Shown: positions 1 to 64,000 of the stretch, one piece after another
How positions within the stretch are numbered: position 1 is the first letter of the stretch
Layout: each line of letters opens with the position of its first letter
Source of the DNA: an uncultured bacterium
Lineage (GTDB): Bacteria; Patescibacteriota; Minisyncoccia; Phycocordibacterales; Phycocordibacteraceae
Direction: 5' to 3'
Length of the DNA stretch: 64,000 nucleotides
NCBI GenBank assembly: GCA_963759775.1
Contig: CAVXAH010000001.1
Coordinates: forward strand, 336,682 to 400,681
The notes under the pieces: generated by a model
What the model saw: the letters and a program-made list of their open reading frames with translations, nothing else
Database searches by the model: none
What the model was told of the DNA's origin: nothing
Made by a program: the position numbers and the translations under genes

Positions 1-117
1 ACATTCTCCAGGCATTTAAAGAAAAACTGCGCTCGGGACCGCTTCTTGCGAAAGTAGAGAGTGTTTCGGTTTCTTGGTACCCCGCAACTGGTACGTACAA
101 ATCATTCGCTATCGTAT

Positions 118-804
118 ATGGATAAGCCAAATGTGCCTTCGTGTATCGGCATCATCATGGACGGGAACCGTCGGTGGGCAAAAGAGCAGAGTTTGCCGAG
201 TCTTGAAGGACATCGTGCTGGACTTGCGAAACTTAAGGAGGTTGCGCACTGGGGTTTTGATGCGGGAGTAAAAACAGTTTTCTTTTATGCGTTCTCCACG
301 GAAAACTGGAACCGCCCGCCCGAAGAGGTTTCGTATCTCATGCAGCTTTTTGCAAAAACGATTCAGAGTGAGTTAAAAGAATTGCAAGCGGAGGATATTC
401 GTATTCGTTTTATTGGGGACCTTTCGCGACTTGCTGAACCACTTCGTACAGAGGCTCTAAAACTTGAAGAAGAAACGAAAAAGGCGAAGCACGGAACTGT
501 TGTGCTCTGTCTTTCGTATGGAGGTCGTGGTGAAATTGTCGCGGCGGTGAATAACCTTTTGGTGCAAGGCATGGAAACGGTTACCGAAGAAAGCCTTCGT
601 AAAGCGCTCTGGAGCAGTGATTTGCCGGACCCAGATCTCATCATCCGTACGGGTGGCGAGAAGCGACTTTCCAATTTTCTTATGTACCAGGCCGCGTACA
701 GCGAGCTTGCATTCATCGACACCAAGTGGCCCGCGCTTTCAAAAGAAGAGTTTGGTCAGATCTTAGCGGAGTACGCATCACGCGAACGTCGGCACGGAAA
801 GTGA
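118..804 (+). CDS. uppS: Undecaprenyl (isoprenyl) diphosphate synthase
   Basis: ORF 61..804; GIIMDGNRRWA and IRTGGEKRLSNFL motifs typical of cis-prenyltransferases; ATG at 118 preferred over GTG at 61. Confidence 0.9.
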   Translation: MDKPNVPSCIGIIMDGNRRWAKEQSLPSLEGHRAGLAKLKEVAHWGFDAGVKTVFFYAFSTENWNRPPEEVSYLMQLFAKTIQSELKELQAEDIRIRFIGDLSRLAEPLRTEALKLEEETKKAKHGTVVLCLSYGGRGEIVAAVNNLLVQGMETVTEESLRKALWSSDLPDPDLIIRTGGEKRLSNFLMYQAAYSELAFIDTKWPALSKEEFGQILAEYASRERRHGK

Positions 805-817
805 TACTGTGTGCCTT

Positions 818-1558
818 ATGGAACTCCCCATCCTCTACGAGGATACTGATTTAGTAGTTATAGGAAAGCCGGTCGGCGTGATGACACACCCCGACGGCCG
901 CACCAAAGCAGAAACTGTTTCGGACTGGTTTTTAAAAAAATACCCGGAGTCGGGAGCGGTCGGTGAACCTATAACCACACCTGCAGGGGAAGTTATTCCC
1001 CGTCCTGGCGTCGTGCATCGCCTGGACACCGATACTTCGGGCGCGCTCGTGCTTGCGAAAAACGCAGCCACATATACGTTTTTAAAACAGGCATTTGAAA
1101 GTCGCGCGGTGAAAAAGACCTATCTTGCGTTTGCGTATGGTGTGCCGAAACAAAAGAGAGGAGTTATCAATTTTGATATTGGACGATCGCAAAGAGACTT
1201 CCGGCTCCGTTCGGCACAGCCTGGCGCGGGTGGAACGCTCCGAAACGCACTCACGCAGTATGAGGTCGTGAGCGACATCGGCACGCACACTCTCTTTCGT
1301 TTGCAGCCAGAAACAGGGCGCACGCATCAAATCCGTGTGCATCTCAAGGCCATCCATCATCCTGTAGTATGCGACAAACTCTATGCACCAAACCGTGCAT
1401 GTGATTTGGGTTTTAAACGACTTGGACTTCATGCGTATGCGCTTGATTTGCCTGTTCAGGCAGGAGGCCGGAAAGAAGTGGTTGCCCCCATTCCGCCTGA
1501 CCTCGCCTCTGCATTTCTAAAATTCCCAAATACCGATGGTTTCCTGCGCGCCCCGTAA
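818..1558 (+). CDS. RluA-family pseudouridine synthase (no S4 domain)
   Basis: ORF 809..1558; catalytic HRLDTDTSGALVLAK motif, RTHQIRVHL motif; ATG at 818. Confidence 0.85.
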   Translation: MELPILYEDTDLVVIGKPVGVMTHPDGRTKAETVSDWFLKKYPESGAVGEPITTPAGEVIPRPGVVHRLDTDTSGALVLAKNAATYTFLKQAFESRAVKKTYLAFAYGVPKQKRGVINFDIGRSQRDFRLRSAQPGAGGTLRNALTQYEVVSDIGTHTLFRLQPETGRTHQIRVHLKAIHHPVVCDKLYAPNRACDLGFKRLGLHAYALDLPVQAGGRKEVVAPIPPDLASAFLKFPNTDGFLRAP

Positions 1559-1615
1559 CAGCCAAAAACGAGTCGTTTTGCGTTCAAAAAGCGGCTGTGG
1601 TAGAGTGCGCGGGCA

Positions 1616-2083
1616 ATGCATACAGTCATTTCTCCGGTAAACAGTGCGGGGCGCGCGAAACTTGGTATTCGTGCGGGTGATACTGTGCGCGTCATACAAA
1701 ACATCGTTGAGCTCAAAAAGGGCAAGGGCACCGATAAGAAAGAGAAGACGGTGAAAAACGTCCGCAAACAAAATTTTGAGGGTCTCGTACTTGCGGTGAA
1801 ACACGGCACAGAGCCAGGAGCTATGTTTACGGTCCGCACCACCCTCTCGGGCGTTGGCGTGGAGAAAATCTTCCCCCTCTACTCCCCCATGATAGACGCG
1901 ATTGAAATCGTACGTCGCTCAAAAGTTCGCCGCGCAAAGCTTTACTTCATCCGTGAGAAGGCGGCGAAGGAGGTGAAGCGCCAGCTCCGTAATACTCGTT
2001 CCGTAGCGACCGTTCTTAACACAGACGTTACCGTTGAAGCTCCAGCGGAGGAAAAGAAAGAAGAGGTCCCCGCAGCTGCATAA
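1616..2083 (+). CDS. rplS: Ribosomal protein L19 with Lys/Glu-rich C-terminal extension
   Basis: GDTVRV...GVGVEKIFPLYSP...VRRSKVRRAKLYFIR pattern characteristic of L19. Confidence 0.9.
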   Translation: MHTVISPVNSAGRAKLGIRAGDTVRVIQNIVELKKGKGTDKKEKTVKNVRKQNFEGLVLAVKHGTEPGAMFTVRTTLSGVGVEKIFPLYSPMIDAIEIVRRSKVRRAKLYFIREKAAKEVKRQLRNTRSVATVLNTDVTVEAPAEEKKEEVPAAA

Positions 2084-2180
2084 GTTTCAATACGAACCCG
2101 CCGACCGCTTTGCCTGTCACACTGCAGAAGTGTGGTCAGGCTTTGCGGTCGGCGGGTTTTCGTTTATAGTTCCCGAACCT

Positions 2181-2265
2181 GCCCAGGTGGCGAAATTGGT
2201 AGACGTACTACCTTGAGGTGGTAGCGCCTGTAATGGGCATGGAGGTTCGAGTCCTCTCCTGGGCA
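2181..2265 (+). tRNA. tRNA-Leu(GAG), type II with long variable arm, no encoded CCA
   Basis: Acceptor GCCCAGG/CCTGGGC, anticodon stem CTACC/GGTAG with loop TTGAGGT, T-arm GGAGG-TTCGAGT-CCTCT. Confidence 0.9.
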
Positions 2266-2280
2266 CAACGAAAATAAAGG

Positions 2281-2299
2281 CACCCGAAAGGGTGTTTTT
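2281..2299 (+). terminator. Short intrinsic terminator after tRNA-Leu
   Basis: CACCC-GAAA-GGGTG hairpin followed by TTTTT. Confidence 0.5.
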
Positions 2300-2304
2300 A
2301 CGTT

Positions 2305-2455
2305 GTGCCCAGAGCGAAGCAACTGCTTGCTTCGCGTGAGAGGACTCGAAAGCGGTCGAGCGTATGAGCGCGAGCTTGTATTCAAGCGAAGCCGAATGCG
2401 AGACCCGTACCGTCCCCGTAGGGGAAGAGATGCGAAGCGATCCTCTCCTGGGCAC
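2305..2455 (+). ncRNA. Candidate structured RNA of unknown class, ending in a copy of the tRNA-Leu 3' end
   Basis: GTGCCCAG (2305-2312) pairs with CTGGGCAC (2448-2455); GAGAGGA (2338-2344) pairs with TCCTCTC (2441-2447); internal hairpins GCGAAGCAA/TTGCTTCGC, CTCGA/TCGAG, GCTTG/CAAGC; followed by a terminator. Confidence 0.35.
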
Positions 2456-2456
2456 C

Positions 2457-2485
2457 AAAAAACCGGCTTACGCCGGTTTTTGTTT
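2457..2485. terminator. Bidirectional intrinsic terminator (RNA candidate on +, rpsT on -)
   Basis: A-run, ACCGGC-TTAC-GCCGGT hairpin, T-run. Confidence 0.6.
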
Positions 2486-2492
2486 TGGTGCC

Positions 2493-2759
2493 TTACGCTT
2501 TCAACTTAGCGACTGCTTTTGCGAGGCGTGCCTTCTTGCGGGCCGCCGTATTCTTTTTTATGAGACCGTTCTTCGCAGCCTTGTCTATCGCCTGGTACGC
2601 AGCAGAAAGAAGTTTCTCTGCTTCTTTTGGCTGCTTTGCAACAAGTGTCTTCATAAACGCCTTCGTTGCATCCTTAAGCGCGTCGGAGCGGCGTGCATTG
2701 AAAACGCGCTTCCGGAGGGACGCGCGGTAGGCTTTCTTTGCTGAACTGGTGATTGCCAT
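2493..2759 (-). CDS. rpsT: Ribosomal protein S20
   Basis: 88 aa, basic, MAITSSAKKAYRASLRKRVFNARR... typical S20 N-terminus. Confidence 0.85.
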   Translation of the reverse strand: MAITSSAKKAYRASLRKRVFNARRSDALKDATKAFMKTLVAKQPKEAEKLLSAAYQAIDKAAKNGLIKKNTAARKKARLAKAVAKLKA

Positions 2760-2834
2760 GTCGCCGCATCCTAAAGTATTTGTCCTGCATACGCAAGTTT
2801 TCCCTCAACCTCCTCCACGCTGTATGATGAGTTT

Positions 2835-3389
2835 ATGATTCGCTCCGTTTCCGGAAAGGTGCTTCACAAAGGGCTCGGAAGCATCGTTGTTGATGTGGCT
2901 GGTTTTGGGATTGAGGTGCGCACGCCAACGCCTGATGCATTTAGCGAAGGCAAAACTGCAGCTCTTTCTACCCATCTCGCGGTAAAGCAAGACGGGCTTG
3001 AGCTCTATGGTTTTTCTGACCCCGCCGACAGGGACTTTTTTGAACTTACACTTACCGTATCTGGTGTGGGACCAAAGACCGCGCTTGCACTTTTGAAGCG
3101 TTCTCCGCGCGAAGGGCTTGAGAGCGCTATCGCGAGACGTGACATTGTCTACCTCACCCGCGTGGCGGGACTCGGCAAGAAATCTGCGGAAAAAATAGCA
3201 GTGGAGCTTTCAGAAAAGCTTGCGGCAAAAAAAGACGCGGGTGACGGGGGTGATGCTGAAGTATTTGATACGCTCGTCGCACTCGGCTATACCGAGCGCG
3301 AAGCGCGAGGTGCACTCTCGAGTATCCCCGAAGGGGTGTCTGGAAAAGAAGCTCGGCTTCGCGCCGCGCTATCGGGAAGTCGCTCATGA
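2835..3389 (+). CDS. ruvA: Holliday junction helicase subunit RuvA
   Basis: MIRSVSGKV...GFGIEV...LYGF...FELTLTVSGVGPKTALALL pattern; TATGAT box 6 nt upstream of ATG. Confidence 0.9.
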   Translation: MIRSVSGKVLHKGLGSIVVDVAGFGIEVRTPTPDAFSEGKTAALSTHLAVKQDGLELYGFSDPADRDFFELTLTVSGVGPKTALALLKRSPREGLESAIARRDIVYLTRVAGLGKKSAEKIAVELSEKLAAKKDAGDGGDAEVFDTLVALGYTEREARGALSSIPEGVSGKEARLRAALSGSRS

Positions 3390-4615
3390 TCCGCCGCTTG
3401 TACAGAACAATTCTCTCGCCCTATCACTTTGCCTGGGCACTTGGTTCTGCACTGTGGTACGGATTTCCTGCTAAAAAACTCACTGTCATCGGTGTTACGG
3501 GCACCAAAGGAAAATCTTCGGTAACCGAGATGCTGTACTCAGCGCTTACCCATGCTGGACACCCAACGGCAGTGGCGGGAACTATTCGTTTTGCGATAGG
3601 AAATGAATCGCGCCCGAATTTGTACAAGATGACTTTGCCCGGCCGCTTTTTTATTCAAAAATTCCTTGCGGAGGCGGTACAGAAAGGTGCAACACACGCG
3701 GTGATTGAGATTACTTCCGAGGCCGTGCTCCAGCACCGTCACCTCTTTCTCTTTTTGAATGCACTGGTGTTTACGAATCTTCAGAAAGAACACATTGAGT
3801 CACACGGCTCATTTGAAAAATACGCTAAGGCGAAACTTGCGATAGGCAAAGCGCTCGTGCGTTCACCAAAGCGGCCCCGTGCAGTTATTGCGAACGCCGA
3901 CAACCTCCACAGCATTCCTTTTCTTGCGCTTCCGGTAGAAGAGAAAATTCCGTTTTTGTATGGCGATGCCAAAGAAGTAGCGCTCGGGCCCGGTACTGCC
4001 TCATTTGCGTACGGGGATGTGCGCTTTTCGCTTCACCTGCCCGGCAGTTTCAGCGTTATGAACGCGCTTGCGGTTATTAAGACTGCACACTTTCTTGGCG
4101 TCTCGCTTGAAAAAATTCGTGACGCACTTGCTTCGCTCACACGTATTCCAGGGCGCACAGAACGCATTGAAGCCGGCCAAGATTTTGAGGTCGTTGTGGA
4201 CTACGCACACACCCCCGACTCTCTTGCCGCGCTCTACGCGGCATACCCCGTGCGGAAAATTTGCGTGCTTGGAAATACGGGGGGCGGACGCGATAAATGG
4301 AAGCGTCCTGAAATGGGTCGCATCGCAGATGAGCAGTGTGCAGAGGTGATTCTGACGAATGAAGATCCCTATGACGAGAACCCACGAAGTATTGTGGAAG
4401 AAATGGCGGCCGGCATGAAACGAAAGCCACAGATCATTATGGATAGGCGTGAAGCAATTTGCGCGGCGCTACGCGCCGCGCAAAAAGGAGATGCAGTGCT
4501 CATCACCGGCAAAGGAACCGACCCATTCATTATGGAAGCGCGTGGCAAGAAAACGCCGTGGAGCGATGCGCGCGTTGCACGAGAAGAGCTTGAGAAACTC
4601 GCTCGGGTAGCCTAA
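3386..4615 (+). CDS. Mur ligase family protein, MurE-like
   Basis: P-loop VIGVTGTKGKSS, DYAHTPDSL and NEDPYDENP motifs of Mur ligases; specific substrate not assignable by eye. Confidence 0.75.
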   Translation: MIRRLYRTILSPYHFAWALGSALWYGFPAKKLTVIGVTGTKGKSSVTEMLYSALTHAGHPTAVAGTIRFAIGNESRPNLYKMTLPGRFFIQKFLAEAVQKGATHAVIEITSEAVLQHRHLFLFLNALVFTNLQKEHIESHGSFEKYAKAKLAIGKALVRSPKRPRAVIANADNLHSIPFLALPVEEKIPFLYGDAKEVALGPGTASFAYGDVRFSLHLPGSFSVMNALAVIKTAHFLGVSLEKIRDALASLTRIPGRTERIEAGQDFEVVVDYAHTPDSLAALYAAYPVRKICVLGNTGGGRDKWKRPEMGRIADEQCAEVILTNEDPYDENPRSIVEEMAAGMKRKPQIIMDRREAICAALRAAQKGDAVLITGKGTDPFIMEARGKKTPWSDARVAREELEKLARVA

Positions 4616-4620
4616 AGAAA

Positions 4621-4650
4621 AAGAGTCGTTGGGGGTGCCATACGACTCTT
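4621..4650. terminator. Hairpin between convergent genes
   Basis: AAGAGTCGT ... ACGACTCTT 9-bp stem between the Mur ligase stop and the stop of the minus-strand ORF. Confidence 0.5.
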
Positions 4651-4672
4651 TAGTGCCTTTGATGAAAGATTT

Positions 4673-5194
4673 CTATTCTTCGAGTTCTTGCCATTCAACT
4701 TCTTTTGCCGTACCACTCCTCACGGCGGCATGCATTGCCAGAAAATCTCTGCAAATCTCATCAAAAACTTTTCTTTGCTCCGGAACGACCGCCTGAATAC
4801 CTTCTGCGAGGTACATAAGCCACTGAAGCGGAGAAAGATTGGTTCTCGGATTACCGATGTAAAGCTCCTGGAGACTCATTGCGCCTTCAATGGAAAATGG
4901 TTCTTGGGTCGCGCCTGCCAGGTCAATCGACCCGCTTCCAAGCTCTTGAATTCCCCCTTTATCTGACGCAAGAAATTCAATCAGCCGAACCACACTGGCA
5001 CATCCAAGTTCGCCGTAGATGCTTCTGAGTTTCTCCACGTCCACCGTGACATTTTGCTTTCTTTCCCTCCCCGTACGGACAATGCTTTCAAGGATTCCTG
5101 GTTTTCCGTTTGAATTGAATGCCGGACGTATGCGTGCAATTTCTTCAGAAGTTCTTCGTGATGCCATACCGCACCTCCTCAAAGTAAGGGTCAT
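4673..5194 (-). CDS. Hypothetical protein
   Basis: 173-aa ORF with protein-like composition, no recognised motif. Confidence 0.5.
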   Translation of the reverse strand: MTLTLRRCGMASRRTSEEIARIRPAFNSNGKPGILESIVRTGRERKQNVTVDVEKLRSIYGELGCASVVRLIEFLASDKGGIQELGSGSIDLAGATQEPFSIEGAMSLQELYIGNPRTNLSPLQWLMYLAEGIQAVVPEQRKVFDEICRDFLAMHAAVRSGTAKEVEWQELEE

Positions 5195-5286
5195 GTGGCC
5201 TGATGCACTATCTTCCCTCTCGTGACCATTGTCAAACTACGTTGAAACCTTCGCGATAAAGAATCCAAACCTGGTATTATCTTCCT

Positions 5287-6237
5287 ATGCAGCACGACGC
5301 GTGGTTTTTCGTCGGATTCTTTTTCCTCGTCTTCCTTGTTTGGATTGCGACCGGAGGACCGACACACCCCATCTCTTTTACCGGTCCCACACTTGCTCTT
5401 CCGGGGGCACTTGGCGGAGGGACCTACCTTTCACTTCCACGTGCGACCTTTGGAACCAAGCCTGTCGGCGGGTCGGGCGGTACTTCCTCTTCGGGGTTCT
5501 CTTCAAGCGGTGAGCAAGACGTACCGGAAGCGAAAACGCTTGAGGGCGTTTCGTTTGGCGCTCCTTCACCATACCGAGGCAGCATATCCCTCAGTCACTA
5601 TGTCTCTGGCGCTGGCCTAAAATCAACCCAAGAATACGTTCAGTTGTCACTTTCTCGCAACGCGCCCGCTCCGGTCACTATTTCCGGTTGGACACTGTTT
5701 AGCGAAGCAACCAAAGCGGGCGCGGTTATTCCTTACGGCACGGAAGTGCCGCAGTCTGGCGTGGTGAACAGGCAAAATCCGATTGCGCTTTCCCCTGGTG
5801 ACCGTGTACTTATCATCACGGGACGCTCCCCAATTGGGGTTTCGTTCCGTGAAAACAAATGCATCGGATACCTTGGCTCTTTCCAAGCATTTTCACCTGC
5901 ATTTCCAAACTCTTGTCCTCTTCCCGAAAATGACCTTAAAAGTTTCTATGGTTCCGACTATGTTCGCGATGTTGATTGTATAGAGTACGTTGATGATATT
6001 CCGCGCTGTAAGGTGATAACCAGGCCACCAGAGGACCTTTCAGATGCGTGTGTACGCTTCATCGACACTTATCTCCACTACAACGGCTGTGTAGCCGCAC
6101 ATCAAAACGACGACGACTTTAAAGGAGACACGTGGCGTATTTATTTGGGGCGTGTCTCAACCCTGTGGCGAACTAAACATGAGGTGGTGAAACTTCTTGA
6201 TCAGGAGGGCAAAACGGTTGACGCGTTCGCGTACTAG
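5287..6237 (+). CDS. Hypothetical membrane-anchored/secreted protein, possible lamin-tail-like domain
   Basis: N-terminal TM helix; segment EYVQLSLSRNAPAPVTISGWTLFS resembles LTD-domain pattern; TGgTATTAT box 6 nt upstream of ATG. Confidence 0.55.
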   Translation: MQHDAWFFVGFFFLVFLVWIATGGPTHPISFTGPTLALPGALGGGTYLSLPRATFGTKPVGGSGGTSSSGFSSSGEQDVPEAKTLEGVSFGAPSPYRGSISLSHYVSGAGLKSTQEYVQLSLSRNAPAPVTISGWTLFSEATKAGAVIPYGTEVPQSGVVNRQNPIALSPGDRVLIITGRSPIGVSFRENKCIGYLGSFQAFSPAFPNSCPLPENDLKSFYGSDYVRDVDCIEYVDDIPRCKVITRPPEDLSDACVRFIDTYLHYNGCVAAHQNDDDFKGDTWRIYLGRVSTLWRTKHEVVKLLDQEGKTVDAFAY

Positions 6238-6440
6238 CGAGCGAGGTTGTAGGAAGTGGGTGGTAGGTGGTAGAAATACACCTCAACGCGCCCGTATGTA
6301 AGTAGGCTTTCTTCCTACGCTCGCTCGCGAGCATGAAAGCAGACTTTCCTGCTCGCCTCGCTCGCTTGGCAGTAGGCATACGAGCGCTGCGTTCGGCGCA
6401 AGAGAATGCTAGATTACTAACGTTCTCTTGGCCTCACTTC

Positions 6441-6513
6441 GCGCCCGTAGCTCAGTCGGTAGAGCAGCTCCCTTTTAAGGAGATGGTCGTTGGTTCGATT
6501 CCTACCGGGCGCA
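6441..6513 (+). tRNA. tRNA-Lys(TTT), no encoded CCA
   Basis: Acceptor GCGCCCG/CGGGCGC, D-arm GCTCAGTCGGTAGAGC, anticodon loop CTTTTAA, T-loop GGTTCGATTCC. Confidence 0.9.
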
Positions 6514-6544
6514 CAAAAGTTGTATACTAAAGGTAATTAATTTA

Positions 6545-6757
6545 ATGAATATGGGATTTGAAAACGAGAAATTCAACAAACCAAAAGCGGGACCTGAAGA
6601 TGCTCCTGTTTCTGTAGAAGGCCTAGAGGTGGGCGACCTAGAAAAAATGACTCCAACCGAGGCCGCAATGTTAGAAAAAATTGTGCAGGCCCTTAGAAAA
6701 CGAAACCCAAATTCACAGCCGGCCGCAAACGACGAAGATATTCGGAAGGCCGCTTAG
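6545..6757 (+). CDS. Small hypothetical protein (70 aa)
   Basis: ORF only; acidic, no motif; weak AAAGG upstream. Confidence 0.3.
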   Translation: MNMGFENEKFNKPKAGPEDAPVSVEGLEVGDLEKMTPTEAAMLEKIVQALRKRNPNSQPAANDEDIRKAA

Positions 6758-7443
6758 ACAGAGAGCGCAAAACGCTCAAGCGCCTCGGAAAGATCAGTGC
6801 TCGTTCGGCGAGTGTCTTGAAGAAGTTTGATGAGCGCTAAAGAGAGTGCTCGTGCTTCGCTTGGTTTGTAAGCGCGGCTTCCCTTTTCCATCAGATCACG
6901 CGCTTTCCAGTGGAGCAGGCCATGGAGCGCTTCGGGGGCTTCCCCCGCACGAAGTGCACGAACAATTTCTATCCAAAGTTTTTCGCTTGAGCGGGTTCCA
7001 AGTGCGTTTACAAGGCCAGCATTAAAACCGCGCACCTCTTCCCGCTCCCCTGTTTTATCAAACACGTATGCCATCTTGGCTTTTGCGGCAAGCTTCTTCG
7101 CTTTCGCTTGCGAAAGTTTTGGAGCTAGAATGACAATCACATTTTCAGACTCAACAAGCATAGAAAGCTTCTCTTCAAGTACAGTCGCGTCTGATCGGTC
7201 CTCCTCGTCACCCTCTTCGTCGGTTTTTTTTGACACGGCAAACGGGTCATCAATGAGGGTGAGGGTGCGTTTTGCAAAAAGACTCCCTGACGCAGACGCC
7301 TCTTCCAGTACGCTTTCAGTTATCTCCTCTTTCGCGAGGCGCACGTAGGCAAGGTTGGGCTCTTTTGTTTTTGCAGCCGCGACCCACGCAAACGCTTTCG
7401 CGCGCACTTTTTCTACATCGGAGCCGTAAAAGAGATAAATCAT
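6754..7443 (-). CDS. Possible DNA polymerase III delta subunit (HolA-like)
   Basis: 229 aa starting MIYLFYGSD (HolA-like N-terminus), helical C-terminus, located next to polA; weak assignment. Confidence 0.4.
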   Translation of the reverse strand: MIYLFYGSDVEKVRAKAFAWVAAAKTKEPNLAYVRLAKEEITESVLEEASASGSLFAKRTLTLIDDPFAVSKKTDEEGDEEDRSDATVLEEKLSMLVESENVIVILAPKLSQAKAKKLAAKAKMAYVFDKTGEREEVRGFNAGLVNALGTRSSEKLWIEIVRALRAGEAPEALHGLLHWKARDLMEKGSRAYKPSEARALSLALIKLLQDTRRTSTDLSEALERFALSV

Positions 7444-7450
7444 GGTCGGG

Positions 7451-9841
7451 TCATAGTGGTTTCATGTCGCCCCAGTTTGGGCCCATTTTCATTTCTCCCG
7501 TAATAGGGACGCCGTTTGTTTCGGAGGCAGGGACGACTGATTCCATAATACTTTTAATACGTGCCGCGAGCTCAATGTGACGTTCAGTTTTTACTTCGTA
7601 AACCAATTCATCGTGCACCGACAGAAGAAGGTGCGCATCTTTTTCCGCTTTTTGTGCACGGAGCATCTCGTCTACACGAACCATTGCGAGCTTAATGACA
7701 TCTGCGGAAGTCCCTTGAATAGGCGCGTTGATAGCCATGCGTTCCGCTTGAGCACGCACATACGGAAGTGCGGATTTCATTTCTGGAAATTGCCGGCGGC
7801 GACCAAAAAGTGTCTCCGTGTACCCGTTTTTTCTTGCAAAACCCTTGGTGCGCTCCAAATACTCCGCAAGCTCTTTAAACTGACCGAAATATTCTTCGTA
7901 AAATGCGTGGGCTTCTGCGGTTGTGGTGCCAAGCTGTGCGCGTAGCGAGTTAACACCCATACCATAGAGAATGCCGAAGTTAATCACTTTTGCTTTGCGG
8001 CGCATTTCGCTGTCAACTTTTTCTGGCGCCACATGAAACACGTGTGCGGCAACCTCGCGGTGGACATCCCTTCCGTTTCTGAAAATATCGCAAAGCTTTT
8101 CGTCTCCTGAAAGAATGGCGGCAATGCGAAGTTCTATTTGGGAGTAGTCGAGTGCAAGAAGAACGGACCCCTTAGGCGCGACAAAGGCGTGACGGATAGC
8201 GCGTCCTCGTTCCGATTGGATCGGGATGTTCTGCAAATTCGGATTTTGAGAAGCCATGCGCCCGGTCGTGGTGCCCGTTTGGAGAAACTCCGCATGAAGA
8301 CGCTTATCTCCACCCAGAAGCGGCGGAATATTTTCTATGTATGTTCCAAGGAGTTTTCGTATTTCACGAAATTCAAGAATATCGCTCACGATCGGGTTTT
8401 GGTCGCGAATTTTTTCAAGCTCACTCTCGCGGGTTGACCGGTCACCGCCCGCCGTTTTCTTCTGACGTTCGGGCTTGAGCTGGAGTTCATCAAAAAGAAC
8501 TGTGCCGAGCTGTTTTGGCGAACTGACATTAAATTCGTGTCCTGCCTGTTTGTAGATACGCGCCTCAATAGCCCCAATCTCTTTTTGGTAACGCTCCTTT
8601 AGGGTGCTGAAGATGTCGGTATCAATTAACACTCCGTGTTCCTGCATCGCTTGTGCGACGGGAATCAGGGGTTTCTCTATTTTCTCGTACACCTCCTCCA
8701 CGCGACCAAGTTCCGAAAGTTTCTTTTGGAGTACTGCGTACGCGTCTTCAAACTTTTCTTTTTTCGTAAAAGCGAGCACGTCTTCTCGTGAAGGGTTCGT
8801 AAATTCCGAAGAAATGAGCCAGAGCATCACTTTCGCTTCCGCGAGGCGCGTGGGATCAATAATTTCCTCGGCCTCCGGAACGAAGGCCTCCTCACCTTCC
8901 TCTTCTTTTGCCCCAAATGCCGCTTTTGCTCGCTCTTTAAGTGAGCGAAACCCGAGCGCATCAAAGAGCGCGATCACTTTTTTAATGTCAGTGCCGTCCG
9001 GCCAGGAATTTTTCGCGAGCACAAAGGCAATCGGTGCATCAAGTCGTATCGTGGCAATTGATTTTGAAAGGCGCGCGTCTTCCTCGTGTTCTTTGAGGAG
9101 TCCTATCATGCGTGCCTTGATGCCTTTCTTAAGAAACATTTCCTCGTTTTTCTTGAGGACCTTATACATCTCTTCAATCGTGCCGAATTTCGTAATGAGT
9201 TCGGTCGCCGTTTTTTCGCCGATACCGGGAACACCTTTTATGTTGTCCGAGGGGTCACCGCGTAGCCCCTTCCAGTCCGGAATGAGCTCGGGGGGAAAGC
9301 CGTAGCGTGCGAGAACAGCCTTTGCGTCATAGAGAATCGTGTCGTTGATACCTTTTTTAAGCGTGTAGACCTTGACCCGATCGTCATCAACAAGCTGGAG
9401 AGTGTCCATGTCGCCTGAAGCAATAATGACCTCAACATCCTTGTGCTCTTTCATCTCATGCGCGATGGTGCCAAGAAGGTCGTCCGCTTCAAAACCTTCG
9501 CGCTCGTAGAGAGGAATATTGAATGCCTCAAACACTTTTCTTGAAGACTGGAGTTGGGTGACAAGGGCGTCATCTATTTTCACGCGTGTACCTTTGTATC
9601 CTTCGTACGCGGCATGTCGAATCGTTGGCTTTGGAAGGTCGTAACACGCCGCAATAAAATTTGGCTTCAAGTCCACGATGATTTTAAGCAGCATGGAAAC
9701 GAGTCCGTAGAGGGCACCTGTTGGCTCACCTGTGGGAGACGTGAAGTCCGGAAGCGCGTGGTATGCGCGATGAATTATTGCGTGCGAGTCAAGGAGCACC
9801 AGGCGAGTTTTTGGTTTTGAGTTTTTAGTTTTGAGTGACAT
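7451..9841 (-). CDS. polA: DNA polymerase I (5'-3' exonuclease + polymerase domains)
   Basis: N-terminal 5'-nuclease pattern (LLDSHAIIHRAYHAL, GVPGIGEKTA), polymerase motifs DYSQIELRIAA, RRKAKVINFGILYG, SVHDELV. Confidence 0.9.
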   Translation of the reverse strand: MSLKTKNSKPKTRLVLLDSHAIIHRAYHALPDFTSPTGEPTGALYGLVSMLLKIIVDLKPNFIAACYDLPKPTIRHAAYEGYKGTRVKIDDALVTQLQSSRKVFEAFNIPLYEREGFEADDLLGTIAHEMKEHKDVEVIIASGDMDTLQLVDDDRVKVYTLKKGINDTILYDAKAVLARYGFPPELIPDWKGLRGDPSDNIKGVPGIGEKTATELITKFGTIEEMYKVLKKNEEMFLKKGIKARMIGLLKEHEEDARLSKSIATIRLDAPIAFVLAKNSWPDGTDIKKVIALFDALGFRSLKERAKAAFGAKEEEGEEAFVPEAEEIIDPTRLAEAKVMLWLISSEFTNPSREDVLAFTKKEKFEDAYAVLQKKLSELGRVEEVYEKIEKPLIPVAQAMQEHGVLIDTDIFSTLKERYQKEIGAIEARIYKQAGHEFNVSSPKQLGTVLFDELQLKPERQKKTAGGDRSTRESELEKIRDQNPIVSDILEFREIRKLLGTYIENIPPLLGGDKRLHAEFLQTGTTTGRMASQNPNLQNIPIQSERGRAIRHAFVAPKGSVLLALDYSQIELRIAAILSGDEKLCDIFRNGRDVHREVAAHVFHVAPEKVDSEMRRKAKVINFGILYGMGVNSLRAQLGTTTAEAHAFYEEYFGQFKELAEYLERTKGFARKNGYTETLFGRRRQFPEMKSALPYVRAQAERMAINAPIQGTSADVIKLAMVRVDEMLRAQKAEKDAHLLLSVHDELVYEVKTERHIELAARIKSIMESVVPASETNGVPITGEMKMGPNWGDMKPL

Positions 9842-10271
9842 ATGTGAGTTTCCGAGAATTATCAGAAAGGGGTTGTATAGAAATTTTCACCGCGGGTGGA
9901 GGAAGGGCACCTTCGACGCGTTCGGGCCACTCAAGAAATATGAGATTCCCTGTATCTTTCATGCTCTCCTCAAAGGCGAGCGGTGCTAGGTCTTTTCCGG
10001 ATTCAAGCCGATATGCGTCAATGTGAACAAGTCGTCGGAAGAAACCTGTTTGTGGGAGTCCGTATATTTTCTCAAGTACGAAGGTGGGGCTCGTCACGGT
10101 GTCTTCCACTCCAAGCGCCAAAGCTGCCGCTTTGGTAAACGCCGTCTTTCCCGCCCCAAGTTCTCCAGCGAGCGTGACGAGTGTTGCGCCTGAAGCTCGC
10201 GAGCGAAGAGAACGCACAAACGCTTGCGCCTCCGCCTCAAACTCTTTGAGTGTGTGGAGGGTTTTTTCCAT
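9825..10271 (-). CDS. tsaE: tRNA t6A biosynthesis ATPase TsaE
   Basis: GELGAGKTAFTKA P-loop followed by SPTFVL, about 150 aa. Confidence 0.85.
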   Translation of the reverse strand: MEKTLHTLKEFEAEAQAFVRSLRSRASGATLVTLAGELGAGKTAFTKAAALALGVEDTVTSPTFVLEKIYGLPQTGFFRRLVHIDAYRLESGKDLAPLAFEESMKDTGNLIFLEWPERVEGALPPPAVKISIQPLSDNSRKLTYVTQN

Positions 10272-10327
10272 TAGGCTGTATTGTACTCCGAGCGTGTCCT
10301 GACCGCGAAGTGCTATTATTTCTTCAC

Positions 10328-12001
10328 ATGGATTCGCCCTTTGATACCGCGCGTGAGGACAGCCAGCTTTCCGAAATGCGTGAGCGTGAAGAAGAAGACG
10401 TTACGCGGATTTTGTCGGAGAAATACGGCCTTTCCTATGCCGACCTTGGAATGGTTGCGATTGATAACGAGGCACTTCGAACCATCCCCGAGCAAGATGC
10501 GCGTGAAGCAGAGGTTGTTGCATTTGGCCGAATCGCAAAACATCTCTCTCTTGCGGTTAGAAACCCAAACAATCCTGCGCTCTCAAGTGTTCTTGAAGCG
10601 CTCCAAAAGCGCGGTTTTCTCATAAAACAATTCTTGGTTTCAAAACGCAGTCTTGAAAAAGCGTTTGCGCGCTACAGCGACCTTTCGTTTGCGACCGAGA
10701 CAAAAGCGGGCGTGCTGGAGTTCGCTCCTGCCGCTATCGCAGAGCTCGCGAAAACGACCTCCTCGCTTGCGGCCATGCGCAAAGCACTTGAAGCGGCCGC
10801 GGCTTTAAAATCGCTTGATAGGGTGTCGCGCGTTCTTGAAGCAATTTTTGCAGGAGCATTCGCCCTCAAAGCATCCGATATACACTTTGAGCCCGAAGAA
10901 AGGAGCGTCCGCCTCCGCATTCGTTTGGATGGCCTTCTGACTGATGTGTTCTCTTTTGACCCCACACTCCATCACCAAATTAATTCGCGACTCAAGCTTT
11001 TATCGGGAGCGAAGTTGAACATAACAAACCGCGCACAAGACGGCCGCTTCAGCATCAATAAGGGTGATGTTGAGATTGATGTGCGCGCCTCATTCATTCC
11101 GGGGTCAAATGGCGAGGCTCTCGTGTTTCGCCTTCTTGATCCCGCCTCAATACAGGTATCAATTAAAGAGCTCGGCATCCATCCAAAACTCCTCGCGCGG
11201 CTTGAGACAGAAATCCGCCACTCAAACGGCATGTTGCTCACGACAGGCCCAACCGGAAGCGGCAAAACAACAACTCTCTACTCTTTCCTTCGCGAAATCC
11301 ATACGCCGGATATAAAAATTATTACGATTGAAGACCCGGTTGAATACCATTTGGACGGCATTGTGCAAACGCAAGTTGATGCAAAAAAATACACCTTTGC
11401 CGACGGGCTTCGCTCCATCGTGCGCCAAGACCCAGATGTGATCATGGTCGGTGAAATTCGCGATGGAGACACTGCCGGCATCGCTATTGAAGCCGCACTC
11501 ACCGGCCACTTTGTTTTCTCAACACTTCACACCAACAATGCGGCCGGCACCTTTCCCCGCCTTGCTGACCTTGGTGCTGACCCCAAATCATTTGGTTCCG
11601 CGATTACGGTCTCCATGGCGCAACGTCTCATTCGAAAACTGCATCCGGAAAAACGAAAGTCACGTAAGCTTACGGACGCGGAGAAACGAATGGTTGAGCG
11701 CGTACTCTCACCCGTTGCTGACAAAAGTCTTATCCCCGACAACCGCGACACAGTATGGGACCCTGCGCCAGAAAGTGAAGAGGAAACTGGATACAAAGGA
11801 CGAATTGGGCTTTACGAAGCTATTTTTATGGACGACGAGCTCGCCGCCTTTCTTCGTGGGAATCCTTCTGAGAATGAAATTGCCGCAAGGGTGGTGAAGC
11901 AGGGCTATCTCACGATGGCGCAAGACGGCATCATAAAAGCGCTCACCGGAGTAACTTCTCTTGAGGAGGTGGCGCGCATGGTTGATTTGCCCCGAGTGTA
12001 G
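10328..12001 (+). CDS. pilB: Type II/IV secretion ATPase, PilB/GspE family (copy 1)
   Basis: Walker A GPTGSGKTTT, Asp box, Walker B VIMVGEIRD, His box TGHFVFSTLHTN; ATG 10328 (TGcTATTAT box 8 nt upstream) preferred over 10250. Confidence 0.85.
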   Translation: MDSPFDTAREDSQLSEMREREEEDVTRILSEKYGLSYADLGMVAIDNEALRTIPEQDAREAEVVAFGRIAKHLSLAVRNPNNPALSSVLEALQKRGFLIKQFLVSKRSLEKAFARYSDLSFATETKAGVLEFAPAAIAELAKTTSSLAAMRKALEAAAALKSLDRVSRVLEAIFAGAFALKASDIHFEPEERSVRLRIRLDGLLTDVFSFDPTLHHQINSRLKLLSGAKLNITNRAQDGRFSINKGDVEIDVRASFIPGSNGEALVFRLLDPASIQVSIKELGIHPKLLARLETEIRHSNGMLLTTGPTGSGKTTTLYSFLREIHTPDIKIITIEDPVEYHLDGIVQTQVDAKKYTFADGLRSIVRQDPDVIMVGEIRDGDTAGIAIEAALTGHFVFSTLHTNNAAGTFPRLADLGADPKSFGSAITVSMAQRLIRKLHPEKRKSRKLTDAEKRMVERVLSPVADKSLIPDNRDTVWDPAPESEEETGYKGRIGLYEAIFMDDELAAFLRGNPSENEIAARVVKQGYLTMAQDGIIKALTGVTSLEEVARMVDLPRV

Positions 12002-12008
12002 GGTCACT

Positions 12009-12042
12009 AAAAACAGCCCCGACATACGTCGGGGCTGTTTTT
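12009..12042 (+). terminator. Intrinsic terminator after pilB copy 1
   Basis: CAGCCCCGAC ... GTCGGGGCTG 10-bp stem followed by TTTTT. Confidence 0.7.
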
Positions 12043-12133
12043 ACTACCAAGCGAGTCCGAGGCAACAAAAATCTTCTTTTGTTTTTGTGAGGTGAGCGCC
12101 GGGAGAAAGCTTACTTAAATATGGTTCATCGTA

Positions 12134-12280
12134 CGCATGCTCCTCTAGACGGTCCTCGCAATAAAGAGAGGGTGAACGAAACACCTGAGGAAAGTTCCAG
12201 CACTCCACACCGGAGTGTGGCACCAGAAAAACCTTGGGGAGGCGCCCGAAGCCGTCAAGCCTTGCCTAGAGGAGTATGCG
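12134..12280 (+). ncRNA. Candidate structured RNA closed by a 15-bp stem, contains RNase P CR-I-like motif
   Basis: CGCATGCTCCTCTAG (12134-12148) pairs with CTAGAGGAGTATGCG (12266-12280, one G-U); internal hairpin CCACAC-CGGA-GTGTGG; GAGGAAAGTTCC at 12187-12198; TAAATA box at 12116-12121. Confidence 0.35.
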
Positions 12281-12340
12281 CGCGATGAAAAAGAAAAACC
12301 CGTCTGCGGGTGTGCTACAATGCTAGCATAGCTGTATTTT

Positions 12341-13378
12341 ATGTCAAGTCCCTCCAAGCCCACACTGAAGACTTCCGAGGCGGCGGAGCCGTCTATCACG
12401 GAGGTTGTGGGTGGTGCGCTCTCACTTGATTCCGCACTTCGGCCCTCTTCCTGGGACGACTATGTCGGCCAAGGGCAGGTGAAGGCGAATGTTCGTGTCG
12501 TGCTTGATGCCGCCAAGAAGCGCGGCGACATGCCCGAGCATCTTCTTTTTTATGGACCACCAGGTGTTGGAAAAACCACGCTCGCCCACCTCATCGCAGA
12601 GGCGCTTGGCGCACCACTCAAGAGCACTTCGGGTGTTGCAATAGAGCGCGCAGCGGACCTCGCCGCCATTTTGACCAATCTTGAACCAGGGACGGTACTT
12701 TTTATTGATGAAATTCACCAGCTCTCGCCAAAAATAGAAGAGCTCCTCTACCCCGCACTTGAATCAGGCACTTTAGATATTGTGCTTGGTAAGGGTCCCT
12801 CGGCGCGCACGGTGGAACTCTCTCTTCCCTCTTTCACGCTCGTTGGAGCGACGACGCGTGTCGCGCGTCTCTCCGCTCCGCTTCGCTCTCGCTTCGGTGG
12901 CGGCGTGTACCAGCTGGATTTTTACGAGGATGGAGATATTAAACAAATTATTAAGCGCTCCGCGCGCGTGCTTGGTCTTGATGCGCCTTCCGAAGTGGTT
13001 GAAAAGGTTGCGTCCCGTAGCCGTGCCACGCCGCGCGTTGCAAACGCGCTCTTGAAGCGGGTTCGCGATTATGGGCAGGTGCATGAGAAAAAACTTTCGG
13101 GCCCCCTGTGCGATGAGGCGTGCGAATTGTTTGGCATCGATGCGTTTGGTCTTACGAAAGACGATCGCCGCTACCTTGAAACGCTTGAGATGAGCTTCCG
13201 TGGCGGACCCGCCGGCGTGCGAGCCCTTGCGGCCGCTATTCACGAAGACCCTGACACGATGGAGCATGTATACGAGCCGTATCTCCTTCGCCTCGGCTTC
13301 ATTGAGCGCTCCTCTCGCGGCCGCATCTTGACCTCAAAAGGTCGTGCGTATTTAAAGGGGGCTGTAGGAGTATTTTGA
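12341..13378 (+). CDS. ruvB: Holliday junction helicase RuvB
   Basis: AAA+ motifs LLFYGPPGVGKTTLA, VLFIDEIH, sensor and winged-helix C-terminus typical of RuvB. Confidence 0.95.
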   Translation: MSSPSKPTLKTSEAAEPSITEVVGGALSLDSALRPSSWDDYVGQGQVKANVRVVLDAAKKRGDMPEHLLFYGPPGVGKTTLAHLIAEALGAPLKSTSGVAIERAADLAAILTNLEPGTVLFIDEIHQLSPKIEELLYPALESGTLDIVLGKGPSARTVELSLPSFTLVGATTRVARLSAPLRSRFGGGVYQLDFYEDGDIKQIIKRSARVLGLDAPSEVVEKVASRSRATPRVANALLKRVRDYGQVHEKKLSGPLCDEACELFGIDAFGLTKDDRRYLETLEMSFRGGPAGVRALAAAIHEDPDTMEHVYEPYLLRLGFIERSSRGRILTSKGRAYLKGAVGVF

Positions 13379-13388
13379 TTTCACACGC

Positions 13389-13946
13389 ATGGCCGGGCAT
13401 TCAAAATGGGCACAAATTAAGAGACAGAAAGCAGTAACCGACGGCGTAAGGTCGCGTGTATTTTCCCGTTTTGCGCGTCTTATTGCCCTTGAGGCGAAGA
13501 AGGCTGCGGGGAATCTCTCGGCCCCAAATCTCTCAGCAGTTATCGCGCGCGCGAAAGCGGCAAATATGCCGAAAGACAATATTGAACGCGCCATAGCAAA
13601 AGGAACTTCCAAAGACGCGGGTGCTCTAGAACAGGTGGCGTACGAAGCATATGGACCTGGTGGAGCGGCTATTATCATTGACGCTTTGACCGACAGCAAA
13701 AACCGTACGACGCAGGAAATAAAACATCTGCTTTCCGAAAACGGCCTCGAGCTTGGGGCTCCAGGAGCTGCAAGCTGGGCATTTAAAAAATCACCTGATG
13801 GCTCGTATGTTCCAAATGAGCCGCTCGTTGAGGTTGGGGGCGAAGACGAGGCTCGGCTCGGTGAGGTTCTTTCAATTCTCGACGAACACGAGGATGTGCA
13901 AACGGTGTATACGAACGCAAAAGGATATGAGAATACTCGCGATTGA
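13389..13946 (+). CDS. yebC: YebC/PmpR family regulator (short form, 185 aa)
   Basis: MAGHSKWAQIKRQKA N-terminus and EDVQTVYTN C-terminal motif. Confidence 0.8.
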   Translation: MAGHSKWAQIKRQKAVTDGVRSRVFSRFARLIALEAKKAAGNLSAPNLSAVIARAKAANMPKDNIERAIAKGTSKDAGALEQVAYEAYGPGGAAIIIDALTDSKNRTTQEIKHLLSENGLELGAPGAASWAFKKSPDGSYVPNEPLVEVGGEDEARLGEVLSILDEHEDVQTVYTNAKGYENTRD

Positions 13947-14406
13947 TCCCGGCTTTGACCGCCTCGGCATTGCGGTCATTGAGGGCGACCCTTCGCGGCC
14001 GACACATGTGTGGAGCGCGTGCATAGAACCGCCCAAGGGGGCGCGTGAAGTGCGCCTTGCGCATGTATTTTCCGAAATTGAAAAAGCCCTCGCCACCTAC
14101 AAACCGAACATTCTTGCGCTTGAAACTCTTTTTTTTAGTACCAATAAGAAAACGGCAATCGGGGTTGCCGAGGCGCGCGGGGCAATCCTTGCCGCGGCAG
14201 GAAAAGCCAAAATTCCGGTCGCGGAGTATTCCCCTCAGCAGGTGAAGCTTGCGGTGACTGGCTACGGCGCAGCGGACAAAAAAGCGATGGCACAGATGAT
14301 TCCCAAACTTCTCTTGCTTCCCCCAAAACCTCGCCGGCGTGATGATGAACTTGATGCAATAGCGCTTGGTATTGCCGCCCTCGCGTCCCGTATTTCCTTT
14401 ACATAA
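13927..14406 (+). CDS. ruvC: Crossover junction endodeoxyribonuclease RuvC
   Basis: MRILAIDPGFDRLGIAVIE start (catalytic Asp), ...DELDAIALGIA C-terminal motif; overlaps yebC end by 20 nt; longer ORF from 13753 rejected. Confidence 0.85.
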   Translation: MRILAIDPGFDRLGIAVIEGDPSRPTHVWSACIEPPKGAREVRLAHVFSEIEKALATYKPNILALETLFFSTNKKTAIGVAEARGAILAAAGKAKIPVAEYSPQQVKLAVTGYGAADKKAMAQMIPKLLLLPPKPRRRDDELDAIALGIAALASRISFT

Positions 14407-14516
14407 TCTCCACTGTCCACAGACTGCGAGCGGAGGGCTTGCATAAAATGCGGATTTTGTTCAAATAGAGTCGTTCACTGATTATTCAAACTCTTTATAG
14501 TACAAATCCATTGGAT

Positions 14517-14636
14517 ATGGACTGGCACAAAGAACGAGACGAGGAAGAAAAGGACGGGGCTCTCGCAGAGATGAGCGGGGATCCTGAGGAAGAAGAGGAT
14601 GAAGTCGAGATAGGAGAGGAAGAAGAGGAGAATTAG
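14517..14636 (+). CDS. Possible tiny acidic protein (39 aa)
   Basis: ATG-to-TAG ORF MDWHKERDEEEKDG...EEEEEN, below the ORF-track cutoff; no SD; followed by a 15-bp hairpin. Confidence 0.2.
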   Translation: MDWHKERDEEEKDGALAEMSGDPEEEEDEVEIGEEEEEN

Positions 14637-14706
14637 CTCTCTTCTTACATCGCTCGCACGGGCGCGAAGGTCTTAAAACCTTCGCGCCCGTGTTAGCATT
14701 CCCGTC

Positions 14707-16911
14707 ATGCCCATGATGCGCTCCGTAAAAGCTTTTCTCAAAAAAACCCGTCGATGGGCCTTAGGTAGGCGCCCGCACGTAAAGCACGACGTGCTATTTG
14801 CCTTTATGGCACTCGCAGGCCTCGGGTTTCTGATTGTGGGAGGAGTGCTTCTTGCGGTTGCCTTTGCCCCAACCCCCGCCATTGAAACCTTTGCCTCGCG
14901 TGAAATACAACAGTCCACCAAGATTTATGATCGCACCGGCCAAGTTCTTCTCTATGACTACAATCGAGACGCACGCCGTGAGGTGGTTCCTCTTGCGCAC
15001 ATTTCGGAGCAGGCGATTAATGCAACGATTGCGATTGAGGACTCTAGTTTTTATAAGCATGGGGGTATTCGCATCACCTCAATCATTCGCGCAATGCTCG
15101 CCGACGTCCTTGGGGGCTCACTCTCCCAGGGCGGCTCAACCATTACGCAACAGGTGGTTAAAAACACCCTGCTGACGAACCGGAAAAGTGTCATCCGTAA
15201 GATCCAGGAGTGGGTGCTCGCGATGAAGCTTGAGCAGGTGTATACCAAAAACCAAATTCTTGAGGCCTATTTGAACACCGTACCGTATGGAGGAACCCTC
15301 TACGGCATAGAAGCCGCAAGCGAAGTGTATTTCCGAGTTTCCGCAAAAGATCTCTCCACCGCCCAGTCGGCATATTTGGCGGCGATGCTTCCTGCGCCAA
15401 CATACTATTCACCGTACGGCTCTCACCGAGACAGGCTTGAGGAGCGAAAAAATGTGGTCTTGCAGCGAATGAAAGAGCTTGGCTTCCTAACTTCAGAAGA
15501 GTACGGAGCGGCAGCAAAAGAAGAGGTTACGTTTGCACCAGGAACACAAAATACTATTGTTGCACCGCACTTTGTTTTCTATATTCTCAACTATCTGGAA
15601 GAAAAGTATGGAATCTCCGCGCTCACGACTGGTATTAAGGTGACCACGACGCTTGATGTTGAGCTTGAGACGGAGGCGGAGAAGATTGTAAGCGAGTATG
15701 CGCTAGAGAATGTGAAGAAATTTAAAGCTTCAAACGCATCTCTCGTCGCCCTTGACCCTTCGTCGGGCCAAATCCTTGCTATGGTGGGCTCGCGCGACTT
15801 TTTCGATACCGAGATTGATGGGCAGTACAACGCCACCCTTGCGCTTCGGCAACCAGGCTCAACCATGAAGCCATTTGTGTACGCCCACGCCCTACTCAAT
15901 GGATATACTCGCAATACGGTTATCTTTGACGCGCCGACCCAATTTTCAACTGCTTGCAGGCCAGACGAAGTCACCAACAACAAGTCTCCTTGCTACGCCC
16001 CACAAAACTACGACGAGGCGTTCCGTGGACCAATGACATTTGAGACTGCGCTTGCGCAGTCCATCAACATCCCCGCAATCAAGGTTCTGTATTTGGTCGG
16101 CGTCCAAAACGCCATAAATCTTGCGAAGGCTTTTGGTCTTACCACCCTTGGGGATCCAAACCAGTACGGGCTCACTTTGGTGCTTGGAGGTGGCGAGGTG
16201 CGTCTCTTGGATATGGTGAGTGCCTACGGCACATTTGGAAACAGTGGGGTGCGAAATGCGCCGACCGGCATACTTGAGGTGGTGGGTGGTGACGGGACAG
16301 TGCTTGAGGAATTCTCTCCGCAGTCCTCTTTTGTCCTTCCCGAGCGTATCGCGAATGATGTGAATGCGATGCTTTCTGACAACCCGGCGCGTGTCCCGTC
16401 ATACTCCCTCAATTCCCCACTCTTCTTTCCTGGGTACGACGTTGCCGCAAAAACGGGTACCACAAACGATACGCGCGATGCGTGGGTTATGGGCTACACC
16501 CCTTCAATTGCCGTTGGTGTGTGGGTAGGAAACAACGACAACTCGGTTATGGTGAAGTCCACCTCAGGTTTTATTGCCGCCCCTATGTGGAACAAGGTGA
16601 TGTCTTATGCGCTTTCAAAATACCCAAAGCGGTATTTCGGCGAGCCAAGCCCTATCTCTTCTTCACTCCCCCCTCTGCTTCGCGGAAATTGGATGGTGCC
16701 AGATGGAGATGGGGCGGTTGTTCCCCACAGCCTTCTGTATTGGACCAATAAAAAAGACCCTCGGGGCGCCCCTCCAGGAAATCCATCAGACGATTCGCAG
16801 TATTCGTACTGGGAATACGGTATACAGTCGTGGTACTACTCTCGTCCTGGACTCTTTGCTGAAAACCCACCCCTCTTTGCTCCGTTGTCGTTCGGTCAAA
16901 CCGAGCGCTAG
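14707..16911 (+). CDS. Class A penicillin-binding protein (PBP1A-type transglycosylase/transpeptidase)
   Basis: GT51 motifs IAIEDSSFYKHGG, GGSTITQQ; transpeptidase STMKP, SxN region, KTGTT; N-terminal TM. Confidence 0.9.
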   Translation: MPMMRSVKAFLKKTRRWALGRRPHVKHDVLFAFMALAGLGFLIVGGVLLAVAFAPTPAIETFASREIQQSTKIYDRTGQVLLYDYNRDARREVVPLAHISEQAINATIAIEDSSFYKHGGIRITSIIRAMLADVLGGSLSQGGSTITQQVVKNTLLTNRKSVIRKIQEWVLAMKLEQVYTKNQILEAYLNTVPYGGTLYGIEAASEVYFRVSAKDLSTAQSAYLAAMLPAPTYYSPYGSHRDRLEERKNVVLQRMKELGFLTSEEYGAAAKEEVTFAPGTQNTIVAPHFVFYILNYLEEKYGISALTTGIKVTTTLDVELETEAEKIVSEYALENVKKFKASNASLVALDPSSGQILAMVGSRDFFDTEIDGQYNATLALRQPGSTMKPFVYAHALLNGYTRNTVIFDAPTQFSTACRPDEVTNNKSPCYAPQNYDEAFRGPMTFETALAQSINIPAIKVLYLVGVQNAINLAKAFGLTTLGDPNQYGLTLVLGGGEVRLLDMVSAYGTFGNSGVRNAPTGILEVVGGDGTVLEEFSPQSSFVLPERIANDVNAMLSDNPARVPSYSLNSPLFFPGYDVAAKTGTTNDTRDAWVMGYTPSIAVGVWVGNNDNSVMVKSTSGFIAAPMWNKVMSYALSKYPKRYFGEPSPISSSLPPLLRGNWMVPDGDGAVVPHSLLYWTNKKDPRGAPPGNPSDDSQYSYWEYGIQSWYYSRPGLFAENPPLFAPLSFGQTER

Positions 16912-16919
16912 CTAGTCTT

Positions 16920-18020
16920 TCACTGGTTCATTGGAGAAACAAGGTACAGGAGGCTTGTGTCTCCAACTCCTTTTGCAATAAGTGGGCGACCAATGCCGCT
17001 CGCAGAAAGCGTAAGGTGTTCGGTTGAGGTGAGTGGAAGTATTGCTGAAAGATAGCGGTGGTTAAACGAGAGTTCGAGTGGGTTTCCTTCTATTTTTGCA
17101 GAAATACGCTCCGTTGATTCCCCGACTTCTGTGTTTCTCGAAAAAAGTTCGAGGGTTTTTGTTTTTGGATCAAAATTGAGGCGGATCTTTTGAAATGAGT
17201 CAGAAAAAACCGCGACTCGTTTTAATGCGGTCTCAAAATCTCTTCGGTGTACTGTCGCCACAACCACAGATTCCTTAGGGATGATTTGGTGGTAGTCGGG
17301 GTAAACCGCGGAGGTGAGGCGTGAAACAAGAGTTCCACCATCCCAAATAAATGCGCATTGGTGTTCATCGAAAGAAACAATAACATCTTCGTCTGGAAGC
17401 GCTTGGGCGATATCGAGTGCGTTTTTTGCAGGAATGAGTATTTTGCTTTGTGAGGTTTTTGTTTTGAGTGGAGTTTTTTTCTCTACCAGTCGGAATGAGT
17501 CTGTGGCTACTAAGGTAAGTATTCCTCCTTCAATAAAAAGATAGATGCTTGAGAGTTCGGGGCGGACGGTAGAGGTTGATGCGCAGCTCGCCACCGAGGT
17601 AATAAGTGTACGTAGTTGCCCACCAGGAAGAATGAATCTGTTTTTTGGGTTCTCAGGAAAGGGTATAGAGGGGAAGTCGTCGTAGGGTGTTGTTTTTATT
17701 GAGCTTTTTGCCGAACCACTCTTCACCACCACAATGTCTCCTGTGTGTTCAAGAGAGACTGTTCCCTCTCCTGTAAGAGTGGAGGCGATGTTTTTAAGTA
17801 TGTGAGCAGGAATAGCAACAACCCCATCTCCTTTTTTCTCCCCAGACACCTTAAGATCAACCCCTGTTTCAAGGTTGGTGGCGCGGAACTTAATCCCATC
17901 GTCCCCTGCAATAATAAGAATTGAAGAAAGTGCAGGGAGTGCCGCGGTGTTATGTTGTGCAAAACGTGACGCTGTGGATATCGCGTCTATGAATTTCTTC
18001 TTTTCTAAAGAAATAATCAT
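16920..18020 (-). CDS. dnaN: DNA polymerase III beta sliding clamp
   Basis: 366 aa, three-domain clamp-like pattern, immediately downstream of dnaA. Confidence 0.9.
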   Translation of the reverse strand: MIISLEKKKFIDAISTASRFAQHNTAALPALSSILIIAGDDGIKFRATNLETGVDLKVSGEKKGDGVVAIPAHILKNIASTLTGEGTVSLEHTGDIVVVKSGSAKSSIKTTPYDDFPSIPFPENPKNRFILPGGQLRTLITSVASCASTSTVRPELSSIYLFIEGGILTLVATDSFRLVEKKTPLKTKTSQSKILIPAKNALDIAQALPDEDVIVSFDEHQCAFIWDGGTLVSRLTSAVYPDYHQIIPKESVVVATVHRRDFETALKRVAVFSDSFQKIRLNFDPKTKTLELFSRNTEVGESTERISAKIEGNPLELSFNHRYLSAILPLTSTEHLTLSASGIGRPLIAKGVGDTSLLYLVSPMNQ

Positions 18021-18326
18021 ATGAATACTATTAGGGGTGGGTATAAGTGGAAAAGATGAAAAAAGGATGAAATATATAGTTGGTTTTTAAGAGTGATTTA
18101 TAAGAAGGTGTTGAAAAACAAACTTTGCGAACAGGGGATAAGAAATTTTTATGTACGAGGTGTGGAGAACTTTGGTTTTTTAAGGACATTATCCCCATCA
18201 AGTTCGTGTGTTTTTCATTTTTTACCAACATCATACCCACCACACTATCCACACAAACAGTTTTTTGTTTACCAAATTGCCAGAACAACCCCACACAACC
18301 CTCTTTGTTTGATGTAGTGTGACGGG
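18021..18326. other. Candidate oriC segment (dnaA-dnaN intergenic, AT-rich with DnaA-box-like 9-mers)
   Basis: TGTGGAGAA 18161-18169, TTATCCCCA 18189-18197, CTATCCACA 18245-18253, GGGGATAA 18134-18141; the same TGTGGAGAA recurs at 19737-19745 upstream of dnaA. Confidence 0.5.
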
Positions 18327-19685
18327 TCATACCAACAATGTTCGAATATTTTGGATGTCTTTTGCGAGGTCCATATTATCAACCACCTCTCTTTTTATTT
18401 TCTCACAAGAGTGAATGACGGTAGTGTGATCGCGCCCCCCAAGCTTCGTCCCAATAGTCGGGTAGGAGACACTAAAGTCTTCTCGGAGAAGATACATGAT
18501 GATTTGGCGTGGGCGTACCACCTCCCTTCGGCGCGTCTTCTCATAAATACTGTCTTCATCAATGCCGTAAAACTCTGCAACCTTAGAAACAATATGTTTT
18601 ACCGAAACGGTCTTCTGGGGCCGAGCAAAAGAGCGAAGCGACTGGCGTACTTCGGCAATGTCTGGCGGAGACCCCTTAACTTGAGCGTGACAGACGATGT
18701 TATTTATCATCCCCTCAAGCTCACGAATAGACCCAGAAACCGAGGTAGATACATGCTCAATTACCTCAGGAGAGAGCAAAATACCATGTGAAGCGGCCTT
18801 CCTTCGGATAATGGCCATACGGGACTCATGGTCAGGTTCACCAATATCAACGGTCATACCGCTTCCAAGCCGGCCACGGAGTCGCTCAGCGATGTCGGGG
18901 ATAGCTGCAGGAGGCCTGTCGCTTGAGAAAATGATTTGTTTATTGTTGTCGTAGAGCGCGTTGAAGAGATGAAAGAGTTCTTCTTGCGATTTCTCCATTT
19001 TCGCGAAGAATTGAACGTCATCCATGATAAGGAGGTCGTGCTGGCGGTACTTGTCTTTGAAATTCTTAAAATGATGTGCTGCCCCTCCTTGCACCGCGTC
19101 GGTGTAGTCGATCACAAACTTCTCTGAGGTCACATAAAATATCTTTCGAGTCGGGTACAGCTTCTTAAATTGGTTTCCTATCGCTTGCACAAGGTGTGTT
19201 TTGCCCCGCCCAGTCTCTCCGTACACAAAAAGTGGGTTGTAGGTGATGCCGGGACGAGCGATAACCGCTTGTGAGGCTGCGTGAGCGAGTTCATTGAAAG
19301 GTCCGACCACAAACGTATCAAAGGTGTACTTCGGATTGAGGTTATCGCTCTTGTTTACATAGAACTCATCAAGCGGAAGTTCTATGTTGGGGCGCTCAAT
19401 ACGAATTTCTTTCGGAACTTTTCGACGCGCGTCCTTTACGATTTGATATTCAATGTTGCGGAACTCGTGCGAGACCCCACGGACGATCTTAAGGAGGAGG
19501 GTGTGGAACTTTTTGAGGTACCAGTCCTTGAAAAACTGACTTGGAACACCCACATGAACCATCCCATCATCTATTTTTACTATGAAACTGTCTTGGAACC
19601 AGGTATTAAAATTTGCGGGGGAGATAGAAAGCTCAACTTGCGTCAGAATGTATTCCCAAAGCTCACGCGAATTCGTTCGGTCCAT
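18327..19685 (-). CDS. dnaA: Chromosomal replication initiator DnaA
   Basis: AAA+ motifs NPLFVYGETGRGKTHL, LLIMDDVQF, and C-terminal DNA-binding domain (GGRDHTTVIHSCEKI). Confidence 0.95.
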   Translation of the reverse strand: MDRTNSRELWEYILTQVELSISPANFNTWFQDSFIVKIDDGMVHVGVPSQFFKDWYLKKFHTLLLKIVRGVSHEFRNIEYQIVKDARRKVPKEIRIERPNIELPLDEFYVNKSDNLNPKYTFDTFVVGPFNELAHAASQAVIARPGITYNPLFVYGETGRGKTHLVQAIGNQFKKLYPTRKIFYVTSEKFVIDYTDAVQGGAAHHFKNFKDKYRQHDLLIMDDVQFFAKMEKSQEELFHLFNALYDNNKQIIFSSDRPPAAIPDIAERLRGRLGSGMTVDIGEPDHESRMAIIRRKAASHGILLSPEVIEHVSTSVSGSIRELEGMINNIVCHAQVKGSPPDIAEVRQSLRSFARPQKTVSVKHIVSKVAEFYGIDEDSIYEKTRRREVVRPRQIIMYLLREDFSVSYPTIGTKLGGRDHTTVIHSCEKIKREVVDNMDLAKDIQNIRTLLV

Positions 19686-19799
19686 AAGGTGTCGCTAGTA
19701 TACGCGCCTTTTCATTTCCGTCTAATGCTCGCGTTTTGTGGAGAACCTGTTAATATGCTGTGTACAACTTATTTCGTTAAATTCTGCTAAAAACACTGT

Positions 19800-19937
19800 A
19801 TGGCAAAACGAACATTCCAACCAAAAAAACGTAAGCGCGCGAAAACACACGGCTTTAGAAAGCGCATGAAGTCGAGTTCTGGTCGTGCAATCGTGCAAAG
19901 ACGTCGTCGTATGGGTAGAAAGCGCCTCTCGAGGTAA
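19800..19937 (+). CDS. rpmH: Ribosomal protein L34
   Basis: 45-aa [26 protein letters not shown]..., below ORF-track cutoff, found by reading the sequence. Confidence 0.9.
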
Positions 19938-20257
19938 TGTTCCCCCGTTCTCGCCGCCTGTCTCGAACAGACTTCTCTCGAAGTAGTGTTTCTCGCGGCG
20001 AACGGCGATCCTCGTCGCATTTTTCTGTCGTTATCCCGCACGAAGGACAGGGATATGCGGTCGTGATTTCTAAAAAGACAGTTAAACTCTCCGTAAAGCG
20101 GCATCTTTTGAAGCGCCGTATACTCTCGGCACTCAGAAAGCTTGATCTCCCGCCTTCACTCATCGTATATCCGAAGGCGGGATCACTCACACTGCCCTTT
20201 AAGGAGCTTACGGAACAACTTAAGACGACAATAGGACGAAAGACACTCTCACGATAG
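19937..20257 (+). CDS. rnpA: RNase P protein component
   Basis: Basic 106-aa protein directly after rpmH (TAATG overlap), conserved rpmH-rnpA-yidC order. Confidence 0.8.
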   Translation: MFPRSRRLSRTDFSRSSVSRGERRSSSHFSVVIPHEGQGYAVVISKKTVKLSVKRHLLKRRILSALRKLDLPPSLIVYPKAGSLTLPFKELTEQLKTTIGRKTLSR

Positions 20258-20278
20258 AATACAAGCCCGCTCCGGCTT

Positions 20279-21019
20279 ATGATTTCAAATTTCTTTCACA
20301 CCGCGTTTTACGACCCAATCTACAACGCGCTCGTTGCGCTTGTTTCCTTGATACCGGGAGGCGACATCGGGCTTGCGGTGGTGGTGCTCACTATCATTAT
20401 TCGTCTCGCCCTTCTCCCCTTCTCGCTTAAAGCGGCACGCACCCAGCGTGCAATGAAGGAGCTTGAGCCACAACTCAAAGAATTGAAGGAGAAGCACAAA
20501 GGAAACAAAGAAACAGAAGCGCGTGCGACCTTCGCGCTCTACAAAGAAGCCCGCGTAAATCCTTTTGCGAGTATTCTTATCGTTTTTATTCAAATCCCCG
20601 TGCTCCTTGCGCTTTACCTTGTGTTCTTTCGTGAAGCGCTCTCTACCATTGATCCGGCCCGCCTTTACTCCTTTACACCAGTTCCAGAAATAACCTCACT
20701 TCTTTTCCTAGGGATTGTCGCGGTTTCAGGAAAAAGTATTGTGCTGGCAATACTTGCAGGTATTACGCAGTTCTTTCAGGCGCACGTTGCCCTCTCGGGT
20801 ACCATGAAGCCTTCGGGAACAGGAATGCAGGCTGATTTTCAGAAAGCAATGGGTATGCAGTTACGCTATGTTTTTCCTTTTCTTATCGCGACGATTTCAT
20901 ACACCACCTCAAGCGCCATCGCGCTCTACTTCATTACGACCAATATCGTGGGCGTCCTGCAAGAACAATACGTGAAGCACAAAGTTCACAAACAACCCGT
21001 AGACTCGAACAAAGTTTAG
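20279..21019 (+). CDS. yidC: Membrane protein insertase YidC (short form)
   Basis: Multi-TM 246 aa with IIRLALLPFSLKAARTQRAMKELEPQLKELKEK pattern of the YidC/Oxa1 family. Confidence 0.85.
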   Translation: MISNFFHTAFYDPIYNALVALVSLIPGGDIGLAVVVLTIIIRLALLPFSLKAARTQRAMKELEPQLKELKEKHKGNKETEARATFALYKEARVNPFASILIVFIQIPVLLALYLVFFREALSTIDPARLYSFTPVPEITSLLFLGIVAVSGKSIVLAILAGITQFFQAHVALSGTMKPSGTGMQADFQKAMGMQLRYVFPFLIATISYTTSSAIALYFITTNIVGVLQEQYVKHKVHKQPVDSNKV

Positions 21020-22212
21020 AGCTGATAGCTCCAGAGAGAACCATCATTCTTGTTTATAAAGACGAGCACGCGTCCTTTGGGATCAAGGGTGAGCGCCGTA
21101 GCATCAAGCGCGACCTCGGTTTCGGCCGAGAAATCAAGGGTGAGCTGAGCGAAGCGTGCAGAGACATCAATTTTCCAGATGCGGTCACTGAAGTGAACGG
21201 CACCTTGGTACCAATCATCTGGGTACGTAGCGTTTTGAGGAGATGCTGGCACACCACAATAAACCGCAGACTCGTCTGTTGTCCACGCACACTTGTCCGC
21301 AATAGTTCCAATAGGAAGTGGCGTAACCTCGCGAGTGGAAGCATTAACAAGCTCCATTTTCATAGTCCCTCCTGAAACAAAACTTACGAGTACCCATTTC
21401 CCCGAAGGGCTTGAAAGTGCGACAAGCCCAGGGTGGGGACCCGAAACGCGCGCAAAAGATCCTTTACTATTCACCAAAAATGCATACCCATCTTCTTTTG
21501 ACGAAGGTTTGGTAAACACCAGGTACTGACTTTTCCCTGCAAACGAAGCGCGTATTGAAGAAAGCGGTGTCGTGAAGACTTGCACCGCACCTGTTCCATT
21601 TGCGCGCATGGTGGTGCCGATAGAACCATTCACTCCCGACGCAACCACAAGGACGCTTGAGGAAGCGGTGGCAACACTTGAGAGGTTTTGTGCAAGAAAC
21701 GAGCCAGGGCTACCGTCTTTAGTGAGCGCATAGGTGTTAATGGTGGAGAAATCAGCTCCAGAGAGATATCGTACAAGTGAAACTGATGCATCCGAAAGCC
21801 ATGAAGCTTCTTGGATACCCGGAACAGTTCGATTACTCGTGCGAGTGAGTGCTCCCGAAGGACGCGCGTATGAAAAGACGTTGCCACTCTGGCGTTCAAT
21901 GAAGAAGATTTCTACCTCGCTTCCCGCAGGAGACGTGGAAGCATTAGCGGAGACCGCCACCATTCCGGGAACGACGGGGCCGGCGCTTATTTTTGCGAGA
22001 CGAAGCGCGGTTGGTTGCGCGGAAGAAGTTTCTCCTAGGGTGACGTCGGTAGTTGTATCGCCTGTTTCAGTGGGGGTGGTGTCACCAGAGACAGGAAGTG
22101 TTGGGTTTGGCGTCACGATTACCCCCGCCTTTTTCGGAATCAAAAAATACGCAACAACGCCAAGTCCGATGAGGACGACGAGAGTACTGACGATGATAAG
22201 TGTACGACGCAT
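21016..22212 (-). CDS. Hypothetical membrane-anchored protein, beta-rich ectodomain
   Basis: N-terminal TM (LIIVSTLVVLIGLGVVAYFLI), Thr/Ser-rich linker, last gene of the T4SS-like minus-strand block. Confidence 0.55.
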   Translation of the reverse strand: MRRTLIIVSTLVVLIGLGVVAYFLIPKKAGVIVTPNPTLPVSGDTTPTETGDTTTDVTLGETSSAQPTALRLAKISAGPVVPGMVAVSANASTSPAGSEVEIFFIERQSGNVFSYARPSGALTRTSNRTVPGIQEASWLSDASVSLVRYLSGADFSTINTYALTKDGSPGSFLAQNLSSVATASSSVLVVASGVNGSIGTTMRANGTGAVQVFTTPLSSIRASFAGKSQYLVFTKPSSKEDGYAFLVNSKGSFARVSGPHPGLVALSSPSGKWVLVSFVSGGTMKMELVNASTREVTPLPIGTIADKCAWTTDESAVYCGVPASPQNATYPDDWYQGAVHFSDRIWKIDVSARFAQLTLDFSAETEVALDATALTLDPKGRVLVFINKNDGSLWSYQL

Positions 22213-22215
22213 AGA

Positions 22216-23433
22216 TTATTGGAATGGTGTCCAGCTCGGACTTTTAGAACACTTACCGGTGCCAATAAAGGAAGATGCTCGGCACGATAGGATTTCCGTG
22301 TAGCACGTTGCAGGACTTGGCGCATCTGCTGGCAAGGTGCTTTTTGGTAATGGCGCACAGGTGTGTGAAATCGTATATGAAGGATCGTCGCTTATGCAGG
22401 TTTCCCACCCGCTACCCCCACAAATACTTGCGAATTGTATCGCATCAGATCCATTGGTTTGGTAAACGGTGTCAGACCCATTGATTCGGGAATTTGATGC
22501 AATAGCCAAAGGCTGTAGTCGGGCCATTGGACCAGTGAATGCAGATGATGTGTGGACGTCTATAAATTCAAATTTATTTGATCGGGTACAACTTAGTCTA
22601 TTTATTGCTGGTGTCCCGTCGGCGTTTTTCGTTATCGGAGTAATTTCCGATAGAATTCCTTTCGAACAGCCCTGACCCCACTTTTGTGCCGCGACACCGG
22701 AGGGACAAATTGCAATTTGTAGAATGTTACTGTCACCAGTGACCGAACACCCCGTTGTTTCATCGACCGCATTTTGAGAACTCGAACCACCACGCCACCC
22801 TCCACTTTTTGTATCAAGCCCAGGCAAAGAGACCGAGAGATTCAGAATGCTTGGATTGATGATAGAGAAGACAATGACGGGAGAAAGTACTAGGAGGAGA
22901 CCAAAAAGTGCCTCCATAATGTGTTTTTTCCCATCCGCATGTTTGTAGACACTTTCGGTTGAGATTTCAAGACCGCCGCGGATGATTTGGATAACTGCGA
23001 GAACGGCGGCAAGTCCGATAAGGTATTTGTAGAGGTTGTTAAAGAATGCCGCGAGGTTTTTGGATTCAGCAACCGTGCCATCTGTAAGTCCGGGAATTGG
23101 AGCAAGTGCTTTGAAAGTAGCCGGACCAGGACTGCTGTTTGAGTTAGTTGAATTGAAGCCGCTGTTAACGCATGTTTGCGATACGGTGTCGCACACTTGT
23201 CCCGACGAACAGGCAGGGTTGCATGTTACGGGAGCATTCGGGTCAGCAACACACGTTCCATAATTTGGGCCACCGGGAGAGGTATCGCATGTGTAGCCAG
23301 CATTACACGCGGTTACGGGGTTATATGGATTAGTGGGGTCACAGACACCGCCCGCCCCCACAGCGAAGACGGTCGAAGGAGTTCCGACAGCACCAAGAAA
23401 GACAAGCGCGAAGACAAAAAAAGTTTTTTTCAT
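22216..23433 (-). CDS. Secreted Cys-rich protein with a TrbC/VirB2-pilin-like double-TM core
   Basis: Signal peptide MKKTFFVFALVFLGAVG; central segment LIGLAAVLAVIQIIRGGLEI...EALFGLLLVLSPVIVFSII resembles T4SS pilin hairpin; flanked by Cys-rich domains. Confidence 0.45.
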   Translation of the reverse strand: MKKTFFVFALVFLGAVGTPSTVFAVGAGGVCDPTNPYNPVTACNAGYTCDTSPGGPNYGTCVADPNAPVTCNPACSSGQVCDTVSQTCVNSGFNSTNSNSSPGPATFKALAPIPGLTDGTVAESKNLAAFFNNLYKYLIGLAAVLAVIQIIRGGLEISTESVYKHADGKKHIMEALFGLLLVLSPVIVFSIINPSILNLSVSLPGLDTKSGGWRGGSSSQNAVDETTGCSVTGDSNILQIAICPSGVAAQKWGQGCSKGILSEITPITKNADGTPAINRLSCTRSNKFEFIDVHTSSAFTGPMARLQPLAIASNSRINGSDTVYQTNGSDAIQFASICGGSGWETCISDDPSYTISHTCAPLPKSTLPADAPSPATCYTEILSCRASSFIGTGKCSKSPSWTPFQ

Positions 23434-24422
23434 AGGCCAAAGAGTCCTCCGCTGGAGGATTTACCAAAAGAAATAATAAGTGCTGAAGTTGCGTTTTCAG
23501 ACGCTGAAGACTTGCTTGCAGAGAACGAAACAGAGGCGGTTCCTTGGCCTGCGCCTTGTGGGCGGAGTGTAAGGATCTGTCCCGACTGTGCCGCCGAGCC
23601 ATTCAAGAGCCACGACATGCTTGGCGAGCCGCCCCCGTTCCCAAAAGAATACGGAACGCCAAAGAACGAAACCTCGCTGCCGGCGAGCGTAAAGGTTCCG
23701 GAAAGAGCACGTTCAAAGCGGGGACCAAGCAAGGGATCGTTTTCATAAAGACGAATGGAAGGCTCGCTTCCGGAGATGCGTACGGTTTTTTCTCCTATTT
23801 GTGTGCCGTCTACCGTTTTTACCACCACCGAAACAGTGCGTGAGCGATATTGGAGCGGTACTGAAGCGACAACGGAGTCTTTTCCAAGTCCGGAATAGTT
23901 TTGAAAGACCGCATCATCAATCGTCCATGTGTAAGAAAGTCCGGAAGGACTGATGCGCACGCCTGCGGCGGTTCTAAAATCTGTCACCGCAACAACACGC
24001 ACATTTCCGGAGAGTGGAACCAAGGGCTTCCCCGGGTAAAGCGGAGGAGCGGAGGACTGTGGTTCAACAATAAGCGCCACGTCGCCGGGAACAAAAACCA
24101 GATTCTGGGTGTATTTTTTTGGACCCGAGGTAATAACCACGCTCACCGTTGTTTTTGCTCCGGGCGCTCCGAGTGTAACTGAAAAAGGCTGCACATTTCC
24201 CTCGTAGGTCTTAGCGCCATTCACAGAGGCGACCATTGTACTTATGGAGAGGTCAAGCACAGTGCTTGTAGTCGTGATGACCGCCGTTTCATACGGCGCG
24301 GGATTCGTAGGATTTGTCGAAAGTGAGACGGCGGGAACTCCTTGGGCGAAAGCGACGCTTCCCTCGAAAAGCAAAGCGGCCAAGATGGCTACGAGGGAAC
24401 CAAGAACAAAGCGGGATACCAT
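23430..24422 (-). CDS. Secreted hypothetical protein (beta-rich)
   Basis: Signal peptide, repetitive Ig-like beta-strand composition; within T4SS-like block. Confidence 0.5.
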   Translation of the reverse strand: MVSRFVLGSLVAILAALLFEGSVAFAQGVPAVSLSTNPTNPAPYETAVITTTSTVLDLSISTMVASVNGAKTYEGNVQPFSVTLGAPGAKTTVSVVITSGPKKYTQNLVFVPGDVALIVEPQSSAPPLYPGKPLVPLSGNVRVVAVTDFRTAAGVRISPSGLSYTWTIDDAVFQNYSGLGKDSVVASVPLQYRSRTVSVVVKTVDGTQIGEKTVRISGSEPSIRLYENDPLLGPRFERALSGTFTLAGSEVSFFGVPYSFGNGGGSPSMSWLLNGSAAQSGQILTLRPQGAGQGTASVSFSASKSSASENATSALIISFGKSSSGGLFGL

Positions 24423-24454
24423 GTTCTTAACAGTATATACGGTCTCTAGGTCCC

Positions 24455-25177
24455 CTATGCCGCTTGCTGAATGGATTCGGGGATTATGTTTTCGTTTGCA
24501 GCGTCAGACCCTTTCAAATTTTCGGCCTCTTGAGCGCTTGTTTCGAGCGCTAACTCTGCCTCGTACTCAGCATCGTTTGCCGCCCCCGCGAGGGCCAATT
24601 GTCGTTGTTGCAATTCATTTTGTTCCTGTTGCAAGAGCCCAGCTCGTTGTGCTGTATTTTGCTTCTTCCATTTCTTAAGCCTCTCCTTATCATCTCTGCG
24701 CGCACTAAGTACAATGTGCGAAATTGAAACGGTGAAAGTCGGGAGAGCCCCCACAAAAGGCACCTCGCTCGTAATCCAGCCGGCCAGTATCGCAATTAGA
24801 CGCGAGCTTTTGAAGAGAGGGACGCCAGAAAAAAGAAACCAGGTGAGGAAGAACATCCAGCCGAAAAGCGCGACCGCCATACCAAGTACAATGCCGAGCA
24901 CCATATATACTGGCGCTCCCCAAACACCCGTTCCAACACCAACAAGGGCTCCCGCGGCAACACCAAGGTCCGCAGCCCGTTCCCCAAGGAGCCCTCCAGC
25001 CTTTGATTCCACCCACGTCGCCGCGGCGAAACCAGCAAGGACTGGACCAAGAAAAATGAAAATAGAACAACCAAACTTGAGCGCATCAAAGAAAGCCGCG
25101 AGGGAAATCGCAATTACCGTCTTTGAAAGAGGCATGTGCGGCTTTGGTTCTTGAAGCAGAGAATCTGCGCGTGCCAT
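24455..25177 (-). CDS. Polytopic membrane protein with Gln-rich coiled C-terminus
   Basis: At least 4 predicted TM helices; directly downstream of the VirB4-like gene (position of VirB6-like components in Gram-positive T4SS); weak. Confidence 0.45.
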   Translation of the reverse strand: MARADSLLQEPKPHMPLSKTVIAISLAAFFDALKFGCSIFIFLGPVLAGFAAATWVESKAGGLLGERAADLGVAAGALVGVGTGVWGAPVYMVLGIVLGMAVALFGWMFFLTWFLFSGVPLFKSSRLIAILAGWITSEVPFVGALPTFTVSISHIVLSARRDDKERLKKWKKQNTAQRAGLLQQEQNELQQRQLALAGAANDAEYEAELALETSAQEAENLKGSDAANENIIPESIQQAA

Positions 25178-25196
25178 CCTCTACAGTATCGCACGA

Positions 25197-27682
25197 CTAT
25201 ACAGGTGCTGATGGGTTGCCTGGGTTTTGTGCATTCGCAAAACGCTCTTTTTCTTGCTTGATGGAGAGGAGCTGAGACGGATCTGAAGTGATGATCTGAT
25301 CTTCGGTGTAGGAAGCCACTATTTTTATAGCGACATGCTTCAGGCCTGCGAAAAAGAGCCCCTCGCCTACCCCCGCCTCAAGGAGGAGGTATTTCTCCTG
25401 GTCGGTAAGGTTGAACGTTTTCTGAAGCACATCTATAGAAGTCGCAGATTGCTTAAGGAGAATTTGGATTGATGAGTTTGCGAGAATAGGTTTTCCATAC
25501 GGAGAACGAAGGAAGTCCTCAACGTCTTGAGTGATCGTGCACACGCCGAGATAGTATTTGCGGCCGCGTTTTGCGAGTGAATACAAGAAGGACGCGGTGT
25601 CTTCGGATTTCATCATTGACCACGCCTCGTCGACCACAAGGAGTCGTTTCTTAATGTCGTGGCGCACGGCATTCCAGATGAAGTGGGTAACGATGTACAT
25701 GGCGACAGGCTTGAGCTCGTCTTCCATGTCTCGTATCGAGAAAATCACGAGCTGTTGATTGATGTTCACATTGCTTGGCTGGTTCAAAAAGCCTGCCCAG
25801 GTACCCCTCGTGTATTTTGAAAGGCGCTCCACCAAAGACTCGCTTCCTTCCATGCCGGAGAGGACCTGTTCGAAGTCAGAGAGCAGTGGCGGCTCGTGCA
25901 CCGGTGAAGTCTGCTGTCGCCCGTGATGTCTTTAAGTGCGTAGGTTTCGGAAATCGCGCGGTCAACAATAGCGTCTTCTTCAGCGGTAAGCCCGCCAAGC
26001 ATGATGCGGAACAAACCAACGAGGTTAATGATGTTTGATCGTAGGATGTCTTTAGGGTCTTCGTCTGCCTTCACGGGCGGGAGATCAAACGGGTTGATGT
26101 GGTGTTCGGATGAAAGTGAAATATGGAACGAGCGTCCACCGGTTGCTTCCGCAAGCTGGTCGTATTCGCGTTCTGGGTCGATCACAATGACGTCGGTGCC
26201 AAACATCAGGGAGCGCAGAATTTCGAGCTTGGTCGCGTAGCTTTTACCGGAACCTGATTTTGCGAAGATAACGGAGTTGTAGTTTTCAAGTGAGAATCGA
26301 TCAAAAAGAATGAGTGAGGAGTTGTGGCGGTTGATACCGTAGAGGATGCCGCGATCGGACGTGAGGTCAAAGGAAACGAACGGGAACATTGAAGAAAGCG
26401 GTGAGGAATTGAATTTGGAATTAACGAGCAAGCTCGTCGGTTCCAAGGGGAAGGCATGAGCGGAAGCCCTGTTCCTGCTGGAAGAGAGCCGGTTTGGTGT
26501 AGACGAGTTTTGAATCAAGAATTCCGCGGATGTCGCCTTCCGTTTTGTCGATCTCTTCTTTTGAATCCCCATAAAGCGAAATGTAGAGGCCCACGTCAAA
26601 GAGTTTTTCTTGCGCCTGCTGGAGAGAGTCGCGGAGTGTCCTCAATGTCTTGATACCCCGTATCAAGAAGTGGATCGCGCACGAGACCCTCTCGCCTCGC
26701 GCTCATTGATCTGGCTTTGCACCTCAGCTACTTTTTTCTGGAGCGAACGGAGTGCGTCTCCGGTATCAATAGGATGAATGAAAATAGAAGCATCAAGCAC
26801 TTTATCGAGATTGATGACAGGGGCGAACCAGCCGTCTGCGAGAAAGCGTGGGTATGAAATGGTATAGAACGCGCGCGCAAATTTTTCACCAAGCTGTATT
26901 TCGCGCGAGCCAATGGAGAGCGCGGCAGGGGCAATAGTGTCAATGAGATCAAGTGCACCTTGGCGGTAAATATCTTTTGGCAAGACCGGTACAACCGATC
27001 CCTCTTCTTTCTTTTTTCTGCTTAGAAAATCAAGTAGTGCCATAATTTAGGATTCGAGGCGGATAGGGTTTTCAAGCTCTCCAGGGTTGAAAGAGCGGTA
27101 GAGGAGCTCAATAATTTCCTCTGTACCGAGCGGCACCGCACGCACACCCGTTCCCGCGATTCCTCCCGCAACGATAGCGAGGCGTTGCTCAAGCTGGGCG
27201 CGGTCGTGTTCAAACTGGTCTGCCGCACCCGCCTGCGGACCTCCTCCCCCACGGAGCATGCTGAGCGATTTTGAAATCTGCGCAGTGCCCGCGGAGGCGT
27301 ACGGGACAATGATGTAAAACGTTTTCGTCATGATGTTTGAACGCTCAGAAAAGGAGCGGACGAACTCAATGTATTCGCGCAGCTGTATGCGCATGAGCTC
27401 CGTTTTTTGCTCCGGCTCTTTTCCGGCAAGGAGTGTGAGATATGGACGCAAATCCATCTTGCGAGAATTGACGACGATTTGGATAGAAAAATCGAGCGTA
27501 TTCAAAAAGTTTTGAAAACCTTCGGTGATAGCACTCTGTTCGTCAGCAGACTTGAGTCCGAAGTTGACCGAGGAGCAGATAAGAACACCGCGATAGCCGC
27601 CACCCTTAAGGACAATGACGCCGTTTCGGATTTCTTTTACCGGAACAAATGCTTGTGTGGGTGCGGAGCGTTTGGGAGGCAT
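25197..27682 (-). pseudogene. VirB4/ConE/Tn916-Orf16-type T4SS ATPase, disrupted (1 in-frame TAA + about 4 frameshifts)
   Basis: Five collinear fragments (27047-27682, 26663-27043, 26421-26666, 25784-26599, 25197-25901) sum to about 828 codons; Walker A FAKSGSGKSY, Walker B LLVVDEAWSMM; in-frame TAA at 27047-27049; frame changes near 26687, 26636, 26423 and 25903. Confidence 0.8.
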
Positions 27683-27689
27683 ACTATTT

Positions 27690-28163
27690 TTAGTTTGCGT
27701 TTGGTTTTGCGCCGCCGCCGACCTCGCGTTCGTGGTTTTGCACATCAAGCGACCAGGCAAGTTCTGAGAGTTTTCCACTCGTGAGGCGCGGTTCGGCACG
27801 AGACGTTGGCTCTGCGGAGCGCATCTCATCTCTCACCTGCTGTGCGGTCTCCTCTTTTCCCGGCACATGCTTTTTCCAGAGGAAGAATTTAGAACCGATG
27901 TAGTAGTTGAAGCCAGCTTCAAGCATGGTAATGAGCGGCTTGCCGTTTATTTTGTAAAAAGCGAGAGAAATGCCGAGCGCGGCGACTGGTGCGGAACACA
28001 AAAACGCAAAAAGAATCGGAAGATATATGAAAAACGTTACGCACATGCCCGCACTGCCGGCAAGATAAATGAATTGCTTCAACGTGAGCGGTCCGACGAC
28101 CTTACTCTCTATCTCAATGAACTGCGGTACCTGATATTCCATTCCCCACAGTATAACAGCCAC
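27690..28163 (-). CDS. PrgI/Tn916-Orf17-like (VirB3-like) small membrane protein
   Basis: MEYQVPQFIEIESKVVGPLTLKQFIYL pattern followed by two TM helices, immediately upstream of the VirB4-like gene. Confidence 0.65.
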   Translation of the reverse strand: MAVILWGMEYQVPQFIEIESKVVGPLTLKQFIYLAGSAGMCVTFFIYLPILFAFLCSAPVAALGISLAFYKINGKPLITMLEAGFNYYIGSKFFLWKKHVPGKEETAQQVRDEMRSAEPTSRAEPRLTSGKLSELAWSLDVQNHEREVGGGAKPNAN

Positions 28164-28282
28164 TTCTTGCGAAAAACGGTCTTTTATTCACTAGTGTTGA
28201 GTTCCACGAGGCACGGACAGGGAGTGAAACGGCGTATAAGGTGTCGTACGCATGAAAAACGTAGGTTGGTATACTTCACCGT

Positions 28283-29179
28283 ATGAACGTAGAAGTGGCT
28301 AAGCGACAATTTTTGGAATACATCGAGATAGAGCGCGGCCGCGCGGTGAAGACCGTGGAAAACTACGACCACTACCTCACTCGTTTTTTCGCGCAAACGA
28401 ACATTAAAGATACGAAAGACATCACAGAAGAGGGTATCCGCGAGTTTCGTTTGTGGCTGAACCGCCAAGAAGGAGTTGATGGCTCAATGAAACGCCGCAC
28501 GCAAAACTACTATTTGATTGCGCTCCGGGCATTTCTCAAATTCCTTCGCAAGCGTGAAATAGAATGTATCTCGCCAGAACGTATTGAGCTTGCAAAGGTC
28601 TCGGAGCGCTCGCTTGATCTCATTTCAAGCACGGAGCTTGAGCGTTTGCTGAAAGCAGCAGAAGGTGCGGACGAAAAAACACTTCGCGACAAGGCCATTT
28701 TGGAACTTCTCTTTTCAACAGGTCTTCGTGTCTCGGAGCTCTGCTCGCTTGATTCGGATCTAGACATCACCCGCGACGAATTTTCCGTCCGTGGCAAAGG
28801 AGACAAAGTGCGCGTCGTCTTTCTCTCCCCTGCCGCAAAACAAGCGGTCGCCGCGTATATGAAAGTCCGCAAAGATATGGGTGAAGCACTCTTTGTAAAC
28901 ACTGCAAAAAACCGTGAGCGCGGTGAGCGGCTCACTCCCCGCTCCATCCAGCATTTGATAAAGAGGTACGCCGCTAAAGCAGGTATTACAAAAAAAGTCA
29001 CCCCGCATGTACTCCGCCACTCTTTCGCCACCGACCTCCTTTCAAACGGCGCTGACATCCGCTCGGTCCAACAACTCCTCGGTCACGCCTCTATAAACAC
29101 GACGCAAATCTACACGCACGTGACCGACTCCCACCTCCGCGACATTCATAAGAAATTCCACTCAAAGGGCCGCTCATAA
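28283..29179 (+). CDS. Tyrosine site-specific recombinase, XerC/XerD-like
   Basis: C-terminal catalytic pattern HVLRHSFATDLLSNGADIRSVQQLLGHASINTTQIYTHV; TATACT box 7 nt upstream of ATG. Confidence 0.85.
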   Translation: MNVEVAKRQFLEYIEIERGRAVKTVENYDHYLTRFFAQTNIKDTKDITEEGIREFRLWLNRQEGVDGSMKRRTQNYYLIALRAFLKFLRKREIECISPERIELAKVSERSLDLISSTELERLLKAAEGADEKTLRDKAILELLFSTGLRVSELCSLDSDLDITRDEFSVRGKGDKVRVVFLSPAAKQAVAAYMKVRKDMGEALFVNTAKNRERGERLTPRSIQHLIKRYAAKAGITKKVTPHVLRHSFATDLLSNGADIRSVQQLLGHASINTTQIYTHVTDSHLRDIHKKFHSKGRS

Positions 29180-29187
29180 AAACAAAA

Positions 29188-29220
29188 CCGCCCGAACAGA
29201 GACAATTTCTGTTGGGGCGG
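29188..29220. terminator. Hairpin between xer-like gene and convergent small ORF
   Basis: CCGCCCGAACAGA ... TCTGTTGGGGCGG 13-bp stem (1 mismatch), A-run on the + side gives a T-run for the minus transcript. Confidence 0.5.
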
Positions 29221-29235
29221 CTAGATGCCGGAATA

Positions 29236-29442
29236 TTAGGCAACTGTCCGGCGACTGCGTCGTATATTTGCCCATGCGGCACGCTGCTCGTTTCGGATTC
29301 TTTCGATGGCGGGAGCTACGCGCTTCTGAATATCTTGCATTGCTAGACAAGATTCTTCTTCGGTCAGGGTGTACTCTTTGCAATTGCCCATCGTGACCTC
29401 GAGTATGATTTCCCCGAGGGTTCGCACTCGTTGCGTAGCCAT
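29236..29442 (-). CDS. Small hypothetical protein (68 aa)
   Basis: ORF preceded by a canonical AAGGAG 5 nt upstream of ATG and followed by a terminator hairpin. Confidence 0.5.
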   Translation of the reverse strand: MATQRVRTLGEIILEVTMGNCKEYTLTEEESCLAMQDIQKRVAPAIERIRNEQRAAWANIRRSRRTVA

Positions 29443-29523
29443 ACGGCTCCTTATTTAGGATGTCCAAATTAACCCTATCAAAGATTTCGTAGTTGCACTA
29501 ACTACGTACGATACAATGTGCGC

Positions 29524-30288
29524 ATGCGAATCATCTCCTGGAACGTAAATGGCCTGCGGTCACTTGGGAAAAATGGCCTATGGGAGGCATTTTTGAAAAG
29601 CGCAAAGCCGGATATTTTTTGTTTGCAGGAAACAAAAGCAAATCCGGAACAGCTTCCGGATAATCTACGTGAGGTCGGAGGGTTTTCGTCTTTTTTCTCT
29701 TCCTGCAAAATCAAAAAAGGTTATAGCGGTGTCGCGCTCTACTCAAAAATAGAACCACTCTCGGTTATATACGGAATGGGGATACCGGAATTTGATGACG
29801 AAGGAAGATTTATTGGTGCAGAGTACGAAGACTTCTGGCTTTTGAATGTGTATTTCCCCAACGGCGGCCAAGGTCCACATCGGCTTGACTACAAACTCCG
29901 TTTTTATGATGCCTTCCTCTCTTTTGCCGAAAAATTACGAAAACAAAAGCCCGTTATTTTTTGCGGGGACGTAAACACGGCGCACGAAGAAATTGACCTC
30001 GCTCGCCCCAAAGAAAACCAGGAAACCACAGGGTTTTTACCGGAAGAGCGCGCTTGGATTGATGAAATTGTGGCCGCAGGGTATGTGGATATCTATAGGC
30101 AGAGTAATCCACACCGCACCGGAGCCTACACCTATTGGGATTTGATGACGCGTGCGCGCGACCGGAATGTCGGCTGGCGCATTGACTACTTTTTTGTTTC
30201 CCCAGAGCTCGTGAAGCGCATTAAAAAAGCAGAAATCTTTCCGGACATTTACGGCTCCGACCACTGCCCTGTTTCCGTAACCCTTTGA
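29524..30288 (+). CDS. xthA: Exodeoxyribonuclease III (AP endonuclease)
   Basis: MRIISWNVNGLRS, CLQETK, GDVNTAHEEIDL, SDHCPV motifs. Confidence 0.9.
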   Translation: MRIISWNVNGLRSLGKNGLWEAFLKSAKPDIFCLQETKANPEQLPDNLREVGGFSSFFSSCKIKKGYSGVALYSKIEPLSVIYGMGIPEFDDEGRFIGAEYEDFWLLNVYFPNGGQGPHRLDYKLRFYDAFLSFAEKLRKQKPVIFCGDVNTAHEEIDLARPKENQETTGFLPEERAWIDEIVAAGYVDIYRQSNPHRTGAYTYWDLMTRARDRNVGWRIDYFFVSPELVKRIKKAEIFPDIYGSDHCPVSVTL

Positions 30289-30623
30289 GAGCGTTCTATC
30301 GGACACGTTGTCCACAGTCTGTCCTTTACATTGTCCTTTATATCTATAGTATTCATAAAGGACGGTAGCTCCTTGTGTGTTCTTTCTCATCAGAGCGTTT
30401 CGTGCGCTCCCTGCCTACGGTCTCGCGGCGATCCGCGTTTATTTCTAGGGTATGGGTTTCGCGTGAAAACGCCAACAATCTTAAGAGCCCCGCTTTTCTC
30501 CTGGAGGCCACCAATCAATGCCCGCTCCTTTTCGGTCTCCGAACAAGGGGCTCTTTTGTTTCCCGTGTAACAAAATGTTGGCTCGCACCCGCATTCCTGC
30601 GGAAGGGCGAAAACTGCTCCAGC

Positions 30624-30660
30624 GCAGAACCTGTGAAGGTCTGACCTTCACAGGTTCTGC
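30624..30660. terminator. 17-bp perfect hairpin downstream of cca
   Basis: GCAGAACCTGTGAAGGT-CTG-ACCTTCACAGGTTCTGC, 22 nt beyond the cca stop on the minus strand. Confidence 0.6.
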
Positions 30661-30681
30661 TAAACGTTTCGCGTGCAACAG

Positions 30682-32146
30682 CTAGCAAACGTGGTGCCTT
30701 TCCATTATTTTTTGGATTTCTTCGTCTTCCCTTTCCTCACGCTTCTTTTTTCCTGATTCACCAAGCGTTTTAAGCTCAGACTCCGGCATTTCGAGCAGCT
30801 CAGATGTCCTTTTATCAAGGTATTCCTCAGTATTTAGCTTTGGATCCTCAAGGACTTCCTCAAGAAGAGCGTTCAAAGTCCACCCTATCTTGGGTCCTGG
30901 TTTCGCGTGAAACTTCTCCATAATTCGGCTACCATCGGTCTTTAGCATCCCGACAGATATAGGGTCGCGAAGCGCTTGATCTACCATCGCCATATACTTT
31001 CTAAGCCTAAAAGGCTGCTCTTTTGGCCTTCCCGTACCTATACGGTCACATACCCGGAGATTGAGCAGGTCCATAATATTTTCCTGACCGACGTTCGTAA
31101 TGACCCGGCGGACCGCCGACAGAGTTACTACTTCAGGATCAGAGAAGAACATGTGCCAACGAACCAGTTTGGAGGTCTTCTCTATTGTTTCACGTGAAAA
31201 TCGGAGATCCTCTAGTGCCTTCCGTGTTACACGTGAACCCACTACGTCATGGCCATGGAAAGTCCAGTCTTTCTTCTCGTCAGACCACCGTCTTGTTTCA
31301 GGCTTAGATACGTCATGAAATAGCGCTGCCAGGCGTATATCAAAGGCCCAGTTCTTATCGGCAGCGTGTTGCATGCTTCGCATAAGGTGCCCAAAGACGT
31401 CGTACGAGTGAGCCTGGTTCTGGTCAACGCCAATACCGCGAGTCAGATCCGGAGCAATAAACTGCAAAAGATCGAGCTGCTGTGCGAGTACGAGCGCCAG
31501 CCATTGGCTGAGTGGACATGAGTATTCTAATAAGCTCATCCCGTACTCTTTCACGTGAAACATGGCCTAAATGCTTGCTATTTTCCTTAATAGCAGCAGC
31601 GGTTTCTGAGTCTATGGCAAACTCAAGCTCAGCAACCAATCGGACAGCACGCATCATGCGAAGCGCGTCTTCACTGAACCTATCCGATGCATTTCCAACC
31701 GCACGAAGCACTTTGTCCTTGATATCTTTTTGTCCTTTAAATGGATCAACAAGATGTCCTTTAGATTCGTCGTACGCGATTGCGTTTACCGTGAAGTCGC
31801 GCCGTGCAAGATCGTCCTCAAGTGAGACTCCAAATTCAACTTTGTCGGGACGACGTTTGTCAGAGTAGCCAGATTCTTTTCTATACGGAGTTACTTCAAC
31901 AATTGCGAGAGTCGCATCCTCTCCGCCAGTTTTTATACCCACCGTTCCGTAGTCATTTTCGTAGAACGAATCAGTGAAAATAGCTTGTATTTCCTCAGGT
32001 TTTGCGTTTGTGGTAACATCCCAGTCTTTGGGCTTTTTGTTGAGGAGAAGATCGCGTACACAGCCACCGACAAGATAGGCTTCAAAACCTTTTAGACGGA
32101 GACCTTCGGTAATGAGAGTGATTTCACGTGGAACAAGATGCCGCAT
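30682..32146 (-). CDS. cca: CCA-adding enzyme (class II nucleotidyltransferase + HD domain), frameshifted as assembled
   Basis: N part 31424..32146 (GGCVRDLLL, DWDVTT motifs) and C part 30682..about 31500 (HD motif AALFHDVSKP) are collinear but in different frames; switch near 31488-31503. Confidence 0.75.
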
Positions 32147-32214
32147 TTGCGAATCGTAGCATATGAAGGATATATGCTCGTATCTTGGCTCGCTTGGTAG
32201 TACTATGCGAAGAC

Positions 32215-32286
32215 GCCCCTGTAGTGAAACGGATCTCACAACAGTCTTCGGAACTGTTATTCCGGGTTCGACTCCTGGCGGGGGCA
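32215..32286 (+). tRNA. tRNA-Arg(TCG), no encoded CCA
   Basis: Acceptor GCCCCTG/CGGGGGC, anticodon stem ACAGT/ACTGT loop CTTCGGA, T-arm CCGGG-TTCGACT-CCTGG; TACTAT box 8 nt upstream. Confidence 0.85.
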
Positions 32287-32343
32287 CAAGAAAAATTAAA
32301 AAGTGGAAAGGTAAGCGAAGCGCATGTTATGATTGCGCGCGTA

Positions 32344-32417
32344 GCGGGCATGGTTCAGTGGTAGAACGCGTCCTTGCCAAGGACGAGACGGGATTTCGAT
32401 TATCCCTGCCCGCACCA
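32344..32417 (+). tRNA. tRNA-Gly(GCC), the only tRNA here with genomically encoded CCA
   Basis: Acceptor GCGGGCA/TGCCCGC, anticodon loop TTGCCAA, T-loop TTCGATT, then A-CCA (32414-32417). Confidence 0.9.
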
Positions 32418-32426
32418 AAGAGGAAG

Positions 32427-32468
32427 AACGCAAAAACGGCTTCACAGAGCCGTTTTTGCGTTATTTTT
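32427..32468 (+). terminator. Intrinsic terminator after tRNA-Gly
   Basis: AACGCAAAAACGGCT ... AGCCGTTTTTGCGTT 15-bp stem followed by T-rich tract. Confidence 0.65.
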
Positions 32469-32595
32469 GAAGTGTGTCGGAAAGGGGATATCTCTGTGGA
32501 CACTGGGGATAAAGGACATTTTTGTGAATTCTGTGTATGTCCGAATAAAAACGAGTTTCTGTGCGCTATTCTTATTGGTCATGGAGGTACATTCA

Positions 32596-32976
32596 ATGAC
32601 GAAAAAGGAGGTCGGAGCCCTTGGGGAGGCAATCGCAGAGGAGTATTTGAAGCGACACGGCTTCAAAATTGAGGGAAGAAATGTAGCACGCAAGACCGGG
32701 GAGCTTGATCGTATAGCTTCAAAGGGCGATACGCTCCACTTCATTGAAGTAAAGACGATGGTTCGGGATGAATTCCCAAAAATGGATGACGCCGCGGACA
32801 ATTATGACCCATCAGTCAATTTGCACGAATATAAAATCAGAAAAGTGGCACGAACGGCAGAGTGGTATGTGGCCGAAAGGGATTGGGAAGGGGAGTGGCA
32901 GGTGGACGGCATCCTGGTGTGGATTCGTGGCAGAGACGGCATGGCTAAAGTTCGCTACCTGCCACAAATTGTGTGA
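32596..32976 (+). CDS. yraN: YraN family (UPF0102) endonuclease-like protein
   Basis: GEAIAEEYLKRHGFKI...GELDRIA...LHFIEVKT pattern; GGAGG 9 nt upstream of ATG 32596; longer ORF from 32374 rejected. Confidence 0.75.
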   Translation: MTKKEVGALGEAIAEEYLKRHGFKIEGRNVARKTGELDRIASKGDTLHFIEVKTMVRDEFPKMDDAADNYDPSVNLHEYKIRKVARTAEWYVAERDWEGEWQVDGILVWIRGRDGMAKVRYLPQIV

Positions 32977-33030
32977 ACCTGGTAGGATAGTGCGACATGT
33001 GCGGGGCATTCTCGCCCCGCCAGAAGATAC

Positions 33031-33101
33031 CGGGGCGTCGTATACCGGTAGTACGCTTGGTTTGGGACCAAGATGACCGGGTTCGATTCCCGGCGCCCCG
33101 A
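33031..33101 (+). tRNA. tRNA-Pro(TGG), no encoded CCA
   Basis: Acceptor CGGGGCG/CGCCCCG, anticodon stem CTTGG/CCAAG loop TTTGGGA, T-arm CCGGG-TTCGATT-CCCGG. Confidence 0.85.
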
Positions 33102-33107
33102 CAAAGT

Positions 33108-33136
33108 AAAACGTCCTGCCTAGAGCAGGACGTTTT
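33108..33136 (+). terminator. Intrinsic terminator after tRNA-Pro
   Basis: AAAACGTCCTGC-CTAGA-GCAGGACGTTTT. Confidence 0.65.
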
Positions 33137-33228
33137 ACGTAAGGAGGGCGAGAACGTTCTAGTTCAAGTTTTCCGTAATAAGGATTACTCCCTTCGCTTG
33201 CCTCGGACGAACGAATCAGATTCGTTCG

Positions 33229-34446
33229 TCACTCAGCTAGCTTGGTAGTGAGAATTGCTTCAAGTACCGGAATGCGCGGAGCAAAGTTTTCTATTGAGGT
33301 TTTTATCGGTTGTGTAAGAAAAGAATCAAGACTCTGTCCCGTTTCATTTGCAAAATCTCTGCGCATATACGAAGCGGTGATGGCGTTTATGTTGCGTGAG
33401 GAAAAATCTCCCTCGGTTGTGCTTGTCGTGATGGTTCCAATAAGTATGCCAAGCGTGTTTATAATTCCCCCACCGGAAGAACCTTCTTGTGCGGCCTCTG
33501 ATCCGCCAAGTGAAATTACATCCACACTCGTTTTTTCAAACGTAAACAATTTCTTTATAGATCCCGCCACAATGGTTGCATAAAGCGATGAATCTATCTG
33601 GTCTGCGTCGAGAAGTTGAGCAGGGTATGCGCCGATAGTGATTTCATCACTGGCCTTGGGCGCGAGTTTTGCAAGCGGCACAAAGGAGAACCCGCTGGGA
33701 AGCGGATCCCGCGTAAGGCTCCCCGTGACGGCAAGAAGGGCAAAATCATGCTCACCCGTTCCCGAAGGAGTCTCAGCAAGAAGTATGTCCGCATTCGCCT
33801 TTACCCAGGCGCTGGAAACGAAAATGGGCGCAGCCGTATATGCGGTTTTTGCAGGGCTTCCCGTACGTATTTTGCAAGTGACGCCTAGGTCTGCGAGAAG
33901 AAAATGCTGAGCAATGTGTGAGTTAGTGAGAATAATGCCTTTGTGGTCTATCATCACCCCGCTTCCCGAAGTGGAGTGCACACCTGCACTTTTTGGGGCG
34001 AAGCAGATGATATTGACGAGGGCAAGACGCAGGTTTGCGGCAACATTGTTAAGTGGTGGCTCAACCGTTGTAACGGTTGCAACCACGGTCGTAGTTGAAA
34101 TCGGTGGGGGAGTCGGAGCTGGTCCTGGAGGTGGTTGAGGCGAAGCGGGTTTTGGCTCCGGCTTCGGAGTCGTGTTTGTTGGAGTTTTTTCGGTTGAGGT
34201 AGCGGGCGTGGGAGCCACAATCGGCTCCACAAAAAGAGGAAGGGTTGGAAGAACTGGAGGCAGGGAGGCGGGAACGACGGCGAGCGAGGTGGTTGCGACT
34301 GGTTCTGCGACCGAGACACTTTTCGTTTCAGGACCGTTGTGTACGAGAATGGTAAGTGTACCGACAGCAAACACAACCGCGAGGAACTTGAGGTAGAAAA
34401 AGGGGGACACGTATAGAACGGTAGCGCAAAACGAGCAAAAAGACAC
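33229..34446 (-). CDS. Membrane-anchored trypsin-like serine protease (S1 family)
   Basis: N-terminal TM, Pro/Thr-rich linker, GSGVMIDHKGIILTNSHI (His region) and GSSGGGIIN (Ser region); start codon uncertain (GTG 34446 or internal GTG). Confidence 0.75.
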   Translation of the reverse strand: MSFCSFCATVLYVSPFFYLKFLAVVFAVGTLTILVHNGPETKSVSVAEPVATTSLAVVPASLPPVLPTLPLFVEPIVAPTPATSTEKTPTNTTPKPEPKPASPQPPPGPAPTPPPISTTTVVATVTTVEPPLNNVAANLRLALVNIICFAPKSAGVHSTSGSGVMIDHKGIILTNSHIAQHFLLADLGVTCKIRTGSPAKTAYTAAPIFVSSAWVKANADILLAETPSGTGEHDFALLAVTGSLTRDPLPSGFSFVPLAKLAPKASDEITIGAYPAQLLDADQIDSSLYATIVAGSIKKLFTFEKTSVDVISLGGSEAAQEGSSGGGIINTLGILIGTITTSTTEGDFSSRNINAITASYMRRDFANETGQSLDSFLTQPIKTSIENFAPRIPVLEAILTTKLAE

Positions 34447-34490
34447 GTGGGCGGCAGGAGCCGCCCACGTGTGGTATTCTCGCTCCTACA

Positions 34491-34561
34491 GCGGGATTAG
34501 TTTAATGGTAAAACATCAGTTTTCCAAACTGATGACACCGGTTCGATTCCGGTATCCCGCA
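34491..34561 (+). tRNA. tRNA-Gly(TCC), no encoded CCA
   Basis: Acceptor GCGGGAT/ATCCCGC, anticodon stem TCAGT/ACTGA loop TTTCCAA, T-arm ACCGG-TTCGATT-CCGGT. Confidence 0.9.
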
Positions 34562-34644
34562 CAAATAAAAGGTTCGGCCAGTCTCTTGCTATTTTAATTT
34601 TTGCGTGTTATTATAAAGGTCAAAGTTCTTTGGGAGTAACAGTC

Positions 34645-35178
34645 ATGAATCGGTTGACGCTATTGCGGTTGCTTGATGAGAGGCGCAAGAAGCATGAAGC
34701 AATGGTCAGCAACGGCCATGAAGCAATGATTCCTTCCGTAAAAGCGGACGAACTTCTCATCAATCGGGTGAGGGAAATGCCAAACTACGTTCCCGGCTTC
34801 TGCGCCATCTGTGAAGGAGAACTTCTTGATCAGCGTGTTCGCGGACTGGCTATAGACTGTGTGCCTTGCGTTGAGGGAACCGACAGCGAGCAGCATATGC
34901 TGCTTCCTGAGCGGCGTCGAAGCCTTGTCGCGGAATTCGTTCGCGAAAGCAACCCTGCACGAGCACAACGTTTGTGGTCTCTGATTATTGATGATTACAT
35001 CAAACGCGTCGGTACAGAAGATCTCGCAGCTCGGTGGGGGAAACTTTCCTTCGCTGAGCAAGAGACAATCGTTTTTGCCGAGATTCCAGAGATTTCTTAC
35101 GGAGTTCTTCGGCAGAGTATCCACCGCGACGTTGAGGAGGCACTCTCTCGTATCACGCCGATAGAGGCACCCAGCTAA
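34645..35178 (+). CDS. Hypothetical protein with CxxC...CxxC zinc-ribbon-like pair
   Basis: ORF 34630..35178, ATG at 34645; CAICEGE and CVPCVEG; no family recognised. Confidence 0.45.
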   Translation: MNRLTLLRLLDERRKKHEAMVSNGHEAMIPSVKADELLINRVREMPNYVPGFCAICEGELLDQRVRGLAIDCVPCVEGTDSEQHMLLPERRRSLVAEFVRESNPARAQRLWSLIIDDYIKRVGTEDLAARWGKLSFAEQETIVFAEIPEISYGVLRQSIHRDVEEALSRITPIEAPS

Positions 35179-35185
35179 ACAATCA

Positions 35186-35887
35186 CTATTGCAGCGTTCC
35201 TCCCGGGACGCTGTTTTCTTTTTCATCTCCTCGGTGCGGGAAAATCGCTCGATAAATGTGTGAGGGAGAAACCTTGTCAGTACCCGCCTCCCTTTCTTCC
35301 TCAGTGAGAAGGTTTTCAGGAAACATGGTTCGCGGCGCGCGAATGAGCACGAACCCAATATCTTCGGGAATAACCTCTCCTTCAACAGCAACGACAGCGG
35401 GAACCGCCCGCAGGTCTCCCTCACGCCTGGCAACAGTGCCTATCGAAACAGCTTCCCGCGGAAATCCGTAGACAACCGAGAACCCTTTTCCATGATGGCC
35501 CCATCCGAAGGCGGCCTCAATACCTTCCTTGGAAGCGACACAAGCATTTCCATCCTCAGATTTCTTAATTGCAATCGGTGCGTGCTCAAAAAGAGCATTG
35601 ATGAGCGCATCAGGATTCTCATTACGGACCAGAAATCCTGGTCGAGTAAGACGACCCCATGGTGGATCGATGGGAGCAACGCGAAAACCAGCACGTTCGC
35701 TCTCTTTGAGAAAATCACGGACAAGGTGCTCCACCGCCTCTTTTGCTTCTGTGGCGATACTGCGCGCCTCGCTCTTTGCTCCTCTCGTCTTGGCTAATGC
35801 TCGAATCTCTTCCCATATCTCTTTAAGATTTTCCGCCGGGGGAGGTGGAGGTTCTTTCGGATAGGTATAGTGCATAGACTCTTTCAT
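35186..35887 (-). CDS. Hypothetical protein
   Basis: ORF 35186..35950 trimmed to ATG 35887 because the hup terminator lies at 35911-35938; no motif recognised. Confidence 0.45.
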   Translation of the reverse strand: MKESMHYTYPKEPPPPPAENLKEIWEEIRALAKTRGAKSEARSIATEAKEAVEHLVRDFLKESERAGFRVAPIDPPWGRLTRPGFLVRNENPDALINALFEHAPIAIKKSEDGNACVASKEGIEAAFGWGHHGKGFSVVYGFPREAVSIGTVARREGDLRAVPAVVAVEGEVIPEDIGFVLIRAPRTMFPENLLTEEEREAGTDKVSPSHIYRAIFPHRGDEKENSVPGGTLQ

Positions 35888-35910
35888 AGCCTTAACTATA
35901 ACCTGCAAAT

Positions 35911-35938
35911 AAAAAAGCCGCCTAGGGGCGGCTTTTTT
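35911..35938. terminator. Intrinsic terminator after hup
   Basis: A6-GCCGCC-TAGG-GGCGGC-T6. Confidence 0.7.
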
Positions 35939-35956
35939 ATCAGAACCCAATACGTT

Positions 35957-36229
35957 TTATTTAACCGCGTCCTTAAGTGCCTTTGCGGGGCGGAATTTTG
36001 CCGTGCGAGTAGCGTTGATGTGAATCGTCTCACCCGTGCGAGGATTGCGTCCTTCGCGTGCTGGGCGTGCCTTCGTGACGAAGATGCCAAGACCTGCGAC
36101 CGAGACCTCCTCACCCTTTGAGAGCGCCTTGGTGATGCTTTCAATAACAGTCTCAACTGCGCGTTCTGCATCGGCCTTGGTCGAACCGAGCGTCTCCTGA
36201 ACCTTTCCTGCGATGTCTGCCTTGTTCAT
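35957..36229 (-). CDS. hup: HU/IHF family DNA-binding protein
   Basis: MNKADIAGKV...GLGIFVTKARPAREGRNPRTGETIHI pattern; ATG 36229. Confidence 0.9.
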   Translation of the reverse strand: MNKADIAGKVQETLGSTKADAERAVETVIESITKALSKGEEVSVAGLGIFVTKARPAREGRNPRTGETIHINATRTAKFRPAKALKDAVK

Positions 36230-36342
36230 AAGGTTTCTCTTAGTTGTTAATCCCACGGCCGATACGGGAGCGGGGATGGGGGAAAGTATAGGAAATGCCC
36301 CGTTTTATGCAACCCTCGTAAAACCAAGGGCTTTTCTCATTG

Positions 36343-37851
36343 TTATCTAGCAAATTCAACAACGCGGTTCTCGCGGATGATGTTTACTTTGATTTCGCCC
36401 GGATATTTGAGCTCTTCCTGGACGCGGGTCGCGATATCACGCGCCATTTTGTGCATCGCGAGGTCGGAAACCTTTCCTGGGTTCACGAAAATACGTATTT
36501 CGCGCCCCGCAGAGATGGCATAGGTCTTCTCAACACCCTCAAAACTCATCGCAATGCGCTCAAGGTCGCCAAGACGCTCAAGATAGCGCTCAATCGTGTC
36601 GCGACGCGCACCTGGGCGACCGCCCGAGATCGCGTCTGCCACCTGCACAATCACCGATTCAGGCGTTTCGTACGGGTATTCCTCGTGGTGCGACTGCATC
36701 GCGTGGATGACTTTCTTATCAACAGCAAATTTTTCAAGGATGCGTCGACCAATTTCTACGTGCGTGCCCTGTACCTCATGGTCGACCGCTTTGCCGATGT
36801 CATGGAGAAGGGCACCGGTACGTGCGACCTTCGGATCCGCTCCAAGCTCAGTCGCGAGCATGCCCGCAATGTGCGCCATCTCAACTGAGTGCTGAAGCAC
36901 ATTTTGGCCATAGCTCGTGCGGAAGTTGAGCCGCCCTAAAAGTGCTACGAGCTTCGGATCAAGTCCAACGACCCCCGCCTCAAAGGTTGCTTCCTCGCCC
37001 TTCTTTTTCACGATCTCGTTGACCTCTGCTTTCGTTTTCTCAACTATCTCCTCAATTTTTGCAGGCTGGATACGACCGTCAACAATAAGTTTCTCAAGAG
37101 CCATCTTTGCGATGGTGCGGCGAAGCGGATCGAACGAGGATAGGGTGATTTTATCAGGAGCATCGTCAATGAGCACATCCACGCCCGTCGCTCGCTCAAA
37201 AGCCTTGATATTGCGACCTTCTTTGCCGATTATTTTTCCTTTCATTTCTTCCGAAGGAAGGGCAACCGCAAGCGACATAGCCTCAGTATTGACCGCGTTT
37301 CCAAGTCGGTGAATGGCGGCGAGCAAAATGTTCTTTGCTTTGCCTTCAAGTCGTTCACGGCCGTTCGCGTCAAGTTTTTGGATACGAAGAAGGATTGATT
37401 CTTCGTGGGCGTCTTCTATTTCTTTGAAGAGTGCTTCACGCGCCTTGTCTTCAGAGAGATGCGCAATGCGCGAAAGGGTCTTCGTGCGCTCCTCAACAAG
37501 ATTGTCCGCCTCCGCTTCACGTCTTTTCACGTCCTCAGCGGTAGCATCCAAATCCCTCTGGCGCTGATCAATAAATTCTTCCTTTTTTGTAAGGCGTTCT
37601 TCCGTTTTCACGAGCTTCTCTTCCCGCTCTTCGAGAGGTCCAAGGCGTTCGGTTTCAAGCACCTCGCTTCGGTACTCGGCGTCAGCAATTATCTTTGCGG
37701 CAGCCTCTTTTGCCTGCAGTTGTTTTTGCTTGATTTCAAGCTCAAGAGAGCCACGCTGACCAAGCGCAATAAGCCAACGAAGCACGTACCCAAGCACAAT
37801 GCCTACTACACCCGAAAGTGCGAGCAGTATTAATATAATTTTAAGTGACAT
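36343..37851 (-). CDS. rny: Ribonuclease Y
   Basis: N-terminal TM, coiled region, KH domain (GKIIGKEGRNIKAFE) and HD domain (LLHDIGKAVDHE). Confidence 0.9.
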   Translation of the reverse strand: MSLKIILILLALSGVVGIVLGYVLRWLIALGQRGSLELEIKQKQLQAKEAAAKIIADAEYRSEVLETERLGPLEEREEKLVKTEERLTKKEEFIDQRQRDLDATAEDVKRREAEADNLVEERTKTLSRIAHLSEDKAREALFKEIEDAHEESILLRIQKLDANGRERLEGKAKNILLAAIHRLGNAVNTEAMSLAVALPSEEMKGKIIGKEGRNIKAFERATGVDVLIDDAPDKITLSSFDPLRRTIAKMALEKLIVDGRIQPAKIEEIVEKTKAEVNEIVKKKGEEATFEAGVVGLDPKLVALLGRLNFRTSYGQNVLQHSVEMAHIAGMLATELGADPKVARTGALLHDIGKAVDHEVQGTHVEIGRRILEKFAVDKKVIHAMQSHHEEYPYETPESVIVQVADAISGGRPGARRDTIERYLERLGDLERIAMSFEGVEKTYAISAGREIRIFVNPGKVSDLAMHKMARDIATRVQEELKYPGEIKVNIIRENRVVEFAR

Positions 37852-38079
37852 AAGTGGGGAGCATGTCCAAAATCCTCATCTGCTTCGTTACTCGCTCCGC
37901 TTCTCGCTCGCCGTATGTTCAATACGGCTCGCTCACTGCTCACTCGCGCCTCGCATATGAGAGATTTTTGACACGCTCTGTAAATCCAATAGTTCAATGG
38001 GAGGTGCGGTGGAGCGGTCGAAGCAGGAGGCGCGGAGGAGCAGTACAGGGGGACTGTATCACTTCGGGCAATTCAGAGC

Positions 38080-38104
38080 AAAACCCGCCACGAGGCGGGT
38101 TTTG
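38080..38104. terminator. Intrinsic terminator after clpP
   Basis: AAA-ACCCGCC-ACGA-GGCGGGT-TTT. Confidence 0.6.
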
Positions 38105-38134
38105 TAATTCCTACAAGCTACTACCTACCACCTA

Positions 38135-38746
38135 CTAGCTGCCTTTATATACCAGGTCTACAATCCCGTATTTCTTTGCCTCGTCCGCAGTCATGAAGAA
38201 GTCGCGGTCAACGTCGTGCGCCACTTTTTCAAGCGGTTGTCCGGCCGCTTTGGCAAGAATTTTGTTGAGGCGATCGCGGAGCGAGAGAATGCGCTTCGCA
38301 CTTATTTCAATATCCGCCGCTTGGCCCTCTGCGCCACCATGGGGCTGGTGGATCATCACATCCGCATTTGGGAGCGCGAAGCGCTTTCCTTTTTTCCCTG
38401 ACGCAAGAATGATGGAGGCCATAGAGGCGGCCATACCCACACACACCGTGGAGACGTCGGGCTTCACATGGTTCATTGCGTCAACGATGGCGAGACCCGA
38501 ATGCACGTGTCCGCCTGGAGAATTGATGTAGAGGTGAATGTCTTTCTTTGGATCTTCAGATTCCAAGAAGAGAAGCTGGGCGATGACGAGGTTCGCGATG
38601 TCGTCATCAATGCCGCCACCAATAAAGATGACGCGGTCTTTAAGAAGGCGTGAGTAAATGTCGTACGAGCGTTCACCAAACTGTGATTTCTCAAGCACGA
38701 TAGGCACCAGCATTGAACTCTTCGGGAACTTGGTTTCGGTAATCAT
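38135..38746 (-). CDS. clpP: ATP-dependent Clp protease proteolytic subunit
   Basis: [25 protein letters not shown] (Ser), MIHQP (His) motifs. Confidence 0.95.
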
Positions 38747-38816
38747 GAGGGCATAGTACCAAAACTAATGGGAAATAGGCAAAAGTTCCTCCACTAGCTA
38801 GAGGATGTTCGAACTG

Positions 38817-39041
38817 CTAATACGTTTCGGTCGTAGTGGTGGTTTGGAGTTGAAGAGCGCGCTCTTCAGCGATGCGCTTGCCCCAGGTGTAAAAAGCACC
38901 AATGACAATCATAAATACAATGATAATGATGGACGCCATTGCACCCCACGACTGCTGTTTTGGAGTTGGAGCAGCAAACGCTGGCGGCGGCAAGACCGAG
39001 GGAGCTGGCGTATCAGTTTTGTGAGGAGGAAGGAGTTCCAT
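38817..39041 (-). CDS. Small Pro-rich single-TM protein (74 aa)
   Basis: ORF trimmed to ATG 39041, which lies 7 nt after a TATACT box and downstream of the ppa terminator; TM IIIIVFMIVIGAFY. Confidence 0.45.
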   Translation of the reverse strand: MELLPPHKTDTPAPSVLPPPAFAAPTPKQQSWGAMASIIIIVFMIVIGAFYTWGKRIAEERALQLQTTTTTETY

Positions 39042-39056
39042 GCCGGGGAGTATAGC

Positions 39057-39087
39057 AAAAACCCCGCGACTTTGTCGCGGGGTTTTT
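39057..39087. terminator. Intrinsic terminator after ppa
   Basis: ACCCCGCGAC-TTT-GTCGCGGGGT 10-bp stem flanked by A- and T-runs. Confidence 0.7.
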
Positions 39088-39090
39088 GCT

Positions 39091-39615
39091 TTATTTCCCG
39101 TTCTTTTCTTTGTAGAGCTTTTGGGCGCGTTCAAAAGCGGCCTCAGCATCTTTACGTCCCTTAAATTCCCCTACCGTGACCTCTTTCTTTTGAAGTTGTT
39201 TGTAGGTCACGAAAAAGTGAGAAATTTCTTTCAGGGTGTGTTTGTTGACGTCTTCCAAATCTTTAATATCTGCAAAACGCGGATCATCTGCGGGAACGGC
39301 GATTATTTTCTCATCTGCCTCGCCACTGTCTACCATAGGAAGGATGGCAACCGGTCGTGCGCGAACCAGAATTCCCGGCGCAAGTGGAACGGTGGTAAGC
39401 ACCACCACATCAAGTGCGTCCCCATCGTCCCAGAGCGTTTGTGGCACAAATCCGTAGTCAAAGGGATAGCTTTGTGCCGTGTGAAGCACGCGGTCAAGCG
39501 CAATAAGCCCGGTCTTTTTGTCTATTTCGTACTTGTTTTGTGAACCACGTGGAATCTCAATGATGACGTTCATTTCATCTTTCGTTCCCGGATCAATATC
39601 GTGAAGAAGATTCAT
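39091..39615 (-). CDS. ppa: Inorganic pyrophosphatase (family I)
   Basis: IIEIPRGSQNKYEIDK, YPFDYGFVPQTLWDDGDALDV motifs. Confidence 0.95.
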   Translation of the reverse strand: MNLLHDIDPGTKDEMNVIIEIPRGSQNKYEIDKKTGLIALDRVLHTAQSYPFDYGFVPQTLWDDGDALDVVVLTTVPLAPGILVRARPVAILPMVDSGEADEKIIAVPADDPRFADIKDLEDVNKHTLKEISHFFVTYKQLQKKEVTVGEFKGRKDAEAAFERAQKLYKEKNGK

Positions 39616-39640
39616 AGAGAGAGTTTAACAATACAATACT

Positions 39641-41029
39641 TTATTCGTCCTTGGCCTTGTCGCGGTCTTCTGATTTGTCCGCAGCAGTTTCGTCTGAAGC
39701 AGGTAGAGCAGTGAGCTCTTCTTCAGCAGGAAGAATAGTCTTTTCTTTCTTGTCTTCGGTGATTATTTCGGAGCTTTCGGTCGGCATAAGGCCTGCCTCA
39801 ACAGAAGGCGCAGGAGCCGCAACACTCTCGGGAGTGATATCTACCGACTCACCATCAGACTCTGCGACGTTTACTCCGCCGGCAGAAACGATGTCAATAT
39901 TCCAGCCCGTGAGTTTTGCGGCGAGGCGAACATTTTGCCCACCGCGGCCAATCGCAAGTGACTGCTCATCTTCAGACACCGTAACGGTTGCGCGATGTGC
40001 TGCTTCATCAAGTACGACCGAGACTGGGCTTGCAGGAGAAAGTGCTTCCTTAATAAACGCTGAGGCATCTGCTGACCACTCAATGATGTCAATGCGCTCA
40101 CCGCCAAGTTCGCTCATCACGGTTGAGACGCGCACGCCGCGCTGACCAACCAAAGAGCCAACCGGGTCCACGTGTGGGTCAAGGGAGGCGAGTGCGATTT
40201 TCGTGCGGCTTCCCGGCTCGCGGGCAAGACCCTTCACTTCAATGCTTCCCGCAGCAAGCTCTGGAGCTTCCGACTCAAACAGCTTCACCACAAATTTCGG
40301 ATGCGCGCGTGAAAGGCGAAGATAGACGCCACGAAAACCTTCGTCAACGGCGTAGAGGTACGCGCGGATGCGCTCCCCGGGGCGGTAACGCTCCCCTGGA
40401 ATCTGCTCCTCGTAAGGGATGATGCCGGTTGCGCGACCGAGGTCAATGAAGAGCGCTCCGCGTTCCATGCGCTGGACAATGCCGCCCACAATTTCTCCTT
40501 TCTTACTGCCAAATTCCGCAAGCATAGAGAGTTTCTCCGCCTCGCGCACTTTTTGGATCACTACCTGCTTTGCAGTTTGCGCCGCAATGCGACCAAAATC
40601 GTCTTGTGGCTCAAGTGGGAAAATAATTTCTTCGCCAAGTGCCGCCCCGCGCTTGATGCGCTTCGCGTCATCAAGAAGAATGTGCTTCTCGCTCTCAAAG
40701 CGAGGGAGCTCGCCCTCGGCGAGATGCTCTTCTTCGGCATGGGAGTGGTGTCCGTGATGCGCATGACGCTCCTCCGGTACATCCTCTCCTTCGGTAGGGA
40801 ATCGGACCAGGGTGTCGTCAACGACCAACTTCACTTGTTCAAAAGAAACCGTGCCGGTATTGAGGTCGAGCTTCGCGCGTACCACCTGGCCGCGCTTCCC
40901 GTACTCCTTTTTATAGGCGGTAGCCATCGCGGTCTCAATAGCACCAATCATGGTGTCGCGTGTAATGCCGCGTTCTTCAAATTCCCCGAGCACTGAGTTG
41001 ATTGTTTTGAGGTCTATCATACCCGTCAC
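39641..41029 (-). CDS. nusA: Transcription termination/antitermination factor NusA with His-rich insertion and acidic C-terminal tail
   Basis: N-terminal domain, S1 (GGIVQRMERGALFIDLG), two KH domains (GQRGVRV, GRGGQNVRLA). Confidence 0.9.
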   Translation of the reverse strand: MTGMIDLKTINSVLGEFEERGITRDTMIGAIETAMATAYKKEYGKRGQVVRAKLDLNTGTVSFEQVKLVVDDTLVRFPTEGEDVPEERHAHHGHHSHAEEEHLAEGELPRFESEKHILLDDAKRIKRGAALGEEIIFPLEPQDDFGRIAAQTAKQVVIQKVREAEKLSMLAEFGSKKGEIVGGIVQRMERGALFIDLGRATGIIPYEEQIPGERYRPGERIRAYLYAVDEGFRGVYLRLSRAHPKFVVKLFESEAPELAAGSIEVKGLAREPGSRTKIALASLDPHVDPVGSLVGQRGVRVSTVMSELGGERIDIIEWSADASAFIKEALSPASPVSVVLDEAAHRATVTVSEDEQSLAIGRGGQNVRLAAKLTGWNIDIVSAGGVNVAESDGESVDITPESVAAPAPSVEAGLMPTESSEIITEDKKEKTILPAEEELTALPASDETAADKSEDRDKAKDE

Positions 41030-41420
41030 ACTAAAAGGCGTTGTTCGCCTGTAGGTTATTAAATTGTAGCCTGAGGTGTGTTACAGGCAGTGTTTCGAAT
41101 GTTTCTATAGTGTGTCGGGTCATATGGGTTGTGTATGTGTCGTTCTTTGAAAATCGTAGCCTGCTTCGTTACAGGGCCCCGCGATTCCCTCCGTCGTACC
41201 TTTGTACGCCTCTGGAAATCGCTTTCCCCGTGCCTCGCATACTATCGATTTTCAAGGAACTTTTCGCACTTTTCTAAAAATAAATGCCCGCGCACGCGGA
41301 CATCCAATAACCACCAAGATATCAAAAACTGCGTGTTGCGTCAATGAAGCCCTCAGGTTCTTGGCGAGTTATTCATGGAGCGGTTATTCCATAGCCCCTC
41401 GCATACGCTATTATTGGCGC

Positions 41421-43169
41421 ATGCACGTTTCAGAAAGCGAACTAAAAGAATTCATTCTTGACTCAGGGCTCGTGGCCAAAAAGGAAATTGACGCAGCATC
41501 AGCCGATGCGAAGACACGCGGCCAATCGCTTGGTGACATTCTTGTCTCACGCGGAGCACTCACCGAAGACGCGCTCCGCAGGATCCAGGCTTACGTGCTT
41601 GGCATCCCATTCGTTAATCTAAAAGACCGACGCATTCCTCCTGACGTGCTCGTGCTTATCCCAGAGCCAATCGCGCGTACCCACAACCTCATTGCGTACA
41701 AAAAGGAGGGAGAAACGCTTGAAGTTGCCATGCTTGATGTTGAAGATCTCGCATCTATCGACTTCGTGCGTAAAAAGACAGGACTCAAGATTTTGCCGCG
41801 GCTCACCGACACGGAATCTATCAAACACTCGCTTCTTCAGTACCAGAAGTCTCTCAAGGACGAGTTCGGAGACATTATTTCAACGGAAGCGGGAAAGCTG
41901 AAGGTGGTGAAAGCGGGCGATGCGGATCTTTCCCACGATGATCTCAAAAAAATGGCAGAGGACCTGCCGATTGTGCGCATCGTTGACACACTCCTTCGCC
42001 ATGCCATCACGCAAGATGCATCTGACATACATATTGAACCCATGGAGCAGGAAGTGTTGGTCCGGTATCGCATTGACGGCATTTTGCACGACGCGATGAT
42101 GCTTCCGCGAGCCGCAGCAGCCGGGCTTGCTGCCCGCATCAAGGTGCTCGCAACGCTCAAGCTTGATGAAAAACGCTTGCCGCAAGACGGTCGCTTCAAG
42201 ATGGAGACGGAAGCGGATCGGGTGTCGTTTCGTGTTTCGGTGCTCCCCACTTTTTTCGGAGAAAAAATTGTGATGCGTCTTCTCCGAGAGACCGGCGAAG
42301 GATTTACTCTTGACGCTCTTGGGTTCCACGGCGAAAACCTGGAGCGCATCCACAAGGCACTGAAGCAGACTACCGGCATTGTGCTCGTTTCCGGCCCCAC
42401 GGGAAGCGGAAAAACGACGACGCTGTACACCATGCTCGATATTTTGAATACGCCGGATGTCAACATTTCAACCATTGAAGACCCGATTGAGTATCAAATG
42501 AAGCGGGTAAACCAAACGCAGGTGAACTCACAAATTGGATTCACTTTTTCTTCAGGACTCCGCTCTCTCGTTCGCCAGGACCCAGACATCATCATGGTCG
42601 GCGAAATTCGAGACAGCGAAACCGCGAGCCTTGCTATCAATGCCGCACTCACCGGTCACCTCGTGCTCTCAACCATCCACACCAACTCCGCGGCGGGCGC
42701 TATTCCGCGCCTTCTTGATATGGGAGTTGAGCCGTTTCTTCTCGCATCGACCATACGCGTCGTCATAGGTCAGCGCCTGGTGAGAAAACTCTGTGACGGC
42801 AAAGAGGAGTATTCACTTTCCGCCACCGAGCGAGCGAAGGTTTCGTCCGACCAGTCGTTTAACGCCGCCCTTAAAGCGTTACGTGCAGAAAAACTTGTAA
42901 AAGAGAATGCCGGACTCGACAGCCTTTCGTTCTATCACCCCAAGCCTTCCTCGGAATGTGAAGACGGCTACAAGAGCCGTATTGGTATCCATGAAGTAAT
43001 GGCGGTGTCTCCTGCGATTCGTGAGATCATGCTTCACGAGACCACGACCGATACGCTTGAAGCACAGGCGAAAAAAGAGGGTATGCTCACCATGCTTGAA
43101 GACGGTATCTACAAGGCTTCCCGCGGCGTGACCTCGCTTGAAGAGGTACTTCGCGCCGTGAGCGAATAA
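41421..43169 (+). CDS. pilB: Type IV pilus assembly ATPase PilB/GspE (copy 2)
   Basis: T2SSE N-domain, Walker A SGPTGSGKTTT, IIMVGEIRD, TGHLVLSTIHTN; ATG 41421 lies 6 nt after TATTAT; longer ORF from 41202 rejected. Confidence 0.9.
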   Translation: MHVSESELKEFILDSGLVAKKEIDAASADAKTRGQSLGDILVSRGALTEDALRRIQAYVLGIPFVNLKDRRIPPDVLVLIPEPIARTHNLIAYKKEGETLEVAMLDVEDLASIDFVRKKTGLKILPRLTDTESIKHSLLQYQKSLKDEFGDIISTEAGKLKVVKAGDADLSHDDLKKMAEDLPIVRIVDTLLRHAITQDASDIHIEPMEQEVLVRYRIDGILHDAMMLPRAAAAGLAARIKVLATLKLDEKRLPQDGRFKMETEADRVSFRVSVLPTFFGEKIVMRLLRETGEGFTLDALGFHGENLERIHKALKQTTGIVLVSGPTGSGKTTTLYTMLDILNTPDVNISTIEDPIEYQMKRVNQTQVNSQIGFTFSSGLRSLVRQDPDIIMVGEIRDSETASLAINAALTGHLVLSTIHTNSAAGAIPRLLDMGVEPFLLASTIRVVIGQRLVRKLCDGKEEYSLSATERAKVSSDQSFNAALKALRAEKLVKENAGLDSLSFYHPKPSSECEDGYKSRIGIHEVMAVSPAIREIMLHETTTDTLEAQAKKEGMLTMLEDGIYKASRGVTSLEEVLRAVSE

Positions 43170-43174
43170 CAAAC

Positions 43175-44389
43175 ATGAAATTCACTGTCACTATCCGAAA
43201 AGGAGATGCGCAAAACGAGACGCGGGTCCTTGAGGCGCCTTCGCGTTTTGCGGTGTATGAAATGGTTGAAAAGGAAGGCGGTACGGTTGTCACTCTCAAA
43301 GAGGGTGGCGGGGCGGGAGGGCGTCCGGCATGGATGGATATAAGCTTTGGCACGGGTATCAAACAGATAGAGGTCATCACGCTCACCAAGAATTTGTCCG
43401 CCATGCTCACCGCAGGACTTTCTCTTTCGCGAGCGCTTTCGGTTATTGAACGACAGTCAAGTAACAAAAGTCTTAAGAAGCTGGTAGTCGCACTCGGCGA
43501 TTCGGTAAAAAAGGGCTCTTCCTTTCATGATGCACTCGCCGAGCACAAAAAAATATTTTCAAGTCTTTACATAGCCATGGCGAGAGCAGGAGAGGAGTCT
43601 GGTTCGCTTGCGCCCTCACTCTCAATTGTCGGTCTTCAGATGGAGAGGACCTACGCACTCATCCGCAAACTCAAAGGAGCCATGATTTATCCGGTGGTGG
43701 TTATCACCGCTATTTTTATCGTGGGAATCCTCATGCTTATTTACGTAGTGCCGACACTCACGGCGACATTCACCTCCCTTAACGTAGAACTTCCGCTTGC
43801 AACAAGAGTGATTGTCGCGCTTTCTAATTTCATGGTGGACCATGTGGTGATCGTCGCCCTCCTTATCATCTTTTCCATAGGTGGCATGATATTTTTCATA
43901 CGCTCAAACGTAGGCTCGGCGATTATCCTCCGAATTGCTCTCCATCTTCCTATCATCGGCGACCTTGTGCGCGAAACGTATGCCGCACGCACCGCCCGCA
44001 CGCTCTCCTCACTTCTTTCTTCTGCCGTTCCCGTTCTTGAGGCTCTTTCCATTACGGCAGAAGTCGTTCATGCGCCACTTTTTGCACGCGTCATTGAGGA
44101 AGCGGAAGTGAAGGTGAAGAAGGGCGAGCCGCTCTCCACCGCATTTATTGAGAATCCGAAACTCTACCCGATATTGATGGGAGACATGCTTGCCGTAGGC
44201 GAAGAAACAGGAAAAGTGGATGAAATGCTCCGGCGCACCGCAGAATTTTACGAAGAAGACGTCTCGGAAAGAACGAAAGACCTCTCAACAGTCATAGAAC
44301 CAGTGCTCATTCTCCTTATCGGTCTTTTTGTCGGTGTCTTTGCGGTCGCCATGATCGCCCCTATCTACTCGCTCTCCTCGGCGATCTAA
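43175..44389 (+). CDS. pilC: Type IV pilus platform protein PilC/GspF
   Basis: 404 aa, two GspF repeats, three TM segments, adjacent to pilB. Confidence 0.9.
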   Translation: MKFTVTIRKGDAQNETRVLEAPSRFAVYEMVEKEGGTVVTLKEGGGAGGRPAWMDISFGTGIKQIEVITLTKNLSAMLTAGLSLSRALSVIERQSSNKSLKKLVVALGDSVKKGSSFHDALAEHKKIFSSLYIAMARAGEESGSLAPSLSIVGLQMERTYALIRKLKGAMIYPVVVITAIFIVGILMLIYVVPTLTATFTSLNVELPLATRVIVALSNFMVDHVVIVALLIIFSIGGMIFFIRSNVGSAIILRIALHLPIIGDLVRETYAARTARTLSSLLSSAVPVLEALSITAEVVHAPLFARVIEEAEVKVKKGEPLSTAFIENPKLYPILMGDMLAVGEETGKVDEMLRRTAEFYEEDVSERTKDLSTVIEPVLILLIGLFVGVFAVAMIAPIYSLSSAI

Positions 44390-44540
44390 GTTTTCGTAAA
44401 TTCCGAAACTCTTTCTTGGTACACGTTTTTGATAGACACACATAAAAGTCTGCTGACTTTTTGCTACGCCAGGGCTCCGATCAGCCTGCGCGATGTCTCT
44501 CAAAAACGGCACCTGCGACGAGTTTCGTAATTAAATAGTT

Positions 44541-45833
44541 TTAGGGAACAATCACGTAGGAGCCGCGATTGATGGCCCATGCGCCTCCTGGGCCACTGGT
44601 GAAGCTCGCGCTTTGAAGCCCGCTTACGTAGGTGAGGTGCACTTGGTTACCCAAAACAAGCTGACGTGCCGTGACTTGGTTTGCGGAAGAGTTGTTTCCC
44701 ATGGTAATCGTGCCGTCAGGCGCGTAAAGAAGAACGCCCGTTGAACCGTTGTTCATGACGATAGAGTTTGAACCCGTGTTCATGGAAATCACGAGCGGAT
44801 AGCTGGTGGGACTCCCGTTTCCGGCAATTGACACATTGTTTGAGAGGTCCACGACGCCTTTCACAGCGCGGTTTGCCGGATCGTCGGCTATGAGGACGGC
44901 GCTTTGCGAACCCGTTGACCCAGCGGTATAAAAGAAGGAGTTGTTGCCAAACGTGATATTGCCCTTGACCCACACTGGTCCCGACAAGTAGAGCGTTGCT
45001 CCAATACCGATGGTAAGGTTGCCATTGATTTTGAAGCGACCAAGTGTTTGAGTACCGGTAAGCGTGTAGTTGCCCTCAAAAACTCCCCCCGCCTCAGCAG
45101 TTGCTTCCCACTCTGCTATCTGTTCGTCTGAAATAGGCATAGCGAGCTCGGGCGCCTCCGGGTAGTTCGGGGTTGTGGAAAGTGCCGTGCAGGAACTGTA
45201 GGTGGAGAAATATTTTGCGCTTCCACCAATGGTGCAGTTCTCCATCGAGTACGCCTGGGCATCTCCCGAGATACTTATTCTTTGAGTAAACGAGTCACCC
45301 GAAATTTCCGAAGTACGCGCCGCAACTACCGTGCCGGTTATTGTTCCTCTTCCCGTCACCGAACCGTTTGCATACACATTTCCGACAATCGTAGAACCTG
45401 GTCCCATGGAAAGACCCCCGTTTCCAAGCTGAACACCGTAATTAAAAGCAATCAGAGTTGTATCTACACTCACGGTTGCGGTGATGGTGCGCCTCGCGAT
45501 TGGATTTGCACTTGAGGGAATATATCCCGTTACGGTTACGCGCCGAGTGTTCGTGTCCACCAGGCTTACCACCGTTGAAAATGTTCCGGTGCCAAGCGAG
45601 GTGTTGGTTTCTCCAAGATAGAGCGGGGACTGGTTAAGCTCATAGACTGCTTTGTCCATACCCGCCTCCGCGAGCGCAAGCGCCTCGGTAGTCGTGCGTG
45701 TGTAGTGTTGTACGCGTACGGAGGTCACTACATAACTGGTGAGTCCGGTCACAACGGTAAAGATGGCGGCACTTATAACGAGCGCAAGAAGAAGCACATA
45801 TCCGCGACTATACGCAGAGCGAGGGGGCATCAT
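44541..45833 (-). CDS. Large pilus-associated protein with PilX-N-like hydrophobic N-terminus and beta-helix-like repeats
   Basis: RGYVLLLALVISAAIFTVV N-terminus; Gly/Asn/Thr-rich repeats; last gene of the pilin operon. Confidence 0.5.
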   Translation of the reverse strand: MMPPRSAYSRGYVLLLALVISAAIFTVVTGLTSYVVTSVRVQHYTRTTTEALALAEAGMDKAVYELNQSPLYLGETNTSLGTGTFSTVVSLVDTNTRRVTVTGYIPSSANPIARRTITATVSVDTTLIAFNYGVQLGNGGLSMGPGSTIVGNVYANGSVTGRGTITGTVVAARTSEISGDSFTQRISISGDAQAYSMENCTIGGSAKYFSTYSSCTALSTTPNYPEAPELAMPISDEQIAEWEATAEAGGVFEGNYTLTGTQTLGRFKINGNLTIGIGATLYLSGPVWVKGNITFGNNSFFYTAGSTGSQSAVLIADDPANRAVKGVVDLSNNVSIAGNGSPTSYPLVISMNTGSNSIVMNNGSTGVLLYAPDGTITMGNNSSANQVTARQLVLGNQVHLTYVSGLQSASFTSGPGGAWAINRGSYVIVP

Positions 45834-46507
45834 AAGTTTCGAAGATACACGTGCGCTCGGACATGCGCACCGAGTGCTTGCCCATGAGCTGATGTGGTAG
45901 TGGTAGCGTCAACGTAAAGACTGGTGGCCGCGGTCACGTCTACATTGTCGTAGGTAAACAAGAGACTGTCGAGCACGCTCGTTAACTTCTTACTCCCCGA
46001 AGTGCGGCTACTTGCGGGAGCGGCGTCTATCAGCCGATACGCATCGGTCCCAGAAGCGTAAATGCCTATGTAATCATAGGACCCAGAAATGGTGGCACCG
46101 GCGCTCGTAATCGCAGGGAGCTCAAACACTGCCGTCGTGCTCCCAGAGGTATACGTAGTTCCGGAAAACGCATGCGAGGCGAGGATATGGGTCGCTTGAA
46201 GTGCCGCCTCACGCGTCTCGTCAACGATTTGACTGCCGCCACTGGTTACGGCGATGGAGGACTCAACATACGGAAATGTGCGACTAAACCCAACATATAC
46301 ATAGGACAGGGCCAGCATAAGCATCACGGTAAGCGCGGTAGTGATGAGGACCTCAATAAGTGTAAAGCCACGGACGGCTTTGCTCCCCGCGCTCGCTTCG
46401 GACGATCGCATGAGGATGTGCGATCGTCGCTCAGCTCGCTTGGTAGTAAAACCTCGGCAGAAAGGTTGGAGGTTGGAGGTTGGAGGTTGGGAGAACATAT
46501 GGGACAT
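45830..46507 (-). CDS. Type IV pilin-like protein 1 (prepilin), start uncertain
   Basis: Prepilin motif G|FTLIEVLITTAL; possible starts ATG 46507 (2 nt after the upstream pilin stop), 46498 or 46411, all in frame. Confidence 0.8.
   Translation of the reverse strand: MSHMFSQPPTSNLQPFCRGFTTKRAERRSHILMRSSEASAGSKAVRGFTLIEVLITTALTVMLMLALSYVYVGFSRTFPYVESSIAVTSGGSQIVDETREAALQATHILASHAFSGTTYTSGSTTAVFELPAITSAGATISGSYDYIGIYASGTDAYRLIDAAPASSRTSGSKKLTSVLDSLLFTYDNVDVTAATSLYVDATTTTSAHGQALGAHVRAHVYLRNL
46463..46490. repeat. Heptanucleotide tandem repeat (AGGTTGG)x4, CCAACCT on the pilin strand
   Basis: Four perfect 7-nt units read directly from sequence, inside the long-leader reading frame of pilin 1. 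Confidence 0.95.
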
Positions 46508-46509
46508 GC

Positions 46510-46980
46510 TTAAAGGCCACCAACTTCGGTGACAAGCGTGGTGAGTGACACGTACCGCGAACTGCCGGTTGATGCTACCCACGCGACGCCGACGACAACC
46601 TTTTTGGTCTTCGTGTTGTAAGTGGAGACGCTGGTACTCGCAGAGGCAGACGGGATAGAGGCAAGCAGTGGATCACTAAAGATGCCGCTCGGAGGGAGCG
46701 CCGCATATCCGAGCGCACGGAGTTCATCAAGTTTGGTATGAGCGACACGAAGGGCGGTGTGTTCAAAGCGAATTTCGGCAGCGTTTTTAAGTAGCGTACC
46801 GACTACGCTAAAGAGAGTAATCGAAACACCCACAATAAAAACAGCGACCAGAGTTTCAATGAGCGTAAACCCTCGGAAGGTTTTTCTCCCTGCGCTCGCC
46901 GCAGACAAACGCATGGGGACATGCGCTTGTCGTTCGGCTCGTTTGGTAGTAAAACCTCGGCGAGAGACCCTCTGAATCAT
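46510..46980 (-). CDS. Type IV pilin-like protein 2 (prepilin), start uncertain
   Basis: Prepilin motif G|FTLIETLVAVFIVG; in-frame starts ATG 46980 (6 nt after a TATACT box) or ATG 46914. Confidence 0.8.
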   Translation of the reverse strand: MIQRVSRRGFTTKRAERQAHVPMRLSAASAGRKTFRGFTLIETLVAVFIVGVSITLFSVVGTLLKNAAEIRFEHTALRVAHTKLDELRALGYAALPPSGIFSDPLLASIPSASASTSVSTYNTKTKKVVVGVAWVASTGSSRYVSLTTLVTEVGGL

Positions 46981-46987
46981 GGATGCA

Positions 46988-47034
46988 GTATACCCCCACA
47001 CGAACTTCTCCAGACAGTTCGTGTGGGGGTATAC
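46988..47034. promoter_or_regulatory. 18-bp perfect palindrome carrying two divergent TATACT boxes (pilin 2 / tpiA)
   Basis: GTATACCCCCACACGAAC-11 nt-GTTCGTGTGGGGGTATAC; each outer end plus one T reads TATACT, 6 nt from ATG 47042 (tpiA) and ATG 46980 (pilin 2). Confidence 0.5.
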
Positions 47035-47041
47035 TTGCGGA

Positions 47042-47785
47042 ATGCTTATGGTCGCCAACTGGAAAGCGTATGTGGGGACGGCCGAAGAGGCACGAAAGCT
47101 TTTTTCAGTCGCAAAGCGTCTTGCATCCAAAACCCGTGTGCGCATAGTGCTTCTCCCACCGGCCCCACTTTTCGGACTCCTCGCGCCAAAAAATAAGTCA
47201 CGAGTTTCTTTTGGCGTACAAGACGTTTCAACAAAAATGAGCGGCGCACATACGGGCGAGGTGACTGCCGAGACGGTCGCCGGCCTGGGGGCGAAGTATG
47301 TGATTGTTGGTCATTCCGAGCGCCGTGCCGCGGGCGAGTCGCTCCCACAGATTACCGAGAAGCTCCGCCGCGTGCTCGTGGAAGACCTCACGCCTGTTTT
47401 GTGTGTCGGTGAAAGCGAGCGCGACTCCGATGGTCGCTATCTCGCATACGTGCGCGAAGAAATTACTTCAGCACTTCTTCCGCTCTCACCGAGAGACCGC
47501 TCCCGCGTCGTCATTGCGTACGAACCTATTTGGGCAATTGGAAAAACCGCCGCTGACGCTCTCTCTGCGTCCGATCTTGCTGAAATGGTTTTGTATATCA
47601 GAAAAGTGCTTGCCGAAATTCTCCCCGGCAAATCAAGTGCACGAACCAAAGTGCTCTACGGCGGTTCGGTTGAGTCCGAAAATGCACGTGCACTTGCGGG
47701 CGGGACGCAAATAGACGGGTTCTTGGTCGGCCATGCGTCTACGGACCCGGTTACTTTTTCAAAACTCGTGCACGCAATCTCGTAA
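47042..47785 (+). CDS. tpiA: Triosephosphate isomerase
   Basis: MLMVANWKAY start, VIVGHSERR, AYEPIWAIGTG-like (AYEPIWAIGKT), YGGSV motifs. Confidence 0.9.
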   Translation: MLMVANWKAYVGTAEEARKLFSVAKRLASKTRVRIVLLPPAPLFGLLAPKNKSRVSFGVQDVSTKMSGAHTGEVTAETVAGLGAKYVIVGHSERRAAGESLPQITEKLRRVLVEDLTPVLCVGESERDSDGRYLAYVREEITSALLPLSPRDRSRVVIAYEPIWAIGKTAADALSASDLAEMVLYIRKVLAEILPGKSSARTKVLYGGSVESENARALAGGTQIDGFLVGHASTDPVTFSKLVHAIS

Positions 47786-47792
47786 CCATGAG

Positions 47793-47909
47793 TCCCGTTA
47801 GAAATCGCGGACGCTATAATGAGCATCACGGTATGCACGATATTTTTATGAGCTCTAATCAAGTAGGGGGCGGCGCTATTGAAGCGTTCGCGTCCTATTT
47901 CTAACGGGA
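47793..47909. mobile_element. MITE-like 117-bp TIR element in the pgk start codon (copy A)
   Basis: TIRs TCCCGTTAGAAAT 47793-47805 / ATTTCTAACGGGA 47897-47909; direct TGAG at 47789-47792 and 47910-47913. Confidence 0.6.
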
Positions 47910-49057
47910 TGAGACCGGTACAGGACATTCCGGTATTCAAAAACATTCCCGTTCTCGTGCGCACGGAAATGAATGTGCCCATTGAAAATGGGGTGGTGGC
48001 TAATGACTATCGCCTGAGGAGAGCTCTGCCAACCATAACGTACCTCGCAGAGCGCGGAGCGCGCGTGATTCTCGTGAGTCATATTGGGGAAAAAGGAACC
48101 GAAACACTTCTCCCGGTTGCGGAGGCACTCAAAACCCTCATAGCTAAAGTTTCTTTTTGTTCCACAACAATAGGTACGGAGGCACGAAGCGCTATACGTG
48201 CGCTCTTACCAGGTGGCGTGCTCGTTCTTGAAAACGTGCGGCGCAATCGCGGGGAAGTGATGAATGATCCGGCATTTGCAAAAGAACTCGCGACACTCGC
48301 AGACGTTTTTGTTGAAGACAGTTTTGACACTTGCCACCGCGCTCACGCATCCATTGTCGGAGTGCCCACACTCCTCCCAAGCTACGCAGGTCTTTTGCTT
48401 CAAGAAGAAATGAAAGAGCTTGGTAAAGCGGGGCATCCAAAAAAACCTGCAATTGCGATTATTGGAGGAGCAAAATTTTCCACAAAAGAACCGGTATTGA
48501 AATCCCTCCTCACTACCTACGACCAGGTATATGTAGGAGGAGCACTCGCGAACGACTTCCTTAAAGCGTCGGGTAACTCTGTAGGAGCATCTCTTGTCTC
48601 TGGCGCTTCACCCGACGAAATTGCTCCGCTTCTAGAGAATAAAAAATTAATCCTTCCCAAGGATGTAGTGGTAATTCCAAAAGAGGCGCAGGGCGCAGAC
48701 GATGTGCGTATGCATTCTCGCGTGAGGGCGGTGAACGCAGTGAAGGATGACGAAATTATTCTTGATATGGGTCCCGACTCCAGCACCCGACTTGCACACG
48801 CGGCACGAGCGGCAAAGACTATTCTCTGGAACGGTCCGCTTGGAAATTACGAACACGGGTTTACTGATGCCACAAACATGCTTGCAAAAGCGATAGCGGA
48901 AAGTGGGGCGCATTCGGTGGTCGGTGGTGGCGACACGGTTGCCGCCATAGAAATGCTCGGCATTCTCCATCGTTTTTCTTTCGTTTCAACCGGCGGTGGC
49001 GCCATGCTTGACCTCATAGCCAAGGGTACGCTCCCAGGTATTGACGTATTGAAGTAA
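47909..49057 (+). CDS. pgk: Phosphoglycerate kinase
   Basis: VLVRTEMNVP, hinge and C-terminal GGGDT / STGGGA motifs; ATG 47909 formed by the last A of the TIR plus TG of the direct repeat. Confidence 0.9.
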   Translation: MRPVQDIPVFKNIPVLVRTEMNVPIENGVVANDYRLRRALPTITYLAERGARVILVSHIGEKGTETLLPVAEALKTLIAKVSFCSTTIGTEARSAIRALLPGGVLVLENVRRNRGEVMNDPAFAKELATLADVFVEDSFDTCHRAHASIVGVPTLLPSYAGLLLQEEMKELGKAGHPKKPAIAIIGGAKFSTKEPVLKSLLTTYDQVYVGGALANDFLKASGNSVGASLVSGASPDEIAPLLENKKLILPKDVVVIPKEAQGADDVRMHSRVRAVNAVKDDEIILDMGPDSSTRLAHAARAAKTILWNGPLGNYEHGFTDATNMLAKAIAESGAHSVVGGGDTVAAIEMLGILHRFSFVSTGGGAMLDLIAKGTLPGIDVLK

Positions 49058-49356
49058 GGGTGGTATACTAATATTAGTAGTACTGAAGGCGACCATTTTG
49101 GTTCGCTCGGAGCTCTTCTCATGATCCCCACATTGACCGCTGTTTTTTCTCTCGCCATGCTCGCACTGGTCATCCGGCGCCGCGCTCGGAATCGCCTCCA
49201 GGCAATTCCCAACAAGGTTGACCGTCGGCAGGCCGTGCCGCTTTAACTGGGCGCAGGGCAAAAACAAAACGCCAGTTCTCGAAAGAGACTGGCGTTTTTC
49301 TTTTAAATAGCGTAAATCACAAAACTCGTCGCAGGTGCCGTTTTTGTGATTTACGC

Positions 49357-49785
49357 TTAAGTAAGCGCGTCGCGAATACTTTTTGCGATTTTTTCTTTTT
49401 CACCTTCAGCGTAGCTTTTCTCGGGCCAAAAGTGGAACTCGTTCCGGTCATGACGGGGAATGATATGGAAATGAAGATGAAAGACAATTTGTCCGGCAGC
49501 TGCCTCATGATTTGAGTTGATATGCACACCGCTCGCACCAACTGCGTCCCGCACGGCGGGTGCGATTTTACGTACGGTGCGCATTACTGCGGCAAGCGTT
49601 GCATCATCAGTATCGAAAATATTTCTCACAGACTTTTTTGGAATCACGAGTGTGTGTCCAGGAACATTGGGACGAATATCAAGAAAGGCAAGTGTCTCGG
49701 CATCCTCGTACACAATGTCAGCTGGGATCTCCCGACGAATGATTTTTGCAAAAGGAGTGTCTTCCACCCCGTTAGAAGTTTTCAT
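49357..49785 (-). CDS. HIT family hydrolase
   Basis: Histidine triad HLHFHIIP; start is either in-element ATG 49785 or GTG 49767 at the element junction. Confidence 0.85.
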   Translation of the reverse strand: MKTSNGVEDTPFAKIIRREIPADIVYEDAETLAFLDIRPNVPGHTLVIPKKSVRNIFDTDDATLAAVMRTVRKIAPAVRDAVGASGVHINSNHEAAAGQIVFHLHFHIIPRHDRNEFHFWPEKSYAEGEKEKIAKSIRDALT

Positions 49786-49868
49786 ACCGTTATTTTTCCG
49801 AAGAAATAAATTTAGAAAAAGAAAGTTCGTTTGAACGAATACTCAAATGGGTTGAACTTCTAACGGGG
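49767..49868. mobile_element. MITE-like 102-bp TIR element in the HIT gene start codon (copy C)
   Basis: TIRs CCCCGTTAGAAGTT 49767-49780 / AACTTCTAACGGGG 49855-49868; direct TCCA at 49763-49766 and 49869-49872. Confidence 0.6.
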
Positions 49869-49897
49869 TCCATGCCGGTCATAGTATCATTCGGGGA

Positions 49898-51622
49898 ATG
49901 CTCCGAGCTCCTATTGATGAAAGCGTTCGTGAGCAACTCTCGTCGTACGACGATCTCACCGCAGGTTTACTCTCGCGTCGTGGCATCACGACCAAAGAGA
50001 GTGCTGTGGCATTTTTAAATCCTTCATACACTGATCACCTCCACGATCCGCTCCTCATGAAAAATATGAAGGAAGCGGCAGAGAGGTTTGCGGAAGCCAT
50101 AACATCTCGCGAACGGATCGTCGTGTGGGGTGACTACGACTGCGACGGTATTCCGGGCGGGGTCATACTCCATGATTTTCTGAAAAAAGTGGGCGCCGAT
50201 TTTGAAAATTATATTCCGCATCGGCATGAAGAGGGATATGGCGTGAATGAGGCGGGCGTAGAGAAACTCGCTCTTCGCGGTACAAAACTTATGGTGACGG
50301 TAGATTCAGGAATTACCGACGTCGTGCCTATCAAGCGCGCACGCGAACTCGGCATAGAAGTGATTGTGACCGACCACCATCTTCCAGGTGCACAACTTCC
50401 GGACGCCATTGTAGTTGATCCAAAGGCGCACAAAGATGAAACGTATCCGTTCCTTGAGCTGTGTGGAGCAGGACTCGCATGGAAACTCGTTGTTGCAACG
50501 CTTTCCGTTTCCCCTGCACTTCGTGCGCAAGTGGGAGAAGGGTGGGAAAAATGGCTTCTTGATATGGCGGGACTCGCTACTATTGCAGACATGGTGCCGC
50601 TTGTGGGCGAGAATCGGATTCTCGCAAAGTACGGACTCCTCGTTATGCGGAAGTCGCCACGCGTAGGCCTCCAAAAATTGTGTCGAGCGGTGCGCATGGA
50701 CCAGTCTTCAATAGCAGAAGACGATGTGGGTTTTATGATTGCGCCGCGCGTGAACGCAGCATCTCGTATGGGAGATGCGAGAGACGCTTTTGAGTTATTC
50801 ACCACGACGGATGAGACACGTGCGGAAGCACTCGCGAAAAAATTGGAAAAACTCAATCGCGAACGCAAAGCATCTGCGGGCGCGATTACTCGCGCAGTGC
50901 GCGAACGCCTCGCCGAGCGCGAGGAACTCAAAAGTGTCATTGTGCTTGGGGACCCTTCATGGAGGCCGTCTTTACTTGGTCTTGTCGCAAACGGAATAGC
51001 CGAGGAGTATGAGCGTCCGGTCTTTTTGTGGGGGCGAGAAGCAAATCAGATTATTAAAGGCTCGTGCCGTGCGGGTATTCCAACGGCGCATGTCGTAGAG
51101 ATTATGGAAGCAGCACGGAATTCATTTATTGAATTTGGTGGCCATGCTCAGTCTGCCGGGTTTGCCGTAAAAGAAGAAGCTATTTTTTCACTTGAAGACG
51201 AGCTTGCCCGCGCGTACGAGAGCATACGGGAAGGTGGGGTGAGAGTTGAGGACAAAGAAGAGAAGCGCGCCGACGGCGAGTTGTCGTTTTATGAAGTTGC
51301 CGCGCCGCTTCTTATAAAACTAGAACAGATTTCTCCTTTTGGAGAGAAAAATCCAAAACCCGTGTTTCTCCTTCGCGATGTCATCGTAAAAGAAATCTCA
51401 CGTTTCGGAAAAGGAAGTGAACATCTAAAAATAAAAATTGCGATTCCGGAGAGTGCGCGAAGCGTTACGGGCATCGCCTTTTTTGCGAAAGGAGCACTCG
51501 CAAAAAAAGTAAACACGCTTACGCCGGGGAACCGACTCCATGTCTTTGCGCACGTAGAACGCGATTCGTTTTCGCGTGCGTACCCAGTGCGTCTTAGGCT
51601 TCTTGATATAGTGCTTGCATGA
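49898..51622 (+). CDS. recJ: Single-stranded-DNA-specific exonuclease RecJ
   Basis: DHH motifs (GDYDCDGI, VTVDSG, VTDHH) and DHHA1 region; TATCAT box 7 nt upstream of ATG. Confidence 0.9.
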   Translation: MLRAPIDESVREQLSSYDDLTAGLLSRRGITTKESAVAFLNPSYTDHLHDPLLMKNMKEAAERFAEAITSRERIVVWGDYDCDGIPGGVILHDFLKKVGADFENYIPHRHEEGYGVNEAGVEKLALRGTKLMVTVDSGITDVVPIKRARELGIEVIVTDHHLPGAQLPDAIVVDPKAHKDETYPFLELCGAGLAWKLVVATLSVSPALRAQVGEGWEKWLLDMAGLATIADMVPLVGENRILAKYGLLVMRKSPRVGLQKLCRAVRMDQSSIAEDDVGFMIAPRVNAASRMGDARDAFELFTTTDETRAEALAKKLEKLNRERKASAGAITRAVRERLAEREELKSVIVLGDPSWRPSLLGLVANGIAEEYERPVFLWGREANQIIKGSCRAGIPTAHVVEIMEAARNSFIEFGGHAQSAGFAVKEEAIFSLEDELARAYESIREGGVRVEDKEEKRADGELSFYEVAAPLLIKLEQISPFGEKNPKPVFLLRDVIVKEISRFGKGSEHLKIKIAIPESARSVTGIAFFAKGALAKKVNTLTPGNRLHVFAHVERDSFSRAYPVRLRLLDIVLA

Positions 51623-52044
51623 CATTCACCATTCACGCTGATGGCGGTGCGCGCGGAAACCCAGGACCCGCGGGCGCAGGAGCCGTGATACGAGATGAAA
51701 ATGGAAATTCTGTTGCGGCAGTTTCTGCCTTTCTTGGGCACCGCACCAACAATTTCGCTGAATACGAAGCAGTGATTCTTGCTTTTGCCGAACTTTCAAA
51801 ACTGGTACGCGAAGGAAAGCACGGGGAAACTGATGTGGTGGTAAAAATGGACAGCGAACTTGTTGTACGCCAAATGCAGGGAGTCTATAAAGTGAAACAT
51901 CCTGTGTTAAAAGAACAGCACGCACGCCTTGCACAGCTGGCCGGCGCATTTAAATCAGTATCTTTTATGCACATCCCGCGTGAACAGAATGGGGATGCCG
52001 ATGCACTCGCAAACGAAGCAATGGACCAAGCGTTTGACAAATAG
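51619..52044 (+). CDS. rnhA: Ribonuclease HI
   Basis: ADGGARGNPGPAG, NNFAEYEA, GDADALAN pattern of RNase H type 1. Confidence 0.85.
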   Translation: MTFTIHADGGARGNPGPAGAGAVIRDENGNSVAAVSAFLGHRTNNFAEYEAVILAFAELSKLVREGKHGETDVVVKMDSELVVRQMQGVYKVKHPVLKEQHARLAQLAGAFKSVSFMHIPREQNGDADALANEAMDQAFDK

Positions 52045-52097
52045 CATTTTCGTGGAGTATACTAGTTATCGTTCATTGATATCAAAAGGAGTAACCC

Positions 52098-52583
52098 ATG
52101 CTCGTAAGCATTGATTGCGACAAGATGCTGGTGCCGAACGGTTTCAAAATCAAACCTCACCGAAGAAAAGAGGTCCTCACGTTGGATCCGATGCAAATCG
52201 ATCTTTACCTCACGGCCGCGCAAAAGAGCGGCCAGAGAACCAAAACAAGCGAGGTCCTCAAGGAGCTTCAAAACAAGCCAGTGCTGAACGCCTGCGTATT
52301 TGACCACTGGGATAAAAATCCAGATTCCATTCCTGAAAAAGTGATGGAAGGTAGAGGGACCGAGATTCGCTACCTTTTCTGGGATCCGATTTTCAGCAGT
52401 TCAAACGACGAAGAGTATATTCTTTGTGTGGGCTGGGACGGCAATACGTTGCGTTCGGAAACCCGGTGGCTTGGCTACGACCTAGGTAGCAATCACATGG
52501 CTCTGCTCCGCACGCAAGCGATTCCGCGCAATCGCCCACGAAGTTGGTACTCGAGGCTTATAAACTCTGGTCTTGTCGACTGA
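52098..52583 (+). CDS. Hypothetical protein
   Basis: 161-aa ORF followed by a terminator (CCCGCG/CGCGGG + T-run at 52596-52624); no motif recognised. Confidence 0.5.
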   Translation: MLVSIDCDKMLVPNGFKIKPHRRKEVLTLDPMQIDLYLTAAQKSGQRTKTSEVLKELQNKPVLNACVFDHWDKNPDSIPEKVMEGRGTEIRYLFWDPIFSSSNDEEYILCVGWDGNTLRSETRWLGYDLGSNHMALLRTQAIPRNRPRSWYSRLINSGLVD

Positions 52584-52645
52584 AAAAGAGATTCAACCCC
52601 GCGTCTGTATGGCGCGGGTTTTTATTTCTTTGATATTCTACAAAC

Positions 52646-54154
52646 GTGGCGCCGCTCCTCGCACTTACGCTCGGTTTTGCGAGCGGAATATTTTTTCGCT
52701 CGTTTTTTGTATTAGGAATATCGGCACTCATTTTTCTCGGAGTACTCGTTCTCATCTTCGTAAGCGCGTGGCTTCATAAGGGTCGCACTACATACCTCGT
52801 GCTTGCTCTATTTTTCTTTGCGAGTATGTTCGGTGTTTTTCGGACCGACATTGCCGACACACCGCCGCCGGAACCGTTTATGTTCCACGTGGGAGAAAGC
52901 GTTTCATACGAGGGCGTGGTGGTGAAAGACCCAGACCTTCGCGACAGTAGTCAGCGCGTAACGCTCCGCGTTCACGAAGAAGGCGTTTCAACAAAAATAC
53001 TAGTGGTTACTTCTCGCACGAAGCAGGTGCAGGTTGGAGAGCGTGTGCGAGTCTACGGGAAACTTACCCTACCAGAACCATTTGAGAGTGAGGGAGGACG
53101 GACATTTCGGTACGACAGGTATCTCGCAAAAGACGGCGTGCGCTTTATGATGGAATACGCATCACTCTCGCAGGTCACCCCCGCTCCAAATTGGTCAATC
53201 GCCGCTCTTTTTGCGCGAGTGAAACATACGTTTGTCTCTGGCATATCACTCGCCCTTCCGGAGCCCTATGCCGCGCTCGGGAGCGGCATGGTCATTGGCG
53301 GCAAACAAGGGCTCGGGTCCGAACTTCTCGCTCTGTTTACGATTGCGGGCATCGTGCACATCGTTGTTCTTTCGGGGTACAACGTCATGATTATTGCGGA
53401 AGGAATCATGGCGGGACTATCGCGGTTTCGTATTTCAAGAAAAGGTGCCGGTGTTGCCGGTGCGATAGCCATAGTTGTATTCGTATGTATTGTCGGCGGT
53501 GGGTCTGCGACATTTCGTGCGGCACTCATGGCGATGATTGCGCTTTATGCACGCGCAAGCGGTCGCACCTACGCCGCAAGTCGTGCGCTTCTTGTGGTCG
53601 TGCTTCTCATGCTTGTATGGAATCCATTACTTCTCGTATTTGACCCCGGTTTTGATTTGTCGGTCGTCGCGACCGCGGGGCTTATCTTTTTGGCGCCACT
53701 TCTTGAGATGCGTTTCACGCGCGTCAAGAATCTTTTTTTGAAAAACATCATGGCGACGACACTCGCTGCGCAAATTGCGGTACTTCCGCTCCTCTTGTAC
53801 CAAACGGGAAATCTTTCTTTAGTAGCTATTCCCGCGAACTTGCTCGTGCTTCCGGTGATGCCGCTCGCGATGGCGTTCTCAGCGATAGCCGGTTTCGCAG
53901 GCGTCCTCTTCAGTCAGTGGGCATTCCCACTAACACTTCTTCTTTCTTTCCCCGCGTATCTCATAAATGCATACATTGTCTCTGTTGCGCGTTTTGCCGC
54001 AGAGATTCCCTTTGCCGCGTTCACCCTCCCCGCATTTCCATTTTTTCTTGTAGTGGTTGCGTACGCGCTTTTGATATGGAAAACGAAACGGGAGTACACA
54101 AAAAACGCTATGACATCGCGCCCGCAAGTCGACCTTCTACCACTCTCCAATTAA
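52646..54154 (+). CDS. comEC: ComEC/Rec2 DNA-uptake channel, membrane part only
   Basis: N-terminal OB-like region plus polytopic competence domain; lacks the C-terminal metallo-beta-lactamase domain. Confidence 0.8.
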   Translation: MAPLLALTLGFASGIFFRSFFVLGISALIFLGVLVLIFVSAWLHKGRTTYLVLALFFFASMFGVFRTDIADTPPPEPFMFHVGESVSYEGVVVKDPDLRDSSQRVTLRVHEEGVSTKILVVTSRTKQVQVGERVRVYGKLTLPEPFESEGGRTFRYDRYLAKDGVRFMMEYASLSQVTPAPNWSIAALFARVKHTFVSGISLALPEPYAALGSGMVIGGKQGLGSELLALFTIAGIVHIVVLSGYNVMIIAEGIMAGLSRFRISRKGAGVAGAIAIVVFVCIVGGGSATFRAALMAMIALYARASGRTYAASRALLVVVLLMLVWNPLLLVFDPGFDLSVVATAGLIFLAPLLEMRFTRVKNLFLKNIMATTLAAQIAVLPLLLYQTGNLSLVAIPANLLVLPVMPLAMAFSAIAGFAGVLFSQWAFPLTLLLSFPAYLINAYIVSVARFAAEIPFAAFTLPAFPFFLVVVAYALLIWKTKREYTKNAMTSRPQVDLLPLSN

Positions 54155-54701
54155 GATTCGCAAAAAAGGCTTCAATATAATTTTTCTTGTCGGCAGGCAC
54201 ATAGTCAACCATGTACGCGTGTTCCCAGAGATCAAGTGCAAGAATGATGGGGAGCCCTGCGAGTTGTCCGAGCTCATGATCTGCCACAAAGGTTGTGTGG
54301 AGCGTTCCTTCCATTCCGTCAAAATACACGACGACCCATCCGATGCCGCGCGTTCCCGCAACTTCCTGCGCGTGCGCGGCAAGCCCCTTTGATCCATATT
54401 TCTCTTCGGCCATTTTCGCGAGAGCTCCCTTTGTGCTCAAAGCTGTTGGTCCACCCTCAAGTTGGGAGAAGTAATACTCATGCATACGCATGCCATCAAA
54501 CTCAAAAGCAAATCGGCGCCGAAGTTCTGCAGCAATATAAGGGTCAAGCTCAATTTTTCCTTCACGCGCCGCTGCGAGTTTCTCGGCGATAAGGTTCACG
54601 TGTTTTACGTATCCTTCGTAGAGGCCAAGGTGTACTTTGACTTGTTTTTCCGAAAGTCCCTTCAGGTCAGGAAGAATAAATGTTTTTGCGGTGTATGCCA
54701 T
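54108..54701 (-). CDS. Fe/Mn superoxide dismutase family protein (divergent N-domain)
   Basis: C-terminal DLWEHAYMVDY and NLNW motifs; N-domain has VHLGLYEGYV instead of the usual HHxKHH; ATG 54701. Confidence 0.6.
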   Translation of the reverse strand: MAYTAKTFILPDLKGLSEKQVKVHLGLYEGYVKHVNLIAEKLAAAREGKIELDPYIAAELRRRFAFEFDGMRMHEYYFSQLEGGPTALSTKGALAKMAEEKYGSKGLAAHAQEVAGTRGIGWVVVYFDGMEGTLHTTFVADHELGQLAGLPIILALDLWEHAYMVDYVPADKKNYIEAFFANLNWRVVEGRLAGAMS

Positions 54702-54741
54702 GGCGCTTACTCTAACATCCCTCAATGAGGTTTTTCGGAAG

Positions 54742-54785
54742 CCTGCCCCGTAGCCAACCGCGTCCGCGCGGTTGTGGTATCGGGG
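54742..54785 (+). repeat. Conserved imperfect hairpin motif, copy 1
   Basis: CCTGCCCCGTAGCCAACCGCG-TCCG-CGCGGTTGTGGTATCGGGG; second copy at 56290-56334. Confidence 0.4.
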
Positions 54786-54891
54786 TGGATAAGTGCTTGC
54801 ACAGTGGGATGGCCAGGAGTATGGTTTCTTGCGGAGTGTGGCTGGTCTTCGCGTGGGGTGAGGATCCCATCTCCGTGCATATGGGGGATTC

Positions 54892-55092
54892 ATGAAACAA
54901 CAAGGTAGTAAAAATCAGCAGCAACAGCAGCAGCAACAGCAGCAATCGGAGAGTGTCGGGTCGCGCTTGCACATGACGATCGGGCGGGACGGCAATCGCT
55001 ACTATGGGCTGACTGCCCTCGATTCGTTCGAGGCATCCCAGAAAGGCTGTAAACGCTCGCGAGTATCTGTTGCACCTTCACTTCGCGACTAG
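54892..55092 (+). CDS. Small protein with 10-residue poly-Gln tract (66 aa)
   Basis: GGGGGA 4 nt upstream of ATG, (CAG/CAA)x10 at 54916-54945, own terminator at 55108-55136. Confidence 0.45.
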   Translation: MKQQGSKNQQQQQQQQQQSESVGSRLHMTIGRDGNRYYGLTALDSFEASQKGCKRSRVSVAPSLRD

Positions 55093-55107
55093 GAAATCGC
55101 GAAAACT

Positions 55108-55136
55108 AAAAGCGGACGCATGCGTCCGCTTTTTTA
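55108..55136 (+). terminator. Intrinsic terminator after the poly-Gln ORF
   Basis: AAAAGCGGACGCA/TGCGTCCGCTTTT palindrome followed by T-run. Confidence 0.7.
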
Positions 55137-55161
55137 ATTTCCATTTATACTTGCCATACGT

Positions 55162-56022
55162 ATGCAGAGTTATTTGTTTGCTGGGTCGAGAAGGTCGCAT
55201 CTCGTTGTCTTTCTCGGAGTGCTTACCGCGCTGAATATTTTTATATTTCATACACTTCAAAAGCCGGCAGAGCTCACCGTTTCATTTTTAAACGTCGGGG
55301 ATGGAGAAGCGGTGCTTGTGCAAACCCCCTCCGGTGGAATCGTACTTATTGGTGGGGGACCGGACGCTGGCATTCTTCGGGAACTGGGAACCACACTCCC
55401 TTTTTGGGAGCGCCGTATTGACGCGGTGATTCAAACAGACTCGGCGAGAAGCGCGATTGGAGGACTTGCGCACGTTTTGGAGCGCTATCAGATTTCAAGT
55501 TTTGTGAAGCCGGGCGAAGAAGGAGATACGGCGACCGCTGCGGCGCTTACTGCAGCTGTTTCTGCTCGTCCGGACACGAAAATAGTCGTCGCGCATCAAG
55601 GTACGCGCCTTCACTTTGGCGGCGGGGTGTATATAGAGGTGTTGTACCAAGATCCTCAAAGCGTAGAAGGAGATTCACTCGTGCTCAAACTCGTGTATGG
55701 AGCGACCTCGTTTCTTATTTCTGGAGATATTTTATCCTCCGCTCGCGCACGGCTTACCGCGCACTACGAGAAAAGCGGCTATTTGAAATCAGATGTGCTT
55801 TTCGTTCCACACCAAGGCAAAAAGGGGTCAATTGATGAAAAGTGGCTCCACATAGTCAAGCCAAACGTAGCGGTGATGTCGGTCGGTGAGGACAATCGTT
55901 ATGACTATCCGGAACAAGAGACAATTTCTCTATTAGAAAATGAAGGAGTGGAAGTATTTCGTACCGACAGAGACGGACGAGTCACCCTCGTCTCGGACGG
56001 GGCATCCGTGCGGCTTAAATGA
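55162..56022 (+). CDS. Membrane-anchored metallo-beta-lactamase domain protein (ComEC C-terminal domain as a separate gene)
   Basis: N-terminal TM, LNVGDGEAVLVQTPSGG..., PHQGKKGS patterns as in the ComEC MBL domain. Confidence 0.7.
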   Translation: MQSYLFAGSRRSHLVVFLGVLTALNIFIFHTLQKPAELTVSFLNVGDGEAVLVQTPSGGIVLIGGGPDAGILRELGTTLPFWERRIDAVIQTDSARSAIGGLAHVLERYQISSFVKPGEEGDTATAAALTAAVSARPDTKIVVAHQGTRLHFGGGVYIEVLYQDPQSVEGDSLVLKLVYGATSFLISGDILSSARARLTAHYEKSGYLKSDVLFVPHQGKKGSIDEKWLHIVKPNVAVMSVGEDNRYDYPEQETISLLENEGVEVFRTDRDGRVTLVSDGASVRLK

Positions 56023-56257
56023 TTTTTGCTTTCTTGAAAGCGGCGTAGGCACCAAGCTTCTTAATGTGGCGGAGTCCTTTCACCGAGACGTCAACGATGA
56101 CGGTTTTGTTGAGTTCCGGAACGAAAATGCGGCGGCGTTGGAGGTTTGCCTTGCGGCGTACCTTCCCAGTTGGGTTGAACTGAGTAGCACGGGTACGGTT
56201 TGAGTACCGCCCGCCAATTTGCGTGCTTTTACCCGTAATTTCACATTGTCTTGCCAT
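56015..56257 (-). CDS. rpmB: Ribosomal protein L28
   Basis: MARQCEITGKSTQIGG... basic 80-aa protein. Confidence 0.85.
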   Translation of the reverse strand: MARQCEITGKSTQIGGRYSNRTRATQFNPTGKVRRKANLQRRRIFVPELNKTVIVDVSVKGLRHIKKLGAYAAFKKAKII

Positions 56258-56289
56258 AAAATTAAATATAGATACCTCGCATTAGGAGA

Positions 56290-56334
56290 CCTGCCCCGTA
56301 GCCAGCCGAACGAAGTGAGGCTGTGGTACTGGGG
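56290..56334 (+). repeat. Conserved imperfect hairpin motif, copy 2
   Basis: CCTGCCCCGTAGCCAGCC-GAACGAAGTGA-GGCTGTGGTACTGGGG; shares 18 of the first 19 nt with copy 1. Confidence 0.4.
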
Positions 56335-56337
56335 CGC

Positions 56338-56992
56338 ATGGTAGCATGGGATTTACGTAACGCAAACATGGGTCTCGCTCTCACTCTTATCGTTCTTCTC
56401 GGTTATTGCCCACGAAGTAGCTCACGGCTATGCGGCAAACGCGCTTGGCGACCCCACTGCGAAACTCGCGGGACGTCTCACCATAAACCCGCTCCCTCAC
56501 ATTGACCCCGTCGGCTCCGTCCTGATCCCCCTTCTTCTTGTTACGACGGGCTCCGGCATTTTGTTTGGCTGGGCAAAGCCCGTTCCGTACAACCCGTACA
56601 ACCTGAAGAATCAGCGGTGGGGTGAGGCTATCGTTGCGGTCGCGGGCTCCGCGACGAACATACTTCTCGCACTCATCTTTGCCGTTTTCGTGCACCTCTC
56701 TGCCGCGGGCATACTGCCTGTCTCTGCAGGCACGTTCGCAGGTTCGGTCGTATTTGTAAACTTGTTCCTTGGCATCTTCAATCTCCTCCCCATTCCTCCC
56801 ATGGACGGTTACACCGTGCTTCGCGGGCTTCTCCCGTATCGCCTTTCATACGGCCTTCACGCATTTGAGAATCGTATGCGGGGAATGGGTGCTGCGGGCA
56901 TCATTATCGTCCTTCTTGCATTCACTTTTGTCTTTTCGGCACCCTTTTTCTACTTTGTTTCGTGGATATTCAAATTCTTAGTAGGAGGCTAA
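56338..56992 (+). CDS. M50 (site-2 protease) family metallopeptidase, 5' end frameshifted or non-canonically initiated
   Basis: HEVAHGY zinc motif at 56411-56431 lies in a frame open from 56345 that has no ATG/GTG/TTG before 56561; the ATGs at 56338 and 56368 are in another frame. Confidence 0.65.
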
Positions 56993-57052
56993 CACTTCAT
57001 TTCGCCCGCCAGAGTATTGGGTTTTATACGCCAAAACACTTGCCCCGGCAGA

Positions 57053-57166
57053 CACTTTGGCATCGTGCCACGTCGTGCATCGAGAATGTTTCAAATCAAA
57101 ATTAATCTGTGTAATTTTATTTTCTTCGTGAACGTGCGGTGGCACGAGCACGACAATGCCAAAGTG
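57053..57166 (+). promoter_or_regulatory. Structured leader upstream of rpsO
   Basis: CACTTTGGCAT (57053-57063) pairs with ATGCCAAAGTG (57156-57166); CGTGCCAC (57064-57071) pairs with GTGGCACG (57139-57146); alternative pairing GTCGTGC/GCACGAC. Confidence 0.35.
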
Positions 57167-57215
57167 TTCGACAGGGCTTGCGTTCAATGTCAAGGTATGG
57201 TACAGTAGCTAGGTA

Positions 57216-57482
57216 ATGCTTACCGCTAGGAAAAAGACGGCCGTGGTCAAGGAAATTGGCCGAAACGAGTCTGACACCGGATCGCCTGAAGTACAGGTGG
57301 CTCTTTTGACTTCGCGTATTGAGGAACTCACTAAACACCTCAAGAAAAATGCGAAGGATTTTCACTCGCGCCGAGGCCTCCTCCAGATGGTTGCGAACCG
57401 TCGCTCGCATCTTCGCTATCTTGAAACCAACGACAAGCGCCGTTACTCGGCACTTATCAAAAAGCTTGGTTTGAAGAAGTAA
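57216..57482 (+). CDS. rpsO: Ribosomal protein S15
   Basis: [35 protein letters not shown] pattern. Confidence 0.9.
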
Positions 57483-57597
57483 GCCACTTTCTCAGGGTGG
57501 TAGTATTACTAAGCGGTCTCAACCGCAGATTTTAATAGGTTTATCTTTTGTTTGTACTTTCTATAAACTAGAAACTGCAAACTTCTAATTATTTTTT

Positions 57598-58113
57598 ATG
57601 GCAGTTATTAAACATTCAGCTCAGCGTGTGGGCGTATTCATTGACACGCAAAATCTCTATCACAGTGCGAAACATCTCTACAAGGCGCGCGTGAACTTCG
57701 CGAAAGTTCTTGAAGAAGCAGTAGGCGGTCGCGTGCTTGTGCGCGCCATCGCGTACGTCATCAAAACAGATAGCGGTGAAGAATCCGCCTTTTTTGATGC
57801 GCTTACTAAGATCGGCATTGAAACCAAAGTCAAAGACTTGCAGGTGTTTGCCGATGGAGCAAAAAAGGCCGACTGGGACGTAGGTCTTGCAATTGATGCG
57901 GTGAAACTTTCACCAAAACTGGACACCGTTATTCTCGCTACGGGCGACGGCGACTACGTACCGCTTATTGAATATCTTGATATGCACACGGGATGTCAGG
58001 TGGAAGTCATTTCCTTTGGAAGGTCTTCTTCGGCAAAATTAAAAGAGGCCGCGCACGCCTTTACCGACATGGGTGAGGACCCTAAAAAGTTCACTATCGG
58101 ACCAAGAGGGTAA
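57598..58113 (+). CDS. NYN/LabA-like domain protein
   Basis: RVGVFIDTQNLYHS...ATGDGDYVPLI pattern of LabA/NYN nucleases. Confidence 0.7.
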   Translation: MAVIKHSAQRVGVFIDTQNLYHSAKHLYKARVNFAKVLEEAVGGRVLVRAIAYVIKTDSGEESAFFDALTKIGIETKVKDLQVFADGAKKADWDVGLAIDAVKLSPKLDTVILATGDGDYVPLIEYLDMHTGCQVEVISFGRSSSAKLKEAAHAFTDMGEDPKKFTIGPRG

Positions 58114-58222
58114 CCCCTTACCACTTTGAGAGTTTGGCCACACCATCTCTCGTATGAACCGCGAGGTTACCTCGCGGTTCATGTTTGTACACCCTTGGGT
58201 ATCTCTCAAAGTGGTAAGGGGT
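58113..58222. repeat. Nested perfect inverted repeats (20-bp outer, 14-bp inner)
   Basis: ACCCCTTACCACTTTGAGAG 58113-58132 / CTCTCAAAGTGGTAAGGGGT 58203-58222; inner palindrome ATGAACCGCGAGGT-T-ACCTCGCGGTTCAT 58154-58182. Confidence 0.85.
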
Positions 58223-58249
58223 GCGCTACTATTGTAAGTACGTCATGAG

Positions 58250-58360
58250 CCCCGTTAGAAATTCAGCGAGCCTCCGTACTTTTCTCACGCTAATGCGCGA
58301 ACTCGCCTCACGGCTCCCTCATACTACCTATATACGTTATGGATAAAATTTCTAACGGGG
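58250..58360. mobile_element. MITE-like 111-bp TIR element in a start codon (copy B)
   Basis: TIRs CCCCGTTAGAAATT 58250-58263 / AATTTCTAACGGGG 58347-58360; direct TGAG at 58246-58249 and 58361-58364. Confidence 0.6.
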
Positions 58361-60039
58361 TGAGCGACCAAAACCAGAGCGAGCCGAACATTGATTCAGG
58401 TGAAATAAAAAAATACATCCGCACGTTTCAAAGCGATGCGGCGGCTCTTCAAAGTGGGACTCATCCGGACCTTGCTCCGCTTGCGCCTTCTCCTGTCACA
58501 CCAGCTCCGCAAACCCCGCCTCCCGCGCGCCCTACTCCAAGATCGCTACCACCAATTCCATATCCGAAGCCATATGATGCTCCTCCATCACCACCACCCC
58601 CGAAAGCTGAACCAAGGAAAATAGCTGAAGTGAGGAGGGTAGTGGACCCCGCCGCCTCTGCAATTGCAGAGATTGAGGCATATGAGAGAGATCTTGAGGC
58701 AGCAGAAAGAGTCGCCCCGCCCCCACCTCATCCAAAAATTTCTGTACCACCTCTCTCGAGAGCATCTCTAGGGGATTCGCGCGAAGTGATTCTTGCGAGA
58801 CTCCGCGCACGAGCAGGCGGAGCGGTCGTACCAGCTGCACCAATCGTAAAATCACCACCTTCGTCTATACCGCCACAACCAAAAGTCATTTCGCCACCCC
58901 CACAAACACTACGTGTAGATAATTCTGAAGAAGCGAAGGCTCTTGCCGAACTTAAGGAACGTCGAGAACATGCTCGCCACCTTGTTGAAGCGCGTCTCAC
59001 TGCCGCAGGGGAAGCTTCGCCACAAATGCCCGGAGCTATCCCTTCCTCACCGAGCCTCCAAAGCCCAAGCGAGCGTCTTATCGGAGGATCTCCTTTTATA
59101 GGAGCACCAGAAACGTCCGCTCCACCTCCACCGTTTATGTTTAAACCACCAGCATCTCCATCGTTGGATACTGCCGCGCCGCTCCATACCTATGAAAGTG
59201 ATTTTTCTGTACGTGTTCAGGAAACGAAAGCTTCAAAAGCAACCATTCTCGCCGCCGAAGGGGACCATGGAGTATCACAGCCGCAAGAAAAAAGTGAAGA
59301 CCCCCGCACACGTCTCCGAAATAGAATCTATATAGCCCTCGGCGCAGTTTTTCTTTTTGGAACCATAGGAAGTGCGTACCTCGTTACTACGTATTATAGA
59401 AATAATCCCGAGACCGTAGCGCCAGCGAAAGTAGTACAAACGCCAATTTTTGTTGACGACCGCGTGCAAGTGAGCGGCACAGGTCGAGAGCTCGCCGCCG
59501 CCCTGTGGCAGGCGGTTACTGCACCTTTGCCGGAAAGTAATGTACGTCTTCTGTACACCGGAAGTGGCACCACTACCAAAACCAACCTCCTGGGGGACTT
59601 AGGTCTTCCGGTGCCTGATGTGGTGCTCCGCAATATATATGCCGAGGGCAGTATGGTAGGAGCGATACATGCAGGTGACGAACAAAGTCCGTTCTTCATT
59701 CTCGCAGTCGCCTCCTATCGCGACACCTTTGCGGGAATGTTTTCTTGGGAGTCGCGCATAACACAAGATCTCGCAGAACTTTTCCCTACATACGAAACGT
59801 CAACCGCTCCGCCGTCCACTAGTGGGACAACGACGCCGGGAGCTCAGCCCACTTTTTTACTCCTTGGTTTTCATGATGAGGTCATTGCAAATCACGACAC
59901 GCGCGTGTACCGCGATGGGAGCGGGCGAAGCATTCTCTTGTATGGATATTGGAATCCGCAAACGCTCATTATTGCTCGAAATGAAGCAGCATTTGCTGAA
60001 ATTATTTCCCGATTCGGCACCTCTCGCACGGCGCAATAA
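58339..60039 (+). CDS. Proline-rich single-pass membrane protein, hypothetical
   Basis: Pro-rich N-half, TM IYIALGAVFLFGTIGSAYLV, globular C-half; start is in-element ATG 58339 or junction GTG 58360. Confidence 0.6.
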   Translation: MDKISNGVSDQNQSEPNIDSGEIKKYIRTFQSDAAALQSGTHPDLAPLAPSPVTPAPQTPPPARPTPRSLPPIPYPKPYDAPPSPPPPKAEPRKIAEVRRVVDPAASAIAEIEAYERDLEAAERVAPPPPHPKISVPPLSRASLGDSREVILARLRARAGGAVVPAAPIVKSPPSSIPPQPKVISPPPQTLRVDNSEEAKALAELKERREHARHLVEARLTAAGEASPQMPGAIPSSPSLQSPSERLIGGSPFIGAPETSAPPPPFMFKPPASPSLDTAAPLHTYESDFSVRVQETKASKATILAAEGDHGVSQPQEKSEDPRTRLRNRIYIALGAVFLFGTIGSAYLVTTYYRNNPETVAPAKVVQTPIFVDDRVQVSGTGRELAAALWQAVTAPLPESNVRLLYTGSGTTTKTNLLGDLGLPVPDVVLRNIYAEGSMVGAIHAGDEQSPFFILAVASYRDTFAGMFSWESRITQDLAELFPTYETSTAPPSTSGTTTPGAQPTFLLLGFHDEVIANHDTRVYRDGSGRSILLYGYWNPQTLIIARNEAAFAEIISRFGTSRTAQ

Positions 60040-60175
60040 AAAACTTATTTCAAAAGTAAAACGAACGAGGTATTTGTAAAAAACGGGCTCGCACAGGGAG
60101 CGTTTTGGTTGCCTCAACCAAAACGTGTCGCGCTCTGGCGACACGCAAGCACTGGTCCGACGAGTCTTCGAGTCG

Positions 60176-60235
60176 GTTGCGCGTACGAGCGTGAGCGCGC
60201 CGCCCGGCTGGGGCGGCGACGCGTACCGTTTTTTT
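60176..60235 (+). terminator. Composite GC-rich hairpin plus T7 run
   Basis: GCCGCCC-GGCTG-GGGCGGC inner stem inside CGGT..CGCGT/ACGCG..ACCG outer stem, then TTTTTTT (60229-60235). Confidence 0.5.
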
Positions 60236-60281
60236 GCAAATGCGGAGTGAGTTTCTACACCTTGTGGTATCATTTACTCCA

Positions 60282-60638
60282 ATGAATACAGAGGCATTTG
60301 CAAAGCGTCTGACCGAGGAAAAAGCTCGCCTTGAGAAAGAGCTTGCCGGCATTGGACGTAGAAACCCATCAAATCCTTCGGATTGGGAACCCATTCCTCC
60401 TGCCGAAACTACTACTGAAGCGGACCCTATAGATGCCGCTGACTACTCCACAAGTTTCGATACAAACGCATCTATCGTTGCAGACCTTGAGGCACGTTAC
60501 AACGATGTGCTCGCCGCGCTCGCGCGCATTCTCGACGGTTCTTACGGTACGTGTACCGTTTCTGGTGAAAAGATTGAGAAGGCGCGGCTTGAAGCAGACC
60601 CCGCCGCACACACGTGCACGAAGCATTTGAACGGGTAA
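60282..60638 (+). CDS. DksA/TraR family C4 zinc-finger protein
   Basis: C-terminal GTCTVSGEKIEKARLEADPAAHTC pattern; TGgTATCAT box 8 nt upstream of ATG 60282. Confidence 0.7.
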   Translation: MNTEAFAKRLTEEKARLEKELAGIGRRNPSNPSDWEPIPPAETTTEADPIDAADYSTSFDTNASIVADLEARYNDVLAALARILDGSYGTCTVSGEKIEKARLEADPAAHTCTKHLNG

Positions 60639-60696
60639 TATCCCCGCGACGCAAAATTGCAAAGAGCATTTGATTTTGGTGTCGTACAATGCGTGA

Positions 60697-62259
60697 GTGA
60701 CTGTGGTTGAACCGAAAACAAAACCGAAATCTTCTGACACTGAAAAGCGCGGCTACGCGAAGACGCTCGCCGCGCAACCAATCGGTGCCACCGCGAAGCT
60801 CGTTGCGGTTGAAGCCGATCTCACGCGCGGACTTCACGCATTTGCGGTCGTTGGCCTCGCTGACAAAGCGGTTGAGGAAGCGCGCGACCGTATTTCCGCA
60901 GCGATACGCCACTCTGGTTTTAAGTCGCCAAAAAAACAAAACAAACGCATTGTCCTTGCACTTTCTCCCGCCGACCTTAAGAAAGAGGGGTCGCACTTTG
61001 ATGTGCCACTCGCGCTTGCGTATCTCGTCGCCGCAGGTGAGCTTCCGGCACCTACCGAGCGCATCTTGTTTGCCGGGGAACTTGCTCTTGATGGAACCAT
61101 ACGAAGTGTGCGCGGCGTTTTGCCGCAAGTACTCGCCGCACTTCACGAGGGAATTACCACGGTATTTGTTCCACCGGGGAATGCGCGTGAAGCTCTTCTT
61201 GCAAAAAAGATGACGGTGTATGCGCCCTCAACACTTGCTGAAGTCGTCGCACACTTGAAAGGTGAGAAGCGTCTGCCAAAACTCGTGAGGGAGCGTGCAA
61301 TTCCAGATGCGCAACCCTCCGTAGATTTGCGCGACATCAAAGGACAAGAAAGCGCGAAGCGAGCCCTTGAAATCGCTGCTGCGGGGAGACACAACATTGT
61401 TTTTTATGGACCGCCCGGAACGGGGAAGACCATGCTCGCAAGAGCGCTTCCGGGAATTTTGCCGCCACTCACTGATGACGACATGCTTGAAGTGACCGCC
61501 ATTCACTCAACGGCAGGACTTCTTGAGGGTGGTGAGGCGGTTCGGTGGCCGCCCTTCCGCGCACCACACCACAGCATTTCTCATGTTGCCGTTGTGGGCG
61601 GAGGAGCATTTCCCAAAGCAGGCGAAGTTACGCTCGCGCATAAAGGAGTTCTCTTTCTTGATGAGCTTCCTGAGTTTGAGTCCCGTGCGCTTGAAGCTCT
61701 TCGCCAACCTCTTGAGGACCGTATCGTCACCGTCTCGCGTGCAAAAGCGACCGTCACTTTTCCTGCCGACTGCATGATTGTTGCGGCGATGAACCCGGCA
61801 GATACCTTAAGTGCGGATGCGTATGTTGCGGTGCGTGCGGCCTTGAAACAATCGCGAAAGATTTCTCGCCCAATTGTGGATCGTCTTGATCTGTGGATTC
61901 CCGTGCCTTTGATACCGCACGAAACCCTTTCAAAGCTTGCGGCGGGAGAGTCTTCCGAGATTGTGCGTGTGCGCGTAGAAAATGCCCGCCGAAAAGCATT
62001 CGCGCGAAGCAAGAAACCAAACATGGTAAATGCGCACCTTTCTTCTCGCGACCTGGATGAAAAAAGCGGTATCACCGAGGAAGCAAAACAGGCACTCACC
62101 ACTGCGGCGTCCCGCCTAGAGTTATCGCCGAGGGCGTATCACCGCACCATGCGCGTCGCGCGCACTATTGCCGACCTCGCAGGAAGCGACAAGGTTCTTC
62201 CTCCGCATATGCACGAAGCACTTCAGTATCGTCCAAAGGGATTGCTTGGGTTTGAATAG
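60697..62259 (+). CDS. comM: YifB/ComM family Mg-chelatase-like AAA+ ATPase
   Basis: N-terminal Lon-like domain ([22 protein letters not shown]), Walker [22 protein letters not shown]. Confidence 0.85.
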
Positions 62260-62288
62260 AGGCTCGCTCGCTAAACACGCTACGGGCT

Positions 62289-63353
62289 TTATTTTACGAA
62301 CGGATTCTTTGCTCCGCGCACTTCGAAGTGGAGGTGAGGTCCAGTTGCTTTTCCCGTTGCACCAATACCACCAATATTTTGTCCTTGCACGACGCTCTGT
62401 CCTGCCTGCACGAATACCGTTGAAAGGTGGGAGTAGAGTGTCTGCGTGCCATTTGCGTGTGAGATTACGATGTAGTTTCCGTAACCACCATTCCATCCAC
62501 CATTTGTTTTTGCAATGATGACCATGCCATCTGCCGACGCAAGTACTGCAGTGCCTTTTGGTCCGCCAAGGTCGACACCATTCCATCCGTGAATTCCTTG
62601 GGTAACGCGTGTTCCCGGTGCAGGATGCGCAAAGTAGCCAGGAATAAGAACACCACCGCCACCGCGATAAACAGCCGTCGTTCCTGTTCGGACGGGTGCG
62701 ACGACGGGAATTTCTCCACCAGGAATGATGATAGTCGTACCAACCGCAAGCGAGGCGTCCGCATCAAGACCGTTGTAGTCTGCAATTTCTTTCGCGTCCG
62801 CGCCATACTTTTTCGCGAGAGATTTCAAGGTATCGTCTTTTACAATCGTGCGCTCGATGCCAGAAACCGGGAGAATAATAAGTGTCTGGCCTGCACGAAT
62901 CACATCATTCTTCAAATTGTTCGCCCATCTGATGGTGTTTACCGAGACGCCGTGCATTTTTGCAATATCAGAAAGAGTATCTGGGTTATCAGGGTTGTCG
63001 CGAACGACGTACACGGAAATTTGATCCGCAGACGGAACGGAACTGGAGACGCTTGCGATGGTGCCTGCGGGTCCAGCTTCTGCAAGAAGCGCGGAGTCAC
63101 TAATGACCGTCTCCCGAGCGTCCGCTTTTATCGGATCAGGGTTTTGGTTGGTAGCCGCCGCAAGCATGCCAATCGTTGCATCGTGAATAAGTGGGGCCGG
63201 AAGAGCGGCACTTGCTGGTTTTGAGGTAAAGGGCCAAAAGGCTTGGGCGAGCTCTGGGAAGATCACGAGAGCCGGCAAAACGAGAAGAGCCGTAGACAAA
63301 AGTACGGCTAAAATAGGGGAGGCCCTGTATGCGTTCCGGGAGTGAATGTTCAC
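62289..63353 (-). CDS. LysM-domain M23 family peptidoglycan endopeptidase
   Basis: N-terminal TM, two LysM-like repeats (DTLSDIAKMHGVSV, DTLKSLAKKYGADA), M23 motifs HGWNGVDL and HLHFEV. Confidence 0.85.
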   Translation of the reverse strand: MNIHSRNAYRASPILAVLLSTALLVLPALVIFPELAQAFWPFTSKPASAALPAPLIHDATIGMLAAATNQNPDPIKADARETVISDSALLAEAGPAGTIASVSSSVPSADQISVYVVRDNPDNPDTLSDIAKMHGVSVNTIRWANNLKNDVIRAGQTLIILPVSGIERTIVKDDTLKSLAKKYGADAKEIADYNGLDADASLAVGTTIIIPGGEIPVVAPVRTGTTAVYRGGGGVLIPGYFAHPAPGTRVTQGIHGWNGVDLGGPKGTAVLASADGMVIIAKTNGGWNGGYGNYIVISHANGTQTLYSHLSTVFVQAGQSVVQGQNIGGIGATGKATGPHLHFEVRGAKNPFVK

Positions 63354-63665
63354 TCGGGATAGTCCGGAAAGATGCTGATTGGGTTCTATAGGGAAAGGGG
63401 GTAGCGAGGTCGGGCTTCCAGGTACAAAAATGGCTTAGATACGCCATTTCTTTCGGATGTTCGGGTCAGTCGATACTTCTACTCTATCTCATGAAGAGAG
63501 GATGAGCAACCCCATTTTGGCTATCTGGGGACAGTGGTTTTTAGGGTAGAGTACGCAAGTGAAATACCCCGGGGGACAACATGGCATCGCGGCTTTTGTT
63601 TTTTCGTTGTTTCTAGACCAGAATCTAGCGATTTTTACTAGAACGGACGATTATTGCAGTAAATA

Positions 63666-64000
63666 ATGGAGCCGCGCATAAAAAACAATGCCATGTTGTA
63701 CCACAGGGAATACCTCGAAAAGCTCAATGCAGCGCAAAAAGAAGCAGTTCTCGCAACCGACGGCCCGGTTTCAGTTTTGGCGGGTGCGGGATCAGGAAAA
63801 ACGCGGGTTTTGACGACCCGCATCTACCACCTTATTCGGCAGGGTGTCCCGGCGGACAAAATCTTGGCGGTGACGTTCACTAACAAAGCAGCCAGGGAGA
63901 TGCGCGAGCGGGTAAGGGTTATGCTCGGGGAAGAAGACAATGCACATTCCTCCCCACTTCCGTTTGTCTCAACTTTTCATGGGCTTGGTCGTGAACTCTT
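63666..64000 (+). CDS. UvrD/PcrA/Rep family helicase, 5' partial (runs off window)
   Basis: LNAAQKEAV...[17 protein letters not shown]...[16 protein letters not shown] read from sequence; not in ORF track because no stop occurs in the window. Confidence 0.85.

Follow-up and report, generated by a model that had tools for sequence, protein, structure and literature searches.

The start codon of pgk in the window (the whole 64,000-nucleotide stretch of DNA analysed) is interrupted by a 117-bp element, copy A, which is a real insertion: the same site is empty in relatives. Copy A is likely to be one copy of a widespread family of short, non-coding, hairpin-forming mobile elements that are concentrated at start codons and lie in a fixed orientation. 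It occupies positions 47793-47909 and splits the pgk start codon between its A and its TG. On the plus strand, the tpiA ORF (46979-47785) ends in TAA at 47783-47785, and the old pgk ATG begins 2 nt later, at 47788; the syntenic genes match the Pfam families TIM and PGK. This ATG is followed by the left copy of a TGAG target duplication (47789-47792), the geometry of which is confirmed by filled and empty pairs at pgk in relatives. Then come a 13-nt left terminal inverted repeat, TCCCGTTAGAAAT (47793-47805; a tip T plus a 12-nt core), a 91-nt interior (47806-47896), assigned to 'type 1' by alignment of 18 type-1 copies, and a 13-nt right terminal inverted repeat, ATTTCTAACGGGA (47897-47909). 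The termini, 91 nt apart, are 100% complementary across 13 nt. The right copy of the duplication (47910-47913) consists of the TG of the start codon and the AG of codon 2, and the last A of the right terminus is the first base of the rebuilt pgk ATG. The old ATG opens a 38-codon mini-ORF (47788-47904) that runs through the left terminus and the interior to a TAA within the right terminus (47902-47904), which the ORF list confirmed. From the rebuilt ATG, the pgk coding sequence extends from 47909 to 49057 (382 amino acids plus stop), in agreement with the closest Pgk homologues, most of which have 382-387 amino acids and the N terminus MR[ST]V. The termini, the TGAG repeats, the mini-ORF and the rebuilt ATG had been described in an earlier sequence-only reading, and every coordinate given there proved correct when checked. 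By contrast with this start, the Pgk of the public gene call P0001 has 362 amino acids and is 20 residues too short. Within the interior, CGCGGACGC pairs with GCGTCCGCG and lengthens the stem, a TCCT bulge adjoins the right terminus, and the motif TAGGGGGCGG is present; the RNA fold of copy A reaches -51.4 kcal/mol (z -3.3).

The earlier reading had interpreted copy A as an insertion within the pgk start codon, for which empty sites should exist at the tpiA-pgk junctions of relatives. We found several: the junction is empty in L123, in L126-L129 and on the contig of P0003, and relatives with empty sites keep the order tpiA-pgk-HIT-recJ. The ancestral gap of 2 nt that had been predicted between the two genes is seen at the empty junction on P0003's contig. 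Comparison of L124 (filled) with L128 (empty) revealed the element plus one TGCG as the sole difference. The closest relatives of filled genomes were empty at 95%, 90% and 87% Pgk identity, and several lineages carry an element at the pgk start, with differing duplications (TGAG and TGCG). Tandem double insertions at a single start codon occur in L013, L043 and L050, and L125 and L130 show decay of the right terminus. A search of JGI metagenomes gave no empty counterpart of the window's own pgk site. Further copies are likewise flanked by direct repeats, as expected of insertions: the 4-nt repeat is identical in 84/129 copies, and the element tips are complementary in 125/129. A model with a 6-bp duplication or a tyrosine-recombinase core was less consistent with these copies, in which mismatches fall only at the outer flank and the tips stay complementary. 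Copy A inserted at the TGAG just after the A of the pgk start codon, duplicating those 4 bp. Because the last base of the element is a purine, it rebuilds an in-frame start codon with the downstream TG. T:A-tipped copies rebuild ATG and C:G-tipped copies GTG, and the downstream reading frame stays intact.

The two further copies that had been noticed in the window, with a matching core and the same geometry at a start codon, were confirmed. Copy B (49767-49868, minus strand, C:G tips) interrupts the start codon of a HIT-family gene and lies between TCCA repeats as read on the plus strand (49763-49766 and 49869-49872). On the minus strand, its old ATG lies at 49873-49871 and the rebuilt GTG at 49767-49765; a mini-ORF spans 49873-49790, and an in-frame ATG (49785-49783) comes 4 nt past its stop. 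HIT orthologues begin ATGGAAGAC, and the HIT gene of the window now begins GTGGAAGAC. Copy C (58250-58360, plus strand, C:G tips) sits in the start codon of a gene for a 559-amino-acid proline-rich protein. It lies between TGAG repeats (58246-58249 and 58361-58364), with the old ATG at 58245, the rebuilt GTG at 58360 and an in-frame ATG at 58339 that overlaps the mini-ORF stop TAA (58344-58346). Copies B and C share the core and the arrangement ATG-nn-Y / CCCGTTAGAART ... AYTTCTAACGGG / R-TG-nn. The terminal inverted repeats of copies A, B and C are 13-15 nt long and 100% complementary, and the only six matches to the core with 0-1 mismatch in the 64-kb window are exactly these three inverted pairs. 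Each copy folds more stably than its shuffles (z -3.3 to -3.9). The interiors are unrelated by alignment and BLAST, bearing out the impression that they could not be aligned by eye.

The suggestion that the family has three members was wrong; it comprises hundreds of copies in several phyla. We collected copies with perfect 12-nt cores and interiors of 66-96 nt, and gene starts were taken throughout from ORFs only. The element is present at no fewer than 120 loci (at least 120) in one-genome-per-species metagenome-assembled genomes (MAGs), mostly of Patescibacteria, and metagenome contigs contributed at least 120 further loci for one subfamily. The family termini are YCCCGTTAGAART / AYTTCTAACGGGR, and element sizes range from 38 to 223 bp. 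Genomes carry several copies: the 64-kb window contains three, and single 8-kb loci elsewhere up to three. Their interiors group into subfamilies with conserved subterminal modules; a deltaproteobacterial subfamily includes 38-nt mini forms made of a single hairpin. No copy was found in the viral contigs searched. In Rfam 15, only tRNAs matched within the window at the gathering threshold, and at a permissive threshold the best match over the element was D12-methyl, which scored 16 bits (threshold 57). Searching the literature for the terminus sequence or the topic returned no description of the element or its termini, in line with the earlier statement that no described MITE family with initiation codons as insertion sites was known.

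Target choice differed with element type. Directly after 74/130 copies (57%) comes an ATG or GTG that starts an ORF of 60 codons or more, compared with 1.9% of random positions, and by tip this placement holds for 56/64 T:A copies (88%) and 17/60 C:G copies. Types from CPR genomes target ATG-RR, and in type 1 the gene lies on the same side in 18/19 copies. The deltaproteobacterial type targets G-TAAA, often at a TAA stop codon: its right flank was GTAAA, in one orientation, in 12/13 copies, and its left hexamer in metagenomes was GTAAAC in 52/71. A long upstream ORF ends in the TAA of the left repeat in 17/97 such copies, compared with 3% of random positions having a stop within 12 nt; it was not enriched at gene starts (24/97 versus 27% at random). 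Reading the C:G-tipped CPR copies as stop-codon targeters as well was rejected, with only 3-4 such cases, and is partly true of the deltaproteobacterial subfamily. Recorded duplications were TGAA, TGGA, TGAG, TGCG, TAAA and TTGA, and never TTAA. A -10-like TANNNT lies 6-8 nt upstream of 27/51 targeted starts versus 11-12% of control ORF starts. The upstream ATG has been lost in 23/74 start-associated copies. Two associations, of GTTGAC targets with -35 boxes and of insertions with tRNA acceptor stems, were anecdotal.

Interrupted genes probably remain expressed through a relay of short ORFs (stop, at most 4 nt, restart), to judge from the reading frames. At copy A, ribosomes would pass from the tpiA stop over 2 nt to ATG 47788, through 38 codons to TAA 47902, and over 4 nt to ATG 47909; at copy B, a TAA would be followed after 4 nt by ATG 49785, and at copy C the restart ATG 58339 would overlap the mini-ORF stop. 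In experiments in E. coli and Haloferax, translational coupling was nearly lost at a stop-start distance of about 20 nt (PMC10666635), so the 121-nt insert at tpiA-pgk would need such a relay. All three window copies have one. Across the family, a continuous chain of stops and restarts led into the gene frame in 28/54 copies versus 19.2 +/- 3.3 in shuffled interiors (P=0.006), and about half of the copies lack it. An in-frame upstream ATG inside the element was found in 10/17 GTG-type versus 8/56 ATG-type copies (Fisher p=0.0006). A simpler pattern is not general: the mini-ORF reached the TAA of the right terminus in only 14/51 copies, against 12 in a control with reverse-complemented interiors. 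N-terminal extension by in-frame read-through was rejected, as shuffles leave the gene frame ahead of the rebuilt start open more often than the real copies do. Among 51 copies, the spacing of the old and rebuilt start codons leaves a remainder of 1 on division by 3 in 23, of 2 in 17 and of 0 in 11, and of the 11 with this permissive length one is open. A scan of the three window copies for sigma-70 promoters and terminators gave none, and gene-directed -10 boxes within the element did not differ between sense and antisense.

We also compared copies common to related genomes. Their identities of 81%, 94% and 85% exceed the 35-58% at 4-fold degenerate sites of flanking genes, a pattern that suggests either constraint at the level of the host or very recent spread, and not passive junk. 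L121 and L122 share 73/90 interior positions (81%) and 24/24 terminal positions, against 0.35-0.44 at 4-fold sites, and the element is as conserved as the adjacent coding DNA; no wide homologous-recombination tract was seen around it, and by hand comparison the changes between the two mini-ORF peptides are mostly non-synonymous. L039 and L085 are identical at 79/84 positions (94%), with unrelated left flanks and no duplication, and L125 and L130 at 85/100, versus 0.51 at 4-fold sites. Some interior features are biased in their orientation with respect to the gene, namely a CGGG 'decoy' able to pair with the 5' terminus (22 versus 2) and a CCT beside the gene-proximal terminus (21 versus 4). 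Subterminal stems show compensatory changes (CGCGGAC/GTCCGCG versus CACGAAC/GTTCGTG). As a test of selection at the RNA level, sense and antisense folding energies did not differ (n=73, p=0.22).

How copies come to lie at start codons can be read in more than one way. We tentatively entertain a Patescibacteria-wide family that homes to initiation codons, or to TAA stops in one subfamily, and is translationally transparent. Specificity would be carried by the element itself, for example as a single-strand guide or a carried-over overhang; the start codon would be regenerated, the stop-restart relay would take ribosomes across, and some copies may by now serve as recruited, conserved regulators of gene 5' ends. 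It is somewhat unlikely that there is no true homing and that an enzyme simply prefers A/TGRR or G/TAAA, with compact genomes keeping only the insertions that regenerate a codon. The loci are 86% coding, the duplications vary by subfamily, and the deltaproteobacterial subfamily, strict for GTAAA, lies at TAA stops in just 17-23% and is unenriched at gene starts, all of which such filtering would accommodate. However, the ATGRR motif combined with loss of all intragenic insertions predicts about 28% of survivors at starts (345 start-like versus 889 intergenic ATGRR sites in the same loci), far from the 88% observed for T:A tips. Filtering also sits poorly with a pgk start that was hit in lineages with different duplications (TGAG versus TGCG), with repeated insertions at single start codons and with the -10-like TANNNT upstream of targeted starts. 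Copies presumably persist at gene-boundary codons because the duplication regenerates the codon.

It is unlikely that the element, or a large share of its copies, is now a cis-acting RNA or DNA hairpin at gene 5' ends (an operator, stabiliser or protein-binding site) that is selected by the host, with mobility only as its origin. The conservation of shared copies far beyond synonymous sites, up to the level of coding DNA in L121/L122, would fit such exaptation, as would the orientation bias of CGGG and CCT, the compensatory stem changes and the stability of the window copies relative to shuffles. Yet the orientation bias also appears in the non-genic deltaproteobacterial subfamily and can therefore be mechanistic, and covariation of the ends is expected wherever both bind one protein. 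Equal sense and antisense folding energies, empty sites in the nearest relatives of filled genomes, the decaying right terminus in L125 and L130, unrelated interiors within a genome and the lack of an Rfam match also speak against it. Neutralisation at the level of RNA or the ribosome, through intron-like excision or a T4 gene 60-like hop from the first AUG to the duplicated AUG or GUG, is very improbable. Duplicated start codons do stand at both feet of a stable hairpin, and initiator tRNA is able to read both AUG and GUG. However, there was no match to a ribozyme or intron family, conventional ATGs in the gene frame have arisen within GTG-type copies, ordinary relays of stop and restart are enriched in the family, and 23/74 start-associated copies have lost the upstream ATG; empty DNA alleles place the origin of the duplication at the DNA level. 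That the inverted repeat arose by chance, or as an artefact of assembly or adapters, has one point in its favour, namely that every source is a metagenome assembly. This reading is already refuted by three window copies with different interiors, hundreds of copies from independent assemblies and sequencing projects, site-specific duplications and empty alleles.

An insertion family of this kind would be moved by a trans-acting enzyme with specificity for sequence and orientation. Terminus pairs 0.3-6 kb apart enclosing a transposase-sized ORF were absent from about 250 loci and the window, no transposase or integrase gene recurred as a neighbour among 660 ORFs of the loci, and no parent IS was found in the loci searched. 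When ten ORFs of the window that were small or suspect were compared with Pfam, the matches were to a XerC/D-type recombinase, TsaE, RuvC, NYN and the like, with no transposase or Y1_Tnp. The element has the traits of a MITE, being small, non-coding and multicopy, with terminal inverted repeats and a 4-bp duplication in filled and empty alleles. Fixed orientation and subfamily-specific targets are unusual among symmetric-TIR DDE MITEs. Given this orientation-specific insertion and a separate target for each subfamily, it is not established that the element is a classical MITE mobilised by a DDE transposase.

Several known systems resemble the element in part. Correia/NEMIS elements of Neisseria are likewise non-coding, about 100-150 bp long, with inverted termini and a short duplication; they are also co-transcribed hairpins without their own transposase, with many copies near gene 5' ends. 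However, they duplicate TA, are located in promoter or UTR DNA and not inside initiation codons, and rebuild no codon, whereas the present element lies inside initiation codons, rebuilds them, has a fixed orientation and uses a tetranucleotide specific to each subfamily. The palindromic elements of Rickettsia (RPE), which insert in frame within ORFs and become part of the translated protein, are similarly palindromic mobile repeats that survive because insertion is compatible with host gene expression; the element differs in not being translated within the host protein, to judge from the frame lengths given above (11/51 in frame, 1 open). REP/REPIN-RAYT and IS200/IS605 (PATE) systems, which include HUH single-strand transposition, have no long-range terminal inverted repeats and no flanking direct repeat; REPs carry a 5' GTAG-type tetranucleotide and flank the RAYT gene, and IS200/IS605 elements have a separate subterminal hairpin at either end and insert 3' of their tetra- or pentanucleotide. 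They share with the element hairpin-centred activity, a fixed orientation and a position adjoining a specific tetra- or pentanucleotide; here the deltaproteobacterial subfamily has its GTAAA in one orientation in 12/13 copies and GTAAAC in 52/71, and type 1 lies in one orientation in 18/19. As in IS200/IS605, target specificity could reside in the element's own DNA, and the right-hand repeat could formally be its own cleavage site. In contrast to IS200/IS605, the element has perfect long-range terminal repeats and flanking repeats; in contrast to REP-RAYT, it has 4-bp flanking repeats and no GTAG-type motif, and only the 38-nt mini forms resemble REPs.

A piggyBac/IS1380-like origin would match the 4-bp duplication and termini of the form CCC...GGG (piggyBac CCCTAGAAAG versus CCCGTTAGAAAT in the element). 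Footprint-free empty sites would fit precise excision, and a carried-over flanking overhang could explain both inherited tetranucleotides and fixed orientation. However, the piggyBac target is TTAA, which is not that of the element, the element has one additional variable tip base pair, and a transposase of the piggyBac/IS1380 type was not found in the loci searched. The bypass elements of T4 gene 60 and Magnusiomyces mitochondria ('byp') lie within ORFs and work by peptidyl-tRNA re-pairing. They are likewise short hairpin inserts between matched codons of a gene that is still expressed, although the evidence here favours ordinary termination-restart and new internal ATGs. Integron attC sites have the form RYYYAAC ... 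GTTRRRY and close the 3' ends of cassettes arrayed beside intI, whereas the element reads GTTAGAA ... TTCTAAC, the reverse order on both strands, and its copies are scattered at gene starts and form no arrays.

If true, this would be the first documented family of mobile elements found with the initiation codon as its usual landing site and with built-in codon repair, and a new safe haven for selfish DNA where intergenic space is almost nil. Fixed orientation and subfamily-specific targets point to an uncharacterised, possibly programmable insertion mechanism. The element also explains systematic mis-annotation of N termini in CPR genomes, as with relatives' Pgk proteins annotated with false '...SISNGM' extensions. 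Its copies offer natural test cases of how leaderless and translationally coupled genes cope with a hairpin of 100 nt where they start, and the perfectly conserved 12-nt termini provide a simple marker for horizontal exchange within Patescibacteria and between them and Deltaproteobacteria or Planctomycetes.

We re-read the sequence around the start of pgk and found every coordinate that the sequence-only reading had assigned to copy A to be correct. This short non-coding hairpin is bounded by a perfect 13-nt inverted pair, TCCCGTTAGAAAT (47793-47805) and ATTTCTAACGGGA (47897-47909), with 91 nt between the two termini, and is flanked by TGAG repeats at 47789-47792 and 47910-47913. tpiA ends at its TAA (47783-47785), a 38-codon ORF runs from the old ATG at 47788 to a TAA (47902-47904) within the right terminus, and pgk, by ORF reading, is opened by ATG 47909, all on the plus strand. 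A search of the 64-kb window for the 12-nt core with 0-1 mismatch returned six matches forming exactly three inverted pairs, which confirmed the two further copies noted earlier with the same core and geometry: copy B at a HIT gene (49767-49868, sense on the minus strand) and copy C at a gene of 559 aa (58250-58360). Read in the direction of the downstream gene, all three follow one formula, ATG-nn-Y / CCCGTTAGAART ... AYTTCTAACGGG / R-TG-nn. Taking out the element and one repeat leaves the junctions TAAccATGAGACCG for copy A, ATGGAAGAC for copy B and ATGAGCGAC for copy C. The interiors had been judged unalignable, and BLAST likewise found no similarity between them.

The element is an insertion, and several relatives have an empty tpiA-pgk site. 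Relatives conserve the gene order tpiA-pgk-HIT(-)-recJ, and the junction was empty at the fetched loci L123, L126/L127, L128 and L129 and in the contig of the Pgk homologue P0003. The contig of P0003 has the 2-nt gap that had been predicted for the empty site. A related element fills the junction in L121, L122, L124, L125 and L130, where TGCG is duplicated in place of TGAG. The flanks are the same in L124 (filled) and in L128 (empty), whose Pgk proteins share 90% identity: ...GTCTGACA ATGCG [T-element-A TGCG] AACTATTCG.... In this pair the 4-bp duplication is seen directly, and the tip bases, the outermost pair, are shown to be part of the element. The site is also empty in the closest relative of L124 (Pgk 95% identical), indicating that either the L124 insertion is recent or excision is precise. 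All HIT orthologues start ATGGAAGAC, and the window after copy B reads GTGGAAGAC.

Consistent with a start at ATG 47909, the nearest Pgk homologues are mostly 382-387 aa with the N terminus MR[ST]V. The Pgk of the source genome is called from an internal methionine, giving 362 aa, not 382, and the calls of relatives carry 13-16 surplus residues, ending ...SISNG (or ...SISNE), that derive from the right terminus. In four homologues the false N-terminal '...SISNGM' ('...SISNEM' in one) is the translated right terminus. Public N-terminus calls are wrong around elements in P0001 (the source genome's own), P0008, P0015, P0034 and P0076; the window pgk is 47909-49057.

When one genome per species was scanned for two perfect cores spaced 66-96 nt apart, at least 120 loci matched, so the family is far larger than the three members first proposed. 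Among the matches listed, most are from Patescibacteria/CPR (Saccharibacteria, Paceibacterota, Kaiserbacteria, Nomurabacteria and many others) and some from Planctomycetes, Nitrospirae and Deltaproteobacteria, the last including one match on a contig of 1.2 Mb. Searching metagenomes for the deltaproteobacterial subfamily gave at least 120 matching contigs. All sequences are metagenome assemblies, gene starts were inferred from ORFs and copies were found by perfect cores. Direct repeats had been expected at other copies, and identical 4-nt repeats flank 84/129 among the matches listed; the tip pair is complementary in 125/129 of them (T:A in 64, C:G in 60). Together, these statistics define a unit made up of a 13-nt terminus and a 4-bp duplication. 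Interiors of the copies listed mostly lack BLAST similarity, subfamilies have common subterminal modules of 10-25 nt, and copy A belongs to the interior class type 1. The superfamily is wider than the exact search pattern, because the HIT-recJ spacer of L121 (3978-4077) holds a related element with variant termini, roughly YCCCRTGAGATA (written out, CTCCGTGAGATA ... TATCTCATGGGG). This element has GTATAC on either side and interrupts what looks like the HIT gene's -10 box (TATACT-N6-ATG); in L122 and L123 the site is unoccupied. On the Nitrospirae contig L063 (6500-7100), full-length and mini-hairpin copies (CCCCGTTAGAAGCGCAGCCTCTAACGGGG) are clustered within a longer direct repeat.

Among the matches listed, 74/130 copies are directly followed by an ATG or GTG that starts an open frame of 60 codons or more, as against 1.9% of random positions in the same test, and 51 of these 74 retain an ATG 6 nt 5' of the left core. 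Copies with T:A tips lie at gene starts in 56/64 cases among the matches listed, with few elsewhere. C:G tips do so in 17/60, where ATG becomes GTG, and the rest are mostly at G/TNNA/C (GTAAAC, GTTGAC, GTATAC). The same loci contain 345 start-like, 889 intergenic and 5760 intragenic ATGRR sites; even with all intragenic insertions removed, motif preference would place about 28% at starts, against the 88% observed for T:A tips. A stop-start junction of the tpiA-pgk kind is present at 21/54 targeted starts. A -10-like TANNNT lies 6-8 nt 5' of 27/51 targeted starts (11-12% of control ORF starts), and these starts look leaderless. We also found single start codons occupied twice, in tandem or nested (L013 7674-7895, L043 434-642, L050 894-1053), with exactly one hexamer, ATTCAT, between the copies in L013. 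Besides the window lineage, the L121/L122/L124/L125-L130 clade and the distant L088 also carry an element at the pgk start. A few copies exactly adjoin tRNA genes, three at the 5' end and one at the 3' end (L087 5090-5189, L014 1916-2019, L074 3098-3196, L041 3443-3535). In the 5' cases a tRNA-Pro and two tRNA-Leu genes begin with the final 2-4 nt (GG or CGGG) of the right terminus, and in both tRNA-Leu cases the palindrome is prolonged by the left flank, which mimics the 3' acceptor strand; the 3' case adjoins tRNA-Val.

In the deltaproteobacterial subfamily, the right flank is GTAAA in 12/13 copies. Among the 121 metagenome matches listed, the repeats on both sides are equal in 62/71 and the left hexamer is GTAAAC in 52/71. 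The 97 complete copies listed (L131-L250) measure 38 bp (32 copies, single hairpins), 93 bp (37) or 125-223 bp, and all lie between GTAAAC and GTAAAN. These 97 showed no enrichment at gene starts; in 17, a long upstream ORF terminates at the TAA within the left repeat, and 3% of random positions have a stop within 12 nt. We classify the element as a short mobile element with inverted repeats that habitually targets, and regenerates, the initiation codon; one subfamily targets the TAA stop codon.

When orientation was assigned from internal asymmetry alone, the gene lay on the same side in 18/19 type 1 copies. Preferred duplications are TGAA/TGAG in type 1a, TGCG in type 1b, often TGGA in the hairpin-module type and TAAA in the deltaproteobacterial type. 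A DDE MITE with symmetric inverted repeats should not show fixed orientation and an inherited target, features that would fit single-strand transposition of the HUH type, piggyBac-like carry-over of an overhang or recombination dependent on the shared core. No longer element or transposase with the same termini was found among the fetched loci or the ten window ORFs scanned. The sole recombinase among these ORFs is a XerC/D-type tyrosine recombinase (28283-29179; Phage_integrase and SAM-like N-terminal domain), which nothing ties to the element.

The element shares with MITEs its inverted termini, duplication, small size, lack of coding capacity and many copies, but no parent IS, the defining feature of a MITE, was found among the fetched loci. 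It is unlike Correia elements (which insert at TA within promoters or UTRs), Rickettsia RPEs (translated in-frame insertions) and piggyBac (TTAA target); it has the terminal repeats and duplication that REP/RAYT and IS200/IS605 lack, and integron attC has the reverse core order. An Rfam search returned no matching family, and our literature search found no paper mentioning the termini or start-codon insertion.

The window also contains other inverted repeats. A different element (58113-58222) stands 22 nt 5' of copy C, right after the TAA of an NYN-domain gene, with perfect 20-nt inverted termini ACCCCTTACCACTTTGAGAG / CTCTCAAAGTGGTAAGGGGT spaced 70 nt apart; it contains a 14-bp GC-rich hairpin (58154-58182) followed by GTTTGT, and its tip CCCCTTA is similar to CCCGTTA. 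A perfect 20-bp hairpin, AGTATACCCCCACACGAACT-N9-AGTTCGTGTGGGGGTATACT (46987-47035), lies just 5' of the likely tpiA start. VYPHTN...FVWGYT in two ORF translations suggests a similar sequence nearby, and this hairpin may be another repeated palindromic element. Imperfect inverted repeats at 63564-63711, 41142-41260 and 57035-57184 (arms of 15-32 nt, 75-93% complementary, spaced 86-100 nt) may represent further hairpin elements or decayed ones.

Copies shared by related genomes are conserved far above the 4-fold sites of flanking genes. Interior identity is 81% against 35-44% for L121/L122, where element and neighbouring coding DNA are equally conserved, and 94% against 35% and 58% for L039/L085; the whole shared portion of L125/L130 is 85% identical against 51%. 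This pattern fits two readings: host-level constraint, with retention of a stop-restart relay of short ORFs a plausible cause, or related copies having recently spread to one and the same site. The L039/L085 copies, conserved but with their duplication lost and with unrelated upstream flanks, speak for constraint; the empty sites of nearest relatives and the decaying right termini of L125 and L130 speak for turnover. Sense and antisense folds are equally stable, giving no RNA-specific structure signal.

In the empty state, pgk lay 2 nt from the tpiA stop, and termination-restart coupling has been found by experiment to be nearly gone at a stop-start distance of about 20 nt (PMC10666635). All three window copies contain a short-ORF relay. 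In copy A the tpiA TAA is followed after 2 nt by ATG 47788, 38 codons, TAA 47902 and, 4 nt on, ATG 47909; in copy B the old ATG 49873(-) leads through 27 codons, TAA and CGGT to ATG 49785(-) in the HIT frame; in copy C, ATG 58339 is in the gene frame and overlaps the TAA (58344-58346) that ends the mini-ORF. Requiring an unbroken chain with restarts -4 to +10 nt from each stop, we found relays in 28/54 copies, against 19.2 +/- 3.3 with shuffled interiors (P=0.006), including 13/21 at coupled and 11/22 at leaderless-like starts. By hand reading, the pgk-site elements of L121 and L122 have TAA-N3-ATG in common, and those of L125 and L130 two successive ATGA overlaps. An in-frame ATG just 5' of the right terminus is present in 10/17 GTG-downgraded copies vs 8/56 ATG-type copies (p=0.0006). 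The mini-ORF does not always reach the terminus (14/51, vs 12 in a control with reverse-complemented interiors). We found no promoter signal within the element. About half of the copies are without a relay, so other routes of expression must exist. Genes interrupted at their start codons may nevertheless stay expressed through such a relay of short ORFs.

Follow-up and report, generated by a model that had tools for sequence, protein, structure and literature searches.

A small mobile hairpin element at start codons in candidate-phyla-radiation bacteria and a possible stop-and-restart reading of the interrupted genes

An insertion in the start codon of a HIT gene

The window analyzed here, a stretch of 64,000 nt, carries on its minus strand a HIT-family gene whose ATG is split by a 102-bp inverted-repeat element with perfect 14-nt arms and TCCA/TCCA flanks, which we call copy C (Table 1). 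In the stretch as read, the arms are CCCCGTTAGAAGTT at 49767–49780 and AACTTCTAACGGGG at 49855–49868, and a repeat finder extends them to 15 nt (49766–49780 and 49855–49869), the extra A/T pair being part of the duplicated TCCA. A sequence-only reading of the locus had assigned the terminal repeats and the TCCA direct repeats to these positions, where we re-found both. The minus-strand order that it gave (TACTAT, 7 nt, an ATGGA interrupted after its A, the element, TGGA) was also re-read from the sequence as TG-A-TACTAT (49889–49881), 7 nt, ATGGA (49873–49869), copy C and TGGAAGAC. Translation from ATG 49873 gives MDPVRSSTHLSIRSNELSFSKFISSEK and a stop, 27 codons in all, which is the mini-ORF that had been proposed. 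Its TAA lies at 49792–49790, and an in-frame ATG follows 4 nt further on at 49785, 18 nt upstream of the GTG rebuilt at 49767; these are the two HIT starts that had been put forward, and both are present. A 14-mer search with up to two mismatches found four occurrences in the window against 0.25 expected, a number that none of 100 shuffles reached, and the predicted RNA fold of copy C has an energy of −33.2 kcal/mol.

Table 1. Coordinates of the three element copies in the window and of the associated features.
Feature	Position	Strand	Remarks
Copy C, hairpin element, listed in the HIT gene orientation	49767–49868	−	RNA fold z = −3.8; empty site in L123 and 19 metagenome relatives
Copy C 5' arm ('gene-proximal'), CCCCGTTAGAAGTT on the minus strand	49855–49868	−	
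Copy C 3' arm, AACTTCTAACGGGG on the minus strand	49767–49780	−	Last G plus TG forms GTG 49767–49765
Upstream 4-bp target duplication, TGGA on the gene strand	49869–49872	−	With A49873, the original start ATGGA; relatives have ATGGGAGAC or ATGGAAGAC as the empty site
Downstream 4-bp target duplication (gene strand, TGGA)	49763–49766	−	
Extended −10-like box, TGATACTAT (TG-A-TACTAT)	49881–49889	−	Ends 7 nt upstream of ATG 49873; leaderless-type promoter mark
Copy C uORF, from the original ATG through the element	49790–49873	−	27 codons, MDPVRSS...SEK
HIT-family gene as now readable	49357–49785	−	142 aa if started at ATG 49785, 136 aa if started at GTG 49767; Pfam HIT domains recorded on P0001
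Copy A, 117-bp element in the PGK start codon	47793–47909	+	Empty site in L121 (TAG TC ATGCGTACC) and L123
Copy A uORF, from the original ATG to the TAA (47902–47904) in the 3' arm	47788–47904	+	38 codons
Copy B, 111-bp element interrupting the start codon for a proline-rich protein (559/566 aa)	58250–58360	+	No Pfam match to the protein
Copy B uORF	58245–58346	+	33 codons

An 11-mer search with at most one mismatch returned exactly three arm pairs in the window, those of copies A, B and C, and all three copies are located at start codons. Copy A separates the original PGK ATG (47788–47790) from a rebuilt ATG (47909–47911), with TGAG duplications at 47789–47792 and 47910–47913, and its uORF ends 4 nt before the rebuilt ATG. 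Copy B lies between an original ATG (58245–58247) and a rebuilt GTG (58360–58362), with TGAG duplications at 58246–58249 and 58361–58364, and the TAA of its uORF (58344–58346) overlaps the region just after an in-frame ATG within the element (58339). The terminal pair is T..A in copy A and C..G in copies B and C. The arm change that had been noticed in copy C, GAAGT/ACTTC in place of the GAAAT/ATTTC of copies A and B, was found again.

The insertion would have been refuted if HIT orthologues natively started with MKTSNGV. Most of the 22 orthologue sequences read begin with MEDT[IV]F, most of the 120 listed orthologues are 135–137 aa long, and the SNGV extension occurs only in the window protein and in one 82%-identical relative (..MRKISNGVEET). 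The pre-insertion start that had been reconstructed (MEDT..., 7 nt after a −10 box) exists as an empty site in syntenic relatives (TACTAT, 7 nt, ATGGGAGAC): the HIT locus of L123 lacks the element and reads GATACTAT GGTTCGC ATGGGAGAC, and all 19 metagenome HIT relatives checked have the empty site. Most of these 19 have TGnTATACT, 6–7 nt and then ATG, which supports the leaderless-type HIT start that had been claimed. Leaderless status is not required; copy A sits at an operon-internal start. Copy C is a real insertion and a member of a family of small mobile DNA hairpins.

Family members and their target sites

In a scan of one genome per species, we found the element at 120 loci or more, at least, most of them in Patescibacteria and some in Omnitrophota, Planctomycetota and Desulfobacterota; the family is common in candidate-phyla-radiation (CPR) bacteria and present in several phyla. 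Its members are about 94–131 bp long, their longest internal frames reach ~38 codons, and they share a 13-bp terminal inverted repeat, [T/C]CCCGTTAGAA-R-Y. Many copies have in addition an inner repeat, shifted by a 4-nt spacer that is present at one side only. Exact 4-bp target duplications were observed in 83/132 copies (p about 1e-164), so the objection that the 4-nt repeats arose by chance is not sustained, although this and the other p-values are approximate because the copies are not phylogenetically independent. The empty sites (L121, L123 and L126–L144) have a single copy of the target. One locus, L118, has four copies in 8 kb, two of which are 96% identical and sit at the ATGAA starts of unrelated genes, and in L021 a second element has inserted into the rebuilt site to give a tandem pair. 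The genes hit have no function in common (PGK, HIT, adenylate kinase, an L29-like protein and others). L038 and L062 were considered as an orthologous insertion, which was ruled out since the downstream proteins are unrelated. The family has four of the features of a MITE, being shorter than about 500 bp without room for a transposase and having terminal inverted repeats, a target duplication and several dispersed copies per genome.

Comparisons with known sequences gave no identification. With Rfam 15, only tRNAs pass the gathering threshold in the window, and even at E ≤ 10 no family match overlaps copies A or C. Plasmid and phage collections queried by BLAST with copies A and C returned only chance matches of 20–60 nt, and the two loci from a viral-contig scan proved to be arrays of short GTTAGAAC/GTTCTAAC operators without the element itself. 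In the literature, the arm sequence appeared only in primers and unrelated texts, and searches on MITEs together with start codons, leaderless genes, CPR or reinitiation found nothing relevant.

In 74 of the 132 copies, the terminal base of the element and a following TG make the ATG or GTG start of an adjoining ORF of 70 codons or more. Empty sites have the consensus A/TGRR (the slash marks the insertion point), and the start-site targets include ATGAA (30), ATGAG (11) and ATGGA (8); the TG of ATG plus two purines, inferred earlier from the window copies, is general in the family. The T..A-type copies are at starts in 61/69 cases, and most C..G-type copies occupy TAAA, TTGA and TCAA sites, in positions that are intergenic or at a stop codon or tRNA end. 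About 49/53 TGRR insertions are at start codons, which make up only 420 of the 4383 non-coding TGRR sites. We found no target motif extending past ATGRR; intergenic ATGRR sites are nearly unused, and the A/TGRR target is too short to account for this disuse. An asymmetry marker places 34 copies in the sense and 4 in the antisense orientation. A −10 box at 5–8 nt was present at 19/52 targets and at 126/607 control starts (p = 0.014), which gives only mild support to the idea that the element aims at the transcription start of leaderless genes, and copy A is again operon-internal.

Possible translation across the element

We consider it somewhat more probable than not that copy C is a MITE-type DNA hairpin, mobile but non-autonomous, which inserts at start codons and leaves the host gene to be read by stop-and-restart. 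Insertion takes place directly after the A of the start codon, with a 4-bp target duplication; since the element ends in A or G, the right junction re-forms ATG or GTG before an intact gene. The insertion, its duplication, the empty sites, membership of the family, the arm co-variation and the biases towards start codons, one orientation and an open frame are all observed. The 4-bp staggered cut, made by an unidentified transposase of the DDE type, is an inference, and so is the restart of translation, for which there are no expression data. Ribosomes would initiate at the old upstream ATG by means of the gene's own signals, namely the leaderless TGnTACTAT promoter for HIT and coupling to the TIM stop codon for PGK, enter the element, melt the hairpin, halt beside an in-frame start codon and then reinitiate (termination-reinitiation). 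In copy C, the ribosome would stop at the end of the 27-codon uORF (49792–49790) and restart 4 nt on at ATG 49785.

Several observations on the reading frames bear on this relay. In the right arm, a TAA precedes the rebuilt start codon by 4 nt (TTC TAA CGGG ATG). Element lengths divisible by three are enriched in the copies at starts (36/74, p = 0.0045) and not in those elsewhere (19/58). Among copies of such length, 15 of 25 have a uORF that runs from the native ATG without interruption as far as the arm TAA, versus 2 of 25 in antisense (shuffled interiors for the same number of copies: mean 3.0, maximum 7). Mini-ORFs that open with ATG, span 10 codons or more and finish at the arm TAA were seen in 29/74 copies in the sense and 9/74 in the antisense direction (p = 0.0003), and the other two frames showed no such enrichment. 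An in-frame ATG within the element was found in 6/13 GTG-type copies versus 7/61 (p = 0.008). All three window copies satisfy the relay, and their predicted uORF peptides begin MDPVRSSTHLSIR..., MSPVRNRGRYNEHHGMHDIF... and MSPVRNSASLR.... A generalized form of the relay fits 28/52 copies versus 19/52 in antisense (p = 0.11), which is clearly above the shuffled interiors (13.9 ± 3.0), and this incomplete fit means that another initiation route is needed in about half of the copies. The frame of the gene is kept by just 11/52 copies, 10 of which run into an early stop. SD and −10 motifs are not in excess before the internal ATGs; a promoter or SD carried by the element for the mini-ORF is not supported, −10 boxes being present at 21% of mini-ORF ATGs and 17–23% of controls. 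SD-like motifs 20–39 nt from the 3' end of the element are present in only about 20% of copies. The open-frame bias suggests a stop-and-restart relay, and the element appears to be built for continued translation of the gene that it interrupts, but both statements are inferences from the frames.

The same mobile element could also exist without any special adaptation, hitting any T-purine-rich 4-mer and surviving only at the gene boundaries of compact genomes. The rebuilt ATG or GTG would then serve ordinary direct initiation, and neither uORF nor hairpin would matter. The mostly intergenic, stop-codon or tRNA-end positions of the C..G-type copies speak for this, the lack of a motif beyond ATGRR fits it, and 24/52 start-codon copies fail the relay test. 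However, non-coding TGRR sites outnumber start sites ~9:1 and yet about 49/53 such insertions are at starts, and the L118 copies, which are recent because they are nearly identical, are already at start codons. The orientation bias of 34 to 4 is a further difficulty, and the frame that is open in sense only (15/25 versus 2/25) would need selection on translation through the element. We regard an element without adaptation as unlikely, but not negligible.

Arm pairing, mobilization and related systems

While 10 of the 13 arm positions are strongly conserved in sequence, positions 1, 12 and 13 are Watson–Crick paired in 97%, 93% and 89% of 133 copies although their bases vary (shuffling control, about 40–50%), and where 'conserved' arm bases have changed, the change is matched in both arms in 8 copies and confined to one arm in 5. 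The suggestion that the arms co-vary, made from three copies, extends to the aligned family. The fold energies of the sense and antisense strands are the same (−35.7 versus −34.9 kcal/mol, p = 0.18) and the G:T pairs (51 versus 34) have no clear bias to one side, so that selection of the hairpin on the RNA strand only is unsupported; no interior structure is conserved among the copies. The arm co-variation is more than a DDE transposase acting on double-stranded ends can account for alone, a difficulty for the preferred explanation. No autonomous parent came to light, as there were no long arm pairs in 1.3 Mb of loci and solo arms were at chance level. Pfam identified no transposase among 55 ORFs of the window, only one Xer-type recombinase (28283–29179), and inspection of the L016 and L012 loci revealed no transposase.

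One answer to the co-variation would be that the element moves as a folded single strand, its hairpin being read by an HUH/Y1 transposase or a tyrosine recombinase. Enzymes that read structure are known from IS200/IS605 and REPINs (HUH/Y1) and from integron attC sites and the CTX phage (tyrosine recombinase). The pairing kept at positions 1, 12 and 13 despite base changes, the 8 matched against 5 one-armed changes and the one-sided 4-nt spacer, which would form a strand-marking bulge, all agree with such a route; the window does encode an Xer-type recombinase. Against it, the element has a true, variable 4-bp duplication and a single target copy at empty sites, and IS200/IS605, REP and attC make no duplication; both strands fold alike, with G:T counts that are not clearly one-sided, the GTTRRR/YYYAAC order is opposite to that of the attC core, and the scan of window ORFs showed no HUH gene. 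We think this route improbable. The likeness to attC, REPIN/RAYT and IS200/IS605 ends is that pairing is conserved over sequence in part of the stem and that a one-sided bulge may mark a strand; the start-codon element differs in its true variable duplication, its 10/13 conserved arm positions and its lack of strand asymmetry. Identity with these systems can be rejected individually. PATEs of the IS200/IS605 type and REP/REPINs have no target duplication, have subterminal hairpins and insert 3' of a fixed tetranucleotide, and the present element makes a true variable duplication and pairs from its very ends. Integron attC sites are ordered R''(RYYYAAC)...R'(GTTRRRY), lie at the 3' end of cassettes and have an integrase nearby; here the order is inverted (GTTAGAA...TTCTAAC), housekeeping genes are hit at their 5' ends and the target is duplicated.

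Alternatively, the start-codon copies might be exapted cis-regulatory leaders whose mRNA hairpin is under selection for initiation control, for coupling to uORF translation or for protection of the 5' end from RNase, which may coexist with the stop-and-restart explanation. All three window copies have perfect arms despite very different interiors, no decayed copy exists in the 64 kb, the arms co-vary and the fold z-scores are about −4. In addition, the 82%-identical HIT relative retains ..ISNGV, implying an intact 3' arm, and its remaining in-frame read-out differs. But the folding is without strand asymmetry, there is no conserved interior structure and no Rfam match, the target genes are unrelated in function, and close relatives thrive without the element. 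We consider exapted leaders improbable. Skipping of the element, by intron-like excision between the direct repeats or by an initiator tRNA that hops across the hairpin between the old and the rebuilt AUG, as in T4 gene 60 and the mitochondrial 'byp' elements, is very improbable: the matching AUGRR on both sides of a stable hairpin in T..A-type copies is only a resemblance, the second codon is GUG rather than AUG in copies B and C, the take-off codon is not followed by a stop, ribozyme and intron models give no match, and the strong sense-only open frame argues that ribosomes read the element.

Taking the mobile hairpin with stop-and-restart reading as the preferred explanation, we compared it with systems that it resembles. 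The piggyBac/IS1380 group has a 4-bp (4–5 bp) duplication of a T/A-rich site, a 13-bp terminal repeat starting from CCC (piggyBac, CCCTAGAAAGATA; start-codon element, CCCCGTTAGAAAT) and inner repeats spaced differently at the two ends, but the target here is not TTAA, which is absent from the tabulated non-start duplications and from the commonest start flanks. As this resemblance rests on end sequence and duplication length, and no related transposase was found, it may serve as a lead only. IS900/IS901 (IS110 family) also insert in one orientation into initiation regions, between the ribosome-binding site and the start codon, but they are autonomous 1.4-kb elements with a DEDD transposase, no terminal inverted repeats and no regular duplication. 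Translational coupling in operons (UAA-N4-AUG and AUGA overlaps) likewise has a stop within a few nt of the next start, so that a terminating ribosome can restart without a ribosome-binding site of its own; in the element, the upstream 'gene' is a transposon-made frame of 27–38 codons whose stop lies in the conserved transposon end. The Correia/NEMIS elements of Neisseria are similar in being ~100–150 bp long and multicopy, with terminal inverted repeats, a short target duplication and no encoded transposase, and in lying near genes and being co-transcribed as hairpins (PMC10969869). They differ in their TA duplication, intergenic position and restriction to one genus, whereas the start-codon element duplicates TGRR inside a start codon that is rebuilt, has a 34:4 orientation bias and occurs in several phyla. 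Rickettsia palindromic elements (RPEs) are also small palindromic mobile inserts inside expressed genes, tolerated through a reading frame that suits the host protein, but they are in-frame fusions within ORFs that add a peptide segment (PMC10969869). The start-codon element sits at codon 1, mostly out of frame, and apparently works by stop-and-restart and not by fusion, and the 11/52 copies in frame, 10 of which stop early, exclude identity with RPEs. The words 'start codon' do not occur in a 2024 review of prokaryotic MITEs (PMC10969869). A MITE-type family with a start-codon target and a rebuilt codon is a new variant, its translation mechanism being an inference.

More tentatively, and with a little less than even confidence, we propose that the family as a whole is 'translationally transparent', that is, spread over several phyla, homing to A/TGRR starts, with ends that carry the codon-rebuilding base and TAA, and with selection on arm pairing and not only on arm sequence. 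Ends with the rebuilding base and a stop 4 nt upstream would allow the host gene to be re-expressed through termination-reinitiation. If this is true, start codons would be safe havens for selfish DNA in streamlined CPR genomes, where it would persist at the first codon of a gene by a ribosomal stop and restart, an outcome like that which introns and inteins reach by splicing. Selection on arm pairing, if real, would hint at a hairpin intermediate or an RNA role, the mobilizing enzyme being so far unknown. The element points to an unidentified transposase with an unusual target choice and, for uncultured lineages, is a natural system in which to study leaderless initiation and reinitiation. 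For annotation, the duplicated ATGRR is an exact mark of the true ancestral start codon, and many CPR proteins probably carry falsely called N-terminal extensions ending in ..[IT]SNG[MV], examples being P0001 (MKTSNGV), P0002 (the 82%-identical HIT relative) and the PGK and 566-aa ORFs of the window.

Copy C and the empty start sites of relatives

The sequence-only reading had placed a TIR element, copy C, in the start codon of the HIT-family gene, and the features it described were recovered exactly: the arm CCCCGTTAGAAGTT occupies 49767-49780, its exact complement lies at 49855-49868, and TCCA flanks the element on both sides (49763-49766 and 49869-49872). On the strand of the gene, the order from 5' to 3' is the box TGATACTAT, 7 nt, ATGGA (interrupted after its A in that reading), copy C, and TGGAAGAC. 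The ATG at 49873, 5' of copy C, starts a frame of 27 codons as claimed, and both proposed in-frame starts of HIT, ATG 49785 and GTG 49767, are present. The 14-mer arm, allowing 2 mismatches at most, occurs four times compared with 0.25 expected, and is not a chance repeat. A shorter arm pattern recovered exactly three arm pairs, A, C and B, each of which folds into a long hairpin (z-scores −3.8 to −4.2).

Elements and other hairpins of the window
Feature	Span	Gene	Frame from the old ATG
Copy A	47793-47909	PGK	38 codons (47788-47904), stop 4 nt before ATG 47909
Copy B	58250-58360	559/566-aa proline-rich protein	33 codons, stop 58344-58346, just after in-frame ATG 58339
Copy C	49767-49868	HIT family (minus strand)	27 codons, stop 49792-49790, 4 nt before ATG 49785
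Adjacent hairpins	49260-49304; 49309-49357	between convergent PGK and HIT	
Unrelated 110-bp hairpin	58113-58222	starts at TAA stop of NYN-domain gene	
Nested palindrome of the 110-bp hairpin	58154-58182		

The insertion claim would have failed had HIT orthologues natively begun with MKTSNGV. Among the matches listed, most of 120 HIT homologues are 135-137 aa long, and MEDT[IV]F is the N-terminus of most of the 22 that were read; among these, extra N-terminal residues occur only in the window HIT (MKTSNGVEDT) and in one 82%-identical protein (..MRKISNGVEET). Empty sites are visible at syntenic loci of the order RNase H-RecJ / HIT / PGK-TIM. The HIT site of one locus from another genome (L123) reads GATACTAT GGTTCGC ATGGGAGAC, and that of the window GATACTAT GACCGGC ATGGA-element-TGGAAGAC; the PGK site of a second such locus (L121) reads TAG TC ATGCGTACCGTA, and that of the window TAA CC ATGAG-element-TGAGACCGGTA. 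These comparisons show copies A and C to be insertions. The HIT start lacks the element in all 19 metagenome relatives inspected, and in most of them TGnTATACT is followed after 6-7 nt by ATG, an arrangement from which we infer that HIT is very probably leaderless, with copy C located after the first transcribed base.

The two adjacent hairpins between PGK and HIT, of perfect or near-perfect pairing, are probably bidirectional terminators, and gave weak, sub-threshold Rfam matches to leader and sRNA models. The unrelated hairpin has perfect 20-nt arms (ACCCCTTACCACTTTGAGAG), closely precedes the TACTAT box of the gene with copy B, lacks a duplication, and does not recur in the window or among 205 loci.

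Family census and target choice

Scanning one genome per species for the two 10-nt arm cores, spaced by 72-102 nt, gave at least 120 loci. Among the matches listed, to which the counts of this paragraph refer, most loci are from Patescibacteria and the remainder from Omnitrophota, Planctomycetota, Desulfobacterota and a few other groups, and the extracted copies, 135 in all, measure 94-131 bp. Of 132 testable copies, 83 are flanked by an exact 4-bp direct repeat, and the repeats are thus not due to chance. Seventy-four of the 132 directly adjoin a long ORF (70 codons or more) that starts with an ATG or GTG made of the last base of the element and the first two flank bases. The target suggested for the window copies, the TG of ATG plus two purines, holds for the family (left flanks ATGAA, 30; ATGAG, 11; ATGGA, 8), and no further conserved position was found at the reconstructed empty sites. 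Two copy types are told apart by their terminal base pair: 61 of 69 T..A copies are at start codons versus 13 of 58 C..G copies, the type of B and C, whose other members are mostly intergenic, at stop codons or at tRNA ends, in TAAA, TTGA or TCAA sites.

The same loci offer ~420 TGRR sites at predicted starts, 3,963 intergenic and 18,382 coding ones, and TGRR insertions number ~49 at starts versus ~4 elsewhere; the start-codon bias is therefore far beyond site availability. Recent movement is visible in locus L118, where two of four copies within 8 kb are 96% identical, one at the ATGAA start of adenylate kinase and the other at that of a small L29-like gene, and in L021 (7673-7896), where two tandem elements share the middle TTCA, the second inserted into the A/TGAA start-codon site rebuilt by the first.

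Several loci carry unusual copies. A shortened 67-bp copy with one mutated arm (CCCATTAGAA) and no matching duplication is still positioned precisely on the start codon of the gene for a 137-aa membrane protein (L016 7173-7239), and in a Bdellovibrionales MAG (L113 5057-5166) a complete tRNA-Ala gene (5074-5147) stands between the arms. In two CPR genomes (L088 3442-3536 and L024 1915-2020), C..G-type elements adjoin exactly the 3' end of tRNA-Val and the 5' end of tRNA-Leu, the tRNA calls overlapping the terminal GGG/CCC of the elements. In MAG DX4.bin27 (L012 2046-2369 and 4832-5155; also L007 and L063), a 94-bp hairpin lies inside a repeat block of ~330 bp, two copies of which, in opposite orientations, flank the gene of a 686-aa secreted protein; what is repeated there is more than the hairpin. 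Elements at L038 5160-5420 and L062 3741-4001 have a 3-bp duplication in common, and their flanks are nearly identical (TATAAT..ATGG-element-TGGCTGAA[GT]TAAAAC), yet the proteins encoded downstream are dissimilar. Either neighbouring DNA moved together with the element, or the preferred target is longer. Two viral contigs (L124 6240-6700 and L125 8380-8810) were rejected as accidental pattern matches: their GC-rich phage intergenic regions hold arrays of short palindromes, GTTAGAAC-N4-6-GTTCTAAC, which look like repeated operator sites.

Arm co-variation and mobilisation

The search required set bases at arm positions 2-11. At positions 1, 12 and 13 the bases vary, and yet 97%, 93% and 89% of 133 distinct copies are Watson-Crick paired there, compared with 49%, 47% and 39% for shuffled partners; ungapped pairing stops at position 14. 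When the search was relaxed, 13 copies with altered 'conserved' arm bases were recovered versus 1 in shuffled DNA, eight with one change per arm and complete complementarity, and five with a change in a single arm. The matching base change noticed in both arms of copy C is therefore a general property. Pairing is equal on both strands (−35.7 vs −34.9 kcal/mol, p = 0.18), and we cannot say from these data whether DNA or RNA pairing is the relevant one. In a large subfamily, the inner repeat CGCGRWC directly follows the left arm and 4 nt ([AT][CT]CT) separate inner repeat and arm on the right; by this asymmetry, 34 copies are sense with the gene and 4 antisense. We regard mobile insertion, start-codon bias, orientation bias and arm co-variation as solid; for copy C, the observation of the sequence-only reading is confirmed, and its interpretation is supported and extended.

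Structurally, the element qualifies as a MITE on every count but one, a known parent. It lacks defining features of an IS200/IS605-type element (a duplication is present), an attC site (inverted core order, duplication present) and an RPE (not an in-frame internal fusion), and no Rfam family matches it. A literature text search found nothing on the motif or concept, and a description in other literature is possible; a 2024 review of prokaryotic MITEs makes no mention of start codons (PMC10969869).

A 4-bp duplication that is exact but variable suggests that a DDE-type transposase, supplied in trans, makes a staggered cut. No transposase was found: none of 55 window ORFs has a transposase domain, 1.3 Mb of fetched DNA holds no long arm pairs of an autonomous parent, and nothing was found for the element in plasmid, phage and viral collections. 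Ends starting with CCC, a 13-bp terminal repeat, unequal inner-repeat spacing and the 4-bp duplication recall piggyBac and the bacterial IS1380 family, a resemblance that serves only as a lead. A plain DDE model does not lead one to expect co-varying arms, and a hairpin-dependent mechanism therefore stays possible. The 55 ORFs include an Xer-type tyrosine recombinase (28283-29179). In the stretches 16920-19685, 25197-26599 and 28283-29179 the window has, besides this recombinase, dnaN and dnaA, which make it a likely origin region, and an overlapping pair of ORFs with TraG/VirB4-type P-loop matches, possibly a single gene that is split.

Proposed translation through the element

The right arm reads TTC TAA CGGG and is followed by A/G-TG, so that one frame terminates 4 nt before the rebuilt start; at TGA[AG] targets, the second frame terminates in an ATGA overlap and the third continues into the gene. 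An element length divisible by 3 puts the old ATG in frame with the arm TAA, and such lengths occur in 36 of 74 copies at start codons (p = 0.0045) versus 19 of 58 elsewhere (not enriched). Among copies of such length, 15 of 25 have an uninterrupted frame from the old ATG across the entire element, compared with 2 of 25 reverse complements and a mean of 3.0 (maximum 7) for shuffled interiors. ATG frames of at least 10 codons end at the arm TAA in 29/74 sense versus 9/74 antisense copies (p = 0.0003), with no excess in the other two frames, and an in-frame ATG stands shortly upstream of the rebuilt start in 6/13 GTG-rebuilding copies versus 7/61 others (p = 0.008). These statistics point to translation through the element.

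In the proposed relay, ribosomes would be loaded on the old ATG by the gene's own initiation signals, enter the hairpin while translating, stop, and begin anew at the host gene. This restart is statistically supported but inferred from sequence alone. Of 52 copies, 28 passed a generalised relay test; the excess is clear over shuffled interiors (13.9 ± 3.0) and not significant over the antisense control (19/52, p = 0.11). Because the relay fits only these 28, about half of the copies must depend on something else. All three window copies meet the relay geometry.

Follow-up and report, generated by a model that had tools for sequence, protein, structure and literature searches.

What is the short, repeat-bounded segment that occupies the start codon of a proline-rich protein gene in this patescibacterial genome, and how could the gene be read behind it? 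In this work we have investigated this segment, here called copy B, within a window of 64,000 nucleotides, the whole stretch of DNA that was analysed (Table 1). The initial annotation described it as an insertion with terminal inverted repeats (TIRs) between two TGAG direct repeats and proposed a sequence for the site before insertion. The anatomy was borne out: the TIR CCCCGTTAGAAATT occupies 58250-58263, its exact reverse complement lies at 58347-58360 (a match of 14 out of 14 bp), and both TGAG repeats border the element where they had been placed. The same is true of the reconstructed empty site, the predicted acgtcATGAGCGAC being carried by a syntenic ortholog, L121. Across the junction L121 reads ...GTACTATgaacatacgtcATGAGCGACAAG, with the region of copy B absent, and it has a single ATGAGCGAC where the copy B locus has the duplication. 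This junction was aligned by eye, because the automatic alignment of L121 with the window was poor. The closest homologous proteins have the N-terminus MSDKKPFEPDID, compared with MSDQNQSEPNID reconstructed for the window. Given the empty site in the ortholog, copy B is genuinely inserted DNA with 4 bp of the target duplicated, and we have thus shown that it entered the host start codon between its A and its TG, duplicating TGAG. Metagenomes did not yield the exact empty allele of copy B. The surrounding gene order is S15, NYN, the host gene, a DksA-type zinc finger protein and an Mg-chelatase-like (ComM-type) ATPase, and an identical host protein sequence is present on a second, independent assembly contig. 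Public gene calls start the host protein at the in-element ATG 58339 (P0001, 566 aa).

Table 1. Features of copy B, its host gene and the two other copies in the window; the -10-like hexamer was read directly from the sequence.
Feature	Position	Strand	Remarks
-10-like hexamer TACTAT of host gene	58227..58232	+	12 nt upstream of native ATG
Native host ATG, now opening the leader mini-ORF	58245..58247	+	opens MSDKK... directly in L121
Leader mini-ORF, 33 codons + TAA	58245..58346	+	MSPVRNSASLRTFLTLMRELASRLPHTTYIRYG, then stop
Left target-site duplication TGAG, 4 bp	58246..58249	+	single TGAG in L121
Copy B, 111-bp element, best read as non-autonomous	58250..58360	+	terminal pair C..G, perfect 14-bp TIRs
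In-element ATG, in frame with host gene	58339..58341	+	adds MDKISNG; 5 nt upstream of leader-ORF stop
Rebuilt start codon GTG	58360..58362	+	element's last base G + target TG
Right target-site duplication TGAG	58361..58364	+	single TGAG in L121
Host gene, proline-rich protein, 559 aa	58360..60039	+	no Pfam domain; conserved in Patescibacteria
Copy A, 117 bp, at pgk start codon	47793..47909	+	terminal pair T..A; host protein PGK
Copy C, 102 bp, at start of 136-codon gene	49767..49868	-	terminal pair C..G; TGGA duplicated

The ends of copy B, C-CCCGTTAGAA...TTCTAACGGG-G, fit the pattern YCCCGTTAGAR...YTCTAACGGGR with a complementary terminal pair. The rebuilt GTG stands in the original reading frame of the host gene and opens an ORF of 559 codons, and the in-frame ATG inside the element, the second start that had been proposed, was found as well. 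The native ATG indeed opens a mini-ORF of 33 codons beginning MSPVRN, the first six codons of which are dictated by the target and the left TIR; its stop is the TAA at 58344-58346, which precedes the TIR's TAA by 9 nt and the GTG by 14 nt. This leader ORF overlaps the in-frame ATG 58339 and is the only ORF in copy B, its start lying outside the element. As read here, the left TIR is open in the ATG frame alone, the other two frames meeting TGA and TAG. The TACTAT hexamer also lies at the distance from the native ATG given in the initial annotation; in L121 it stands 11 nt before the ATG, and a consensus promoter scan upstream of the host gene did not find a complete -35/-10 pair. As RNA, the two TIRs pair, and for the region 58230-58400 (171 nt) the minimum free energy is -45 kcal/mol, with z = -2.5 relative to shuffles. 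The interior of copy B is unlike that of every other sampled short copy and unlike the coding elements described below, and no covariance model of Rfam 15 matched copies A, B or C even at E up to 10.

Copies A and C proved to be as earlier described, including the in-frame ATG 49785 inside copy C. With up to two mismatches allowed, the 14-mer occurs six times in the window, which corresponds to three inverted pairs, against 0.5 in shuffles, none of 100 of which reached six. What the three copies within these 64 kb share is the perfect repeats, their interiors being unrelated. At copy A, the two TGAG repeats of the duplication are at 47789-47792 and 47910-47913, and an ATG is rebuilt at 47909; the leader ORF has 38 codons and ends at the TIR's own TAA, 4 nt before this ATG. 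The host gene of copy A is coupled to its upstream gene. At copy C the native ATG is at 49873-49871 and the rebuilt GTG at 49767-49765, and the host gene appears HIT-like, as judged by reading its N-terminus.

Three observations go beyond the initial annotation: the last base of the element (A or G) covaries with the first and completes the start codon; the element is part of a very large family, specific for start codons; and the coding members of this family have a nuclease gene. The first and last bases are either T..A or C..G, so that the right end together with the target TG recreates ATG or GTG. More than 130 short copies were sampled, mainly from Patescibacteria, with at least 120 loci in the genome scan, and short and coding copies together number hundreds across independent assemblies. 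Among the matches listed, the position of 61 of 68 T..A short copies coincides exactly with the start of an ORF of 60 codons or more, often that of an essential gene, where a model of selection alone predicts 7-21% (P = 3e-33). An empty site could be reconstructed for 54 of the listed matches; the duplication was of 4 nt in 47 of these and of 3 nt in 7, and the native codon was ATG in 52. Open frames upstream of the reconstructed sites are short, with a median of 9.5 codons versus 73 at control sites. The host genes of short copies include those for PGK, PilC, ATP synthase, TopA, FtsW, ClpP, aminoacyl-tRNA synthetases and NusA, and expression must therefore survive the insertion. Copies with an asymmetric sub-terminal helix all have it in one orientation relative to the host gene (29:0); this asymmetry was classed by a sequence rule, because minimum-free-energy folding gave ambiguous classes. 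Many C..G copies outside Patescibacteria sit away from start codons. Matches on viral contigs, which have a different hairpin and no duplication, were excluded from the family. Could the true target be the transcription start site of leaderless genes? Hexamers resembling a -10 box are enriched at target sites (26/55 versus 24%), and this idea was dropped because Shine-Dalgarno-like leaders, or coupling to a gene upstream, are seen at many targets.

New here is the finding of elements of about 276 bp which have nearly the same TIRs, the same duplication and the same target position and encode a single protein, a GIY-YIG nuclease of 84-97 aa of the UPF0213/SLX1 type. They were first noticed in two loci, L120 and L063, with a Pfam GIY-YIG match of E = 3.6e-16, and a scan of metagenomes found more than 120 loci. 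The 94 intact nuclease proteins have a median identity of 64% with the catalytic residues conserved, and the closest solved structures are those of UPF0213 (1ZG2, 1YWL) and SLX1 (E = 1.5e-6 to 1e-2). The protein consists of the catalytic domain alone, without the DNA-binding domain of I-TevI-type enzymes; its match to group I intron endonucleases in NCBIfam is weak and sub-threshold, and gene callers label it "excinuclease ABC subunit C". The gene is fitted tightly into its site. Of the intact T..A coding copies, 52 of 61 are co-oriented with the abutting host ORF and none is anti-oriented. In 25 copies the nuclease ORF begins at the host ATG, and its stop is a TGA overlapping the rebuilt host start in 53 of 61 T..A and 21 of 29 C..G copies, or the TIR's TAA in 12 copies. 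GIY-YIG ORFs have been reported, in one paper, in non-intron insertions of CPR rRNA genes.

Do the short and the coding forms belong to one family? Both occur in the same contigs at 23 of 120 loci, and both are found at start codons in the RuvX and MurG gene families, the element-free homologs of which align from residue 1. Element lengths are bimodal, about 60-130 and 260-290 bp, besides which there are three pairs near 1 kb whose contents were left out. The repeats of the two forms usually differ at position 10, where short copies mostly have A; the coding elements were searched for with G. The GIY-YIG ORF of the coding family was not found in copy B or anywhere in the 64-kb window, so copy B could only be a non-autonomous member. 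It has several features of a MITE, being short and without a transposase-sized gene, with TIRs, a duplication with an empty site, and several copies, and likewise several of the start-codon elements, namely insertion at A|TG, the duplication, and a last base which with TG forms a start codon. The best reading of copy B is thus a non-autonomous (MITE-like) relative of the GIY-YIG elements, a tie that appears from the repeats, duplication and target and is not supported by the interior, which is unrelated.

How, then, is the host gene translated? The idea of a leader ORF and a restart, already raised in the initial annotation, fits the statistics of the family. Among the matches listed, 33 of 75 copies have an ATG-initiated ORF of at least 15 codons that uses the TIR's TAA, lying 4 nt ahead of the host start, as its stop codon, whereas the same test in five control frames gave 6-9 of 75 each (Fisher P = 8e-11), and these 33 copies are spread over 28 unrelated interior clusters. 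The further suggestion that the elements carry their own start codon held for copies that rebuild a GTG: 8 of 13 C..G copies have an upstream ATG in frame, versus 10 of 62 T..A copies (P = 0.0016). The leader ORF is not universal, since the upstream ATG has decayed in 11 T..A copies among the matches listed. That a fixed distance, modulo 3, might separate the native ATG from the rebuilt start was considered and dropped, as this frame offset is not conserved. Ribosomes starting at the native ATG would read the leader ORF, melt the 14-bp stem and terminate, and could then reinitiate at ATG 58339 or GTG 58360. We think that the host gene of copy B is probably translated in this way; which start is used is an inference, as there are no transcript, ribosome or protein data. 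We infer that leader translation with reinitiation is what allows the insertion to be tolerated, even in essential genes.

Could these repeats be something more ordinary? That they are a chance inverted repeat or an assembly artefact has practically no probability in our judgement: only the shortness of the repeat speaks for it, and it is refuted by the shuffles, none of which reached the observed count, by the hundreds of copies in independent assemblies and by the empty site in L121; the second contig with the identical host protein also speaks against it. More serious, though in our opinion unlikely, is the idea that copy B is an ordinary MITE derived from a DDE insertion sequence (IS1380/piggyBac-like or IS5-like), with the GIY-YIG gene as cargo or as a separate element sharing the same ends. 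DDE transposons typically have TIRs and a 3-4-bp duplication, a repeat starting with CCC and a 4-bp target are found in piggyBac and IS1380 too, and the interiors of nearly all short copies are unrelated to the nuclease gene. However, the 120 genome loci contained no repeat pair with IS-like spacing and no recurrent transposase-like protein, and a DDE transposase between these repeats was not found in about 240 loci (loci only, not whole genomes). Leaving out the three pairs near 1 kb, the sole coding elements found with these repeats contain the GIY-YIG ORF alone, and this ORF is built into the ends: the codons with which it opens, and the codons or stop with which it closes, lie within the repeats and the target. 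The repeats are not the ends of an integron attC site either. An attC site has RYYYAAC at its 5' end and GTTRRRY at its 3' end, with AAC and GTT on the inner side of the stem, whereas here the order is reversed: the left end has GTTAGAA and the right end TTCTAAC, and it is GTT that lies on the outer side. We also ruled out IS200/IS605-like, intron and bypass readings on anatomy.

GIY-YIG nucleases are classic homing enzymes, and one may ask whether the nuclease cuts empty start-codon sites so that repair copies the element in, the short copies being immobile, decayed remnants. The weak NCBIfam match and the repeated targeting of the same genes across lineages (PilC four times, RuvX four times, MurG three times, PGK twice) would agree with this. 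Yet there are dozens of unrelated target genes within and across genomes, with flanks that have no common homology; homing does not make clean 3-4-bp duplications and inverted repeats; a protein of 84-97 aa lacks the I-TevI-type DNA-binding domain; and elements at the same gene in different genomes differ in subtype and in the orientation of their internal structure. We regard homing as quite improbable. A GIY-YIG homing gene would be expected to join the catalytic domain to a DNA-binding domain and to have one cognate site free of repeats and duplication, which does not fit a bare catalytic domain with inverted repeats and duplications at many unrelated sites. We give very little credence, too, to a resident regulatory leader, an upstream ORF with a hairpin kept for control of the host gene, with mobility being ancient and the repeats being under selection for RNA structure. 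It would account for three copies in one genome that are alike only in their perfect repeats, for leader ORFs retained up to the TIR stop in 28 unrelated interior clusters, and for a stable stem in elements that stand in front of housekeeping genes. But the ortholog functions without the element, no Rfam family matches, upstream ATGs have decayed in some copies, and conserved ends are equally expected if they are the recognition sites of the nuclease; there are no data on regulation.

The explanation which we favour, and consider probable as a whole, is that copy B is a non-autonomous element of the GIY-YIG family which split and rebuilt the host start codon, is mobilised by a nuclease acting in trans and leaves the host gene to be read by reinitiation. 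Mobilisation of short copies such as B by a nuclease supplied in trans is inferred, and so is the chemistry of transposition; GIY-YIG enzymes are hydrolytic nucleases without a known strand-transfer activity. The position in the start codon would reflect a target preference (A|TGRR) together with strong selection for sites at which expression is preserved, which is likewise an inference. Is it possible that these elements represent a new class of prokaryotic transposons, the only protein of which is a minimal UPF0213/SLX1-like GIY-YIG nuclease, with the short copies riding non-autonomously? We can offer this only tentatively, as a possibility to which we do not quite commit ourselves. The nuclease would then recognise the element's own hairpin or cruciform ends, with insertion steered to the opening bases of start codons. 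Such an element would have no start or stop codon of its own, borrowing the host ATG and the target TGA and giving the start codon back to the host through the ATGA overlap, and in many Patescibacteria a few per cent of gene starts would have a short copy.

These elements show how insertions can be tolerated in compact genomes, the start codons of essential genes being occupied without lethality, perhaps through start-codon rebuilding and translational coupling. They suggest that the smallest GIY-YIG nucleases (UPF0213/YhbQ), proteins of unknown function, may act in the manner of a transposase, and offer a natural test case in Patescibacteria for leaderless initiation, reinitiation and control by upstream ORFs. 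They are also a problem for annotation, as host genes are called from inside the element (P0001 is an example) and the nuclease is mislabelled. The family of short elements and coding relatives is apparently widespread, start-codon-specific and undescribed; in the literature, searched for the repeat sequence, for MITEs at start codons or in CPR, for GIY-YIG with repeats or duplications and for YhbQ/UPF0213, no description was found.

In several respects the short copies resemble the Correia/NEMIS elements of Neisseria, the pneumococcal RUP and the enterobacterial ERIC sequences, which are also short, non-coding and present in many copies, have TIRs and a short duplication, are co-transcribed with neighbouring genes and form hairpins in the mRNA. 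These known elements, however, are intergenic, have simple targets (TA, for example) and descend from DDE insertion sequences, whereas the elements described here lie inside the start codon (A|TG), with a terminal base that completes ATG or GTG, and their coding relatives carry a GIY-YIG nuclease and not a DDE transposase. With the free-standing GIY-YIG homing genes, such as the seg genes of phage T4 and I-TevI, they have in common that they are selfish and that a GIY-YIG nuclease is their sole product. They differ from these in having inverted repeats, target duplications and many unrelated loci per genome, in a protein of about 85 aa that is all catalytic domain and has no DNA-binding domain, and in an ORF that borrows the host start codon and takes its stop codon from the target. 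By sequence, the closest relatives of the nuclease are UPF0213/YhbQ (1ZG2, 1YWL) and SLX1, neither of which is known as the product of a repeat-bounded mobile unit. SLX1 cuts branched and stem-loop DNA. Cutting of this kind would suit an element with cruciform-forming ends, if the structure specificity of the present nuclease, which is inferred by analogy, is similar.

Translational coupling through a repeated element is not without parallel. The mycobacterial MIRUs, which Supply and colleagues are said to have described in 1997, reportedly contain small ORFs that overlap, at either end, with the neighbouring stop and start codons. They are likewise repeated, lie between or before genes and have a short ORF placed for translational coupling to the downstream gene, but they have no inverted repeats or duplications, are not at the start codon of the first gene and have no known nuclease-encoding relative. 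The palindromic elements of Rickettsia and the "byp" elements of Magnusiomyces mitochondria are also palindromic and mobile, with a design that limits damage to the host protein; these are translated in frame or hopped over. The present element, unlike these, precedes the coding sequence proper, and termination followed by reinitiation would be the simplest explanation of how its host gene is expressed.

Copy B, a gene-less element of 111 bp, sits at the start of a gene for a proline-rich protein, and re-reading the sequence bore out the anatomy given in the initial annotation. The terminal inverted repeats (TIRs) CCCCGTTAGAAATT (58250-58263) and AATTTCTAACGGGG (58347-58360) match perfectly, TGAG flanks them on both sides (58246-58249 and 58361-58364), a leader ORF of 33 codons (MSPVRN...) runs from ATG 58245 to TAA 58344-58346, and both proposed restart codons are present, an in-frame ATG at 58339 and GTG 58360, which opens the host ORF of 559 codons. 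The public gene call (P0001, window 58339-60039) takes the in-element ATG as the start of the host gene, giving 566 aa (MDKISNGV...). If at most two mismatches are allowed, the window contains the TIR 14-mer six times, arranged in three inverted pairs; shuffled sequence held 0.5 on average and six was reached in 0 of 100 shuffles. The interiors of the three copies matched none of the other elements sampled.

The empty site that had been reconstructed for copy B is supported by comparative genomics. The host protein has homologs throughout Patescibacteria, the two closest of which (53% and 51% identity) start MSDKKPFEPDID; the N-terminus reconstructed for the window is MSDQNQSEPNID. A syntenic ortholog locus without the element (L121; gene order S15, NYN, host gene, DksA-type zinc finger, Mg-chelatase-like (ComM-type) ATPase, LysM/M23) has the junction GTACTATgaacatacgtcATGAGCGACAAG, whereas the window has CTACTATtgtaagtacgtcATGAG, the 111 bp and then TGAGCGACCAAAAC. 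The syntenic locus lacks the 111 bp, which in the window have TGAG on both sides: the insertion point therefore lay between A and TGAG, and TGAG was duplicated. The -10-like TACTAT upstream of the host gene is conserved between the two genomes. Insertion, duplication and a rebuilt start codon are all shown for copy B, which we have filed as a start-codon-specific MITE that rebuilds the codon and has a tie to a GIY-YIG element.

Coordinates of the elements, candidate target sites and other repeats
Feature	Location	Description
Copy A	window 47793-47909	inverted pair of the 14-mer
Copy C	window 49767-49868	inverted pair of the 14-mer
Clean coding element	L137 3234-3511	precedes a 743-codon gene
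C..G copy at -35 box	L018 7369-7461	
C..G copy at -35 box	L074 2335-2437	
C..G copy at -35 box	L109 475-569	
C..G copy at -35 box	L114 5050-5141	
Tandem or abutting elements	L021 7674-7895	
Tandem or abutting elements	L090 ~500-533	
Tandem or abutting elements	L104 ~7400-7440	
Tandem or abutting elements	L120 3870-3891	
pilC start	window 43175 (+)	ATGAAATTC, empty
Inorganic pyrophosphatase gene start	window 24386 (-)	ATGAATCTT, empty
Repeat before TpiA	window 46979-47045	perfect 20-nt inverted repeat, 46987-47006 / 47016-47035, AGTATACCCCCACACGAACT, TGC on both flanks; 8 nt past ATG 46979, just ahead of conserved TpiA N-terminus (ATG near 47043)
110-bp unit	window 58113-58222	perfect 20-nt inverted ends (ACCCCTTACCACTTTGAGAG); begins directly after NYN gene stop; encloses 14-bp hairpin at 58154-58182
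Imperfect 24-nt inverted repeat	window 63564-63711	right arm holds likely start ATG 63694 of UvrD-like helicase gene
Imperfect inverted repeat	window 57035-57184	32 nt, 75%; nature unknown
Imperfect inverted repeat	window 41142-41260	15 nt, 93%; nature unknown

The window holds other inverted repeats as well. The one before TpiA resembles a small palindromic insertion of another kind, placed where a gene begins and shifting the apparent start codon. The 110-bp unit, immediately upstream of the promoter of copy B, may be another mobile palindromic element; the L121 ortholog has an unrelated terminator-like hairpin in its place. With the repeat at the helicase gene, this genome would have yet another type of repeat element where a gene begins.

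How general is the choice of a start codon? When a single genome per species was scanned with the pattern CCCGTTAGAA-N70-100-TTCTAACGGG, at least 120 loci were found. Patescibacteria (Saccharibacteria, Parcubacteria-type groups, Kaiserbacteria) make up most of the matches listed, the others coming from Omnitrophota, Planctomycetota, Desulfobacterota-type and Thermodesulfovibrionales genomes. Among these listed matches the base outside the 10-mer covaries, left T with right A or C with G, and as the target supplies TG, the right junction spells ATG or GTG. Again among the matches listed, 61 of the 68 T..A copies coincide exactly with the start of an ORF that has at least 60 codons (50 of the 61 retain the left-hand copy of the native ATG), as do 13 of the 58 C..G copies. 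Reconstructed empty sites (n = 54) are always anchored at A|TG, with a duplication of 4 nt in 47 and 3 nt in 7 and with ATG as the native codon in 52; the upstream open frame has a median of 9.5 codons there, compared with 73 at control ATGRR sites. A model of selection alone, which treats every non-coding TGRR or ATGRR site as neutral, would put 7% or 21% of the copies at gene starts; the observed share is 90% (P = 3e-33). The family is specific for start codons, and its interiors are very diverse (142 elements in 108 similarity clusters).

Several C..G copies outside Patescibacteria have inserted precisely at a -35 box, so that their right end reads G|TTGACA, with TATAAT or TAAAAT about 17 nt further on; here duplication of TTGA rebuilds the promoter element, in parallel to the rebuilding of start codons elsewhere. 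Elements with ends only a few bases apart suggest insertion beside or into existing copies. Seven phage-like viral contigs (L123-L129) also fit the search pattern, as CCCGTTAGAACG...CGTTCTAACGGG, but without duplication or start-codon context, and are probably an unrelated hairpin.

The hosts of short copies are ordinary and often essential genes: PilC (four times), PGK (twice, one being copy A), ATP synthase subunits, TopA, IspH, FtsW, ClpP, UvrD, aminoacyl-tRNA synthetases, FtsK, LepA, SecDF, ribosomal protein L1 and NusA. The insertions must therefore permit expression. Distant genomes carry different element subtypes at the same genes, namely PilC (L033, L092, L036, L061), RuvX (L080, L174, L176, L236), MurG (L081, L193, L248) and PGK (copy A, L036), which suggests hot spots (genes opening ATGAA or ATGAG) or recurrent selection rather than common ancestry of the insertions. 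The window's own pilC and pyrophosphatase genes have empty versions of start-codon sites that are filled in L036 and L088 and are candidate targets.

The repeats themselves hint at how the host gene might still be expressed. The left repeat leaves open just the frame of the native ATG (ATG-NNY-CCC-GTT-AGA), with TGA and TAG closing the others. Of the three frames in the right repeat, one meets TAA 4 nt ahead of the rebuilt start codon (TTC TAA CGG G|ATG), the second a TGA overlapping that codon if the target is TGAR, and the third is in frame with the host gene. ATG-initiated ORFs of at least 15 codons end at the TAA of the TIR in 33 of 75 start-codon copies, against 6-9 in each of five control frames (P = 8e-11), and these 33 are spread over 28 unrelated interior clusters. 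The earlier suggestion that the elements carry their own initiation codon also gained support for copies that rebuild GTG: an in-frame upstream ATG is found in 8/13 of these compared with 10/62 T..A copies (P = 0.0016), copies B and C being examples of an ATG a few codons upstream of the weaker rebuilt GTG. Copies with an asymmetric sub-terminal helix have a single orientation relative to the host gene (29:0). When copy B is folded, its leader ORF spans the 5' arm of the stem, whose pairing partner holds GTG 58360, and ends 5 nt past ATG 58339 and 14 nt ahead of that GTG. Ribosomes on the leader would open the stem, then terminate and reinitiate; this is the simplest reading, an inference made without expression data. 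The leader is not universal, as the upstream ATG is lost in 11 T..A copies among the matches listed.

We also identified coding relatives. Two elements of ~276 bp (L120, L063) have the ends CCCCGTTAGAGAT...ATCTCTAACGGGG and encode a protein of 84-87 aa with a GIY-YIG catalytic domain (Pfam PF01541, E = 3.6e-16), and a metagenome scan with CCCGTTAGAG-N245-275-CTCTAACGGG gave at least 120 loci. An ORF of 80-97 aa is intact in 94 of the 121 coding elements analysed; the proteins have a median pairwise identity of 64%, with the catalytic Tyr, Tyr, Arg, His, Glu and Asn positions conserved. Among 61 intact T..A coding copies, 52 abut a co-oriented host ORF start and none an anti-oriented one. The nuclease ORF opens at the host's own ATG (MNPVRD...) in 25 of them, and in 53 it stops at a target-supplied TGA overlapping the rebuilt host ATG (...TCT CTA ACG GGA TGA AA); a variant stops at TAA inside the repeat (...TAT CTC TAA CGG G ATG). 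Public records (P0043-P0162) name the protein 'GIY-YIG nuclease family protein', 'putative endonuclease' or, wrongly, 'excinuclease ABC subunit C', and the 92-aa forms are gene calls starting at the host gene's ATG.

Are the short and coding forms linked? Element lengths are bimodal (~60-130 and 260-290 bp), and both forms occur together in 23 of 120 metagenome loci among the matches listed. Each form has inserted at the start codons of RuvX (one short copy, three long) and MurG genes (one short, two long), and RuvX and MurG homologs without an element align from residue 1. The empty pilC and pyrophosphatase sites of the window also count in favour of the link. In the copy A subfamily the 3' arm (...GCGTCC-TAT-TTCTAACGGG, peptide ...ASYF*) has its counterpart in the 3' terminus of the nuclease variant with 'ASYL*'. 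Interior similarity to long elements is confined to five short copies, copy B not among them, and the 64-kb window contains no nuclease ORF of this family. Rival readings are a hidden DDE transposase, spread by homing instead of transposition, and a purely regulatory leader; each of these has some support and fits the anatomy less well. Mobilisation of both forms by the GIY-YIG nuclease remains our inference, with SLX1-like recognition of the paired element ends a plausible, likewise inferred, step. To our knowledge, strand transfer is not known for GIY-YIG enzymes. We found no Rfam family for the elements and no published description in the limited collection of literature searched, and there is a substantial chance that the whole family is a new transposon class.

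The closest solved structures to the nuclease are UPF0213 proteins (1ZG2, 1YWL) and SLX1, and NCBIfam yielded nothing beyond a match below threshold, to group I intron endonucleases. Insertions in CPR rRNA genes have been surveyed (PMC11270868), and there GIY-YIG ORFs were confined to insertions other than group I and group II introns, which are noted not to look or behave like homing elements. It may be that these insertions belong to the same family.
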